From: Mobula birostris | Lineage: Eukaryota | Length of the DNA: 64,000 bases | Assembly: GCF_030028105.1 (NCBI RefSeq) | Contig: NC_092370.1 | Span: 71,474,098 to 71,538,097 of the forward strand | Reading direction: 5' to 3' | Shown here: in pieces, positions 1 through 64,000 of the stretch | Layout of the letters: every line of letters starts with the position of its first letter | Numbering within the stretch: the first letter of the stretch is position 1 | Notes under the pieces: generated by a model | Databases searched by the model: none | Seen by the model: only the letters and a program-made list of their open reading frames with translations | Told to the model about the DNA's origin: nothing | Position numbers and translations under genes: made by a program

Positions 1-1492
1 CCTGATTCAGGGTCTTGACCTGAAACGTCAGCAATTCCTTTGCCTCCACAGATCTGTTCAAACCACAAGTTCTTCCAGCAATTTCCAATTACTCCAGATT
101 CCAGGATCTGCAGTCTCTTGTCTTTCCACCAGGATCTTACATCAATTCAGTTGAATAAAGGTCCATACAGAGAGCTTTCTTTTCCGAACCATAACATATT
201 TACACAAGAATCTCAAATTATTTCACAAATTAGAACATACAAAATTTCACACACAAAATGCAAGTAACCATGCTAGTCCTGAAGAAGGGTCCCGAAGAAG
301 GGTCCCAGATAAGGGTCGACCGTTAATTTCCATCGGTGCTGCCTGACTTGTTGAGTTTCTCCAGCATTTTGTGTATGCGTAACTTAGTATTTCCTCATTT
401 TCTTTTTATGCAGCCCCTTGTGATCAAGATGATTTACTCTCTCTATTTTTCTGCTGCTCATGCTTGGTCGCCAAGTGCTTCCCATGGAAAGACCCGAAGT
501 ACCTGGAGCTTTCCACATGCTTCTCCAAGTTGAGGTTTACATCTGAAAATTGTTGCATCACAACACTCATTCCACTCAATGAACTGAATTACTGACTTGT
601 AACTGAGTGCCAATTGTTATTCCTCTCCCATGAATACACACACAAAAGGAACAAGCAAAGGGCATTCATCTCTTCAGGCAAATTACATTAAGACTGATTT
701 GTAACATTTTGATTGGATCACCCATCTAAATATAAAGAGTTAAAAGCCAGCTTTATTATTGCCATGTGCCAATGTTTGAAGCATGGCAGCAATCAGGTGA
801 ATCTGTGCAAGAAATTCTAACTTCCACATATCCAAACCATTATCAGGTACCCTATTCTGCATCATTATCATTAATCATTAAATAGAGTGACACATAAAAC
901 TTTTATGATCAATTGGTGTAAAAGAATTGAGTACAAAAAGCTTTAATTGATCTAATACAAAGCAAGCATAATTTATTGAATTTTGTACTGCTGTCATCAT
1001 CAAATAGAATATGCAAATAGAATTCAGCAAGTCATTGATAAATTGATGAATTCTATGAGAAGCAAAAAGTCATTACATTTGGGAATAAGTTGTAACATTT
1101 AATTTATATTTTTAAAATAGGAATAAGATGGTTTGTAATTTCTTCTCATTTGCCTTGTCTGCAAAGACAATTGCACCAATACGCTGACTGAAAGTGTGAC
1201 ATTTTGGCAAAGGACAAAAGGACATTGCAGCTATGTGAGCATGTGACCAGAGGGTTAATATTTTCGCTAACAGCCAAGATTACATTTCACACAAGTTAAC
1301 TCACAATTTGCGGCGTGCTCCATAACTGTGACGCATTGAAGTAGGGGTTTTTATATAATAGGTCATGGCCAAACACCTTTCCGGCAGGGTACTGGGTGGA
1401 AATTGAATGTAATAATAGACAGCCAGTTGCAAATGGATTGAGCAGAACAGATCGACTCTCTCTACCAAGCTCGAGCAAAGGCTCTTCTAACA

Positions 1493-1865
1493 GTAACACA
1501 CACAAAATGCAGGAGGAACTCAGCAGGCCAGGCAGCATCTATGGAAAAGAGTACAGTCGACGTTTTGGGCTGAGACCACTTATCAGGACTAGAAAAGAGT
1601 AAACAGCCAACATTTCAGGCCAAGACCCTTCATCAGGACTGAAAAGGAAGGGGAAAAGTCAGAATAAGAAGGTGGGTGGAGGGGAGGAAGAAGTACAAGT
1701 TGGAAGGTGATTGGTGAAACTGGGAGAGGGGGAGGGTTTGAAGTGAAGAGCTGGGAAGTTGATTGGTGAAAGAGATAAAGGGCTGGAGAAAGGGGAATCT
1801 AATAGGAGAGGACAGAAGAAACGGGAGGGGGAGGAGCACTAGAGGGAGATGATAAGCAGGTAAGA
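1493..1865 (-). mobile_element. Penelope terminal-repeat fragment with two tandem hammerhead-like motifs
   Basis: acacacacaaaatgc..ggaactcagcagg end, motifs at 1553-1591 and 1604-1641, and a purine-rich tract. Confidence 0.75.
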
Positions 1866-4800
1866 TGTGTTGGCTCTTCTAATAGCCAACAACCACCTCA
1901 CAGAAAGAGAAGCTACTTCGGAAGAGTACCAGCAACAGATTGGAATGGCTGTTAATGTAAAACTGTTTGCAATGAGTTATTTCCCAAATACAAGTAATTC
2001 TGCTGTAACTCAATAGTTGCATTCATAAGAAACCTTGTATTATACGACGTCCCATTATCAGCAGAATGATCTGTAGTTCCTTTCAGAGCACAGATATAAA
2101 CAGATTGCGATACAACTAATAAGGCCTACGTAATACCAATAACATTTCCTAATCCATCAATCATGTTATAACCAATTCACATTATGGAAATACACTTTAG
2201 AACAGAACAACTTAAAGTCATTACACGAGTCAAAATATGTGCATCTTCAATCTGACATCAAAGTTTCTTATTTTAAAATTTAAATACAGGATCTCCTCTT
2301 TTAACAGAAACTTCAATGTGGTCCAACAGCTCCCACAGCAGATATTTCCCAGAACCCAGCAGTTTCTTTTACCCTCTCCCTCTCTCTATTCTATCAGATT
2401 CAATTAATTTAAATACATTGGATTAGTTGAATATTCAACAATGCAAAGAAATATCTCTTCTCTTTCCCAGTCCCCCCAACCTTGCTATCTGTTACTCTGG
2501 AATTAGTGGGCCATTTCAGATTGAAAGCACAGCCAGTCACAGCAACTTTTCTGCTGCCTCTGAATATCCAAGTCCATCTACCAAGAAGAAATATTTGAAG
2601 TGGGTCAAATATAATATTATTCCCATACTGAGTAAATGAAATTGGAGCAAGCAGTGAAAATTCCTTGAATTTAGGGTTCATAAAAGCAATTCATAATCCA
2701 AAACAGTGTGGCAATCTGTGCAAGGCAATCAAGCTGAGATGACATCTGGCAACAAACCACTTACATCATGAAGAAAAATATCTTCATTTTCTCTAAATTC
2801 AAGCAGATAATCCAGTAAGCAGTGATTCAAAAGTGAAAACTAAATGTTCAAATGAGATTTAAATTTTTGTAAGTGTGTGTTGGTATTCAAAAATCTTACT
2901 GGTTTCACAAGGTTATAGAGCAAGACTTTGACCACCTACTCAACCATGGTGTAGGCCAAAGATACAAGCACTTTTTTTTACTTAAGCTTTTATGAAGGGT
3001 GGTTGCAGACACACCTGGCCCTGAGACACCAGTCAAGGTAATTTGATTCCAAACAATTGCTTTATTGATCATTACAGAATGTCTCTCTGGTGCTTCCCTT
3101 TTTACCAACCATGATTCCCTCTCTCTGCCCCCTTCCCAGTCTCAGTCCACATCAGAGACCCACATCAAAATCAGGTTTATTAGCGCTCACAAGTGCCATG
3201 AAATTTGTTTTTTTTGCAGCAGCAGCAATACACAAAATTACTACGGTACTGTACAAAGACTTTAGGGACCCTAGCTCTAGACCTTAGAACAGTACCGTAC
3301 ATCAAAACATACGGTAGGAAATATGCTGTTTATGTCAACAACCCTCAGTCTGTAGATATGTTGGGGGCAGGCTGCAAGTGTTGCCACAGCTGCAGATCGC
3401 ACAGTCTATCCGAGACACGACTGGAAATTGGGCCCTCTTCGCAGAATTCCTCTTTTGATGTACATAGAAGCACTTGCCTTCAAACCCTCACCTCTTATTC
3501 TTAGTCCAATTTTTAAGCAACAGACCCGTGCCCTTGCTATATTCATAATGTTCCGAACCCTCTCCGATAGCTCCACAACAAACATAATAAAAAAAACACC
3601 AGTACAAGGCCTAAGCCAGCTTTCCAAATGTCCATTCCAGTCCATGGCCTACAATGTGCATTGCATACACTGCATATCTATCACACAGAGATCCATCAGT
3701 GTTATCACCATTGGTTAAAAAAATATGTGCTGCAGCAACTGATTTCTAGCCTTTTTCCTTTCTGTAAGTTTAAGAAACAAAATTCTCAATGATCCATTTC
3801 AATTAAAAATGTTTTTTTCTTTTCCCATAATACAACCTTTAATGAAAACCCAAGTGGCTAAAGCCACCCTTACAATTTCTAAACAAATCTGCAAATTACT
3901 TTCCTAAAGAATAAAGTAAAATTTCAGTTTAATTTATGACTGTTGTACATAAATAACTTCAAATATAATGTACCCAAATAATAGTAACTGAACTTACTCA
4001 GTATACCCTCTCTCTTAGAGTGAATTTACTTCTGAGATATTACATGTCTTTTCAGGAGATTAAACAATATTTCAGCAAAATGCAACAACCCAAGTGGAAA
4101 AATACAAGGTCATAATCTCTGCTTAAAACCTGAGGATAAAAATACTGAATTTGCATATTAAACAACATAAAATAGTATTCACAGTTTCATAGTTTAAGCT
4201 GAATTCGTTGCAGCTTGCCATTAAAAACATTGTCAATTCTATGGCAGTGTTAGCTTGACAAGTGAAACAGAAGAGTTGGGTCTTGAAAAAGCTGTAACTG
4301 TTTTTGTTCCCTATTGTGATTTCATGAAACTGTCCTCAGTCAATGAGAATATGGTGAACGTTTCTTAAAATTTATGCACGGAAAACAAAATGCCCTTAAA
4401 CGACTGTGATTGCATGGTTTGTTGATTACTGAGCACCCTGTTCACTAACTCCAACCCCCTCCCAACATCTCAAACTCAACCCAACTGTTTCCACCTTGAT
4501 TTCACTCACACTACTTCAAGTTGAGTTTTGAGCATGTCAAAACTGGTTCTGCCTACTTCTACTTAATATTTCAAGAGAGTTTCACTGCTGCCTCAGCTCA
4601 TCTGTTGCTGAAATACTCACCTGTACCTTTGTTATTTCTTGACTTGATCAGCCACATAATATCTTTATTCTACTCTATACTGGCCTCTTTAGTCTACCCT
4701 TTATAAAACCGAAGAAGTTCACAAGTTTGTTGTCCTTGTTTTGACACAACAACTACCCACTTGAAAATCATTCTTCATTTTGCTGAGCTATATTGGCTCC

Positions 4801-4914
4801 CAGATGAATTACATCATAGCTTTAACATTTTCTTTCTTGGCATGGCTTACAACTTTCTGCAGCTTTTTTCTGATCCTGTGCAGTGCCCCCTCCATACCAG
4901 ACAGTGATGCAACC

Positions 4915-5625
4915 AACACACACAAAATGCTGGAAGAACTCAGCAGGTCAGAAAACATCTATAGAAAAAAAAAATAAACAGTCGACATATTGGGCCAAGA
5001 TCTTTCTTCTTGACATGACAGTAAAGGGGAAGACAACAGAATAGGAAAAAGTGGGGGGAGGAGGAGAAGGAATATTGCTAAAAAGTGATAGGTAAAACCA
5101 GGTGGGCAAGGTAGAAGGCTGGAGAGAAAGGAATCAAGATAGCAGAGGACACTGGACCGTAGGAGAAAGGGAAAGAGCAGGAGCATTGGAAGAGGTGATA
5201 GGCAAGTGAGAAGAGGTAAGAGGCCAGAGTGGGGAATAGAAGAAAAGGGAAGGAGGTGGGATTCTTTTTTTTTTGAAACCAGAAGGGGAAATCAATGTTT
5301 ACGTCATCAGGTTGGAGGTACCCAGATGAAATACAAGGTGGCCTCATCATGGTAGTAGAAGAGGCCATAGATAGACATATGTGAATGGGAATGGGAAGGG
5401 GAACGGGAACGTACTGAACACAGTGGCTTGTGGGGTGGTAGGTAAGCAAAAGGGTAATGCTATGATGCCAGGAGGATGGAGTGAGGTAGACATGCGAGAA
5501 ATGTAGATGGTAGTGGAGAAAAGCTTTGTTCTTTGGAAAAGAAGATATCTTCAATGCTCTGGAATGGAAAGCCTCATCCTGAAAACAGATGTGACAGAGA
5601 AACAAGAACTGAGAGAAGGAAATTG
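4915..5625 (-). mobile_element. Penelope fragment
   Basis: Same terminal motif and purine-rich tract, followed by ORF remnants. Confidence 0.75.
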
Positions 5626-6814
5626 CATTTTATTCTATCCCCGTTAGCTGCATACATAGCAGGAGATTCCTACCAGATAACCATTTTATCAAAATCCAGA
5701 TGTTTATCAACAGGAATGTAGCACAAGCTGCACTTGTCTAACCTCACTTTAACTAACAAAATCATAACAATAAAATTACTAAAATCAAGCAGTATAGCAA
5801 TTGAGAACCAGCTAACCTGATAGCAAATTCTAGTTCTCATTCAATGAACAAACTAGCCTTCTGAATAGCTGATTCTTCAATTTTACTCATACAGCTGATA
5901 TTAAATAATACTGTTTCAAATTATCTCATAAAATCAGGGCAGCAATGGTGTGGCGTAATTAGTTTCTGACTCCCTTGCCTCTGGGAATACCATCCAGGTT
6001 TCTAATTTCAGACTACTGCTCTGTGACACCTGCTGCATCGTGCATATTTGGATGTTGAACAAGCAGAGGATCAGTCTCTGATATGATGCGTTCTACAGAA
6101 TTGCTTGTTGGCACTTGCTGTCTAACTCGCATATACTTGGATCAGTACCAGAAAGCTGCCAATGTTAATGAAACCATATAATGGTTCGAGTCACCACCTG
6201 CAGAGGTGGAATAGAGAAAATTAGGGGTGTGTGAGGCGAGGACAGGATTGAATGGCCAATCATGCTTCTGTGTTTATATTTATACTTGTGCCATTTTTGC
6301 AAATAAAAACAATTATTAAATTGCAGAGGTAAGTAAATCTAATTGCCACAGCTTTGGTGAGACTAAATTGGAATTTGTATTCTTTGGAGAAGGAGCTATT
6401 GAGCCAAAATCCCTGTCTGGTATACATCATAAGCTGAGGACAACTGAGGCTGGCTAATATCAGCCATTTGTATTTGTGGCTGTGTAAGTACTTTGAATGC
6501 TTTTAATGCTTTTGCTCTTAGATATTGAAGTACAATACCTGATCTGACAGGAAAAAAATTTCAATTTAAAATTACTTTTCTTCCTATGCAGAGAAAAAAA
6601 AAATATGTTTAGTGGGAAATTAAAGTTTGTGAAGTAGAGGCAAGGAATACTGTTTAAATGCACAAAATCAGGATAGACCAGACTATTTTTTTTTAGCAGT
6701 ATTATATTTAATAATTCAAGAACTGAGGATGAATAGAATATACTTTAGAAAATGCATTCAACCTGAAGTATCGCAGTACACATATTGCCTTGAGAAAGCA
6801 CAGCACCCACATAA

Positions 6815-7000
6815 GAGGCAGTTAGTAGAGTGACTGTCCAACAGCAACAGTTACCTAGGCTCAATCCTGACTTCTGGCAGTGTCTGCGTGGAGTTTACAT
6901 GTTCCTCCTGTAGGTGCATGGGTTTCCTCAGGCTGCTTTGGGCTTCTTCCACGGGCTTTAGTAAGTGAATTGACTATTCTAATGTGCCCCTGGTCAAATC
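6815..7000 (+). mobile_element. V-SINE-like element
   Basis: gtggagttt.catgttc...gggtttcctc core. Confidence 0.65.
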
Positions 7001-7984
7001 TGGGCGAAGAGAGTTGGTGGGTGAGGAGGGTTGGTGGAAACTGTAAGAGGGAGCTAAGAAAGATGGCACTGGTGGTTTTTGCAGCACAAGGCGACTTCTT
7101 CCAGTTCAACCACAGAACAGCTTCTTCTTCTCTTATGTCTTTCTTTTCTTTTCAAGATGTCAGGGTTCTGTCAAGAGTCTGTGATCTACAGCTCAAACTA
7201 TGGTTATTTGGAAGTGGTGGGTCTTCACACTGGCTGTGTGGCCTGGCACTTCACTATCTCCAGGAACGGCTTGGAAGACATGTGCCGTCAGGGAGCGCAT
7301 CCATAGGTAACCCGGCTCCTCGCTGCTTTCACTGACTGAAGCGTCATGGAGGACTGAAACATCAAGACAGCAGGCGGTACATGCTGCTGTCAGAAGAAGG
7401 CCTCTGTACTTGAGCGATCCCTCCCTCTCTCTCTCGATGGCGAGTGACAGCCTGTTGGTCTTTGGGTTGGGGGTGGGTGGGGGGGGTGAGGTTGCTTGGA
7501 GAGGTGATGTGGAAGATTGTAACATTGGAACAGCAAGTCTTTGCTTTCGCTGCTGCAGGAGAATGACCACTTTCTCCCTCGATGGGGGAGAGCCTGTCTG
7601 AGATACTGAAGTGCTGGGTTAAGGACTGCAGTTTTTGATGAACTAAAGATCAAGGTCTCTTGTGTGGAGGGGGGGGTGGGGGTATCAGTGTTTCTTCTGG
7701 CGCAAGGTTGGGGGGGTATTGATGCTTCTGTTGTTGCTTGTGCGGTGGGAGAGGGAGGAGGGCTTCGGGGTTCTGAAGTTCCTATTATTCATTCTATGGG
7801 GTTTCTTCTTTTGTGGATGTCTGCGAAGAGTAAGAATTTCAGATTGTAAACTGAATACTTTCTCTGAAATTAAATTGAACCATCTGAGGTGTGAAAAGTA
7901 GGTTAAAGGGAAAATTAGTGAGGGATTAGGTTGTTCTCTGAGCTGGTTCAGATTATGTCGTGACCAATATGGAATATGTGGACA

Positions 7985-8555
7985 CAAGGTATTCTGCAGA
8001 TGCTGGAAATCCAAAGCAACACACACAAAATGCTGGAGGAACTCAGCAGGTAAGGCCGCATCTATGGAAATGAATAAACAGTTGATTTTTCAGGCCAAGA
8101 TCCTTTTTCATGGCTGAAAACAAAGGGGAAAGATGCCAGACTAAAAAGATGAGTGGGTGGGGAAGGAGGCTAGCTGGAAGGTGATAGGTAAAGCCAGGAG
8201 GGTGGGAAAGGTCCAGGGCTGGAGAAGAAGGAATCTGATAGGAGAGGAGAGAGGACTATAAGAGAAAGGGAAGGAGGAGGAAGCCCAGGGGGAAGTGATA
8301 GGCAGATGAGAAGAGGTAAAAGATCATAGTGGGGAATAGAGAAAGGGGGGTGGGCTGGAAATTTGTTTACTGAAAGGAGAAACCGATATACATGCCATCA
8401 GATTGGAGGATATCCAGACGTTATACAAAGTGGTGCTCCTCTATCCCAAGGGCGGCCTCATCTTAGCACAAGAGGAGGCCATGGACTGACATGTTGGAAC
8501 CAGAATGGAAATCAGAGTTAAAATATTTGGCCACTCGGAAGTCCCACTTATGGTG
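7985..8555 (-). mobile_element. Penelope fragment
   Basis: tctgcagatgctggaaatcc...cacaaaatgctggaggaactcagc end, followed by a remnant of the 3' ORF region. Confidence 0.75.
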
Positions 8556-8669
8556 GATGTGTACTCTACCCACCCATTCATATTACAACAGCAACTTTTA
8601 TTCCTTGACACAGCAGAAATAATCAAAGAAGAGGAAGCTTTATGAAAGCACCAATATATCTGTACCTAC

Positions 8670-8730
8670 CAATTTGTTTCCGGTAGTGATCAATTGGAAT
8701 TTTAGAGGCGCTAGCATCCTTCCTTCCCAT
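8670..8730 (-). CDS. TRIQK: TRIQK (triple QxxK/R motif protein), first coding exon (exon 8670-8752, including 22 nt of 5'UTR)
   Basis: Minus-strand translation MGRKDASASKIPIDHYRKQI-G matches the recalled vertebrate TRIQK N-terminus (MGRKDAATIKLPVDQYRKQIG). Acceptor tttatag| lies above 8752 and donor |gtaggt below 8670 (phase 1). Later coding exons were not found in the window. Confidence 0.9.
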
Positions 8731-9544
8731 TATTGGTATTGCAGCAGACCATCTATAAATTTAAAAAGTATTTCAATCAAAGGTTTCTTTCTAAAGAAAC
8801 AATTAAAATATTTGAAAAATTAGTACATTTAACTTGTTGCTTCTTGACAACATTAATGAGGTGGAAGATTCTCATTTCCCTAGATTATTTCCATTTGTAA
8901 TCTAGGCTGCCATCCAGTATTTTACACATTGAATTATGGGACATGAATGTCACTGCCAAGGCCAAAAGTTACTATCTATACCGAACAGCTCTTAAGGAGG
9001 AGATGGTGAGACACTTCTTGAAGATACTCCAACAATATGGTTGGGTGGGGTGTTTCAGAATTTGGTCCAATCATGTTGAACTATGATATATTTCTTAGTG
9101 AGTTGAGATGACGTTGAACAAGTATGAGACTTGTTCCCATTTTTCTAGATGCTGAAAAAGAAAATTCCATTATCCTCCTTATAAACTTTGGCAATATGCA
9201 GACTTTAGTGAGCTGATTGGGGAAGGTATTCTAAAGGTGAGTTGCTCATCATGGAATACATGATCCCTGCTATGCTCTTGCAGCCACTTTATGAAGCTAG
9301 ACCAGTAATGATTCTGTCCATTGATGATAAAAAAAAATTGAGGATAGGGGAATTTATTGATGAGAATGCCAATGAATGTCATAAATTACTGGTGTTGGTT
9401 ATTACCTAGAACTTTAGTGACATAAAAGCTACTTTGGATCGAGATTTTGCTGAGTATGGCACAAATTTTCTGAGGTATGACTTGCTCTCATCACCACACA
9501 ACTGCCTCACTCACAGGTTTGTAACACTGCTCAACTCAAATCCA

Positions 9545-10305
9545 ATACAGAGAACAGAAACAACGCAGATCAGCAGTAGCATCGTCTCCTCGCTGATAAT
9601 CAAACTCAAACACACCTCAAGGATACACAGGCTCTACACTCGTGGCTGCTGGCTAAGCACAGCTCAAATATCATCTACAAGTTCACTGATGACACCATTA
9701 TTGTTGGCAGAATCTCAGATAGAGAAGAGGAGGTTTACAAGAGTGAACCTCAAACTCAACATCAGCGAGACCAAGGAATTGACCATGGACTTCATGAACC
9801 AAACATTGGGAGACAATCAGCAGTCCTCATTGAATAGTCAGTGATAGAGAGGGCATCAATATCTCAGAGAAATTTTCCTGGGCCTGACACATTGATACAG
9901 TCATGAAGAAGGCACATCAGCACATCTACTTCATTAGGAATTTGAGGACATTTGGTATATTATCAAAGACATTTACATACTTCTAGACGTATGACTGAGA
10001 GAAATCTGACCGATTGCATCACAGCCTGGTATGGACGCTCCAATGCACAGGTTTGCAAAAGGCTGCAGAGGGCAAAAACCTCTCTGCCATGAAAGAAAGC
10101 TTTAGAAGGTGGCTCATCAAGAAGGCACTGTCTATCACTAAGATACTTACCACCAGGGACATGCCCTCTTCTCCTTACCACAATCAAGGAGGAAGTAGAG
10201 GAGCCTTAAGACCCTCACTTCAATACCAACTTCCTCCCCTCTGTCATCAGTTTAATGAACAGTCCATGAACATACCAACACTACCATACTACTCCTTTTC
10301 TTTGC
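9545..10305 (+). mobile_element. Rex1/Babar LINE fragment
   Basis: Decayed sequence corresponding to PQG/FADD/KTKE motifs, similar to 19195-20348. Confidence 0.7.
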
Positions 10306-10307
10306 AC

Positions 10308-11475
10308 TATTTGACAAGCTGCCACACATGAGGCTGCTTAACAAGCTATTAGCACATGGTATTACAGAAAAGATCCTAGCGTGGATAAAGCACTGACTGA
10401 TTGGCAGGGGGCAAAGTGTGGGATAAAGGGAGGCTTTACTGGTTGCTGCCGGTGACTAGTGGTGTTCCACAGGATTCTTATGTTGGGACAGATTCTTTGT
10501 ACATTATATATCAATGACTTGGATGATGGAATTGATGGTTTTGTTCAGTTAGCAGACATTATGAAGATAGGTGGAGGGCCAGGTAGTGTTGAGGAAGTAG
10601 AGTGGCTACAGAAGGACTTAGAGAGATTAGGAGAATGGGCAAAGATCTGGCAGATGGAATATAGTGTCGGGAAGTGTACGGTCATGCACTTTAGCAGAAC
10701 AAATGGAAGGGTTGACTATTTCCTAAATGGAGAGAAAATACAAAAAAACTGAGGCGTAAAGGACTTGGGAGTCCTTGTGCAGGATTCCCGAAAGGTTAAT
10801 TTGCAGGTTGAGTCTGTGGTGAGGAAGGAAAATGTGATGTTGGCATTTAACGCCGGAACACTAGAATACAAAAGCGTGGATGTAATGTTGAGACTCTATA
10901 AAGCACTGGTGATGCCTCACCTGGAGTATTGTGAGTAGTTTTGGGCCCATTATCTTAGAAAGGATGTGCTGAAACTAGAGAGGGTTCAAAGGAGGCTCAC
11001 AAAAATGATTCCAGAATTGAATGGCTGGTCGTATGAAGATCGTCTGATGGCTCTGGGCCTATATTCACTAGAATTACAAAGAATAAGGGGTGACCTAATT
11101 GAAACGTATTGAATGATGAAAGACTTCGATAGAGTTGATGTGGAGAGTATGTTTCCTATGCTGGGAGAGTCTAAGACCAGAGGACACAGCCTCAGAATAG
11201 AGGGGTGTCGTTTTAGAACTGAGATGTGGAGGAATTTCTTTAGTCAGAGAGTGCTGACTCTGTGGAATTCTTTGCCAAAGGCAGGGTGGAAGCCAAGTCT
11301 TTATGTATATTTAAGACAAAGGTTGATAGTTTCTTGATTGGTCAGGGCATGAAGGGATACAGAGAAAAGGCAGGAGATTGGGGCTGAGAGGAAAATTGGA
11401 TCAGCCATGATGAAATGGTGGAGCAGACTTGATGGGCCAAATGGTCTAATTCTGCTCCTATATCATATGGTCTTA
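10308..11475 (+). mobile_element. CR1 LINE 3' fragment (decayed)
   Basis: LYINDLD, LQKDLERLGEWA and FFSQRVLTLWNSLP motifs, with a tatggtctt tail. Confidence 0.9.
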
Positions 11476-12979
11476 TTTATGTAATTTTTAGTAATTTTAC
11501 GACTATTGCCACTGAAAATCAACAAATTTCACGTCGTATAGGTCAGTAAAAATATGCCTAATTCAGATTCTGAGAAGAAAACGATCATTCAGTAATCTTT
11601 GTGGGGCTAGATGAGTTGGGATCTGAAAAGAGATAAAACTATAAACGGATTTGAAAATAAGAATGGAAATTTTGAAACAGAGCTGTTGTTAGACTTGGAG
11701 CATGGAGGTAGAACGTGCATAGGCCAGTGTGGGTTAGAATATGATGGCAGTTTTGGATTAGATAAACCTATGAAAGGTGAAACCAAGGGAGTTGCTTTTA
11801 GTCCCCATGACAAGCATATTCCTTAGTCATCAACAGCATCTGTGACCAAAGTCTGAAGCCGAAGCAGACCAAGCTCAAATTTACTGATACATTTGACTCT
11901 GAGATGAGTTCTCAAAGGCAGACTTTCCTCACAAAGCACACTTCCACGTCTGTCCTCTGCAAATCCAGTATCTCTTCTGAGGAAATCTACATCCATTCCT
12001 TTATTATCTTTAGTTTACAATTCTAATGTTCTCCTGAATGATCTTCCATTTGAGTTTATTCAAAATAATGCTTCATTTATCCAAAGCCCTCACTGAGTCT
12101 TGTCGCAAATTTACACTGCAATAATTTAACACTTAGAGTCACAATAATAATTTTATCCAGACATTACTTTTAGTGTAAAGGATTAACAAGGAATACAGCA
12201 GGATAAAGATCAGTTACAGACGTGATCAGATGGAGTTTAATTCAGGCAAATGTGACGTGCTGCAATTTGGGAGGTCAAATGGATGGAGAAGGTATACAAT
12301 TAATAGTAGACTTCTTAAAAGCATTGAGGTACAGAAGGATCTTAGGGTCCAGGTCCATAGCTTAGGATTTCCAGCATCTGCAGAATCTCTTGTGCTTAAG
12401 ATTTTCTAGTACTTCATTTTAATTTCACATCACCAATAAGTGCAGTGATTTGCATTGCACAGTTCTAGCACTGTTCTTTTCTTCTCTCTCTTCTAGATTT
12501 TCTCCAACTATGATGAATAAGGCTTCACCACCTCTCCCAGCCAGCATCACTCTCTAATACTGCATTGAGCGTCTGTTTTCCCCACACCTTTTTCTCTCAA
12601 CTCCTCCCTCTTTTCTCAAACTTAAATTATGTTCAACATTATTTTTTCTTACAAGGCTATCAACCTGAAACATCAAACTGTTTCTCTCTTCACAAGTGCT
12701 GCCTGGCCTTCTGAAAACTACTGCATTTTTAGGTTTTATTCTGGGTTTCTGGTATTTGGAAAATTCTACTGTTTTTCCAATGGAGCAGCTAGTCAATCCC
12801 TGCCATCAGTTTCATAGAGTAAACTGCTGGCCGAACCTCAGGGTTACAATTGAAAAAGAACTGAGAACTTTTAAGATGATGCATAAAACAGAGAAGGTCT
12901 GCCTCTGATATTAGCTAGCAGAGCTTATGTTGAAGGGGGCATTTTAATTTCTCACAAATACGAGAGATTCTGCAGATAC

Positions 12980-13525
12980 CTTCCCCCAGGTAGGCTGTCC
13001 CCCCCCAACCATACTCAACCCTTTGACAATAAGTACTCCTGTTTGAGTACGGTTGGGAGGGGACAGCCTACCTGGGGGAAGTGAAAGTGGTTGTGCATCT
13101 GGCACAGAGTCTGGCCCTGTGGCTCAGAAGGGTAGGGAAAGCAAGAGGAAGGCAGTAGTTATAGGGGATTCTATAGTTAGGGGGGCAGACAGGCGATTCT
13201 GTGGACACAGGAAAGAACCATGGATGGTAGTTTGCCCCCCAGGTGCCAGGGTCTGGGATGTTTCTGATCATGTCCAAGATATCCTGTAGTGGGAGAGAGA
13301 ACAGCCAGAGGTCGTGGTAAATATTGGTGCCAATGACATGGGTAGGAAAAGGGAAGAGGTCCTGAAAACAGACTACAGGGAGTTAGGAAGGAAGTTGAGA
13401 AGCAGGACCGCAAAGGTAGTAATCTCAGGACTACTGCCTGTGCCACGTGACAGTGAGAATAGGAATAGCATGAGGTGGAGGATAAATGTGTGGCTGAGGG
13501 ATTGGAGCAGGGGGCAGGGATTCAT
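12980..13525 (+). mobile_element. CR1 ORF1 (SGNH esterase) internal fragment with a 5' inversion
   Basis: VVIGDSIVRG, NIGANDMG and VVISGLLPVP motifs; inverted repeat at 12980-13081. Confidence 0.85.
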
Positions 13526-15559
13526 ATTTCTATTTTAACTTCACAAACAGATCCATTAGCAGAGAAAGAAAAAAAGATGCACAAATTAGGAGAAAATAAC
13601 TGAGTCTATAAAACAAAACATAATTTCTGATACACAATGAACATTATTTTACAGAGTACAAGGTTCATCTACAGTAAGTGAACAGAATGGTGGCATGAAT
13701 TTCAAAACTAACAGTATTGCTTACTGAAAGTGCATCCGTGGTTCACCTTTCAGATTACTTTTATTTAGCACATTTACATTGAAACATACAGTAAAATATG
13801 TTGTTTGCGTTAACAACGAACACAGCATTGGGGCAGCCTGCAAGTGTTGCCTTGCCACACATTCCGGCAACAACATAGCATGCCCACAATACTTTGCAGA
13901 ACAACACAGAACACAACAAGCTGAACAACAATAGTCAAACAAGGCCCATTGTGTCCTTCACACCCATGCACATACACAGTCCTCCAACCTCAGGACAGGA
14001 AGTCTTCAGCCTCCAGAAGACTCATGGATTCAGACACTGGGGTTCAACTTCCCCAGTGGAGTGGTGAAAGATTCAGGGCTCCATCGATCCAGCCTCAACG
14101 TTTGAACTTCCGACTGACCTTCAGCGTCGACCCCAGAACTTACTGATAATAACAAAAGAGGACTCTGGATGACGACCCCAAACACTTGGCCTTGAACTCC
14201 GTGTTCCTCAATGGCGGGATCTTAAATATTAGGACTGAAACTATGGACTTACCAATGACGAGACCCTGAACACAAGGCTTCGAATTCCAGTTTTACCAAC
14301 TCGCATATCTTGGGGGTCACCAGACCTCATGCCTCCTACCTACACAGAACTCCATTTCCAGAGCCTACCAACAACTTGCTGACCTGGGGTGGGGGGAGGG
14401 GGAAGAGATGGCCACCAGCCCTTGCTAGTCTGCCGGCCCGACATCCAACCATGGACGTTCTTCATCCTATGTTCACATCACTGGCCTTCAAGCACAGAGC
14501 GGAGGCCTAGACTCTGGCCTAACCTCTAATTCTCCCATATCCCAGTCCCCAGATGCTACACTGACCCCTAACTCCCCACTGTCCGCAAGATCATCCTCAA
14601 GAATTAAAAGGCAGCTGTAAAATAACTCAGTCCGAGAAATGACCTCGAAGAAAGTTCTTAGGAAATCTGCAAGTTTTAAATCACATCGCAGTACCATTGT
14701 TCATATGTAAATTTCAACTTCTGTGGAGGGTCCTGTTCCTTCTCAGAAGCTGGATAAAGAATGTAAAAATTGTTATTTGTGGAAATATAAGAGTACTATA
14801 TTTTGGTAGTACTGTATTTTGAATATGGTGTTTTGTATGCAAGTACAGAGGGGCTGAGTCAGGTTGATAATATGATGTTTGAAAGAATTTGTCTGACAGT
14901 CATGAAAAATTTAAATTTTTTTTAAACTTGGCCTCAATTCAAGGAAAAGTGGCAGATGTTTGGCTGACCCACATCACCCACTCACATTTAACATCATGTG
15001 TGTGTGTCTGTTGCTGGCAGTCTAACAGAACAACACCTCGCTGTAATAGGTAATAACTATTGTAAAGGATTAATTTATAGACATAGGTCAACGCACATTT
15101 CTTCAGTACTATGTGATCCAAGATCGATTTTATCTGAAGTTAATCAGGTTACTGATACTTCTGGATGAAAATGCAACCTTGAACTGGCCAGATCCAGGCA
15201 GGAACGATACAATCAAGTCTGATTTTACACATGTATGAACAAAATGGATGTCCATTCTGTCTTCAAATGTTCTTCATACAAAGTCTGCTGGACCCATATT
15301 CCGATGGGTTGACTATACTGTATGTGCAATCATTTTCTCTTGCTCTTTCACGACTGCAGTCTCATTGTTTAATGTACTGTACCTCAGAGCATCATTACTG
15401 TGACCCCTGCCTCACTGATTATCCTGCACCTTGCATAAGCAAGAGGATATGCATGACACAAGCTCTCTATCAGGGTATTGGACCACAGTGGAGATGATAA
15501 ACAGTTATGTCGCCCCACCACCACCACCAAACAACTACACTCTCCCTCACCTCCAAAGT

Positions 15560-15709
15560 AATACACACAAAATGCTGGAGAAACTCAGCAGATCAGGCAG
15601 CATCTCTGGAGAGGAACAAGGAGCCGATGTTTCAGACCCAGACCCATCGTAAGTTCTTCCAGCAATTTGTGTGTGTTCCTCAGGATTTCCAGCATCTGCA
15701 GGACCTGTG
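15560..15709. mobile_element. Penelope-derived fold-back fragment next to the LTR element
   Basis: acacacaaaatgctggag ... ttccagcaatttgtgtgtg in inverted arrangement. Confidence 0.65.
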
Positions 15710-15714
15710 TTTAT

Positions 15715-15914
15715 TGTGGTGATATCATGCACAATGATGTGCCAGTTCATGATTAGACAGAGCACTGAGTATGTGCAGGATTGTCAGAATGTTCCAGCAC
15801 GTACCTGGGTTAAGACGTGTTTGTTTATTACTGTAAATAAAAGTTCTCTAATTCTTCCAGAATATGATTCTTTACTGTTAACTCACAGTATGCTTAAACA
15901 GAAGTAACATAACA
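15715..15914 (+). repeat. 5' LTR (200 bp)
   Basis: TGTGGTGATATC...CATAACA, contains AATAAA. About 90% identical to 17818-18015 by manual alignment. Confidence 0.95.
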
Positions 15915-15929
15915 TGCTGTCAGAAGTAG
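15915..15929 (+). other. Primer binding site, tRNA-Leu type
   Basis: TGCTGTCAGAAGTAG directly after the 5' LTR resembles TGGTGTCAGAAGTGG, the complement of the tRNA-Leu 3' end. Confidence 0.8.
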
Positions 15930-16010
15930 TTCTGGAAGAATAATACGGGAGAATCAAGAGTCAAAGATAATAGAAAAAAAAAGAAAAAAGTTTGAACTGT
16001 AAATGGTAAA

Positions 16011-16827
16011 ATGGAAGGATTACAACCCCCACCAAAACTTCAGCTGACTGGCAATGTAGCTGAGAATTGGAGGCTATTCAAGCAACAGTTTGAACTGTAC
16101 TTATCAGTGATTGATTATGAATAAAAATCGGAAAAACAAAGCTGCGCTTTTGCTCCATGTAATCCGGAATGACGCAGTAGAGGTATATAATAATTCTGTC
16201 TCTGAAGATGGAGATAATTTCAATTTAAAGTCGATAATGGACAGATTTGAAGTATTTTGTATACCTAAGCTTAATTTGACGTATGAGCGATATAAATTCT
16301 TCACATGTGCGAGAGAGCCGCTGAAACAATTGATCGGTAAGTTACCGAGTTATGAAAGCGGAGTAGAACACATGAGTTTGGATTGCTCACGGACTCTCTC
16401 ATTAAAGATAGACTTGTTTATGGCATTTGAGATAATGCTCTGAGAGAAAGGCTGTTGAGAGAGCAAGATTTAAATTTTGAAAAAGCTTTGGCACTTTGCA
16501 AAGCTTCTGAGACCGTGACGTTGCAGGCTGAAGAGCTTTTTGTCGAAAACTGCAATGTAAACACTGTAAAAAAAAAAGCGCGAATACATCAAGAAATATA
16601 ATAATACTTCGACAAAACCGACAGAGAGCAAGAAGGCAGTGGAAAGAAAAAAGTCTTTTGATCGCTGTGCGCAGGAACATCGTCCAAATCAGTGTCCTGC
16701 ATATGGCAAAATTTCCAATGGCTGCGGTAAGATTAATCGTTTTTCATGCTGTTGTAAAAGTAGAAAGAAGGAAAATAAAATGAAACAAGTAAATGCTGTG
16801 CTTGAAGATGAACATGAGGAATTTTAA
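16011..16827 (+). pseudogene. Disrupted gag
   Basis: MEGLQPPPKLQLTGNVAENWRLFKQQFELYL, LTYERYKFF, DNALRERLLRE and a degenerate double zinc knuckle (CAQEHRPNQCPAYGKISNGCGKINRF), broken by stops and frameshifts. Confidence 0.85.
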
Positions 16828-16833
16828 ATAGAT

Positions 16834-17532
16834 GTGCTTTGTGAAAATAAACAAAGTACGAATGACTGGACTATTCCATTGCAAGTGAATCAAAACAATA
16901 ATCTGTTTAAACTTGATACTGGAGCGCAAGTAAATGTTCTTGCAGAATCTGAGTTTAATGCTTTAAAGACTAGACCAAGGTTACATCAGACAAATATAAA
17001 AGTGACTGGGTATTCAGGTGCAGACATTCCAGTTAAAGGAACATGCGTAGCAAAGGTATCATACAAAAATATTGTGCATACGCTTTCATTTGTGGTCGTG
17101 CCAAAAAATGTACAGTCAATTCTGGATTTACCTTCCTGTGAAAGACTTAATTTGGTGAACACAGAGCTGAAGCGCCAGAATGTTGCATTACAGTCGGCAG
17201 AAGGTGATGTCGCTCGACTGCAGGTCCAGCTCATGGAGGCAAATGCTGACATGGAGAATATAAAAGCAGTAGCTGCAGTGTCTGAGACGACCAAACAGGA
17301 GGCAACTGATGATGTGAAAAAGCAATGGCAGGAGGAGATTGCTTCAATGCAAGCGATGATGAAAGAGACACTGAGAGAATATGAGATTCAGTTTCATCAC
17401 CATCTAGAGCAAGAACGCTCACAGTGGGCACAGTATAAGGAAGAAGTGAAATCACAAGTGAAAGAATTGAGAAGTATTATTGAAATGGTGAAGTCTCAGC
17501 ATAAAGAAAGAGATTACACAGTTAATGAATGA
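16834..17532 (+). CDS. Chimeric 232-aa ORF: retroviral-type aspartic protease fused to RABEP1-like and SH3KBP1-like coiled coils
   Basis: FKLDTGAQVNVL active site and ILDLPSCERLNLV protease end, then ELKRQNV...MENIKAVAAVSETTKQEA...LEQERSQWAQYKE, then EVKSQVKELRSIIEMVKSQHK. The frame is open, but expression is unknown. Confidence 0.7.
   Translation: MLCENKQSTNDWTIPLQVNQNNNLFKLDTGAQVNVLAESEFNALKTRPRLHQTNIKVTGYSGADIPVKGTCVAKVSYKNIVHTLSFVVVPKNVQSILDLPSCERLNLVNTELKRQNVALQSAEGDVARLQVQLMEANADMENIKAVAAVSETTKQEATDDVKKQWQEEIASMQAMMKETLREYEIQFHHHLEQERSQWAQYKEEVKSQVKELRSIIEMVKSQHKERDYTVNE
17164..17442 (+). pseudogene. RABEP1: Captured RABEP1 (Rabaptin-5)-like fragment, part 1
   Basis: Aligns without gaps to recalled human RABEP1 DLKRQNAVLQAAQDDLGHLRTQLWEAQAEMENIKAIATVSENTKQEAIDEVKRQWREEVASLQAVMKETVRDYEHQFHLRLEQERTQWAQYRE. 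Confidence 0.88.
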
Positions 17533-17570
17533 ATTAGATGAAGAAGATTCATATTTCATTACAAATGGAA
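17440..17570 (+). pseudogene. SH3KBP1: Captured SH3KBP1 (CIN85)-like C-terminal coiled-coil fragment
   Basis: EEVKSQVKELRSIIEMVKSQHK/KEITQLMNELDEE/IHISLQME (two frameshifts) versus recalled CIN85 [45 protein letters not shown]. Confidence 0.8.
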
Positions 17571-17621
17571 ATGGAACGTGGATTGACTGATCTAAGGAGA
17601 CATTTGTCTGAAGGACAAGAA
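17571..17621 (+). pseudogene. RABEP1: Captured RABEP1-like fragment, part 2
   Basis: MERGLTDLRRHLSEGQE versus recalled RABEP1 AEREIADLRRRLSEGQE, the direct continuation of part 1. Confidence 0.8.
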
Positions 17622-17730
17622 GACAAAGTGAGGATACAAGATAAAAGGAATATGTGAACACAGACCAGATCATACATGGTCCAAACAGAGGAGGGAGTGG
17701 TGTTAAGAAAGAACCGCCAAGGCTTTAAGA
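17619..17730 (+). pseudogene. Integrase C-terminal (GPY/F-like) remnant
   Basis: DKVRIQD and (T)RSYMVQTEEGVVLRKNRQ resemble the Mag-type GDxVRI...PRSYxV...RRNR motif. Confidence 0.7.
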
Positions 17731-17804
17731 AAGAGCCAACTTCAGAGTTTCAGTTATCTGATATAGATGTGTTTTGATTAACGTTGTTAATTGTTTTTCT
17801 TTTT

Positions 17805-17817
17805 AAGAAAAGGAAGA
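17805..17817 (+). other. Polypurine tract
   Basis: AAGAAAAGGAAGA immediately 5' of the 3' LTR. Confidence 0.85.
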
Positions 17818-18015
17818 TGTGGTGATATCATATGCAATAATGTGCCAGTACGATTGGACAGAGCACTGAGCATGCGCGGGATTGCCAGAATGTTCCAGCA
17901 GGTGGCTGCGTTAAGACGTGTTTGTTTATTACTGTAAATAAAAGTTCTCTAATTATTCCAGAATATGATTCTTTACTGTTAACCCACGGTACGTTTAAAC
18001 AGAAGTAACATAACA
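17818..18015 (+). repeat. 3' LTR (198 bp)
   Basis: Direct repeat of 15715-15914, preceded by the PPT and followed by the TSD. Confidence 0.95.
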
Positions 18016-18559
18016 TTTATGATTTGTTGTCCCTCTCTTCTATAGCAACCTTTAACGCAACTGGTCTGTGGCTACTTTGGAGATGGGTCCTTTAAGGTTT
18101 TACAGCCTTCCATGTACAAAACATGCTAGTCTGCAGCTTCCAGATATTCCCGTGTATCCCAAGGCTTTTGCTCCTTTCCAAATGGGCACAACAGCATCAC
18201 CTCAATGCCCTTACAATGAGTTTTGTCACTGCTCCGGGGGGGGAGGGGTGCAATGAATGCTAGCACCAGGCTATGACTTCTTATCTACTCTTAATGGTTA
18301 CAACCGAAAATCGAGGTATAGCTCCCTTCATTTTCTTTGTCTGTATGTCATCATTCCTGATCTCCCATCTTTGCACTAGCACAAACAATGAAAAAACACA
18401 AAGGGTTGGAATGAAAATGGAAAACAAAATGATATTCCAAAACAGAAACACGAGATATCAACCATCTGTTTGTTAAAATATTAAATTACAGGTATTGTTG
18501 TTTGGCCTCTTGTGCATTTTCACGCACAACAGTACCTAGAATTTACAGAGAATGTTGCG

Positions 18560-18805
18560 ATAAAACAAAAAAACATCCAGTAAATGGCAGTTCTGTGGGC
18601 AAAAACACCTTGTTAATGAGAGAGGTCGATGACAGGAACTGAAATCACCAAGCGTAACAACAGTGGTGTGTAGAAGAGTATCTCTGAACGCAGAACCCGT
18701 CGAACCTTGAAGTCGTCAGGCTACAGCAGCAGGAGACCACATGCATACACTCAGTGACAGCAATATTGAGTACAGGAAGTGTCTCATAACGTGGCAACTG
18801 AGTCT
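18560..18805. mobile_element. Tc1/mariner-like non-autonomous remnant
   Basis: tacactcagtg...gtggcaactgagt terminal motifs related to 27370-27555. Confidence 0.55.
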
Positions 18806-19194
18806 ATTTGTTTCATTACCTTGAGTCATAAAAGTTAAAAAGCTTGTGCCTGCCTACACATTTATTCCCAGATCAGAGCAATACATGCGCTAGAAAGTTA
18901 CATCAGTGCATTCTGAACTCTGCCTCCAAAATTCATACCTTTTTGACTATATGCTACTGTCCATTGAGAAGCAGATATAGCAAGTTTTTAATTTATTCAG
19001 TATTTTCATCTATTCCAAACAAGCTTGTTAGTGACCAAGTGTGACAATTTGGGCAAAGACCACCTTCCATCGTATGTCATCGTTTGTGACTAAGCACATT
19101 AACTGCAACTACATATTCACAAAGACCCAAAAAGACAGTACTGATTCTTTGCACTGAGGGCTTACCCAGTCCAGATACAACATGGTTGAGTTAT

Positions 19195-20348
19195 GCCACA
19201 ATAGGTCAATGGCAGACACAATCTCAATGGCTCTTCACATGGTCTTAGACCCATGTCAGGATGCAGTTCATCGACTATACCATCATCCCCACAATCCTGA
19301 TTGATAAGTTACAGACTTTGTACCACCCTCTGCAATTGGATTCTCGACGTCCTAACTGGAAGACCACAATCTGTGCGGATTGGTGATAATATCTCCTCCT
19401 CACTGACGATCAATACTGGAGCACCTCAGGGGTGTGTGCTTAGGCCACTGCTCTACTCTCTCTACGCCCATGACTGTGTGACTAGGCACAACTCAAATAC
19501 CATCTACAGATTTGCTGATGAATCAACCTTTGCTGGTAGAATCTCAGAGATGGAGACGAGAGGACATAGAGGAGCAAGATATGCCAACTAGTAGAGCGGT
19601 GTCACAGCAGCAACCTGGCACTCAATGCCAGTAAGACAAAAGAGCAGATTGTTGACTTCCGGGAGGGCAAGACGAAGGAACACATACCAATCCTCAAAGA
19701 GAGATCAGAAGTGGAGACAATGAGCAGTTTCAAGTTCCTGGGTCAAAATCTCTGAGGATCTAACCTGGTCCCAACATATCAATGCAGCTATAAAGAAGGC
19801 AAGACAGCGACAATGCTTCATTAGGAGTTTGAAGAGATTTGGTATGTCAACAAAAACACTCAAAAACATCTATAGATGTACTGTGGAGAGCATTTTGACA
19901 GGCTGCATCACTGTCTGGTATGGGGCTGCTACTGCAGAGGACTGAAGAAGCTACAGAGGGTCATAAATTTAGTTGGCTCCAACTTGGGTACTAGCCAATG
20001 AAGTACCCAGAACATCATCTCAGAAAGGTAGGACCCATTATTAAAGACCCCCAGCATCCAGGGCATACCCTTTGCTCATCAAGTAGGAGGTACAGAAGCC
20101 TGAAGGCACACACACAGCGATTCAGGAACAGCTTCTTCCCTTCTGCCATCCAATTCCTAAATGGACATTGAACCCATGAACACCACCTCACTTTTTTAAC
20201 ATATATTATTTCTGTTTTTGCACAAGTTTTAATCTATTCAATATATATATACTGTAATTGATTTACTTTTTCTTTTCTACATTGAACTGCTGCTGCTAAG
20301 TTAAATTTCACAACACTTGACGGTATTAATAAACTTGATTCTGATTCT
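19195..20348 (+). mobile_element. Rex1/Babar LINE 3' part
   Basis: [16 protein letters not shown] and FAD motifs, with a (GATTCT)n tail. Confidence 0.88.
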
Positions 20349-20793
20349 GCCAGAATGAGTCCATGCTGGCACACAGACCCCTGTTACAGAGCATAAGATC
20401 ACAAGTTCAAAGGGGTGCAATAACCACTCCTAATGCGAAGCCAATTTATCTTAAGAAAAAATTACTGCATCGTGAGCTTTGCTGCTACCTTATCCAAGTG
20501 ACATTTTAATGCCAGAATTCAGTCAGATAGTCAAGATGCAATGAGCATGTATCATGCTTCAGTATCTGACTGTTCACTGAAATCTGATGGTATTTAGATC
20601 CCTCCAGTAGTGCATTAGCCCAGCCCCAAAGGAGGTGGAGATAGAAAACCTTCCAAGCTAATGTTGGGCTGGGGATGTCACATATTACAGTCACTGGTCA
20701 ACTTGCAAACTCAAATGACTGTTTGTTTTCTTCCATGGATGCTGCCCGGCCTGCTGAGGTCCTCAAGCATATCATGTTTGTTGTTCAAGATTT

Positions 20794-21362
20794 AGGACCA
20801 TAAGACCATAAGATATAGGAGCAGAGGTAGGCCATTTGGCCCATCGACTCTGCTCCACCATTCAATCATGGGCTGATACAATTCTTCCAGTCATCCCCAC
20901 TCCCCTGCCTTTTCTCCATACCCTTTGAAGTCCTGGCTAATCAAGAACCTACCTATCCACAGATTTAACATCCTCTGACTAATGTAATTTCTCCGCATCT
21001 CTGTTCTAAATGGACACCCTTCAATCTTGAAGTTGTGCCCTCTTGTCCTAGACTCCCCTACCATGGGAAATAACTTTGCCATATCTAATCTGTCCCGGCC
21101 TTTTAACATTTGGAATATTTCTATGAGATCCCTCCTCATTTTCCAGAAGTCCAGGGAATACAGCCCAAGAGCTGCCAGACGTTCCTCATATGGTAACCCT
21201 TTCATTCCTGCAATCATTCTTGTGAATCTCCTCTGAACCCTCTCCAAGTCAGTATATCCTTCCTAAAATAAGGAACCCAAAACTACACACGATACTCTAA
21301 GTGTTGTCTCACGAGTGTGTTATAGAGCCTCAACATCACATCCCTGCTCTTATATCCTATAC
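20794..21362 (-). mobile_element. CR1 3' fragment inserted in a Penelope-derived repeat
   Basis: ERVQRRFTRMI...LGLYSL motifs and an (accataag)n tail. The flanks rejoin as a Penelope-type end. Confidence 0.88.
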
Positions 21363-21549
21363 CTCCAGCATCTGCAGTCTCTCGTGTGTCACGGAGGGAG
21401 TGAAGCTCAGCTCCACTCCAAGCAAAGTTTGATATGCAAGTAGTATGTTGTCAAGTTTGAGATAAGCTAGTAGTTGAATGGAAATAGTCCTCAACTGAAA
21501 AAAAAGTATTTATTTTAATTTTAGACCATAAGAAACAAGAGCAGAAAGA

Positions 21550-22550
21550 TGGGCCAGTCTCCAGGGCTGAACGGGATATACCCCAAGTTGCTACAGGAAG
21601 CGGAGGAAGAAATTACTATGCCATTAAAGATGATCTTTGTGTCCTAACTAGCAACAGCAGTAGTGCCAGAAGATTGGAGGATGGCAAATGTTATTCCTTT
21701 GTTTAAGAAAGGTAAAAGGCATAACCCTGGGAATTATAGACCAGTGAGACTTCCATTAGTGGTGAGAAACAATGGGAGAGGATTCTTAAGAGACAGGATT
21801 TCAAGCACTTGAAGAAGCATCGTTTGATTAGGGATAGTCAGCATGGTTTTGTGAGGGGCAGGTCGTGCCTCACAAGCCTGATTGACATATTTGAGAAAGT
21901 GATAAATATTGATGAAGGCAGAGCTGTGGGTGTAGGGTAGTGCACAAGGGATAAGGAAGTTTGGCCTTTGAAGAACAATTAAATAAACTGAGCCTACACT
22001 CACTGGTATTTAGATAAAGAAGTGGTCTTATTAAGACAGAGGACTGGAGTCACAGAAAACTGCAGCACAGACACAGGCCCTTTGGCTCATCTAGTCAATA
22101 CTGAACCATTTAAAGTGCCTAGTCCCAATGAGCTACACCTGGACCAGAGTCCTCCATACCCATCCCATCAATTTACCTATCCAAACTTCTGTTAAACATT
22201 GAAATTGAAATCGCATCCACTACCTGCACTGGCAACTTGTTACACACTCACACCACTCTGAGAGTGAAGAAGCTTTCCCTCATGTTCCTTTAAACATTTT
22301 ACCTTTCACCCTTAACCCATGACCTCAAGTTGTAGTTTCACCCACCCTCAATGGAAAAAGCCTGCTGCATTTACCCTATTTATACCTTTCATAATTTTGT
22401 ACACCTCCATCAAATCTCCCCTTAATCTTCTATGTTCTGGGTAATAAAGTTCTAATTTATTCAATCTTTCCTTATAATTCAGGTCTTCCAGACCTGGTAA
22501 CATCCTTATAAATTGTCTCTATAATCTTTCAATCTTATTTACATCTTTCC
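21550..22550. mobile_element. CR1 fragments (+ strand RT 21550-21930; minus-strand 3' end 22040-22550)
   Basis: PGNYRPV and SQHGFVRGRSCLT on the plus strand; reversed 3'UTR downstream. Confidence 0.75.
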
Positions 22551-22604
22551 AAGGGAAATTGGCAAAATGGATGCCAGGAAGACCTTTAATCTGTCTGGAC
22601 AGTA

Positions 22605-23110
22605 AAAATTAGCTTTATTGAGACACGTGTAATGAAACACACAGCAAAATGTGTTGTTTGTATCAAATCAAATCAGGAAAAATATCTATAGGAAGAGATA
22701 CAGTCGACATTTCAGGCCGAGACCCTTCGTCAGGACTGACGAAGGGTCTCAGCCTGAAATGACGACTGTACCTCTTCCTATAGATGCTGCCTGGCCTGCT
22801 GCGTTCATCAGCAACTTTTATGTGTGTCGCTTGAAATTCCAGCATCTGCAGATTTCCTCGTGTTTGCATCAGGAATATTATGCTGGGGGAAGCCCAGAAG
22901 GGTTGCTACATTTCCAGTGTCAACATAGCATACTCATTAACCTTAACCCATCTGTCTTTGGAATGTGGGAAGAAACCAGAGCCTGGGAAGCAACCCATGT
23001 GGTCACAAGGAGAATGTACAAACTCCTTACAGACAGTGTTAGAAATTGAGCCCCAACTGTTGATCACTGGCGGGCACCGTAAAGAGTTGCGCTAACCGCT
23101 ACAATGCCAG
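22605..23110 (-). mobile_element. V-SINE-like element interrupted by a Penelope insert
   Basis: tgtgggaagaaaccagag...gtacaaactccttacagac core in reverse orientation. Confidence 0.7.
22680..22867. mobile_element. Penelope-derived fold-back insertion with hammerhead motifs on both strands
   Basis: Near-perfect inverted repeat 22684-22785; probable TSD ATCAGGAA; inserted in a SINE. Confidence 0.78.
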
Positions 23111-23784
23111 GACCGGCTGAGGGATCAGCCATTTAGAGCTGAGATAAGGAGAGTCTAATTTTACGTTGATGGCTGTAATTCTTCAGAATTCCACACCTTA
23201 GGGTGTATATTCAAGGCCAAGATTGCTATTTGGACATTGAGTGAATGAGGTGATATGGGGAACAAGCTTCAAAAGGTGGAACATCAGCCATGACTCAAAA
23301 AGGCCTCGCATCCTGCACCTGCTGCTATTGCTTATGTTGTTGATCTGAAGGTGAATTCAGATTCTGAAGTAACCTGCTGTTCTGTTTTCTCCAAGCACTT
23401 ATGTTCCCACCCACTTGTGCCCTGGGGCATCTGCTACACAGCAGCAGCTTGATGACATCAATAAGCTATGCAGGGAAGCTCCTGGATATTTTAACAAGTA
23501 GGCTTGTGTATCATGCTCTATCATCTGCTGCACTAAGGTCAAAGCACTTGTCTTCAGATAAATTTGGAAACCGTTCTTGATGAGTATGGTTAGTGCAAAT
23601 AGTAGATCGCATGTGCTTCTACTTGTGGTAGACAGCTTGATTGACATTAAAAATGCCTTCCATCTCTGATGTTGCACTTTAGCTCATGTAAACCCACAGA
23701 CAGCAGTGACAGCAGATGGTTACTGGAGGCAGTGCTGCCAGGATTCATCCCTGGTACTATATACCGACAGCATTACCTAATCAC

Positions 23785-24330
23785 ATTGATGGCTTCCGCT
23801 GGTCAGCGTTGACCATGGATGATGCGTCCTAGCTGATGAAGTTGATACACAAGCCAGGGTAGTACAATATAGAGAGCAAGCTGTTGCTCGCGCAGCAGAC
23901 TCCCCCTCTCCACACACCTGATGAATCCAAAGGAACGACAAAGACTGATACAGTTTGGCACTAGCGACGTGGCAAGAGTTGCCCGTCAGCATTGAACTCA
24001 AATTAGGCCTGCCTTAGGGACTCCAGCTCCAAATTTTTCCTTGGGATTTACTCTCAAAGCCTTCCTCACAAGTGGGTGTATCTGCAAGGCAGCAGAGGTT
24101 TGAGATCAGACTTTCTTCTCCTTTATCAACCGCCAACCACGGCTGACAAGCCTCATCTGCCCAAAGTGACTGGTTTTAAGGTGCCAATAACCTGCCTTTG
24201 CCCCTTCTCCTGTCAGTAGAAATGGTTCTACCAGGCTTAGTAAGCAAGCCATATGTGAAGGTCAGGAGCCAGGTTGGTTGCCAGAAGCTATTTGAGACAC
24301 ACGCCACTGGCAGCATTTAATGGATAGTGG
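23785..24330 (-). mobile_element. RTE-related bipartite non-autonomous element
   Basis: Shares gtggagagggg and the ccatggtc..gac 3' stem-loop with the SINE at 38595-38904. Confidence 0.55.
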
Positions 24331-25706
24331 TCCCTATAAAGTTTTCGTTAACAGCCCCTTCTATGACTACAAAGTGCAGCAAGCTGCTGTAATAGCCTAC
24401 GGTCTACCTCCATGTCACCACCAAGAGGGATATGCAAATGCTCAGAGGTATCATTTTGGTGCACAGAAAGATCACTCGAGATACCAATGAGCCTCCATCC
24501 CAAGTGCGAGTTGTGTGTAAATTAAGGTTGTAGATTCTTGAGGAATAGGCAGCTATAAAATGCAGTTTGAATGCTGGCTCTTGAAATGTTGCCACTTCAG
24601 TGAGAACAAATTTCTAAAATGTTTACTGTTCTACAAGCAAATAAGAACACCTATTTTTCAGATCAGCAAGGTTGAAACTCCTGCAGGAACAATGCCATTG
24701 TTGACATTATTTAGGAGAGTTTTCTGCCAGAAATTAGAATTCATCCTTATTTAAAGCACAAATTAACTGAAGCAACATGAGAGATTACAACCGAAGTATT
24801 AATGGGCTGGGGAGTGGTTGGTGGTGGGGGGGTGGGGATAGCAGTGCCATAAAAGTTGCTTTCAACAGGCATCTGTCTGCTGTGCTGGGAAAACACCAGC
24901 CTCTCTAAAGATAATTGATGCTACTTTCACAAAGGCGAGATTTTAACAGGAAAGGGTTGCTAGTACACAAAAAAAAGGGAAAACAAAAATTATAGATGAT
25001 TCAAAACATGTGCAAATGATTCCCGTTTCCAGGCTCACATTTCACTGCCAGACTTCCTGGTGGATTTTTGATAGCATTTGAATTTTCCAGCTGTTAGTAA
25101 AAGGTTTGTAAATAATTACAATTTTGCTCTACTCCAAGTTAAACTCATTTTCAAGTGCACATCCTTCCACATTGTACAAATTTATAGCCCATTGATATTT
25201 TACAGTAGTTAAATCACAGTGCAGAGATAAAGCTGTATTAAGATCTACTGTACTTTTCTAATTATAAAATGCAAAATATGGCTAGTGATCCATCCTTCAA
25301 AGCAACATAGTAATCGTCATTCTCTGGTGCTGCTTTGATGGTTCGTAAACAAAACTCCACAGAAATCCTGGGAGACATTAACAGACGTTGCCACAGTGTC
25401 TAATCAGATAGCCATTTGCATAAAGTATCAAGTGTAATTTAAAATGTGTTGCACTAGATGTGGAAAGGGAATAATAGATCTATATTGGTATATTTGAAAT
25501 GAAGGTTATTATCAAAAACACATCCCTTAGGGACTTGAGCTCATCACCCTCTGCACTCTCATAAAGACTAGTTGTACCTCAAAAGGCCTAACTGTATTGA
25601 TATTTTCACATGAACTGTGAAATGCTAAAGGAAGAAAAGTCACTTTAATATGAAAGAAACCTTTGTTGCATTACTTGCTGGTACACAAAAGCCATCTGAA
25701 CACTAA

Positions 25707-27284
25707 CATTGGACAACACAGATTTTGCTTCCTGAATACTTCTGAGTGTACCTTATGAGTTTTGGGCTGCTGATCATTAAAATTGCCATTTTTTTACATC
25801 ATCTTTATTTCAATTCATAATTCAAGTCAGAATAATTGACGCCAAGATTAAAGGCAGCATTTTTGTTGGTCCACAAATCAAACAGGTCATCAATGTCAGG
25901 CAACTTGAAGAACTTCTAGTGGATCCGGAGAAAATCACATGTTAGGCATTCAAGAATGTTGTTGAAAATTTTCTCGGCATTTGCAGAGCATCAAACTATG
26001 TGCAGGTAGTTGACAACATGTTTCAAGCATACAAAACCACAAAGTGCAGCATGTCGCTAAAGATTCATTTTCTACATTCCCATTTAGAATTCTTCCCTGC
26101 AAATCTTGACGCTGTCAGTGATGAGCATGGTGAAAGGTTTCACCAGAACATTGGGGTCATGGAGAAACAATAACAGGACAACTGGAATCCATCAATACTG
26201 GCTGATTATTGTTGGACACTTCAGTGAGAAGCCTCAGAGTACAAATGAAAATCATCAACAAAAAAAATGTGAAGTTATCCACTTTGGTGGCAAAAATAGG
26301 AAAACAGATTATTATCTGAATGGTGGCCGATTAGGAAAAGGGGAGGTGCAACGTGACCTGGGTGTCATTATACACCAGTCATTGAAAGTGGGCATGCAGG
26401 TACAGCAGGCGGTGAAAAAGGCGAATGGTATGCTGGCATTTATAGCGAGAGGATTTGAGTACAGGAGCAAGGAGGTGCTACTGCAGTTGTACAAGGCCTT
26501 GGTGAGACCACACCTGGAGTATTGTGTGCAGTTTTGGTCCCCTAATCTGAGGAAAGACATCCTTGCCATAGAGGGAGTACAGAGAAGGTTCACCAGATTG
26601 ATTCCTGGGATGGCAAGACTTTCATATGAAGAAAGAATGGATGAACTGGGCTTGTACTCGTTGGAATTTAGAAGATTGAGGGGGGATCTGATTGAAACGT
26701 ATGAGATCCTAAAGGGATTGGACAGGCTAGATGCAGGAAGATTGTTCCCGATGTTGGGGAAGTCCAGAACGAGGGATCACAGTTTGAGGATAGAGGGGAA
26801 GCCCTTTAGGGCCGAGATTAGGAAAAACTTCTTCACACAGAGAGTGGTGAATCTGTGGAATTCTCTGCCACAGGAAACAGTTGAGGCCAGTTCATTGGCT
26901 ATTTTTAAGAGGGAGTTAGATATGGCCCTTGTGGCTACGGGGGTCAGGGGGTATGGAGGGAAGGCTGGGGCGGTGTTCTGAGTTGGATGATCAGCCATGA
27001 TCATAATAAATGGCGGTGCAGGCTCGAAGGGCCGAATGGCCTACTCCTGCACCTATTTTCTATGTTTCTATGTTTCTATAAAACATTTTTAGCTTAATTG
27101 ACCTATTGTAAAGCATCAACACCATTATGCAATTAAACACATGATACTCAATTGAAGTTAATTTCTTGTTTCTACATGATACAGGTAGTCTAAAATTATA
27201 TTTGTGCTCTGCTTCAAGTGGTCTATCATAAACAAGAGTAATTTCTGAGGAAGCAACGCTTTTGACAAAATTTGTTGTCCAGTG
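25707..27284 (+). mobile_element. Internally deleted Chapaev3-like (CMC) DNA transposon interrupted by a CR1
   Basis: TIRs CATTGGACAACACAGATTTTG and CAAAATTTGTTGTCCAGTG with a 3-bp TSD TAA on both sides. Transposase C-terminal remnant MSLKIHFLHSHLEFFPANLDAVSDEHGERFHQNI at ~26051-26152. Confidence 0.75.
26265..27078 (+). mobile_element. Young 5'-truncated CR1-clade LINE
   Basis: Open ORF2 C-terminus (KCEVIHFG...LYKALVRPHLEYCVQFWSP...FFTQRVVNLWNSLP), 3'UTR and (TTCTATGT)n tail. Confidence 0.92.
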
Positions 27285-27369
27285 TAATTTAACCCTAGCC
27301 AATCAATGGCATTGATTTAAATATTAACAAAGCCTTTGAGCAAACACTCATACACTTACATAGCTTAAT

Positions 27370-27555
27370 TACACCCAGCGGCCACTTTATTAGGTACACC
27401 TGTACAGGTACACATTAATGCAAGTATCTAATCAGACAATTATGTCGTAGCAAATCAATGCATAAAAGTATTTAAACATGGTCAAGAGTTTAGATGTTGG
27501 TCAGACCAAAAATCAGAATGGGGAAGAAATGTGATCTAAGTGACTTCTACCGTTC
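27370..27555 (+). mobile_element. Tc1/mariner-like left end
   Basis: TA-CACCCAGCGGCCACTTTATTAGGTACAC, a Tc1-type terminus. Confidence 0.65.
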
Positions 27556-27678
27556 AGCCATTTTTGAATTATCAGAACTTTTCAGTCTGGTTATATTGCA
27601 CCCTGAAATGTCTTAAACTTGAAAGAATAGAAGGTATTATAAATTTGTAAAAGTACATGAGGAAAAAAATTAACTTAC

Positions 27679-27721
27679 AAGGAATAGGGGCCGTCCTTCC
27701 TGCAGTTTTATACCTGTTCAC
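27679..27721 (-). other. Candidate small alternative 5'UTR exon (43 nt, or 35 nt from an internal acceptor)
   Basis: ctctctcaatcttgcatag| acceptor and |gtaagt donor, 73 nt downstream of the 154-nt exon. Confidence 0.35.
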
Positions 27722-27794
27722 CTATGCAAGATTGAGAGAGCCATGAATTGAATTGATGTACAGAATTAACGACTTGTCTGCTCAGCATACTCAC

Positions 27795-27948
27795 GTCTCA
27801 TGGCCATTAGCAGTGTTGTTAATTGTATCCAGGTGACCATAACTTGGGACAGGAATACTGACAGTTTAGAAGATGCATTTGTTTCCTCAGCCATTGAAAG
27901 ACACCTTAGCTTCTTCCTCACTTTGTATCTTTAATTCACATTTGATAT
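27795..27948 (-). other. TRIQK: Candidate TRIQK 5'UTR exon (154 nt)
   Basis: Non-repetitive segment bounded by ttgcag| and a strong |gtgagt donor, same strand as TRIQK, between the promoter and the coding exon. The polypyrimidine tract is weak. Confidence 0.55.
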
Positions 27949-28787
27949 CTGCAATCAATGTAGCTGTGAAGTACACGTTTTATTAACTCTGAATTCAGAA
28001 AGTGCAGGTTAGATACATCCCAAAGAAGAGCAAGTATTCTAAAAAGAGAATGAGGCAACCGTGGGTGACAAAGGAAGTCAAAGCACAACAGCAAAAGAGA
28101 AGACATAAAATATAGCAAAAATTAGTGGGAAATTAGAGGATTGGAAAACTTTTAAAAACCAATATAAGGCAACTACAAAGGTCATAAGCAGAGAAAAAAA
28201 ATTGAAATATGGAGGTAAACTAGTCAATAATATAAAAGAGGATACCAAAAGATTTTTCAGACAGTAAAAGAGATGTCAAGGAAAATATGGACAAACATAA
28301 TATTTTGCATTTGTCTTTACTGTCAAAGCCACTAGTAGTATGCCCAAATTTCAGGAATGTCAAGGGACAGAATTGAGTGTAGAACCTGAAAGGTGAAGGT
28401 AGAACTTTGATCAGATGGACTATACCCCAGGGTTCTAAAAGAGGTAGCTAAAGAGATTATGGAGGCATTAGCAGTGATCATTCAATAATCACTACACTTT
28501 GGAATGGTTTTGGAGCACTGAAAAGTAGAAAATATCACTCTGTTCTATAAGATGGGAAGGAGGCAAAAGATAGGAAAACGATAGACCAGTTAGCCTCACT
28601 TCAGTGGTTGATAAGATGTCAGAGTCCATTATTAAGGTTGAAGTTTCGGGGTACTTGAAGGAACATGAAAAAATAGGCCAAAGTCAGCATGGTTTCCTTG
28701 AAGGGAAATCTTGCCTAACAAATCTGTTAGAATACTTTGAGACAATTATAGGCAGAATAGACAAAGGAGAGTCTATGGATGTTGTCT

Positions 28788-29136
28788 AGGACGCTGTCGA
28801 AGTTGCATGCCATTTTGGTCAATATCTCCCATCCACTACATAATGTACTGGGTGGGCAATGGAGTACATTCAGCCAGAGACTCATTCCACTGAGATGCAA
28901 CACAGAGCGTCATAGGAAGTCATTCCTGCCTGTGGCCATCAAACTTTACAACTTCTCTCTTGGAGGGTCAGACACCCTGAGCCAATAGGCTGGTCCTGGA
29001 CTTATTTCATAATTTACTGGCATAATTTACATATTACTATTTAACTATTTATGGTTCTATTGCTATTTATTATTTATGGTGCAACTGTAACGAAAACCAA
29101 TTTCCCCTGGGATCAATAAAGTATGACTATGACTAT
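28788..29136 (+). mobile_element. Rex1/Babar-type 3' end
   Basis: LHAILVNISHPLH...RKSFLPVAIKLYN, with an AATAAAG(TATGAC)n tail. Close copy at 44765-45109. Confidence 0.85.
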
Positions 29137-29471
29137 ACTTGGATTTTCAGAAGGCCATTGACAAGGAGCCATATATAAAGCTGATAAACAAGATAAGAAT
29201 CCATGGTGTAACAGGAAAGATATGAGCCTGAATAGAAAATTGGCGAGTGGCAGGAGGCAAAGAGCAGGAATAAAGGAGGCCTTTTCTGGTTGGCTGCCAG
29301 TGACTAGTGGTGTTCCGAGGGGTCAGGTTGGAACCGATTCTTTTTGTGTTACATATCAATGATTTGGGTAAGTAAATTGATGGCCTTGTAGTCAAGTCTG
29401 TGGATGATGCAAAGATAGATGGAGGGACAGGTAACGTTGAGGAAACAGGGAGTCTGCTGAAGGACTGTGAC

Positions 29472-29550
29472 CAGGGGTTCCTAACCTTTCTTATTTCATG
29501 GACCCCTACCATTAACCAAGTGGTCCCTGGTCCTAGGTTGAGAACTCCCG
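29472..29550. mobile_element. hAT-like MITE (79 bp)
   Basis: TIRs CAGGGGTTCCTAACC and GGTTGAGAACTCCCG, with a degenerate 8-bp TSD (actgtgac / acttaggc). Confidence 0.7.
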
Positions 29551-29843
29551 ACTTAGGCAGATTAGGAGAATAGGCAAAGAAGTAGGAGATGGAATACAGT
29601 ATAAGAAAGTGTATGGCCTTACACTTTGGTAGAGGAATAAAGGTGTAGACTACTTTCAGAAATCAGATGTACAAAGGGACTTGGGAGTCCTTGTGGAGGA
29701 TTCCCTAAACATTAACCTGCAGTTTGAATCCATGGTAAGGAAGGGAACTACAATGTTCGCATTCATTTTGAGAGGACTAGAATATAAAAGGATGTAATGC
29801 TGAAGCTTCATAAGGCATTGGTCAGACCACACTTGGAGCATTG

Positions 29844-29959
29844 GACTAACTTCCTTCAGTTAGTCCTGATGAAGGGTCTCGGCCTGAAATGTTGACTGCA
29901 TCTCTTCCTAGAGATGCTGCCTGGCCTGCTGCGTTCACCAGCAACTTTTATGTGTGTTG
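29844..29959 (+). mobile_element. Penelope-derived mini-element with hammerhead motif
   Basis: 12-bp TSD CTTGGAGCATTG (29832-29843 and 29960-29971); tagtc-CTGATGA-agggtctcggcct-GAAA-tgtt-gactg. Confidence 0.8.
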
Positions 29960-30679
29960 CTTGGAGCATTGTGAGTAGTTTTCTTCCTCTCATCTAAGAA
30001 AGGGTGTGCTGGCATAGGAGAGGGTCCAGAGGAGGTTCACAAAAATTATCCGGGGAATGAAAGAGTTAACATATGAGGAGCACCTGATGACTCTGGGCCT
30101 TTATTCGCAGAAATGTAGAAAAATAGGGTGGGGCAGTGTAATCTGACTGAAACCTGTCAAATACTGAAAGGCCTAGGTAGAGCAGGTGTGATGAGGATGT
30201 TTCCTATAGCTTGGGGGGGGGGGGGGGGAGGAGGAGAGAGGTTTGGACCAGAGGGAACAGTTTTAGAACAGAAACAAAGATAAGGAGGAATTTCTTTAGC
30301 TAAAAGGTGGTGAATCTGTGGAATACATTACCACAGATGGCTGTAGAGGCCAAGTCATTGGGTATATTTAAAGAGAAGGTTGTTAAGATTCTTGATTATC
30401 AACGGCATCAAAGTTTACAAGGGGAGTACAGGAGAATGAAGTTGAGAGGAATTTCAAAAATCAGCCATGATAAAATACTGGAGTAGACAATGGCTGAATG
30501 GCTAATTCTGCTCCTGAGTCTTATGGTGTAAGAGTATGGTATGTATTCTATACTCTAAATGACAACTGTGGCCTAAAGTTATTCAAATTTAGATTTAATA
30601 ATTCAATTCTAAAAATATGCGCATGCTGGAAATCTGAAATAAAATAGATCAGGCAACACCTGTGGAAAAGATTAAAGAT

Positions 30680-31090
30680 TAACTTTTTTTTCCATGTATA
30701 CATTGAAACACCAGAACATAATTGTACAGTGAAATGCGGCAGTTGTTTTAAATCAATACAGCGAGGATTATGCTCAGAGCAGCCCACAGGTGGGGCCACA
30801 CTTCCAGCACCAACATAGCATGCCCACAACTTACAAACCTTGACATTTGCGACCTCTGGATTTCAGAGGAAACCAGAGCGCCATACGGAAATCCACACAG
30901 TCATGGGAAGAATGTACAAACTCATGCGGAAACCCACATGGTCATGGGAAGAACGTACAAACTCGTGCGGAAACCCACACGGTCGTGGGAAGAACGTACA
31001 AACACCTCACAGACAGCTGGAGAAACCGAACCATAATCTCATAGCTGGCGCTGTAAAGCATTTTGCGAACCGCTACGATATTGCGCCACA
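30680..31090 (-). mobile_element. V-SINE-like element with an internal 41-bp triplication
   Basis: Repeat units start at 30886, 30927 and 30968. Confidence 0.75.
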
Positions 31091-32029
31091 CGCAAGACAG
31101 AGATGATGTTTCAGACATGCGAGATCCTTTGTCAGAACCGGAAAAAGAGAAAATTAATTAGTTTTCATTAGCAGAGGAGGTGGGGGAAGAAAGGACAGAA
31201 CAAGGTGAGTATCTCTGATAGGTTGAGAAAAGGGTAATATGGTAGTTAAAGGCGCATCAGCTCTTTCCCAGTTCTGATGAACAGTATCACCAGAAACATT
31301 AACTCTGCTTTCCCTTGCACAGGTGCTTCCTGACCAGTTGAATGTTTCCACCATTTTCTGTCTGAATAACATATTACTCAAACGATTACATGGGCTTACA
31401 ATCTCCTTCACTTGCCGACATGCTACTGTCTTATTGCAAAGCACTTGTAACACACGGTGATAACCTCTTAGAAACACAAGTGCCAGAATATGATTTTGTC
31501 ATAAGTGAAGTAACAACTATACTCTAGGTTCAACATGTTGCAGAGGTTTGTGACAGGTACTCTCGGAAAAGAGAGGAATAGTGAACAGAGAACATTCTGG
31601 GCACACTTGGCAAGTCAGGCAGCATTAACCTATCAGGGCAAAGACAATTCTACAGACCATTCTGATGACAGCATTTTGGTGTGATACGTTTCTCTTCCCA
31701 CATATCTCGCCTATCCTACCGATGCTTCTAACATTTTCTGTTTTATTTTTGATTTTCAGTGATGGTGTATGAGTTTACAACGTTGACAATTATTTTAATA
31801 GAAATTACCAATTTGGACACAGATACACAGGACGCAATTTTCAAATTTGCAGGTGACACAAAACTTCAAAGCAGAGGGAACTGAATTCAAAGTACGTATA
31901 TACAGTATAACCATATACAACCCTAAGATTCGTTTTCTTGTGGGTGTACTCAGTAAATCCATAACAGAATCCATGAAGGACCACAGCCAACAGGACAGAT
32001 AAACAACCAATGTGTATTGCACTTTATGA

Positions 32030-32432
32030 AAAACATGAATTTCTTCTGGTAAAACAAATTCCCACCCCTCCCCTCTTCTTCTATTCCCCACTCTGGCCTC
32101 TTAGCTCTTCTCACCTGCCTATCACCTCCCCCTGGGTCCCTCCTCTTCCCCTTTCTCCTATGGTCCACTCTCCTCTCCTATCAGATTTCTTCAACTCCAG
32201 CTCTTTACCTTTTCCACCCACAGGGCTTCATCTATCATCGAGATATCCTTTTATCCCCTTCCCCCACTTGTTTATTCTGGCATCCTCTCCCTTTCCTTTC
32301 CAGTCCTGAAGAAGGGACTTGGCTCAAAACATTGACAGTTCATTTTCATGGATGCTGCCTGACCTACTGAGTTCCTCTAGCATTTTGTGTATGTTGCTTT
32401 GGATTGTTCACACCTGCAGAATTTCTTATGAT
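32030..32432 (+). mobile_element. Penelope terminal fragment
   Basis: Pyrimidine-rich tract, degenerate cagtcctgaagaaggg motif and the terminal motif. Confidence 0.75.
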
Positions 32433-33580
32433 CATGAAAAATATGGATGCTTTGGAAAAGCAGGTAATTAACAAGCATGATTCTAGGCTTAATTCAGCTT
32501 AATCACGTAAATAGATGGGAAAGACGGTGGTTGCTTTCCTTCAAGCAAAAGTGTTTGAGAGAAAAAAAATAGTCAGAATCAAAAGAATTGAAATGTCTAC
32601 AAATCTTCAGAACCAGAAGATAATTAGCAAAAGATTGAAACTGAAATAAGAAAAAAAAAGCTTTCTTGGCAGTGAATCTTTGGGGTCTGGATTGCACTGC
32701 TAAGGCAGTAGTAGGAGGCAGATTTAACTGCAGACATCAAAAGGGAACTGAATAAATAGCTAAAAAGAAAGAGAAAATACAGGCTTTTGTGGAGAAGGCA
32801 TGGAGGGTGGAACCAGCTGTATGGCATTTACTGTATGGACACGATGAAATGAATGCATTTCTTCCATGCTGCTATTCTGATCACCCTTTTAGTTATTGAA
32901 TAAAACATTTTTGCTATCAATTTTAAAAGTATTGTTGCATCTCACCACGTTAGCCTTGAAGATATCTCCCCATGTTCACAGCACTCTTCTCTTTTTTTCA
33001 ATTTAATAAGACCCCACCCATTTTCACTCTAGCTCCACAATTCAGCTTACATTCTTCATCAGCTCATACTAGGAGAGAGTGGTTCTCAATGGACCATTAC
33101 CCTAGTATCAAATAAGCCTCTTATGAGCACTTCAGCCTGTTATCTGCTTTGGACGTACAATTCCAACTTTTCAACTTTCTTCAATCCAAAAATTGCTTTT
33201 TAACATCTCTGAGGGAGTACCATAAGTGATTTCACCACATGGATAGCAGTGGTTCTAAAATATGGTCTGCTATGATCTTCTAGACAAGAGCAGCCTTTCA
33301 AGCCACATCCAAGTCCAAAGATTCTATTTAGTTAATACTCTTTGCCAAACAGATCTACTTGCTCAAGGTGTTCAAGTCCATTATCAAGAAGATGAATTCT
33401 ATTTATTAAAACATATTTTGTTCACTGAAATTTAGCAGAATCCTATAATCAACTATATAATATAAATCCACATCATAAGGCCAAAATATATATCCTCTGG
33501 ATAATTTAATATAAAAGCAAACAGTTCCGAAGCAAAGCCACTGTTGGTTTCCAAGGAACTTCGTAGAGATCTTTGACTAC

Positions 33581-33641
33581 CTGCTTTGAGTACCTCCCTG
33601 CAGAGCTCCACAAATCTTCAATTGATCTGTCATTTATGGAT
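33581..33641 (-). other. Possible non-coding exon
   Basis: ctttattctctcag| acceptor and CAG|gtagtc donor in unique sequence. Supported by splice signals only. Confidence 0.25.
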
Positions 33642-34539
33642 CTGAGAGAATAAAGTTACAGATTTAAACTACACTTCCTGATTTTAATGTTTTAGTATTT
33701 TACGGTTTATTCTAAGATGATGCTTCTATGTTCAGGATGTTCCCATCCACTTACACCACATGATTACCCCAAGAGATCCTCCCAGCATCTTAAACACCAC
33801 TGTCAGATAAAGTCTCTGCTGTATGGAAGAAACCCTGCATTTATCCTGTAGTTCCAGTACAAGTCTGTTGACTGTAGAGCAAAGCATCCAAGGTTAACGT
33901 GCCCTTTGTGGTGCAGTATCCAGAACAGAACACTATGCTCTGGTGTCACCAGAGGTTCATACAGCTGTAACATAACACCAACTCCTAGAATTAAGGAGAA
34001 TTAAAGAGAAAATATTACAATATGCTTTCCAATCAGATTTGTCCAGTAATCTTCAGCATTTTCTGGAATTGAATACCTTAAACTCTGCTGCTTTTTACGA
34101 TGTTTACTATTTAGCAACTATTTTAAACCATTTATGACTAAAGTTCCAATGGTGGGGTAGAACCTGAAAAGCAGTACAGGGCTTTTGTAAACAGGGCAAC
34201 AAGCTGAGCAAGCAATAGCTACAGTATGTGGTGTAAAGAATCAGATTTGTGCACTGTCCATAGGCACGTAAGCCTCCAGACTACTAATCTGCATTTCCAG
34301 CTTTCCATCTGATTATCTCTTACTTTACAAAAAACAAAATCCATTTTTCATGACACAAGTCTGGCTGACAATGCCAGCACTAATTGCCTATCCCCAATTC
34401 TCCTTGGTAAAAATGGCGACCTACCCTTTTAAAAGATGCAGTACTTCTGGTAAAGGTACTCACAGACTGCTGTAGAATCTGGGATTTAGACTCACTGAGA
34501 GTGAAGGAAAACTAAATGTAATATTTTAATATTTTCCCT

Positions 34540-37045
34540 TATGCATGGTTTCCTTAAGGGGAAATCTTGCCTGACAAATCTGTTGGAATTCTTTGAGGAA
34601 ATAACTGGCAGGATAGACAAAAGAGAGTCAGTGGATGTTGTTTACTTGGATTTTCAGAAGGCTTTTGACAGGGCTGCACATGAGGCTGCTTCACAAGATA
34701 AAAGCTCATGGTATTACAGGAAAGATACTAGCACAGATAGAAGATTGGCTGACTGGCAGGAAGCAAAGTGTGGGAATAAATCGGGCCTTTTCCAGTTGGC
34801 GGCCGGAGATTAGCAGTGTTCCACAGGAGTTGGTATTGGGACCATCTATCTTCACGTTGTATGTCAATGATTTGGATGAAGGGCTTTGTGGCACGAAGAT
34901 AGCTGGAGGATCAAGTGGTGTTGAGGAAGCAGGGACTCTGCAGGATGAATTAGATTAGGAGAATGGGTAAAGAAGTGGCAGGTTAAATATAGTGTCGGGA
35001 AATGTACAGTCATGTACTTTAGTGGAAGGAATAAAGGTGTAGACTATTTTCTAAATGGGGGAAAAAAATTCAAAAATCAGAGGTGCAAAGGGACTTGGGA
35101 ACCTTCGTGCAAGATTCCCTAAAGATTAACTTGCAGGTTATTTACTTATTAAGATATAGCACTGAGTAGGCTTTTCGCGGCCCTCGAGCAACACCACCCA
35201 GCAATTAATCACGGGACAATTTACATTGACCATTTAACTTATCAATCAGTACATCTTTGGACAGTGTGAGGAAACCGGAGCAACCGTTAGAAACCCATGA
35301 GGTCACAAGGAGAACGTACAAACTCCTTACAGGAATTGAACCCAGGTCCCTGGTACTGTAAAGTATTGTGCTAACCACTACGCTACCATGCCTTATGTTG
35401 AGTCAGTTCTAAAGAAGACAACTGCAAAGATAGCATTCATTTCAAAAAGACTAGAACATACAAACCATGATGTAATGCTGAGGCTTTATTATTCATTTGT
35501 CAGACCGCACAGAGTATTGCGAGCGGTTTTAGAAACATAGAAAACCTACAGCACAATACAGGCCCTTTAGCCCACAAAGTTGTGCTGAACATATCTTTAC
35601 CTTAGAAATTACCTAGGGTTACCAATAGCCCTCTATTTTTCTAAGCCCCATGTATCTATCCAGGAGTCTCTTAAAAGACCTTATCGTATACGCCTCCACC
35701 ACCGTCACCGGCAGCCCATTCTATACACACACGACTCTCTGCATAAAAAACTTACCCTGACATCTTCTCTGTACTTACTTCCAAGCACCTTAAAGCTGTG
35801 CCCTCTCGTGCTGGACATTTCAGCTCTAGGAAAAAGCCTCGACTATCCACATGATCAATTCCTCTCATCATCTTATACACCTCTATCAGGTCACCTCACA
35901 TCCTCTGTCGCTCCAAGGAAAAAAGGCCAAGTTCACTCAACCTATTCTCAAAAGGCATGCTCCCCAATCCAGGCAACATCCTTGTAAATCTCCTCTGCAC
36001 CCTTTCTATAGTTTCCACATCCTTCCTGTAGTGAGGCGACCAGAACTGAGCACAGTCCTCCAAGTGGAGTCTGACCAGTGTCCTATATAGCTGCAACATT
36101 ACCTCTCAGCTCCTAAACTCAATCCCACAATTGATGAAGGCCAATGCACCATATGCTTTCTTAACCACTGAGTCAACCTGCATAGCAGCTTTGAGTGTCC
36201 TATGGACTTGGACCCCAAGATCCCTCTGATCCTCCACACTGCCAAGAGTCTTACCATTAATACTATATTCTGCCATCATATTTGACCTATCAAAATGAAC
36301 CACCTCACACTCATCTGGGTTGAACTCCATCTGCCACTTCTCAGCCCAGTTTTGCATCCTATCGATGTCCCGCTGTAACCTCTGACAGCCCTCCACACTA
36401 TCCACAACACTCCCAACCTTTGTGTCATCAGCAAATTTACTAACTCATCCCTCCACTTCCTCATCCAGGTCGTTATAAAAATCATGAAGAGTAGGGGTCC
36501 TAGAACAGATCCCTGAGGCACGCCACTGGGCCCCTTATCTAGAAAAGATGTGCCAGCATCAGGGAGGCTCCAAAGGGGGTTCATGAGAATGATTCAGGGA
36601 ATGAAAGCTTTAACAAATAGGAGTGTATGATAGCCCTGGGCTATACTCGCTGGAGTTTAAAAGAATGAGGGAGTATTTCACTGAAACTTATTGAACATTG
36701 AAAGGCCTAGATAGTTGATATGGAGAGGATGTTTCCATGGGGGAGTCTAGGACGAGAAGGCACATCCTCAGAATAGAGGAGTGTCCATTTAGAACAGAGA
36801 TGAGGAGAAATTTCTTTAGCCATAGAGCAGTGAATCTGTGGAATTCATCACCACAGACAGCTGTGGAGGCCAGGTCATTAGGTATACTTAAAGTGGAGCT
36901 TGATAGGTTCTTGATGAGTAAGGGCTTCAAGTTTATGTGGTGAAGGAAGAAGAAAGGGAGTTGAAAGGAATGATAAATCAGCCTTGAAAGAATGACAAAA
37001 CAGACTCAATGGGCCAAATAGCCCAATTCAGCTGCTATGTCTTAG
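34540..37045 (+). mobile_element. CR1 with nested V-SINE (~35140-35395) and an antisense CR1 (35531-36527)
   Basis: HGFLKGKSCLTNLLEFFEE and VYLDFQKAFD. The host sequence gagcggtttt|gggcccct rejoins across the insert. Confidence 0.88.
35531..36527 (-). mobile_element. CR1 LINE 3' part
   Basis: SGVPQGSVLGPLLF, WQMEFNPD and QFWSPHYRKD motifs. Confidence 0.9.
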
Positions 37046-37819
37046 GTGACTTGGTGGAGAATCACCAGATGGAAGTGTTCCAATGTACCTGTTTCCTTTG
37101 CCCTTCCTTCTCATAGAGATCATGGATTTCAGATAGAAAATGAATGCCAATGAAGTTATTTCAGATTTTCTGACCCTTCGTACCGGCTGGCACTTTGGTG
37201 AAATGGCAACTGGCATCTTGTGTATTGCTGGTGTTAAAGGTGTTTCTACCTCAGTAGTTCAGTCCTGAGTACCAAAATCTCAGTACGTATCATGTACCAT
37301 TCCAAATCTCTGCCAGATTTTCAACGTTTTGTCAAATTCAAGTTTCAGATTAGTGGTCTTTAGTTTTTTTTAATTGCATTATGAAATTCCTTCATCTGCT
37401 GTTAAATTACATTGTTAGTGATATATCACTTGATTCAGCAAACTTACGGGAAAACATTGTGCCAGACTTGACAACCCTGGTGCCCAGCCTTGAAAGTATT
37501 CTGCACAATACTTTAGAACTGTTGATAGTTATAAGATGAACTGTCTAAATGCAAGTCCTTTCCCTTCCATGTCGGCAGAGTTGGTGGGGAAAAAGCAGTT
37601 AGTTCGGATGCAGGTTTTGAAAACAAATGATTTTTTAAAGGATTGTCTGTTGTAACACAGCCATACAATACTTAATAATTAAATGTTTATCACGGCAAAT
37701 CAATAACTTGTTGACTTCCCGTTTAGAAACTCCAACAGAAATTGTCAACGTTGCTTCCGATAAACCAATTCCACTGACATTACAGTCGTCCAATGGAAAA
37801 TTAACATGTGCTGGGAACG

Positions 37820-38330
37820 TCCAATCAACTGCACGCAGTAGCGAGTAGCCGCCCCCATTCCTCCCAGGGATTGTTAAAGTCGTTTCCACGAGCAACTATT
37901 GAGCGAGGTGGGATATTGTATTGGAAGTATGGTGGTATATTGTCTGCAATATGCTCGTACATTACATGCTGAATAAGTAACAGTACCCACTTGTGCAAAC
38001 ATTACCAGCTCGTCCTCCAGCGACGCGTCTCTGCGCCCGGGACCTTCGCCCAGACAGCCTCGTCTCCGCGCGGTGCACTTCCGCTCTGAGCCGCGCATGG
38101 AAACGATCGGCTCTATCTGCATATATGTATTAATATTTTTGTATTATTGGGAACATGCACGAACAGCTGTTGCAGTTTCTAAACCCTGCCCATGAATAAT
38201 AATTCAGATGTTGCTGTAAAAACAAACTGTTGGAAATCCGAGATTAAAACGGAAAACGCAGCAAATATTCAACACGTCAGGCAGCCTCCGCGGAGAGGGA
38301 GATACAGCTAATATTGCTCCGCGCAGGAGA
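37820..38330 (-). promoter_or_regulatory. TRIQK: CpG-rich promoter and probable exon 1 of TRIQK (exon ~38006-38090)
   Basis: The main CpG-dense unique patch in a CpG-depleted window. It has an ETS/GABPA motif CGGAAGTG (minus, 38076-38083), an NRF1-like GCGCATG near 38093, and a minus-strand donor CTG|gtaatg at 38006/38005. Confidence 0.7.
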
Positions 38331-38594
38331 CACCTTGTCTGTCAACCAGTTCTGGAGATACAAAATTTTCCTCCAAAAGCATTGAAACCAAAACCATTTT
38401 CTCAATCTCATTGCCTGGATAGCTACATTACAGCACTTCCTCCACATCTTTGACACATGAAAATGGGGAGGGGATCTCTTTATATAGTCATTTTCACAGC
38501 CTTGGGCCATTTCAAAGTGAGGGAGAAGAGGCAACTAATTTGTACGTCGCAACTCCCAGTAACAACAATGTGCACCGTCATTTTACAGGGCATA

Positions 38595-38904
38595 TTTATA
38601 TAGGCATCCGTTAGTCTCGTGAGACCATGGATTTGCGCCTTGGAAGGTTTCCAGGGCACAGGCCTGGGCAAGGTTGTATGGAAGACTGTCAGTTGCCCAT
38701 GCTGCAAGTCTCCCCTCTCCACGCCACCAATGTTGTCCAAGGGAAGGGCATTAGGACCCATACAGCTTGGCACCAGTGTTGTCACAGAGCAATATGTGGC
38801 TAAGTGCCTTGCTCAAGGACACAACACACTGCCTCAGCTCGAACTAGTGACCTTCAGGTCACTAGACGAATGCCTTAACCACTTGGCCACGCACCAACAC
38901 AACA
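38595..38904 (-). mobile_element. tRNA-derived SINE with RTE-like 3' stem-loop
   Basis: A-box-like TGGCCAAGTGG, B-box-like AGTTCGAGC, AT-rich tail and an 11-bp TSD TACAGGGCATA (38584-38594 and 38905-38915). Confidence 0.85.
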
Positions 38905-39569
38905 TACAGGGCATAGCACTTAGGGATTTACTTGTATGTGCCTTGTGCGCTGTGTGACTGTGGGTACTATGTTTTGCACCTTGGCCCCAGACTAACACTG
39001 TTTAGTTTAGCTGTATTCACGCATAGTTGAATGACAATTAAACTTGAACTTGGTAATTGTGTAATCAATGATATTGGGATATGAACATTAACCATAGCAA
39101 ATGGAATATCTTCACTGCGCATTGCAATAAGATCAGGGGGGTCTGTTAAAATTCAATTACTGAACTACTTTTCAGGAATGTGTAAAGGATCTTTTTTGCG
39201 TGAAACAAAACAACCATTCCTGGGTCATTTGGGTTCACTTTGAAAATCCTGTGGAATACCTTGTGACGAAGACACTATTTATGAGACAAAGTCTCACAGA
39301 GCACTGCAGAGGAATTTGAAATGCATTATCCTGGGTTTGCCTATTGTTGTATGAACTTTCTCGAAGTGTCAACCTGGGAGGCCTAAACTGCTTAATTCCT
39401 GGTATCCTCAGATTAATCTCATTCTCTGCCTTCCCCTCATCTCCCGGAGGTCACATCAAATGTCAAAATCAATGTTCCCTTCCCTAACCCTGAGTTTCAC
39501 CTACTCTGCAAACCTGTGCTAACCAACTGGTATGCATGTTTAATCTCTCACTGGTACAGTCAGAAGTTC

Positions 39570-40925
39570 CAACCTGCTTCAAAAGGGCAACAATCATTCC
39601 AGTGCCCAAGAAGAGCAGGGTTAGCTGCCTCGACCACTATCATTCAGTAGCACTCACACCTACGGTGATGAAGTGCTTGGAGAGGTGAGTTATGGCTTGC
39701 AAGGACTTGGACCCACTACAATTTACCTATCACCACAACAGGTCAACAGCGGATGCAATCTCATTAGCTCTTCACGTGGCCTTGAATCACCTGGACAATA
39801 CAAATACCTATGTTTATTGCCTACAGCTCAACGTTTAACACAATTATTCCTACAGTTATGATTGATAAGCACCAAAACCTGGGCCTCTGTACCTCCCTCT
39901 GCAACTGGGTCTACGACTTCCTAACAGGAAGACACAATCTGTGCAGATCAGAAATTACATCTCCACCTTGCTGACAATCAACACTGGCACACCTCAAGGA
40001 TCTGTGCTTAGCCCCCTACTCTGTCTACACCCATGACTGTGTGGCTAGGCACAGGTGAATTTGCTGAACACACAACTATTGTTGGCAAAATTTCAGATGA
40101 TGTCGAGAGGATGTACAGGAGTGAGATATATCAGCTAGTAAAGTGATGTTGCAGCAACAACCCTGCACTCAATGTCAGTAAGACCAAAGAACTGATTGAG
40201 TATTTAAGAAAGGGTAAAACAATGGAACACACACCAGTCCTCATAAAGGGATCAGAAGTGGAGAAAGTGAGCAATTTCAAGTTCCTGGATGTCAATATCT
40301 TCCTGGGCTCAACATATCAATGCAGCTACAAAGAAGGCACAACAACAGTTACATTTCATTAGGAGTTTGATGAGATTTTGTATGTCACAAAAAACACTCA
40401 AATTTCTACAAATGTGCAACGGAGAGCAGTCTAGCTGGCTCTATCACCGTTCAGTATGGGGAGGGCTAGCCACTGCACAGGGTCCAAATAAACTGCAGAA
40501 AATGGTAAACTCAGTCAGCTCCATCATGGGCACTAGCCTCCCAGCTTCCAGGACATCTTCAAGAAGTGATGCCACAAAAGGGTGGCATCCATCATTAAAG
40601 ACCCCCATCACCCAGGACATACCTTGTTCTTGTTGCTACCATTTGGGAAGGAGCTACAGAAGCTTGAAGGCACACACTCAATGATTCAGAAACAACTTCT
40701 TCCCCTCTGCCATCTGATTTCTGAGTGGACATTGAACCCATGAACACTACCTCACTACTTATTAATTTTTATTTGTGCACTTCTAGTTTAACTATTTAAT
40801 ATATATACTTACTGTAATTCTTGTTTGTTTTCTAGTATTATACGTTGTATTGTACTGCTACCACAAAGACAACAAGTTTCATGACTTATGCCAGTGAGAT
40901 TAAACCTGTTTTTGATTCTGATTCC
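39570..40925 (+). mobile_element. Rex1/Babar LINE 3' part
   Basis: TIIPVPKK and PQG motifs, with a gattctgattc tail. Confidence 0.88.
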
Positions 40926-41589
40926 TCACCTGACAATATGCTGGTTTGCAATCTCTCTCCCATACCTCAATTTGCACATCAGTGCCAGCTTGGCCTATCA
41001 TTCATCACTGAAGTAAGTAATAAAGTCCTGATCCCTCCTTCTCCCCAAACTTGTCATTTAAGTCTTGCTGAACTACAGTAGCTAATTATGAAACAATACA
41101 ATTTTAGAATTCTCATCCTTATTTTCATACTGCTTCTTGGCTCCATTCCTCCCCATCTCTGCAATCTACCTCAGCATTACAACTCAAAGTATCTAGGTTC
41201 CTCCAATTCTGGCCACTTGCTCAATTCCAAATTTAATTGAAAATATACCTTCATGTGTCAAATTCTGTGCTCTGGAATTTCATCCCAAAATTCTAATCGC
41301 TCCTCCAAAAATCAAATTAAAATATTTTTCTTTCACTTATCTGCCTTGTATCTTTTTACGTGTAAGTAGGCAAATTTTGTGAAGCATCTTAGGATGTTTT
41401 ACTATTCCAATGTTCTATTAGGGATCGATCAGATACATACAGCTGAGACTGAGATACAGACAGAAAACAGAATATGACAGCACAGCAACACGTCTTTCAG
41501 TCTACCATGTCCATACCCAAACTCTATTTCTTTTGCCTGAACATGATCCACATCCCTCCATTTCATATATATTCATGGATCTATGAATA

Positions 41590-42995
41590 TGTAAGAATGA
41601 AAGAAGAGGGGGGCGGGTGGTATGGAAAAAATTACGAGAAGAAGAATTTGATGATCATGCCATCAGGTTGGAGGCAACCTAGACGGAATATGAAATGTTG
41701 CTCCCCCACCCTGAGAGTGGCTTTATCATGGCAACAGAGGAGGCTATGGATGAATATGTTGGAACAGAAATTGGGATAGGAATTAACATGGCTGGCCACC
41801 GGGACATTTCACTTTTGGCAGATGTAGAAGAGGCTATATTGGGAGCCCCTGACTTTGGCTGCTTGCGGGGATAAATACCAGATGGGAAATCATTGGGGGG
41901 GGGAGCGAATGGAGAAGGTAACCATAAAGGGAGCAATCCCTGTGAAAAGCAGAGAGCTGGTGGGGGGGAGGAGGAGATAAAGATATGTTTGGTGGTAGGA
42001 TCCCATTGGAGATGCTAGAAGTTGCAGAAAATGATGTATGTGGAGGTTTAAGGGGTGGTGGGTGAGAACAAGATGAACCTTATCTCCGTTAAGGCAGCAG
42101 AAGGTGGGGTGAGTGCGGATGTCTGTGAAATGGAGGAGATACGGGTGAGGGCAGCATCAATGGTGGAGGAAGGAAAACTCCGTTCTTTGAAGAAGGAGGA
42201 CAACTCTGATATCCTAGAAAGGAAAATCTCAACCTGGGAATAGATACAGCAAGATGAAGGAACTGAGAAAAAGGATTAGCATTTTTTACAGGAGACAGAC
42301 GAGAAGAGGTATAGTAAGATAGCCATCAGAATCAGTAGATCAATAAGATATTGGTAGACAGTTGACCTCCAGAGATGGAGAAGAAAAGATCTAGAAAGGG
42401 AAGAGAGGTATCAGAAATTGTTCAAGTGAATTTAAGGGTAGGATGGAATTTGGAGGTAAAGTTGAAGAAATTGACAAGCTCAGCATGGATGCAGTAATAC
42501 AATCGTCAAAGTAGCGCAGGAAGAGTAGGAGTGCATTACCAGGGAAGGCTTGGAACATGGACTGTTCTATGTAGCAAACAAAAAGGCAAGTGTTGCTGGG
42601 GCCCATGTAGGTGCCCATGGTTTCCCCTTGAGTTTGGAGAAAGTGGGAGGAGCCAAATGAGAAATTGTTGAGGGTGCGGACCAGTTCCGCCAGACTGAGG
42701 ATGTTGATGAGGGAGGGGAACTGGTTGGGTCTTTTGTTGAGAAAGAAGTGGAGAGCTTTAAGGCCTTATTGATGGGAGATAGAAGTGTATAGGGTCTGGT
42801 CATCCAGGGAGAAAACGTGACTGCATGAACCAGGGAATTAAAAGTTGTTGAGGAGATCAAGAGCATGTGAAGTGCCGTGGATGTAGGTGGAAAGGGAATA
42901 AACCATGGGGGATAGAATGGAGGTGAGGTATGCAGACACGAGTTCAGTGGGGCAGGAACAAGCAGAGACAATGGGTCTCCCTGGACAGTCAGTGT
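41590..42995 (-). mobile_element. Penelope-like element RT region (decayed)
   Basis: CPGRPIVSACSCPTE, MGTYMGPS and LRYFDD are PLE RT motifs. Confidence 0.85.
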
Positions 42996-44764
42996 CACGA
43001 ATCACAGTTTTGTGGATGGTGCTTTGAGTTAGTGAAAACATCCTTCATGCAATGCAAGCTTAAAGTGTTGCTGGGAGAAATTAATCCAGTGCTTTAGCTG
43101 TTGTGCACTCTCAGTGCAGCCAGGTTTTATTTCTAGACAGAAGAGACTGCAGATGCTGAAATATGGAGCCACAAATGAACAATCTGCTGGAAGAACTCAA
43201 GAAGCTGAAGAGCATCCATGGAGAGAAAGGTGGAGTTTTGCCTCACCATCAACCCCACCACCACCACACCCACAGATGCTGCTCAGTGTTTTCATGGTTT
43301 GTAAGGGAATGTAGAAATATTTCTACCAATATAAAAAAAGACTAAAATCATTATATTACAATGAAGCATCATGCTCAAATACTCACTTTAATATGCTATG
43401 AACTACCGTAGAAATTTATGTTAGAAGAACCTTTTGTTTTTGGAGAAAACCTTTCTGGAGAACTTTGCATTGTTTGATCCTGAAGCAAATCATCATTTAA
43501 ATGTAGCTTTTGCTAATGAGCCATGGTGAAAATAAATATGGGCTGTCCAAAATACTGTTCAGTTAAGTAATAAAATCAAATCAAGGACGAATATCCATTA
43601 TTTTGTAACAGAAAATTCCAGAAGGGAACAAAAATCAGAAAGTAAAGCAAAAGGAATAATGAAGTCTAATGAAAATAATACTAGGTTACTTAGTAAAATA
43701 AAATGACATTTTGTTTCCTGATAGAGATGAATTTGTAAAAAAAAATTATATTACTTCATCTCATTCTTCCCACTAAATTAATAGCAGGCCTGATGCATTT
43801 ATGTCAATAGAAATGAAACAACTTCACATCCTTTTACTTCATTGAATTACAGAATAGCAATTGGTTCTAATTACCCTTTGGAGCCTTTGGAATTTAAAAG
43901 ATATCCTTGGGAATGTAGGTATGGCTCTTAAATAAATTTACTTTGAGAGCAATCAAAACACTTATTCTGATGAAATGGAGATGTTAGCTCTGTTTCTCGG
44001 GTGCTGCCTGACCTATCGAGTATTTCTCTGTTTTGATTTCAGACTTCGGCAATTGCAGTGTGTTGATTTTTCAACTATTTGTTGTGCAGTTTTGACTACC
44101 AAAAAGCCCATCATCACTGGGCTCAATGATGAGTCCATCATCATTGTGATGGTACTGTGTTTGTTGACCATGAAGTTTTAAACTCAAATGAAAATCGTAA
44201 GCCCTATCCAATATAAATAGCCATAAGTACCCTCACTGAGGAGTGGTTATACTGTAACTCCCAATCTTCAAAGACTAGTTTACTTCCCTGTTTATCCTCC
44301 ACAGTGAGTTTAGCTATCAATACCCACTATATGAGCTTTGGGTCCCCTCTCCCAGCTGGAAGATATTTCCAACTAACAAAGTAGTTTAAACACAGTTCAT
44401 TTATTTTCAGTGATACATGTTTAAATTCAAACAACATTCTTAAAATACTTTTAAAACTCACAGAGGATTTCTATCTTATAAAAGATTTCCAAATTACATG
44501 CTTTTTTTTAAATACAAAGTATTTCCAATCATGGATATGATTTCTATAAGCTAAAAAGATATACCCATGAGCTGCAGATGAACCAGTCACAGAAATCGAA
44601 GGCAGAGGAATGGATTTTAGTTCACCCCATGTTTCTGTTGTGCTTCTTCATGTTCCTGGACCATTCCTAAAAAACCTGAACTTTTCTCTTAATTTATGCT
44701 ATTTCCTTTTGCCACTTGAATGACTTCACACACATATGATATTCTTACAGATAACTGCTGTCCA

Positions 44765-45109
44765 AGATGCTGTACAAGTTGCATGCCATCTTGGACAATG
44801 TCTCCCATCCACTACATAATGTACTGGTTGGGCACAGGAGTACATTCAGCCAGAGAATCATTCCACCGAGATGCAACACTGAGCGTCATAGGAAGTCATT
44901 CCTGCCTGTGGCCATCAAACTTTACAACTCCTCCCTTGGAGGGTCAGACACCCTGAGCCAATAGGCTGGTCCTGGACTTATTTCCTGGCATAATTTATAC
45001 ATTACTATTTAATTATTTATGGTTTTATTGCTATTTAATTATTTATGGTGCAACTGCAACAAAAACCAATTTCCCCCGGGATCAATAAAGTATGACTATG
45101 ACTATGACT
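44765..45109 (+). mobile_element. Rex1/Babar-type 3' end
   Basis: Same motif and (TATGAC)n tail as 28788-29136. Confidence 0.85.
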
Positions 45110-46004
45110 AACAGAAATGGTTTAAAAGCTTTTGGGGACAGAGTTCCCAGGTACCTACAATTAACGCTATGAAGCTGACTCCCTGAGTATACAAACCTTC
45201 CAACTTATTAATACGTCAGCTATTGATATGTTAATTGATAATATCAATCTAGTCTGAAAAATTTCTTGAATGAAACAACTTAGCCAGCATTTTTTATTAT
45301 GAAACTAGCCAATGTAAATAACCCATTGTCTTATACTGCACCTCTTGAGCAGGTGCTATGGGCAAGCATCCTGTGGCCCTATAAACCATGTGTTTACTTG
45401 CAAAGCTGTCTTTTTAACTTTAAACTGATTACTGCTTGCAGTTTACATTTAGAACAGAACTAGCTCCCATTTATGACCAGAAGCTAAACAAAGAATACTG
45501 ATTGGAAGCTTAATTTATTCAAAAACAACAGCTATGTCAGTTGCTATGTTTAGAAAGCTGAGCTTGGCAAAAAATACAAAGGCCCCCTTTAGCCCTAGAA
45601 AATAAATGTCCATCACAATATTTGAGACTTAAGATCTGCCATTAATATATTAAAAATAATAGTCTCAGGGGAAACGTAACAGATGAGTACTGTCCCAGAA
45701 ATGCACTGTGCAGAACAGTAATAGGGTAATTAGAATGGAAGTCACAAAACTGCAACCACAAATCTGAAATAGAAACAAAAAATACACAAAACACCCAACA
45801 AGTGAGGCAGCATCTTGGAGAGAGACAGAATTAATAATTCATGTCAAAGACCTTTTTGATTTTCTCTTTCTCCCTGAACTGACTGAGCATTCCCAGTAGT
45901 TTTCTTCCTTCCTATCATGTGAAATACTGGTCTGGCAGTGAAGTTCCTCTCTTTCAGTGGATGCTGCTTTCTTCACGGTCTGAATGAAAAGTCCAGAGCA
46001 ATTA

Positions 46005-46545
46005 ATTCCCTCCACAGCTGCTCGTGGCAATAAATTCCATAGATTCACCACTTTCTGGTTGAAGAAATTCCTCCTATCTCTGTTCTGAAGAGCTGTCCTC
46101 CTATTCTGAGGCTGTGCTGTCTGGTCCTGCACTCCCCCACCGTAGGAAACATCCTCTCCACCTCTACCTCTTTCAATGAGATCCCCCCGCCACCACACAT
46201 CCTTTTTAAACTCCAGAAAATACAGGCGCAAAGCCATCAAACGCTGCTCATACATTAACCCTTTTATTCCTGGGATCCTTTTTGTGAACCTCCTCTAGAT
46301 CTTCTCCAATGCTAGCACATCCTTTCTCAGATAAGGGGTCAAAATTGCACGTAATATTCCGAGCGTGATTTGACCAATGCCTTATAGAACCTCAGCATTA
46401 CAAACTTGCTTTTATAATCCAGTCCTCTCAAAATGAATGATAATGTTGCATTTGCCTTCCTTACAATCGACTCGACCTGCAAGATAATCGTTAGGGAATT
46501 CCAAGTCCCTTTGCACCCCTGATTTTGAATTTTTCTCCCCATTTA
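46005..46545 (-). mobile_element. CR1 fragment
   Basis: RFYKALV and FFNQKVVNLWNLLP motifs. Confidence 0.85.
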
Positions 46546-47829
46546 TTCTTACTCAATGACATGGGACAGCTGCTGTTGTAATATAATAGTGTACCTCAGA
46601 AGTACAAGAATTGCAATCCCATTTGGGAAGACCAGGTCCCATCAGAAATTATACTGTACTCAGTAGAATATGACCCCTGTTAGTATTGACTGCCAACAAT
46701 AACTCTTTACTGTATATTATGAAGCAGCAAGTGTCGAAAAAATGTCAGAAAAGTTAGTAGAGGAAATGCAGGACATTATTTCAGTTGCTAACTAATGCTG
46801 CAATCTGTTCTGTTCCCAGTTTGCTATCCCTTTTAGTACCAGTTCTTCAGTGTATCTACCAATTTACCTATATCGAGACAGCAATTACATGTTTACGAAA
46901 CTCATTAGGAAGCACTTTGAAACATTTCTAAGAGAAGTGATATGGATTTCCTTTGGAAAATATATGTTAAAAGGATCTTCTTAATTGGCTTTCTTTCAAA
47001 TAAGAAATTATAAAGAACAATAAACTGGATTAAAACCGCAACCAAATCTACTCCATGAGAAAATAATGTTTCTGCTTTTTATTAGCTAGGAACAGCATCT
47101 GACCAGGTGATTTGTAATGAGTAACATTCCAGTATTTCTTGCACTATGTTACACTGAAACATTTCAGACATACTGTACAAAATTTATTGTTCCGTTTCAG
47201 ATCACTAATGGTGAACTGTGCTTAATTGAGCTGCCCCAGGTATATACAGATCCATTAAACAATTATATCCTTTCCTTTGAATAAACCAGCAATTACACTT
47301 CATTTCAGTGCAAATGGTGATAAAGGACTTTCATTGTATTTACCTTCTTCTCCTATATCTTCAATAAAGAAACTCAGCAAAATGTATAAATAGATTTACT
47401 TATACATTTTACTAAAAATATGTAGCTAGTTCCTCTTGCAGATCAGAGACTTCACACAATAACAAAGCCATGTATAGTCCAAGAATGTCTCGGGCTGATT
47501 GCCAACCTCTGTTGTGCTGGTTAGTACCAGCCTCAATGGAAATAAGAGGAATGTAATTGCCCTTTGCACTGCAGGTGAGAGGGAAGGTAATCAGGGAAAG
47601 TTGCTGCTTCTACTCACTATAACACATCCTTGCTGAAAATATATGTGTGAGTATTATACGGTGACAGATTATGGATTGGCAATGTGATTGAATAGCCTCC
47701 AGTCCTCACTGGCAGAATACATACTGTATGTGGATACTGAATGCAATACTGCAAACAAAAAATCCATTTACCTGTGAGTGTATTTCCAAAGAAAAATACT
47801 ATAAATGCTTCAATACATAATGATAAAAA

Positions 47830-48805
47830 ACATGAATTACGGTAAATAAAACAGTTAAATTAAAAACGTAGTGCAAAAATAAAAATAAAGAAGTAATGAT
47901 GTAGTGTTCATGAGTTCAATGTCCATTCAGAAATCAGATGGCAGAGGGGAAGAAGCTGTTCCTGAATCATTGAATGTGTGCTTTCAGGATCCTGTGCTTC
48001 CATCCTGATGGTATCAATGAGAACAAGGTATGTCCGGGGCTGGGTGATGGGGGTCCTTCATGATGGATGCCATCTTTTTGAGGCGTCGCTCCCTGAAGAT
48101 GTTCTGGATTCTATAGAAGACAGTGCCCATGATGGAGCTGACTGAGTTAGCCACTCTCTGCAGCTGATTTCAATCCTATGCAGTAGCCTCTCATCCCCCA
48201 CTGGCCATACCAGATGGTGATGCAGCCAGCTAGAATGCTCTCCATGGTACATCTGTAGAAATTTATGAGTATCTTTAGTGGCATAGCAAATCACCTCAGA
48301 CTCCTAATGAAATATAGCCACTGCTGTGCCTTCTTTGTAGTTGCATTGACATGTTGGGCCCAGGATAGATCCTCAGAGAACTTGAAATTCCTCACTCATT
48401 CCACTTCTGATCCCTCTATAAGGGTTGGTGTGTGTTTCCTCATCCTACTCTTTCTGAAGTCCACAATAAATTCTTTAGTCTTACTGACTTTGAGTGCAAG
48501 ATTGTTGCTGTGACACCACTCAACCAGCTGATCTATCTCCTCTGGTACGCCCTCTCATCACCATTTGAAATTTTACTAACACTGGTTGTGTTATCAGCAA
48601 ATTTATAGATGGCATTTGAGCTGTGCCTAGCCACACAGTCATGGGTTTAGAGAGAGTAGAGCAGTGGGTTAATCACACATCCTGGAGGTGCACCAGTGTT
48701 GATTGTCAGCAAGGTGGAGATGTTATTTCTGATCCACACAGATTGTGGTGCTCCGCTTAGGGAGTTGAGCATCCAGTTGCAGAAGGAGGTACAGAGGCCC
48801 AGATT
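47830..48805 (-). mobile_element. Rex1/Babar LINE fragment
   Basis: Reverse-complement similarity to 19195-20348. Confidence 0.85.
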
Positions 48806-50019
48806 TCAAACAATGCAATACATGGAAACACAGAAACCTAAGGAAGCAAGCAAATCTGATGAGGAACCTAGGTTCCCTTTCTTCATAGTCAGGAAGTTAA
48901 ATGGAATTTTACTCGGTTTAAGATCATTAGGAAGAGTAAAACTAAAACAAACAATTGGTACAATTGCAATACTGTTTCTTATATGCTTTTCCAGGAACTA
49001 ATTTGTTCCCTAGAATGTGTGCTCAATGTTTAGCATTGTAAGGAACAGCAGGAGGTATAAGAACTTGTGTGACACTAAAAAAAAATCCTAAAGATAAGCC
49101 AGGGATATTCATTGAAGTGGAAATATAGTACTCAGTGAAGAAGTAAGTTATACTTGATAAAGATGTATGCAAAAGTATCTTACTAACAAAGCAAAATGTT
49201 TGCAAACTTGTAGTAGGTGAAAATAGCAGGTTGAGTTAATTATGTTATTGGTGCCAGAAGGAAAAAATGTACGTTTCTTTTCTGTTCTGTATTCAATAAG
49301 TCCAACATGCATATTAGCATCAAGTGTTGATATGTTTGTTGTTCTTGCCTATTCCTAAATAACTAAGGAAGAAATTATCATTCAAATTCTCCCATGAAGA
49401 ATAAAGTAAGATGCCCCACCACTATAGTCTCTAGATGATTGGGTTAAAATATATATCATCCATAGAAATATTTGAGGGTATTCTGGTGCTGTTTATGCAT
49501 GATGAGACACATTTTCTCACATCCCTTTCTTCCCCGTGTCCCCTTAATCAATTATTGTATAAAAATAAAATCTTCAACAATCTAATTATTAATTTATGCT
49601 AAATTTGGAAGTGAGAGAATCAAAGTGCATGAAAGGTTAGGAAAATGTTGCGTAAATACCACTTAAGAACACTATCTTTCCTGATTCTGTACGAATTGCT
49701 AAAATTATTTTTCAAGAACAATTTTTTTCTAATCTTATTCGGAATTTTGGGTGAATTCTTTCCTATTTTGTATGTTTTTAATTTACAAACAAGGTGGCAA
49801 ACTTCAGACACAGTGTGACTGTCCATCAATGAGCATGAAGGCCATAGGTTGATTTTTTTTCACAATTGCAAAATCTTACATTTTCTGGCAAATGTATCAT
49901 AAATGAAAAGATTTGCTTTGTAGCTGGAAGTTTTGATATGAATTAATCATCTTTAATTTAAGATCATTTAGAAAAGGTTAAAATGTTCTCAGATGGGAAA
50001 TGCATTAATAGGATCTGGA

Positions 50020-50965
50020 CCTTCTGCAGTTTGCCTATCATCACTATAGGTCCATGGCTCTCCACACAGTCTTGGATCAACTAGGCAATACAAATACCAG
50101 GTGCTGTTTATTTACTCAGTGTTTAACACCATTATTCTCACAGTTCTGATCAAAAAGCTCCAGCACCTGGGCCTCTGTACCACACTCTGTAACTGGATCC
50201 TTCACTTCTGAACCGGAAGACCACAGTCTATGCAGATCAAAAATAACATCTCCACCTTGCTGACAATCAACACTGGCACACCTCAGGGATGTTTAGCCCA
50301 CTACTCTACTCTTCCTACACCCATGACTGTGTGGCTAGGCACAGCTTAAATTCCGTCAGTAAATTTGCTGATGATACAACCATTGCTGGCAGAATCTTTG
50401 ATGGTGACAAGAGGACATGCAGGAGTGAGATATACCAGCTAGTTGCGTGGTGTTGCAGCAATACTCTTGCACTCAACATCGGTAAGACCAAAGCATTGAT
50501 TGTGGACTTCAGGAAGGGTAAGACGAGGGAATACACACCAGTCCTTGTAGAGGGATCAAAAGTGGAGAGAGTGAGCAATTTCAAGTTCCTGGGTTAAAAT
50601 TGTTCTGAGGACCTAACCTGGACCTAACACATTGATGCCCTATAAAGAAGGCAAAGTAATGGTTTTATTTCATTAGGAGTTCTCATTGTTATCACCAGGA
50701 AGGAGATGCAGGAAAGAGATGCACAATTCAGGAACAGCCTTTTCCTTTCTGCCATCTGATTTCTGAATGGACATTGAACCCATGAACATTACCTCACTAC
50801 TTTTTTACTTCCTATTTTTTGCACTACTTACTTAACTATTTAATATATATTCTTACTGTAATTCACAGCTTATTTCTCTCTATTATCATGTATTGCATTG
50901 TACTGCTGCTGCAAAGTGAACAGATTTCACGACATATGCCGACGATATTAAACCTGATTCTGATG
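50020..50965 (+). mobile_element. Rex1/Babar LINE fragment
   Basis: SPLLYS, KFADDTT, KTKALIVDFRK and FKFLG motifs. Confidence 0.88.
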
Positions 50966-50984
50966 TTGATATAAATGTCTTTAG

Positions 50985-52105
50985 ATCAGAATTGGAATGG
51001 AACTTAATTTACTATTGTCACGTGAAAAGTCTGTCCTGCATACTGTTCATATAGATCAGATAGTTACACAGTGCATTGAGCTAGAACAAGGTAAAACAAT
51101 ACCAATACAGAATGAAGTGGCACAACTACAGAGAAAATGCCGTGGAGATAAACAAGATGATAACGAAGCATATTGGCAAGTCAATAATCTAACATACCGG
51201 ACAGTCCTTTGATAGTCTCATAATAATGGGGTCGAAACTACTCTTCAGCCTGGTGGTATGTTCTTTAAGGATTTTGTATCTTCTGCCTGATGGAAGAGGG
51301 GAGAAGAGAGAATGTCGAGGGTGGGTGGGTTCTTTGATTACGTTGTCTGCTTCACTAAGGCAGTGACAAGTGTTGACAGAGTCCATGGAGGGGAGATTAG
51401 TCTCCATGATGTGCTGAGCTGTGTCTCTGCAGTTCCTTGCAGTCCCGTGCAGAGCAGTTTCCCTATCAAGCCATCATGCATCCAGATAAGATGTATCAAT
51501 AGAGATTGGTAGGGGTTGACAGGGGGCATGCACAGTTTTTTTTTTGCCTCCTGAGGAACTAGAGGCATTGTTAAGCTTTCTTTGCCATGATGTGTATGTA
51601 GTTGGAAAAGGACAGGCTACTGGTGATGTTCACTTGAAGCTTCCATTGCTCTCAAATTGAACATTTTGACGTTGACAGAAACACATGGCTCACCCCCTTC
51701 CTAAAGTCAATGACCAGCTCTCCTGTTTTGTTGACTTTGAGGGAAAGGTTATTGATTTATCTATCTATTTATTTATTTAGAGACACAGTGCGGAGTAGGT
51801 CCTTCTAGCCCTTCGAGCTACGTCGCCCCAGCAACTCACGACAATCCTGATCAACCCTAACCTAATCACGGGACAATTTACAATGACCAGTTAATCTTTG
51901 GACTGTGGGAGGAAACTGAAGGACCTGAGAAAACCTACTCATTCCACGGGGAGGATGTACAGAGACTTCTTACAGAACGCACCAGAACTGAACTCTGAAC
52001 TCCAGGATGCTCTGCCCTATAACAACGTACTGCTAATTGCTGCACTACCATGGCGCCTGACATGACACCATGTTACTAAGCTCGCTATCACCTTACTGTA
52101 TTTCG
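50985..52105 (-). mobile_element. Rex1/Babar fragment with nested SINE (51760-52035)
   Basis: HSLFSPLPSGRRY motif on the minus strand. Confidence 0.75.
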
Positions 52106-52132
52106 AGGTAGAATCAGGTTTAATATCACCAG

Positions 52133-52348
52133 CAACACTCATAACACACTGGAGGAACTCAGCAGGTTGGGCAGCATCCGTGGAAACGATCAGTCAGGGC
52201 TTCTGCCTCTTCCCTCTACAGTCCTGACGAAGGGTTGCAGCCCAAAACGTTGACTGATTGTTTCCACGGATGCTGCCCAACCTGCTGAGTTCCTTCAGCG
52301 TGTTCTGAGTGTTGCTTTAACCCCAGCATCTGCAGAATGTTTTGTGTT
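52133..52348. mobile_element. Penelope-derived fold-back element
   Basis: Inverted arms 52133-52196 and 52253-52315; degenerate hammerhead cagtcCTGACGA...AAAAcgttgactg. Confidence 0.75.
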
Positions 52349-54059
52349 TAATGTCACTGGCATACAGCATGTCATGAAATTTATTATTTTTCAGCAGCAG
52401 TACATTGTAATACATAATAACTATAAATTACAATAAGAAATATATTGTAAAAATACATTAAATAAGTAGTACAAAAAAAAGAAGAAATCTGATGACAATG
52501 GATAGTGCAAAGGTGAGGAAGGATCAGTTAAAGCCATATTCTTACACAACTTACAAAGTGATTAAGTATCAGCATGGTTACCACACTGCCAGGTTGCTGG
52601 AAGACTAAATAAATAGGCATTGACATTTGTTTTCAGCCTGAGCCTTGTACCTCTGGTTTCACTTTGTAGGAAGTAATGGCCTGCAAACCCTGCCAGAGCT
52701 GACGTGCATCCGATTCCACCTCTAACGTCAATCAGAATTGTCCTCTTGCTCTTAAGTTGGCAAAATTACTCTTGAGTTATTGTTATTTGAGATAGGGTCC
52801 ACTATACTGTCAACATCTGTAAAATTCAGGTTGATACTTGCAGGCATGTTATATCATTACATTGACAGCTAAAGAAACTATGCCTCTAAAATGTGTGTGG
52901 AAATCCTCTTTGAAAGGTAACTGTAATCAAACCCTCTCTGGTTTGAGTTTGGGTTGCCATATGAAATCCTGATTTGTCTTCTTTGCTTCATCTGCAGATC
53001 ACTATTACCAAAAAGGTGAGAACGTAAAGAGGGCCTAAAGAATGGTAATGGCCAATACCATTCCTTTCAGTGCTCTTTAACTTTGTGGTGTGTTTGGTAC
53101 TGAGATTTCCAATCAGTTAAAAAGTGAAACTCCTTTTCAGAAAGGGTCACAATACTGCTGCACTGGATACCTAGCCCGCAGCAAGTACATATTTTACATT
53201 GCACCTAAGTCATGCAAGGATAACATAATCATTATTATAAGCAGAGTCTACTGTTTAGAGAATTGGAGCTAGCCTTTCATGTTCTACCAACAACTGGACT
53301 AGAAACTATACTTCCAATTGAGTAAAAGTCTCCCATCTCTGCCAGCTTCTAGGGTAACTTTAAAATGGGAATGAATGTAATTCAACAATAGCTATCTCAG
53401 TTGAGTCTTTGCTCTGAAATTAAAACTGGGATCAAAATATTTTAAACTATTATTTTCCCTTTCAGTATTTATACTGATTAATAACCATTGTATCGAATGA
53501 ATTTATTGTTCTGTGCTCAAACTATTTTTTGCTGTTGAATTTATCAACAATAAGAAATGCACTTCTGTTCTTCAAGGCAAAACTGAAGGAGCCTGAACAT
53601 TGTATAAGGGGTTGATTTGCCTCAAGAAGCATTTGATGGTAGTAATGGCTGCCGACTCTTGACAGGTGCAATAATGCCTCAAAAATTTAGTAATATGTTT
53701 AATTCAGTTATAATACAAAGGTAACTATGATTCAGATGTCCTTGTGTTTGTAAAGTATTTAAGATATCTAAGTAGATATCTGTACCTGTGTGTATGTATA
53801 CATACATCCAACACTTCTTGGAATGTAACCTGTATAAATAAATAGATTATAATATCAATTGATTTGCCACTGATCAATAGGAGTTCCTTAGTCAAGATGT
53901 ATTGAGAAAGTAGCGGATTCCAAGAAAAACAGCATTCTGTTGAACTCAGTGATAATCATGAATATATTCTGATGGTAAAATGTCATGTCTTTGTTACTGG
54001 TTTCAATAGCTAGTTATATGAATCTCCTAATTCAAATAGGAAGGGAAACAAATATTTAA

Positions 54060-54477
54060 CCCAGGCTACCTGTTCATCTTCTATACCTTCACAGTATGGT
54101 CTGGGTCAATTTTGACCCGGCCCAAGAATCCCCTCATAACAAGTGTCTATATCAAATTTTGAACCACAGATCTATTTAGAATGTATAAATAGCCTATCTG
54201 ACATTAATAAATGGGTGATTAATCCTTAATTAATGTTTCAGAGATCTAAAATTCATTTCAATAGATAGGGGTCAAATTTGACCCGGAACAGCCTCAAAGT
54301 ACAAAAATTTGTAGCACCTGTACAAAAGTATAACATTTTTAAATATTTTCATTTCTGTGCATTTTGGGTCACTTTAGAAAAAAGTCATCAAATTTTGGCT
54401 AAAAATGGCATTTAGAGTGTTTTTACTGCTGTCAAATGTCAAAGCGGGTCAAATTTGACTGGAAGAGTATGTAAGGG
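54060..54477. mobile_element. piggyBac-like MITE
   Basis: TTAA|CCC...GGG|TTAA ends and three GGGTCAA-TTTGAC(CC) palindromes. Confidence 0.65.
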
Positions 54478-54788
54478 TTAATAACAAAATATGTAGAAAT
54501 GACAATATTTAATACAAGGTTTTGTGAATTCATGCAAATGCATGATTAGTTTTGAATACTGTACTTTATTGGTTACAGAATTTTTGATAATCACAGAAAA
54601 AATGAGGTATTTCATTAGTAAGTTACTTTATTAGCGTTTTATGAGATAACAATGTTCTTTTTTTAATTCAAGGACCTTCAGGTTTGAGTGCAGATCCTTG
54701 AAGGAGGGATTTTAATTAAGAGATCTTTCAAGATTCCTAAACCTTCTTAATTAGCCATCTTATGAGAAGAAGCAACTTTATAACATTT

Positions 54789-54890
54789 AGTTAGTCCTGA
54801 TGAAGGGTCTCAGCCTGAAACGTCGACTGCACCTCTTCCTACAGATGCTGCTTGGCCTGCTGTGTTCACCAGCAACTTTGATGTGTGTTG
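54789..54890 (+). mobile_element. Penelope-derived mini-element with hammerhead motif
   Basis: 12-bp TSD TTTATAACATTT (54777-54788 and 54891-54902); same family as 29844-29959. Confidence 0.82.
54792..54829 (+). ncRNA. Minimal type I hammerhead ribozyme motif
   Basis: Stem I agtc/gact, CTGATGA at 54797-54803, short stem II, GAAA at 54817-54820, palindromic ACGT stem III. Predicted cleavage after GTC at 54824. Confidence 0.7.
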
Positions 54891-55726
54891 TTTATAACAT
54901 TTGGTATGTTTGTGGATTTTATCAGTTTTGGATATTTCTATAAATTTGGATGAGTATTAAATGTGTTTATGAGAATTAATGGAAAGTACATAGTGTACTT
55001 CACCCAGCTAAAAAATGAGATAAAATAAAATACATTTAGATAATTTAGAAATGATCACAATGTAAAGTAGTGCATAGCAACTACTTTATGTAATCACTTT
55101 TGTTAGACTGGTGCCATGTGGCAGTATGTGGACTTAAAGAGTTAGTTGCTTCTGATTTAAGCTTATTGAAGTTTAAAATGATTTTCAAACTTCCTGTAGA
55201 TTATCTGCAGGTTTGAGTTTAATGCACAGCAGACATAATGCACAGCAGTAACTAATAGATGTAATCTCCTTATAACACATTCATGTAATTCCTACCAGCT
55301 CACTGAAAAAAATGGATGCTAAGCTTTTTAGTCAGCTTTTAACATGTAAACAAATTGTAAATGACTTCTGAAGAGTTGATGCATCATTAATAGAATGATA
55401 ACCTATCCAGATCTGGTTTTGCAATGATGATAGAGTATCTACAATTTTTTCACACTTTAACAGATCCCTTGCAGGGAAACATATCTACACATAAGGAGCA
55501 CCATATAATCAAAACAGTTGTTTGCATTAGTGGATTCATGAAAAGTTCCCCAAGATGAATCATATTGGAACAATAAGACATAGTCTTGTGAATTGAGAGG
55601 AAGAAAGAGAAAACTGTTTAACTCCTCGTGCCTGCTGCTATTCAGTCAAATCCAAAATTCCACATGATTCAATTTGCTTTAGTCCCCTTGATACTCAAAT
55701 CCTACAAAAACCTATTGAACTCCAAA

Positions 55727-57360
55727 GTCAGAATCAGAATCAGATTTATTATCACTAATATATGTGGTGAAATTTGTTGTTTTGTGGCAGCAGTACAGTG
55801 CAATCCATAAAAATCATTATATGTTACAAAATAAATAGATAGCATGAAAGATGAATGATGAGATAGTGTTCATGGATTAATGGACCATTCAGAAATCTGG
55901 TGGCAGTTATTCCAAAAATAATTATGGCTCTTCAGTCTCCTGTACCTGTTATCCCAATGGTAATAATGCAAAGTGGGTGTGTCCCAAATGGTGAGGGTCT
56001 TCAGTGATGGATTGTGCCTTCTTGAGGCAGCGTCTCTCAAAAATGTCTTTGATACTTAGGGGGTTGGAATTGTGCCCGTGATGGAACTGGTTGAGTCTAC
56101 AACCCTCAGTAGTCTTTTGTGATCCTGTCCGCTGCAGGCTCCATTCTGCAGAGATATAAAGCATTTGGTGACATACCAAATCTCCTCAAATTCTTAATGA
56201 TGTATAGGCACTGGCATGCCTTCTTCATGACTGCATCAATGTGATGGACCCAAGATAGATCCTCTAATATCTTCATGGCCAGGAACTTGAAGCTGCTCAC
56301 CTTTCAAGGAGGACTGTTGTACATTTTCCTGACTTCCCCTCACACCCCAGCCAAAGTCCACAATCAATTCTTTTGACTTGCTGATATTGAGTGCAACTTT
56401 GTTGCAGTGACAACACTCAAACAGCTGACCTATCTCACTCCTGTACTCCTGTACCTTGTCGCAATCTGAGATTCCACCAATAACAGTGGTATAATTGGTG
56501 AATTTATAGATGGCGTTTGACCTGCCTAGCTACACTGCCGTGGGAGTAGAAAGAGTAGAGCAGTGGGCTAAGCACACATCCTTGAGATGATCTTGTGTTG
56601 ATAATCAGTGAGAAGGAAACCATTGCACTGATCTGCAGTGGCTGTGGTCCGCTGATAAGAAAGTCAGGTATCCAATTGCGGCGAGGCCTAGGTCTTGAAT
56701 CTTGTTGGTCAGTACTGAGGGAATGATGGTGTTGAATGCTGAGCTGTGATTGATAAACGGCATACTGGCATATGTGTAACCCTCTCACTTAGCTAATATA
56801 AACTACTCACAGGATAGCAATAGAAATCTTAACCAGGACATTACATATGTTTTACCGTTATTTAGGTGTTCAAACCCGCATAGAGAGCTAGTGAGATTGA
56901 GCCCACTGTAAACATGTTGTGGCATGAGGCAAATAGCTGTAACCAACCTCTCAAAGCACTTCCTCACAGTAGATTTGACTGCAACAAGGCAATAGTTGTT
57001 GAGGCAGCTCAGTCTGGTCTTTTTGGGCACTGGTATGGGCTCAGTCTGGTCTTTTTGGGCACTGGTATGGTTGATGCCCTTTTAAACCAGGTGGGAACCT
57101 ACGAATGCAGCAGTGAGAGGTTAAGGATACCTTTGAGCACTCCAGTCGGCTGGTCAGCACAGATTTTCAGTACTGTGCCAGGTACACCATCTAGCACTGA
57201 TGCCTTGCAAAGGTTTCACTGTCTTGAAGGATGAACGGACATCATCCTCTGAGACAGACACCAGGCGCTGTGGGGATTCACACTGATGTAGTGCTGTTGT
57301 CCCTTTCTGAACATGCATACAAGACACTAAGTTCATCAGGGAGTGAAACATCACTGCCAT
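55727..57360 (-). mobile_element. Rex1/Babar LINE fragments
   Basis: LNNYCLVA..KCFERLV, QGCVLSPLLYS and HLGHTHFALLPLG motifs, with a (tcagaa)n tail at 55728-55744. Confidence 0.85.
57007..57070 (+). repeat. 32-bp perfect tandem duplication
   Basis: GCTCAGTCTGGTCTTTTTGGGCACTGGTATGG occurs twice. Confidence 0.9.
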
Positions 57361-57404
57361 TTATGCTGTTGTAGAAAGTAGTGGCATGCAAACTCAGCCA
57401 GTTC

Positions 57405-57756
57405 CATCACAAGTCACCATCGAGGACAGCTTCAGGAGATGGTGCCTTAAGAAGCACCATCCATCGTTCAGGACCCTCACCATCCGCAATGTGCCCTTTT
57501 CTCATCACTACCATCAGGGAGGAAGTACAGGAGCCTGAAGACCCACGCTCAATACTTTAAGAACAGGTACATCCTCTCTATCAGATTTAACGAATGGTCA
57601 ATAAACCCATGAAAACTGCCTTACCTGTTAGCTTTTGCATATGTTATTTATTCTGTAAATAATAATAGTTCTTATCTCACGCACTGTACTGCTGCTGCAA
57701 AACAACAAATCTCATGACGTATGTCAATGACAATGTCTGATTCTGATTCTGATTCA
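57405..57756 (+). mobile_element. Rex1/Babar 3' end
   Basis: LPSGRKYRSL motif and a (TCTGAT)n tail. Confidence 0.8.
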
Positions 57757-58229
57757 AACCCTGATTGTGTCTCTAACTTCACATGGAATTGACTTTTGCT
57801 CTCATGATAGCATTCCATTGGTCATACTGCCAACTGGCTGATGGAGGAATAAAGATCTGATGGATTGGAAGCAGAATGCCGGATGGGGGAGGAAAGTGCT
57901 GCAGTGGCTCTGAATTTGCTTATGAGCCCTGGAGGAGCACTTCCCCTATTGATGCCTCACTGAGGCTGGATTTTATTTTATTTTTAATGAGCCTCATTGG
58001 TTTATTCCATGAGGCATCTATAGTTAGCATATTCCTCAAAATTACACGAGTTCCATTTAACACCTATTTACTAGTTCTGTCAGAGTCTGAGGCAATTTTA
58101 ACCCACTTCTTGAACTGGTGAAATTAAGATGTGGATTTACCAGGAATAAAGAGAGTAAAGGAATAGCTCTGTAACTGTACAATTAATAGACTGTCCAAAT
58201 GGAGTATTTGCAGAATGCTGAGGAGACAC

Positions 58230-58745
58230 AGCAGGTTGATTATAGAGATGAGGGGTTAGGCTATGAAATTAAATTGAGTAGCCTTGGACTATACTTACTA
58301 GCATTCAGAAGAATGAAAGGGGATCTTATAGAAACATATAAAGTTCAATAAGTACAATATACATCCTGAAATTCTTTTTCAGGAAAGTTATGAAAAAATG
58401 TAGATAATATAGAGGTAGGAAAGTCATTTCTACTAGTTGGTGAGACTAGAAGTATGAGACATCGCCTCAAGACTTTGGGGAACAGATCTAGGACAACGAT
58501 AAGGAGGACCGCTTTTCCCAGAAATCAGTGACTCTGTGGAATTCTCTGCCCAGGAAAGCAGCATGGCTTCCTTATTAAATATATTTAAAGCACAGATAAA
58601 TAGATTTTTGCATAACAGGGGAATTAAGGGCTACGGAGGAAAGGCAGGTGGGTGGAACTGATTCCACAGTCAGATCAACTATGCTCTCATTAAATGGCAG
58701 AGCAGGCTCAACAGCCAGATGGCTGGCTCCAGTTCCCAGTTCTTT
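58230..58745 (+). mobile_element. CR1 3' fragment (decayed)
   Basis: RRMKGDLIETYK and ctgtggaattctctgccc, plus 3'UTR similarity to other copies. Confidence 0.75.
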
Positions 58746-60815
58746 GCTGCCATTGATGTCTAATACTTAACACTCCCAGTCACCATTCTTTTAAAAAGAG
58801 CCAATACGTCTCACTGCCTATTTTTAGGAAATATTTAATACTGGATAAACCTCATAAGGTAAAGGATACAAATATACAGGCACATGCATCATGACAAGAA
58901 GGTTTTGTTACTCCATGTTAGTTGTGAAATCATTGACCTTATGGGACAATTATAAATGTAATCAGTAGTTTTCACTTTGCACTCCAAACCAGGTCTGGGA
59001 TTTCCAGCTGGAGCCAGATGTTCCATTTGTGAAGTACATTGTTTTTCTTGACAGATTTCATTTCAGTAGAAATGAACTTTGCGCTGGCCATGAAAGCTCA
59101 ATGAGAATGCCATGATTAATGAGGCAGACATTAATGTCAGTAAATTCAGAAGACAAAATCAAATTACATTCAATTGCATCCCAAACACTAGGTCATATTA
59201 ACAAGCAATTGGAATAAATTGATAAAATTTAAAATGGTCATCTAATTCCAAGGCACTTATAATTCAGCATGAGATATTGTGCTGTCAAGAAATATATTGC
59301 GGTTTCCAAATCACTTAATGAATTTATTCTTTGCAAGACTTTTAAACTATTAGGAAGTAATATATTTAACTGAGGCTATATGGGCAGTTATAAATGTGGG
59401 CTTGATCCCATCAATGAATGTCCAAAAGGCTTTCATAAGACTTAAATGCAGACACATGATGATTATTTTTATTATTAAATAAATACAGATATTAACAGGG
59501 GTTGTTCTTTGCTATTTTAAATTATTAATGTAAGCTAGAGACTCCTTTACTGTTCAACCCCATTTCACGTGAAAATATACTGCAGTTCCTTTGTCACTGT
59601 GGGAGCACCTTAATTGCATGAACTGCGCTTGTTCAAGGATGTGGCTCTCCACCATTTTCTCATAGGCAGTTAGTGCTGGTGGCACTCCCATTCCGTAACT
59701 GAATGAAAAATGGATACTATGAGGAAATATCCCTGAAGGGTCTTGCTTACACGTTTACATGAAAGTGGAAACATCTACTCATTTTCATTGTAATAGGGAA
59801 TGTACGTGAACTTTGCAGAGGGGAATGGTTGTTATTGGGGCATTGACAGGGGGACAGATCTAAGGTATCTCCTGCTCTATAGAGTGAATGGTCATCCAAT
59901 CTGTTTTTGTTTTCTCCAGTGTAGAGAAGACCAAACTGTCCACCAGATTAATGAAGTGAAGTGAATCATTACCTTACTGGAAAGGCTGTTTGTATTCCTG
60001 AATAGGTGGAAAGGGAAGGGTAAAAGGTCTGTTGTGCTTGCATGGGAAAGTACATAGGAATGGGACATTTTATGGAAATGGATAAGAGGAGCAGAGAGAT
60101 TTAAAGAGAACGGTTTTGCACACAGCAGATATTTCAAATTTCAATCTCCATCATGACGATTGTCTATTTTCACCAGCATTACCAGTCCTGCCTCAGGTTG
60201 TCTGCTGATTTTATCCTTCCACCCACAACCATTCCATTCAATTCTTGCAAAGCTTTCAAAGTTCTCCTGCCCATATTCAGACTGAAAAAAACCATGTTCC
60301 CAGATTACCCTCTTTGTTACCTTACCTGCACTGGCATCCTGAACCATTGTAACTCTAATTTAAAACTTTCTACGTTGTCTTCAGATTCTTCCATAGTCCA
60401 GCCTACAGTAAAGTCCAAGATCCAAGATCTGTGGTCTCTTTTGCATGCCTCACTTTCTTTATCTCTTCATTGGTGATGATAACTTCAACAGTCTAGGTGC
60501 ACAACTCTGGACTTGGTAAGCTTCTCCAGTTACATATATTTCATTATCTTGTTTTAACAATTCAGCTTAAGTTTTGGTTGATCATTTAAGTATTTTAGTC
60601 TTCTGCACTAATGTCCCTTTCTTTGGCTCAGTGTCAAGTTTGTCTCAGTACCTTCCCATGAAATTCCCAAGAATACAATGTGAATGTAAGATTTTGTTGC
60701 TTCAGCTGAAATCCTATTTCAGCTTTTTACTCAGGTCAAATATGTTTTTCCTTTGCTGCACAAGCGCTTCGAGGGTATTCATCTATATCTATATGTTCAT
60801 TTCCTATATGATGAA

Positions 60816-61675
60816 CTATAGAATAGTACATGCATAGTACAGGCCCTTCGGCCCACATTGTTGTGCCGACCCTCAAACCCTGCCTCCCATATAACTCCCC
60901 ACTTTAAATTCCTCCATATACCTGTCCAGTAGTCTCTTAAATTTCACTAGTGTATCTACCTCCACCACTGACTCAGGCAGTGCATTCCACGCACCAACCA
61001 CTCTCTGAGTAAAAAAACCTTCCTCTAATATCCCCCTTGAACTTCCCACCCCTTACCTTAAAGCCATGTCCCCTTGTATTGAGCAGTGGTGCCCTAGGGA
61101 AGAGGTGCTGGCTATCCACTCTATCTATTCCTCTTAATATCTTGTATACTTCTATCATGTCTTCTCTCATCCTCCTTCTCTCCAAAGAGTAAAGCCTTAG
61201 CTCCCTTAATCACTGATCATAATCCATGCTCTCTAAACCAGGCAGCATCCTGGTAAATCTCCTCTGTACCCTTTCCAATGCTTCCACATCCTTCCTTTAG
61301 TGAGGCAACCAGAACTGGACACAGTACTCCAAGTGTGGACTAACCAGAGTTTTATAGAGCTGCATCATTACCTTGCGACTCTTAAACTCTATCCCTCGAC
61401 TTATGAAAGCTAACACCCCATAAGCTTTCTTAACTACCCTATCCACCTGTGAGGCAACTTTCAGGGATCTGTGGACATGTACCCCCAGATGTCTCTGCTC
61501 CTCCACACTACCAAGTATCCTGCCATTTACTTTATACTCTGCCTTGGAGTTTGTCCTTCCAAAGTGTACCACCTCACACTTCTCCGGGTTGAACTCCATC
61601 TGCCACTTCTCAGCCCACTTCTACCCCCACATCCAGATCATTAATAAAAATCACGAAAAGTAGAGGTCCCAGAAC
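60816..61675 (-). mobile_element. CR1 LINE 3' part
   Basis: MEFNPEKCEVVHFG and HLEYCVQFW motifs, with a 3' tail. Confidence 0.9.
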
Positions 61676-64000
61676 TATCACTGACCTGAAGGCCACCAAG
61701 TTTGATAAATCTCTTTTAAAAGACAAAGCATGGTTACATCATTTCATTAGAAGTTTTTTTTCAGGTAGACTGTCCCATTATCATCGGGTGTTCTACACTC
61801 AGCTGCTGGAAATTATGAAATCTTTCCTATGAAGCAGTCAAAAGCTCAACTTTCTTCCCAATAGCTTTAACATCATTTGATCTTCTCTTCTTTTGGCATT
61901 GCACTATCCGAGAGGCAAACTCTCCCTTGGAGAAAAATGGTCATTGGAAGGGGTTGTTTCTGATCCTCAGAAATTCAGACTACTGAATCCTTGCTTTAGG
62001 AATATATTGGCGTTGATTAATACTGACTGTTTTTTGCAAGCAATATAAATAATTGAACAATAACAAGCAGCTCTCTCTATTACAATTAAAGTGCTAAAAA
62101 GAATAAAACAAAAACAGATTCACACTTTAAGCATCCTGAATTGATATTCCCATTGTTGGCTTGTAAAGACCAATATCAGGAAAAGTTTACAACTTTTATG
62201 AATCTGGATGATATTGCAAAGCTGGTCGAAAACAAAGACACTCTGGCTGATAAATAAATATCAATGTTAACTCAGTGATTGAACAGCAGTGCCTGTGCCT
62301 TCTTGCCAAAGCAAGTATCTGTTAAATGTGAGGCAATTAATGTTAAGTCACATCCATCACTCACCAGACTTTCCTGCTTCTCTCACATTTAAGTGCAGAG
62401 CCTTCTGATCTCCAGCTCACTTCAGGAGATTGACACTATCCTTATGACATCCTTCAGCAGGTGATGAGCTTTGGTCAACTATCTTCTCATTCTACCAGTA
62501 CTAGCAGTGAGTCTTCTGCTACCGTTTGGCCTGGGGCTCTCTCAAAGCTACATAGGTGCAGAACAAATAAAAGCAGGAGATCAAAGTGCAGTAGAAAACG
62601 TCATCAAATATTAATGATGTAATCTGCTTGGTTAGTACTAGGAATCGCATTTTAGATTGATTAAAATATTAAAGCTAATGCTGCAATCTTATGCCACAGA
62701 AAGAAGTTGTCTACTATTATGTGGATATCTGCGTTGCCTGTAAAATAGCAGTGAATATAGTAACTAAGAAAAGAATGATCTCATTCTATATATCCTTAGC
62801 ATACAGCTTTCAATATCTGCAACTCTTCTGGGATCTCAGATGCTGAGGTTCTGACATTCTCTTCCGAATGCACAGCTCTGTTTCACCATGTTACTGCACA
62901 GGAACCTTTGACAAGACTATTCAAAGTCAAGAAATTTCTAAACCATGGGGAGAAAAATATAGCAGAAAAAGAACATGAATTTTTTATTAAAATTGAGAGC
63001 AAGCTTTACACCAAAGAATACTGGATAGTTCATTATTATTGTTTGCACGTGTAAGATAATCTTCAGGGACATTCCTCATACCTTCAAGCTGTTATAATTA
63101 CAGTCGAGGGTACATTTGGCATATTGATCAATAATATGGCAGCTTTAATATATTTTATGGACAAAGCACACGTGTTCAGATTTGTTGTCTATAAAGCGTT
63201 GTTTGAAGGAGATAGAATTGCCATTGAACAAATAAGAAAATTATATGTTTTAATTTTTTAATATTCCATAAAATGTTTGGAGAATCCTAACAACCGACTG
63301 AGAAAATAATTCTATTGATGTGAGGCCTATGGCATAACTTAATAGTCATCAAGAAATAAATGCTCTCCTATCTCTCTGACAGAATTGTGTTCTTTAATTG
63401 AAGTCTAATAAGATTCTGTGCAATGAAGCCTCCCGGGCACAGCAGCTAAATGGCACTGGCACCTGTGACGAGACACGCAGATGAAAATGTGTCAATAAAA
63501 TGTTCATAAATGTACTGCTTTACTTGTGGCTATTAAATTTAAAACCATGTGCCGTTATATCAGCAAGTCTGTGAATGCCTCAGACTATGTTTGGTGATTT
63601 ATTTTCATTGTCTGCTAGATTTTAAGAGAGAAGCACAATGGCTTCTAAAAGCTTGGCATAAAGAACTTTTTCTCAGCTCTCTGTGAGGCAGCCATTGCAG
63701 CTGCAATTGTACTTGTTGGAAATCTATTTTTTTGTTTACACAGGTGCAGGCATTTTCAAGGAAAGGCTCATGTTCACTAAACACATCTGTGCGAGGTTTA
63801 TGTTTGCAAGATTGCTTTATACCACAAAAAAATTAGATCCAGTTACATCTATGTAAACTGTATTTATGTATGCAACCAGGATGATTCCTCTCACAAGGGA
63901 GAAATTGATCATTCAACATTTCCAGATATAAAAATGAAAATTCCAGTCAGTCCCTTGGAATCTGTACTAGGACTTTTGCCTCAAAAGGCATAAAATTTAA

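Follow-up and report, generated by a model that had tools for sequence, protein, structure and literature searches.

Within the window, the whole 64,000-nucleotide stretch of Mobula birostris DNA analysed here, positions 15715 to 18015 are occupied by a 2.3-kb LTR retrotransposon, all of whose features lie on the forward strand. Both LTRs (15715..15914 and 17818..18015), which are 89.6% identical to each other, a primer-binding-site-like motif (15915..15929), a polypurine tract (17805..17817) and a 5-bp target site duplication (TSD), TTTAT, present as a direct repeat on either side of the element (15710..15714 and 18016..18020), can all be recognized, as a preliminary description of this locus had reported. 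The 5' LTR has TG...CA ends and belongs to the B-type LTR subfamily, and the motif at the primer-binding site, the same in nearly all copies of the family, is presumably a match to tRNA-Leu; tRNA and Rfam searches gave no match within the window. The gag region, with its zinc-knuckle segment (16011..16830), is collinear with a Gypsy-type polyprotein (P0142) and is degenerate in this copy, with stops and frameshifts downstream of the ATG at 16011. It is followed by an aspartyl protease containing the DTG motif (16873..17121; Pfam PF13975 and PF13650) and, close to the 3' end, by an integrase C-terminal tail (17624..about 17777), which ends at the stop codon of the family and has a 27-nt deletion found family-wide. 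Neither domain nor alignment searches revealed a reverse transcriptase (RT), an RNase H or an integrase core in the window type, which is consequently non-autonomous. The proposed loss of the pol core is correct for this RT-RNase H-integrase core, but the short integrase tail was kept.

The place of pol is taken by a cargo of 461 bp (17163-17623) that is 90-95% identical to host loci. The preliminary description had noticed some 460 bp of non-transposon sequence from 17164 onwards and attributed all of it to RABEP1; the extent is in agreement with our data, but we found two host genes, since the stretch 17440-17576 derives from SH3KBP1. The cargo is composed of RABEP1 exon 3 (17163..17365; 95% identical to host C29:53631355-53631153), the 5' part of RABEP1 exon 4 (17364..17451; 95% identical to host C29:53622118-53622031), the C-terminal coiled coil of SH3KBP1/CIN85 (17440..17576; host C7:81009762-81013016) and a resumed part of RABEP1 exon 4 (17572..17623; host C29:53622035-about 53621985), the last 12 nt of the first exon 4 piece overlapping with the SH3KBP1 match. 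The RABEP1 identity was borne out: a single 234-aa frame (16828-17532) contains both the protease (PF13975, E 3e-6) and a Rabaptin domain (PF03528, E 1.8e-41), and the best protein matches are to RABEP1 from devil rays and stingrays (87-88%). Host RABEP1, placed on C29 through its C-terminal domain, has exons that agree nearly residue-for-residue with a Mobula protein, and alignment to it demonstrates that the join between exons 3 and 4 in the element skips a 9-kb host intron exactly at MK/E, where its loss had been anticipated.

The SH3KBP1 insert, whose host gene we located on C7, comprises the final part of one exon, the following 64-nt exon and the beginning of the last one, without the introns, and is frameshifted in the window copy. 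The corresponding segment of a stingray gene model (P0008) matched SH3KBP1/CIN85 in 15/15 proteins found (93% to Mobula), and the CIN85 coiled coil of known structure (2n64, 5abs; E 3e-11) is likewise a match. A third cargo, observed in a sister subfamily, matches human SLU7 (E 0.006); in 14/14 aligned copies it corresponds to three exons of the host SLU7 gene on C8, spliced together and 84-92% identical. For the three donors (RABEP1, SH3KBP1 and SLU7) taken together, spliced host exons are present at 89-97% identity. We also noticed, at window position 17476, an amino acid change in the SH3KBP1 piece of 32 of the 34 window-type copies that is missing from the host, from the sister family carrying SH3KBP1 only and from both stingray gene models; it suggests continued amplification in the mobulid line, in a sampling that favoured window-like copies.

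An autonomous partner with the same LTR, which the preliminary description had proposed to look for, was in fact identified: among 20 elements fetched from the best 40 matches to the window 5' LTR, ten carry pol (two of them chosen for their RT match, the proportion among the rest being 8/18), eight carry RABEP1 and SH3KBP1 pieces and two are interrupted. The pol-bearing copies are collinear with the full polyprotein P0142, in which the Pfam domains follow the Gypsy order (protease, RT, RNase H and integrase). The family thus combines the Ty3/Gypsy features, namely TG...CA LTRs, a short TSD, a primer site, a polypurine tract and the domain order of its autonomous form. The helper leaves no space for env: its single gag-pol frame, 1290 codons long, terminates adjacent to the purine tract.

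The window type is a multi-copy family that retrotransposed as a unit. In a DNA search with this type, 40/40 scored candidates corresponded to places at 86-100% identity (30 were fetched), 13 of the 14 full-length copies have TSDs matching in at least 4 of 5 bases, the TSDs are distinct and no two of the 14 3' flanks are alike, in agreement with the transposition as a unit put forward previously and with the multiple copies of the junction then sought. The SH3KBP1-only sister family (66 scored) carries residues about 540-668 after gag-protease in 20/20 fetched elements, on a backbone just 75-80% identical to that of the window element. RABEP1-only elements, retrieved with host exon 4 as query, were found at 35 places with uninterrupted RABEP1, and 20/20 fetched are without SH3KBP1. 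The RABEP1-SH3KBP1 junction gave 68 exact matches (control 0); among 20 of these newly fetched, six resume RABEP1 as the window element does, 13 enter the third cargo and one, L150, was discarded as a chance match of the junction pattern, one of the 20 being cut by the locus end. Exact 20-nt junctions were counted 21 times for the window type, 53 times for SH3KBP1-tail and 43 times for the SLU7 type (control 0 for each), and hand-counted recapture estimates are about 56, 175 and 86, respectively. With the 35 RABEP1-only places added, the total is approximately 350 copies, an estimate that is coarse since top-scoring copies served as the reference sets; the candidate totals of a first look (717, 1278 and 8214) were rejected as copy numbers. 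In several copies of the SLU7 subfamily (L151-L168), the 3' LTR is preceded by an extra purine tract and by a duplicate of part of the integrase tail.

These data bear on the proposal that the cargo represents L1-type processed pseudogenes inside LTR elements, segmental duplication or misassembly, which we consider exceedingly improbable. Duplication did contribute among RABEP1-only copies: 13 of the 35 matches lie on C17 (C17:45.9-87.1 Mb; L138, L143, L144 and L147), and three of the four C17 copies examined are 98-99% identical across the whole 3.3 kb, flanks and an inserted repeat included, so that a larger unit with one dead copy was itself recently duplicated. In the window type, however, TSDs and flanks are distinct and are distributed over many contigs, the cargo replaces ~2.2 kb of pol rather than interrupting it and has neither a poly(A) nor a TSD of its own, and the same junctions are present in gene models of two stingrays; this origin is therefore refuted for the window type.

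At all eight junctions read, in natural copies and donors, we observed 4-7 nt common to both donors. In RABEP1-only copies, AGAGCT joins the RT start to exon 3, whereas the 5' junction of the window element (17163) has ACAGAG, upstream of the original one and common to helpers and RABEP1-only copies. The remaining microhomologies are GAAG, inside a 10/12 match (RABEP1 to SH3KBP1), AGTGGAA (SH3KBP1 to RABEP1), GGAGA (RABEP1 to tail), AGAAAGC (SH3KBP1 to tail), GAAG (tail to SLU7) and AAGA (SLU7 to tail). The idea of a captured spliced mRNA is supported, but the junction at 17163 is probably not its trace: the original capture point most likely lies in the RT start, as seen in RABEP1-only copies, and the 17163 junction most likely represents a later switch from element to element. 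According to 127+32 diagnostic columns, RABEP1-only and SH3KBP1-only elements are built on an A backbone and the window type on a B backbone, an assignment that covers LTR, gag, protease and 3' end (in gag, for example, 1289 B vs 34 A calls); in the integrase tail of the window type the A/B signal is limited to four columns (2 A, 2 B).

From these junctions and backbones we infer template switching between co-packaged RNAs, in an order that would be as follows. An A-type element would have captured RABEP1 exons 3-4 and a separate A-type element the last four SH3KBP1 exons, the captures being likely due to RT template switching at short microhomologies. Co-packaged RNAs of both elements may then have recombined into a RABEP1+SH3KBP1 form, the cassette may have moved onto a B-type LTR/gag/protease backbone, and a further crossover with a RABEP1-only element could have given the RABEP1-SH3KBP1-RABEP1 form of the window, while another branch would have captured the three SLU7 exons. 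The order of the last three steps of the main line (recombination, backbone change and crossover) is the most parsimonious one. Pol-bearing helpers with the same LTR likely multiplied the products. We regard it as highly probable that the window element is a dead copy of a non-autonomous Gypsy-type LTR retrotransposon, in which spliced RABEP1 and SH3KBP1 replaced RT, RNase H and integrase, likely through template switching at microhomologies, and which was likely multiplied by pol-bearing helpers with the same LTR.

Direct capture of the pieces by each subfamily from host mRNAs, with no exchange between elements, is already disfavoured and seems very improbable to us. The SH3KBP1 insert is equidistant from host and sister family, and in an SH3KBP1-only variant (L051, L052 and L055) about 45 nt of extra 5' host sequence are joined through a different in-frame 5' junction, with the same 3' junction, so that the host mRNA may have been read more than once; the variant implies a second read of this mRNA or an older, longer capture. 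Nevertheless, the SH3KBP1-tail 3' junction is identical in the SH3KBP1-only family and in the RABEP1+SH3KBP1 copies, four of which (L117 and L172-L174) end at the sister family's own 3' junction, and the RABEP1-tail junction and the synonymous differences from host RABEP1 are identical in RABEP1-only and window-type copies, which have different backbones. The SLU7-type copies also share these synonymous differences. No base of the SH3KBP1 insert separated the sister family from the host gene in a site comparison, and insert bases were dropped as a discriminator between the two; because no insert base is informative, the route of SH3KBP1 through the sister element is read from the shared 3' junction.

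Across 17 window-type copies, an uninterrupted run of 597 codon columns, which begins at the gag ATG and extends through the protease, both cargos, the integrase tail and every junction, has a sense codon as its most frequent codon. The corresponding values are 604 columns for SH3KBP1-only (n=7), 409 for short RABEP1-only (n=4) and 1290 for pol-bearing control copies (n=6). In the SLU7 subfamily, the column-wise frame was interrupted by a run of A in gag whose length varies (codon 257); for this type, and for two small groups (n=3 and n=4), junctions were read locally and are in frame. By hand tally, 15/15 junctions common to two or more insertions are in frame, where microhomology alone predicts 34-52% each, vs 4/18 private indels of at least 4 nt that are multiples of three (Fisher p 6e-6). 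Among single-copy junctions, 4/5 tallied are in frame, the one in L135 being out of frame.

The cargo itself decays neutrally, with no sign of use of its protein. Calculated without CpG sites, omega of the cargo is 1.0 for singletons and 1.7 for shared variants, singleton omega is 0.8-1.5 across all regions and gag omega is 0.7-0.8, not significantly below 1; selection on gag, considered from a raw pN/pS of 0.51, was discarded when the value rose to this range on removal of CpG sites. A domesticated retrogene under purifying selection is not supported, since 0/17 window-type copies are intact (longest open frame 384 aa) and omega is near 1. On our reading, spread was confined to products whose frame runs without a break from gag to the usual stop codon. 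The simplest reading of these sequences would be a filter acting on the source RNA and not on the cargo protein, the RNA likely having to escape nonsense-mediated decay or to be translated for packaging.

In-frame captures could also have spread because the cargo was useful to the element, if Gag-protease-coiled-coil fusions employed the RABEP1/CIN85 coiled coils for oligomerisation or membrane traffic, which we find quite unlikely. The 15/15 multi-copy junctions in frame would be expected, two of the three donors supply coiled coils from endocytic adaptors and the commonest codons show few amino acid changes relative to the host (for SH3KBP1-only, 0 nonsynonymous and 2 synonymous), but length and content vary freely, RABEP1 starting from four points, with or without SH3KBP1 or SLU7, pure transposon deletions are in frame too, SLU7 is a splicing factor and shared cargo variants have an omega of 1.7, a test of low power here because the copies are star-like. 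An extended version, in which the ray Gypsy lineage would be an in-frame exon-shuffling machine whose translated fusions with RABEP1 and CIN85 aided assembly or traffic of the defective elements, as a vertebrate retrotransposon counterpart of oncogene-transducing viruses, and in which a copy may even have been retained as a novel chimeric gene, also seems unlikely. A filter on the source RNA remains our preferred reading of the frame conservation.

Median LTR-LTR distances are 0.074 for the window type (n=17), 0.085 for pol-bearing copies (n=7) and 0.092, 0.101 and 0.072 for the other groups, an overlap that indicates that helpers and cargo forms were active together, long ago. Gene models of Hemitrygon contain all four window-type junctions, and also the SH3KBP1-only form, and a Hypanus model contains the first two, so the captures seem to be older than the split of devil rays and stingrays. 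The NCBI gene models concerned (P0008, P0009 and P0137, of Hemitrygon akajei and Hypanus sabinus), one of them named RABEP1-like, are copies of these elements. We give no age in years because the only rate found, in the available text of one source, is a per-generation one for sharks (PMC10587355). Contigs of three runs presumed to be RNA contain host mRNAs and some junction-crossing pieces (X19 records 20, 23 and 24; X17 record 15), for which a DNA origin is possible.

Oncogene-transducing retroviruses are replication-defective and helper-dependent, with a gag-cargo fusion replacing pol. The ray element is likewise defective, with cargo in place of pol and the need for a helper. Unlike in these viruses, the ray helper is without env, both capture junctions are inside pol at microhomologies rather than at splice sites and the copies are germline-fixed and dead. 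The analogy with oncogene transduction, drawn in the preliminary description, holds for the mechanism and for nothing beyond it, and the process is one described for animal LTR elements in the available text of Tan et al. (2016; Genome Res 26:1663, PMC5131818). According to that text, LTR-mediated retrocopies occur in flies, mosquito, zebrafish, chicken and mammals and include multi-gene chimeras and re-mobilised retrocopies. The ray elements resemble the cases presented there (PMC5131818) in that a segment of the internal ORF has given way to a partial spliced mRNA with both LTRs kept, in the microsimilarity at switch points (4-7 nt in the ray), in the chimeras of several parental genes with frequent in-frame products, in secondary retroposition as non-autonomous elements with shared switch points and in a cargo devoid of L1 hallmarks (poly(A) and own TSD). 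They differ from those cases, which have few insertion sites when re-mobilised, in that the ray subfamilies comprise tens to more than 100 copies, the three captures were likely exchanged among elements and carried from one LTR backbone to another, and a single gag-to-stop frame is preserved at every amplified junction. Maize Bs1, as reported in the same text (PMC5131818), is also an LTR element with exon pieces of three host genes and switch points shared among copies; it has 1-5 copies, one piece out of frame and a reported functional hybrid. In the ray, by contrast, every copy examined is disrupted, and decay is neutral.

The mechanism is therefore already known (Tan et al., 2016), and the scale, the serial shuffling and the frame filter were not found in print in the texts available. 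Literature searches, with Dfam/Repbase repeat libraries and supplements outside their scope, returned no account of these elements, and in term searches SH3KBP1, RABEP1 and SLU7 had 0 occurrences in the main texts of a manta genome preprint (10.64898/2026.10.27.761883) and of a shark/ray genome-size preprint (10.1101/2025.06.08.657570). The family stands out for its scale, for the successive reshuffling of pieces from three host genes and for a frame filter that can be measured. For a vertebrate, the fossil record of repeated gene capture that it offers is unusually complete: as donors, helpers, single-cargo parents and recombinants are found within one genome, the template switches between co-packaged RNAs can be followed stepwise. 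With 15/15 junctions in frame, it becomes possible to test whether a translatable frame is a requirement for the spread of defective LTR elements. Annotation is affected too: in two stingrays, copies already figure as RABEP1-like or uncharacterised genes, and such copies, when present in hundreds, can bias gene-family counts, read mapping and small-RNA analyses of RABEP1, SH3KBP1 and SLU7 in rays.

Elsewhere in the window, no host gene was recognised, judged by eye, among 16 frames of at least 130 aa. An inverted repeat of a common interspersed repeat (15552-15685; 34-nt arms, 79%) ends ~25 nt upstream of the 5' TSD, and similar sequence is found again near 7685-8089 and 22636-23049. Four stretches (26088-26981, 40271-40684, 42567-43001 and 45839-46294) contain frames that, by eye, are like remnants of a LINE reverse-transcriptase C-terminus.

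Follow-up and report, generated by a model that had tools for sequence, protein, structure and literature searches.

Fragments of RABEP1, SH3KBP1 and SLU7 in a Ty3/Gypsy element family of Mobula birostris, with a nested two-gene form probably assembled by crossovers between sister elements

A 2.3-kb non-autonomous Ty3/Gypsy element, recognised by its long terminal repeats (LTRs), target-site duplication and domains, occupies positions 15715-18015 of the stretch of Mobula birostris DNA analysed here (the window, 64,000 nucleotides, G000:C1:71474098-71538097) and carries a piece of SH3KBP1 nested within a piece of RABEP1. The 4.0-Gb genome (G000) was searched for sister elements, which are assigned to five classes: R (RABEP1 only), S (SH3KBP1 only), X (RABEP1-SH3KBP1-integrase tail), Y (as X, plus SLU7) and N (the nested form, to which the window copy belongs). 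Two crossovers between sister elements packaged together, and not a second capture from mRNA, probably gave rise to the nested form (rough probability 0.7). The window copy itself is dead, its frames being broken.

The features of the element are summarized in Table 1. Host sequence takes the place of reverse transcriptase (RT), RNase H and the core of integrase, which are absent. The LTR of the window copy is about 90% identical to the LTRs of the pol-bearing parents L153-L155; regarding L153, the LTR and gag-protease region are likewise about 90% like those of the window element, and its frames match RVT_1, RT_RNaseH, Integrase_H2C2 and rve in that order, which is the Gypsy order. Parents with RT, RNase H and integrase were found for both backbones. 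The protein matches for the family bore only 'K02A2.6-like' names, a Pfam search of the sister L019 gave no gag match, and the clade within Gypsy may be Mag-like. A 24-nt deletion at the end of the protease and linker is confined to the window copy (n=18 aligned), and a 27-nt deletion in the integrase tail is common to the nested class. A short dispersed repeat (15552-15645; families D2, D8 and D10) adjoins the element, and the remainder of the window is repeat-rich; an open reading frame at 26088-26981 (297 aa) presumably represents the tail of a LINE RT, and a Pfam search with this frame gave no match.

Table 1. Positions of the features of the element in the window, and of the SLU7 piece in class Y
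Feature	Position	Strand	Remarks
5' target-site duplication TTTAT	15710..15714		identical 5-mer at 18016-18020
5' LTR, TG...CA, 200 bp	15715..15914	+	89.6% identity to 3' LTR
Primer-binding-site-like sequence, abutting LTR	15915..15927	+	assigned by position only
gag, broken in window copy	16011..16875	+	collinear with gag of sisters and parents; five frame segments
Aspartic protease and linker	16876..17162	+	Pfam gag-asp_proteas, E 3e-6
Captured RABEP1 5' piece, two exons, intronless join 17365/17366	17163..17443	+	95% to host exons (G000:C29:53631356-53631153 and 53622116-53621956)
Captured SH3KBP1 C-terminal coiled-coil piece, three exons	17440..17576	+	host exons; PDB and protein matches
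Left switch point, microhomology GAAG	17440..17443	+	host exon sequences; 12-mer scan
Right switch point, microhomology AGTGGAA	17570..17576	+	G>A at 17571 in window copy; host exons; alignment
Captured RABEP1 3' piece	17570..17623	+	ends at integrase junction also used by RABEP1-only elements
Integrase C-terminal tail up to stop codon	17624..17777	+	alignment with parents and sisters
Polypurine tract	17805..17817	+	immediately 5' of 3' LTR
3' LTR	17818..18015	+	pairs with 5' LTR
3' target-site duplication TTTAT	18016..18020		equals 5' copy
SLU7 piece in class Y	L199:1500-1700 (G000:C21:6887439-6887636)		host gene G000:C8:121969034-121976047

An earlier sequence-only reading of this DNA had noted that similarity to RABEP1 ends at QYKE and is picked up again with the residues that follow, which is borne out by a Pfam Rabaptin match for 17161-17445 (E 1.4e-40) and by matches of host RABEP1 exon 4 to 17364-17451 and 17572-17626. 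The intervening 137 nt read in three frames exactly as had been described (the translations are identical), because, compared with its sisters, the window copy has gained one base near 17506 and lost five bases after 17540; in the sisters L004, L009 and L016 reading is open across both junctions. The proposed identity of the insert as the SH3KBP1 coiled coil agrees with the PDB search, in which the open insert frame of a sister matched the CIN85 structures 5abs and 2n64 at E 1e-13 and the runner-up reached only E 0.29. SH3KBP1 had been expected to score above CD2AP; the identity to ray SH3KBP1 was 98%, and none of the best 120 of 215 matches was named CD2AP. The insert DNA maps to the three final coding exons of host SH3KBP1 (in L060, G000:C7:81005001-81015000), as had been suspected: 17440-17504 is the end of one exon, 17505-17564 represents a complete exon of 64 nt, and 17565-17576 covers 12 nt of the final exon, the introns of 1095 and 2011 bp being missing. 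One intron is absent from the RABEP1 cargo, where two exons are joined; both pieces are thus intronless and therefore went through spliced RNA. The host exons of both genes are mostly 90-100% identical to Mobula proteins, and the genes are indeed unlinked (SH3KBP1 on contig C7, RABEP1 on contig C29).

The suggestion that the 130 bp are a native exon of RABEP1 or RABEP2, a generic coiled-coil match or an assembly artefact is refuted, and nothing was found in its favour. Host RABEP1 exon 4 is contiguous over the insert site, the insert is 89-94% identical to SH3KBP1 exons, 66 of the 67 exact matches to the hybrid junction lie at element-like places across the genome (27 of them matched by place only), and an annotated protein of Hemitrygon akajei has the same nested form (protein record P0014, 86% to L004).

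At the left switch point RABEP1 and SH3KBP1 are alike at 10 of 12 bases from GAAG onward. The nested form has lost one RABEP1 base (C) and gained 129 nt net, the frame being kept. Two repeats previously pointed out at the junctions proved to have other origins: GAA GAA on the left is native SH3KBP1 sequence, and ATGGAA ATGGAA on the right was created by the G>A change, found in the window copy and in one of 17 aligned sisters (L002). Junction duplications as a target-site signature were accordingly rejected, the real signals being the microhomologies GAAG and AGTGGAA. Microsimilarity is present both at the switch points and at the element-host junctions, with no poly(A) and no duplication around the cargo. 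The purine content is 65% in the RABEP1 cargo and 69% in the SH3KBP1 insert, and cargo this rich in purines would offer microhomology to the A-rich pol.

The class structure was scored against host exons. The nested structure was present in 20/20 loci of the nested set; class S carried SH3KBP1 alone in 20/20 loci, with one of two 5' junctions and one 3' junction with the integrase tail; class R carried RABEP1 contiguous over the insert site in 21/21 loci. Sisters with RABEP1 and no insert, for which a search had been suggested in order to rank the captures, thus exist, and the uninterrupted RABEP1 cargo came first. Class R as a deletion product of the nested form was rejected, since all 21 loci keep the host C that N lost. 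N and R have a common RABEP1 start, a common RABEP1/integrase junction and six common differences from host RABEP1, which may in part be later changes of the host gene. N, X and Y have a single left junction in common. The SH3KBP1/integrase junction of X is exactly that of class S, and class Y has the S-type junction followed by 18 integrase bases before its third cargo.

Exact 21-base junction sequences matched the genome 67 times (hybrid), 22 times (contiguous RABEP1, one of them the host gene) and 119 times (SH3KBP1, one host), and the reversed control sequences 0 times each. The exact motif is retained in 17/30, 9/21 and 14/23 sampled copies (hybrid, RABEP1 and SH3KBP1, respectively), so true copy numbers exceed these counts. 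The 40 hybrid-junction matches outside the earlier locus listings were fetched and classified as 10 N, 5 X (four distinct), 21 Y, 3 truncated and 1 chance match; by inspection L164 was assigned to N (not Y) and L186 to Y. Five-base target duplications mark separate insertions of copies. The tree of 30 nested copies (a set that excludes eight repeated loci and the truncated L099) is star-like, and the history of the class is one of a burst, then decay. Among 60 loci picked by backbone alone (L106 re-oriented; not a census), 36 run into RT, 19 are RABEP1-SH3KBP1 hybrids, 3 are SH3-only and 2 RABEP1-only. A protein search for further ray cargoes gave none other among 40 matches (again not a census).

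Several copies show local rearrangements. Thirteen of the RABEP1-only junction matches cluster on contig C17 at 45.9-87.1 Mb (L050, L081); the pair compared there is 99.5% alike including its flanks, with some 550 bases inserted in its cargo, and is therefore attributed to segmental duplication, not transposition. In L036 the SH3KBP1 piece is duplicated internally in inverted orientation (1333-1446). L013 contains an extra partial hybrid copy just beyond its 3' LTR (2602-2894), and L216, at the same place as L163, a piece of about 600 bases resembling parental pol within the RABEP1 cargo (426-1047).

Class Y holds about 190 bases of a third gene, SLU7, in frame in the integrase tail behind RABEP1 and SH3KBP1. 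The identification is based on a PDB match (E 2.8e-4) and on 88-96% identity to three exons of a Slu7-domain gene on contig C8, with two introns absent; searches of Pfam, Atlas and a representative library with this cargo gave nothing useful. A search with the SLU7 piece yielded 93 candidates, and in 28 of the 30 fetched RABEP1 and SH3KBP1 lie upstream, the other two being cut short. Most class Y copies are without protease. In L165, L169, L171, L174 and L188 the 3' end behind SLU7 is doubled, a short tail with a polypurine tract and the first LTR bases being followed by a second, long tail. The endocytosis theme that had been seen in the two captures looks coincidental and is likely due to chance, because the third cargo is a splicing factor and the cargo changes are neutral in the sampled copies.

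Regarding the origin of the nested form, the earlier view of two successive captures into the same element is not supported in that form: pol was replaced twice in one Gypsy family, by separate captures (classes R and S), SH3KBP1 having been captured into a large sister family of its own whose 3' junction single-crossover hybrids carry. Because the single-crossover hybrids carry this class S junction, the SH3KBP1 piece likely came from a sister element. Class S is longer than the insert of N at both ends and so cannot derive from N. Pol-bearing parents would have co-packaged R and S RNAs; a template switch from R to S at GAAG would have made X, and a later switch from X back to R RNA at AGTGGAA would have made N. 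The second switch would have landed one base from the first, in a 12-base RABEP1 stretch that resembles both ends of the SH3KBP1 piece, and N may then have multiplied in trans on B-subfamily gag and LTR. The gag tree (62 sequences) is consistent with this order: a 0.998 clade excludes the X copies L181 and L194/L197, X forming the deepest hybrid branches, and the window copy and all but one N copy fall in a 0.986 clade with the B parents, the most derived clade. A derived T>A at SH3 position 370 occurs in 25/30 scored N, 0/12 scored Y and 0/20 scored S.

An alternative, considered unlikely, is a one-step second capture, in which RT on a RABEP1-only RNA jumped at AGTGGAA to SH3KBP1 mRNA (or S RNA), transcribed 141 bases of it and came back one base on, X and Y arising later by homologous exchange between N and S. 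The loss of just one RABEP1 base fits such an out-and-back switch, the insert and S are about equally near to the host gene (0.030 vs 0.025), and multi-switch captures from mRNAs are described in the accessible text of PMC5131818. Exchange of the N-to-X type does occur, since the X copy L193 carries the derived allele. Against a one-step capture stand the deepest branching of X among the hybrids and the ancestral base held by all scored Y, which most N have lost; an mRNA donor, moreover, requires the same SH3KBP1 segment to have been captured twice by a family already spreading it in more than 118 copies. Other observations weigh against the order proposed for the two crossovers: S has no family-specific change inside the 141 bases, so that sequence alone cannot separate an element donor from an mRNA donor; X could come from N and S by easy homologous exchange within the same 141 bases, L193 showing that such back-exchange occurs; and the S junction, with its 7-base microhomology, may have been used on two occasions.

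Two crossovers between sister elements nevertheless remain the preferred reading, at the probability given above. A further point against the proposed order is the position of two copies in the gag tree, X_L187 beside N and N_L160 beside Y, which shows a partial decoupling of gag from cargo. R and S are intermixed in the gag and protease trees, and the protease-deleting junction occurs with N, X and Y; modules have evidently been shuffled freely among the classes. LTR-LTR mismatch (with a false self-match of L014 filtered) was 0.079 in N (20/40), 0.091 in X (3/4), 0.079 in Y (12/30), 0.084 in S (9/23) and 0.074 in R (12/21); at about 8% in all classes, it gives no order as a clock.

The N:S counts of private non-CpG changes in the cargo were 66:26, 48:12, 112:44 and 48:9 (four sets; 21-30 copies per class) against an expected ratio of 2.6-3.0. 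By these counts cargo decay in the sampled copies is neutral; no purifying selection on the cargo was detected in them, the frame of the window copy is broken, and no evidence of a host function was found in the sampled copies. All 16 junctions or internal deletions common to at least two copies keep the gag-fused frame, a count that leaves out a 117-base deletion at the end of the reading frame and an 18-base deletion in two R copies, and on which the finding of R and S by protein searches has a bearing. Exact microhomologies between these frames are in frame in only 39-45% of cases (RABEP1 versus SH3KBP1 at 7 or more bases, 8/12), and the chance of 16/16 was estimated by hand at about 3e-6 to 2e-3, the junctions being taken as independent, which they are not fully. 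Of five junctions occurring in a single copy, three were in frame as judged by eye. Small frameshifts are common to L097 and L098 (which have different flanks), to L007 and L012, to four S copies and to three R copies; an open frame is therefore at most favoured, not required. Regarding four sequencing runs guessed to be RNA, pieces of contigs of run X16 cover both hybrid junctions, and in contigs of runs X15 and X18 the joint omits exactly 129 bases, which corresponds to contiguous RABEP1 (host or class R); neither observation demonstrates transcription.

These data bear on the proposal that the cargo was selected for protein function, the Gag-protease with its coiled coils oligomerising or recruiting endosomal machinery, or a copy serving the host. 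The frame conservation and the sense orientation of the host genes are in its favour, Val at both switch points would preserve the coiled-coil phase as judged by eye, and captured genes under selection exist in crocodilian endogenous retroviruses (ERVs) (PMC4299795, accessible text). The proposal is nonetheless improbable, given that the non-CpG cargo changes are neutral and stops are present, that SLU7 is not endocytic, that cargo lengths vary freely and that L097 and L098 have two frameshifts in common. The cargo is more likely a passenger, and what was favoured would likely have been an unbroken gag-fused frame, not the function of a host protein. A further and speculative possibility, held to be rather unlikely, is that the family is a self-propagating exon-shuffling pool, in which host exons are captured in sense and in frame and swapped between co-packaged sisters into two- and three-gene Gag fusions, only translatable fusions being amplified because the Gag-cargo protein, with its charged RABEP1, SH3KBP1 and SLU7 helices, would promote mobilisation of its own RNA in cis.

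In other rays, the nested form is present in the Hemitrygon akajei record mentioned above, the left junction in a record of Hypanus sabinus (P0133) and class S in a further record of Hemitrygon (P0005). From these protein records it is likely that the mosaic was assembled before the split of these rays. The three NCBI models ('RABEP1-like', 'uncharacterized') are element copies, not host genes.

Among known systems, the closest are LTR-mediated retrocopies such as Drosophila CG4799_CG11924_r and the mouse four-gene 'Super' retrocopy (Tan et al. 2016, PMC5131818). According to the accessible part of that paper, these resemble the ray element in having partial spliced mRNA in place of internal reading frames, microsimilarity at the switches, several parent genes per element and onward transposition as non-autonomous elements. 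In the ray family the cargo is likewise intronless partial mRNA with microsimilarity and secondary transposition with common junctions. The cases of Tan et al. are, in the same text, single loci or few insertion sites, whereas the ray family has five structural classes with tens to more than 100 copies each; it further differs in that one gene is nested in another and that single-cargo and single-crossover intermediates survive, which points to element-by-element recombination. Maize Bs1 also combines three host genes in one LTR element with switch points common to all copies, but is described in the accessible text of PMC5131818 and PMC13317346 with 1-5 copies, one piece out of frame, and as reportedly transcribed and translated; in the ray family all three pieces are in frame, yet the sampled copies decay neutrally. 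The nearest precedent for the in-frame pattern, by analogy, is mouse IAP 1-delta-1, a non-autonomous element that arose by deletion and outpaces its parent; its gag and pol are fused in frame, and the fusion reportedly acts in cis (PMC6466679, accessible text). IAP 1-delta-1 is an ERV without host cargo, and its cis effect is experimental, that of the ray family conjectural. Crocodilian ERVs that captured KIT-ligand and nectin3 are likewise vertebrate LTR elements amplifying host mRNA, but there the captures are of one gene at a time, in retroviral lineages, and the captured reading frames are under purifying selection (PMC4299795, as far as accessible), unlike the short fragments in Gypsy elements found here, for which no purifying selection was detected. 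BARE-2 and Veju, like the ray family, formed new subfamilies by switches between different co-packaged element RNAs, but these are plant elements, and what they swap is element sequence or unknown sequence rather than exons from identified host genes (PMC13317346, accessible text). In the literature search no paper on this ray Gypsy family was found; subscription titles for the most part, supplements and repeat databases lay outside its scope, and the supplementary lists of Tan et al. could hold closer cases.

The mechanism, LTR-mediated retroposition with capture of several genes, is thus already known, and the new part is the scale and the preservation of intermediates. The finding accounts for spurious 'RABEP1-like' models in the annotation of ray genomes. 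LTR chimeras of several genes are usually met as finished single loci, and their assembly route has therefore been guessed; here one vertebrate genome holds, in large numbers, the two parental classes with one gene each, the hybrid with one crossover, the nested form and a derivative with three genes. Element-element recombination as a builder of multi-gene retrocopies, and selection on non-autonomous elements for an open gag-fused frame, can now be tested from sequence alone.
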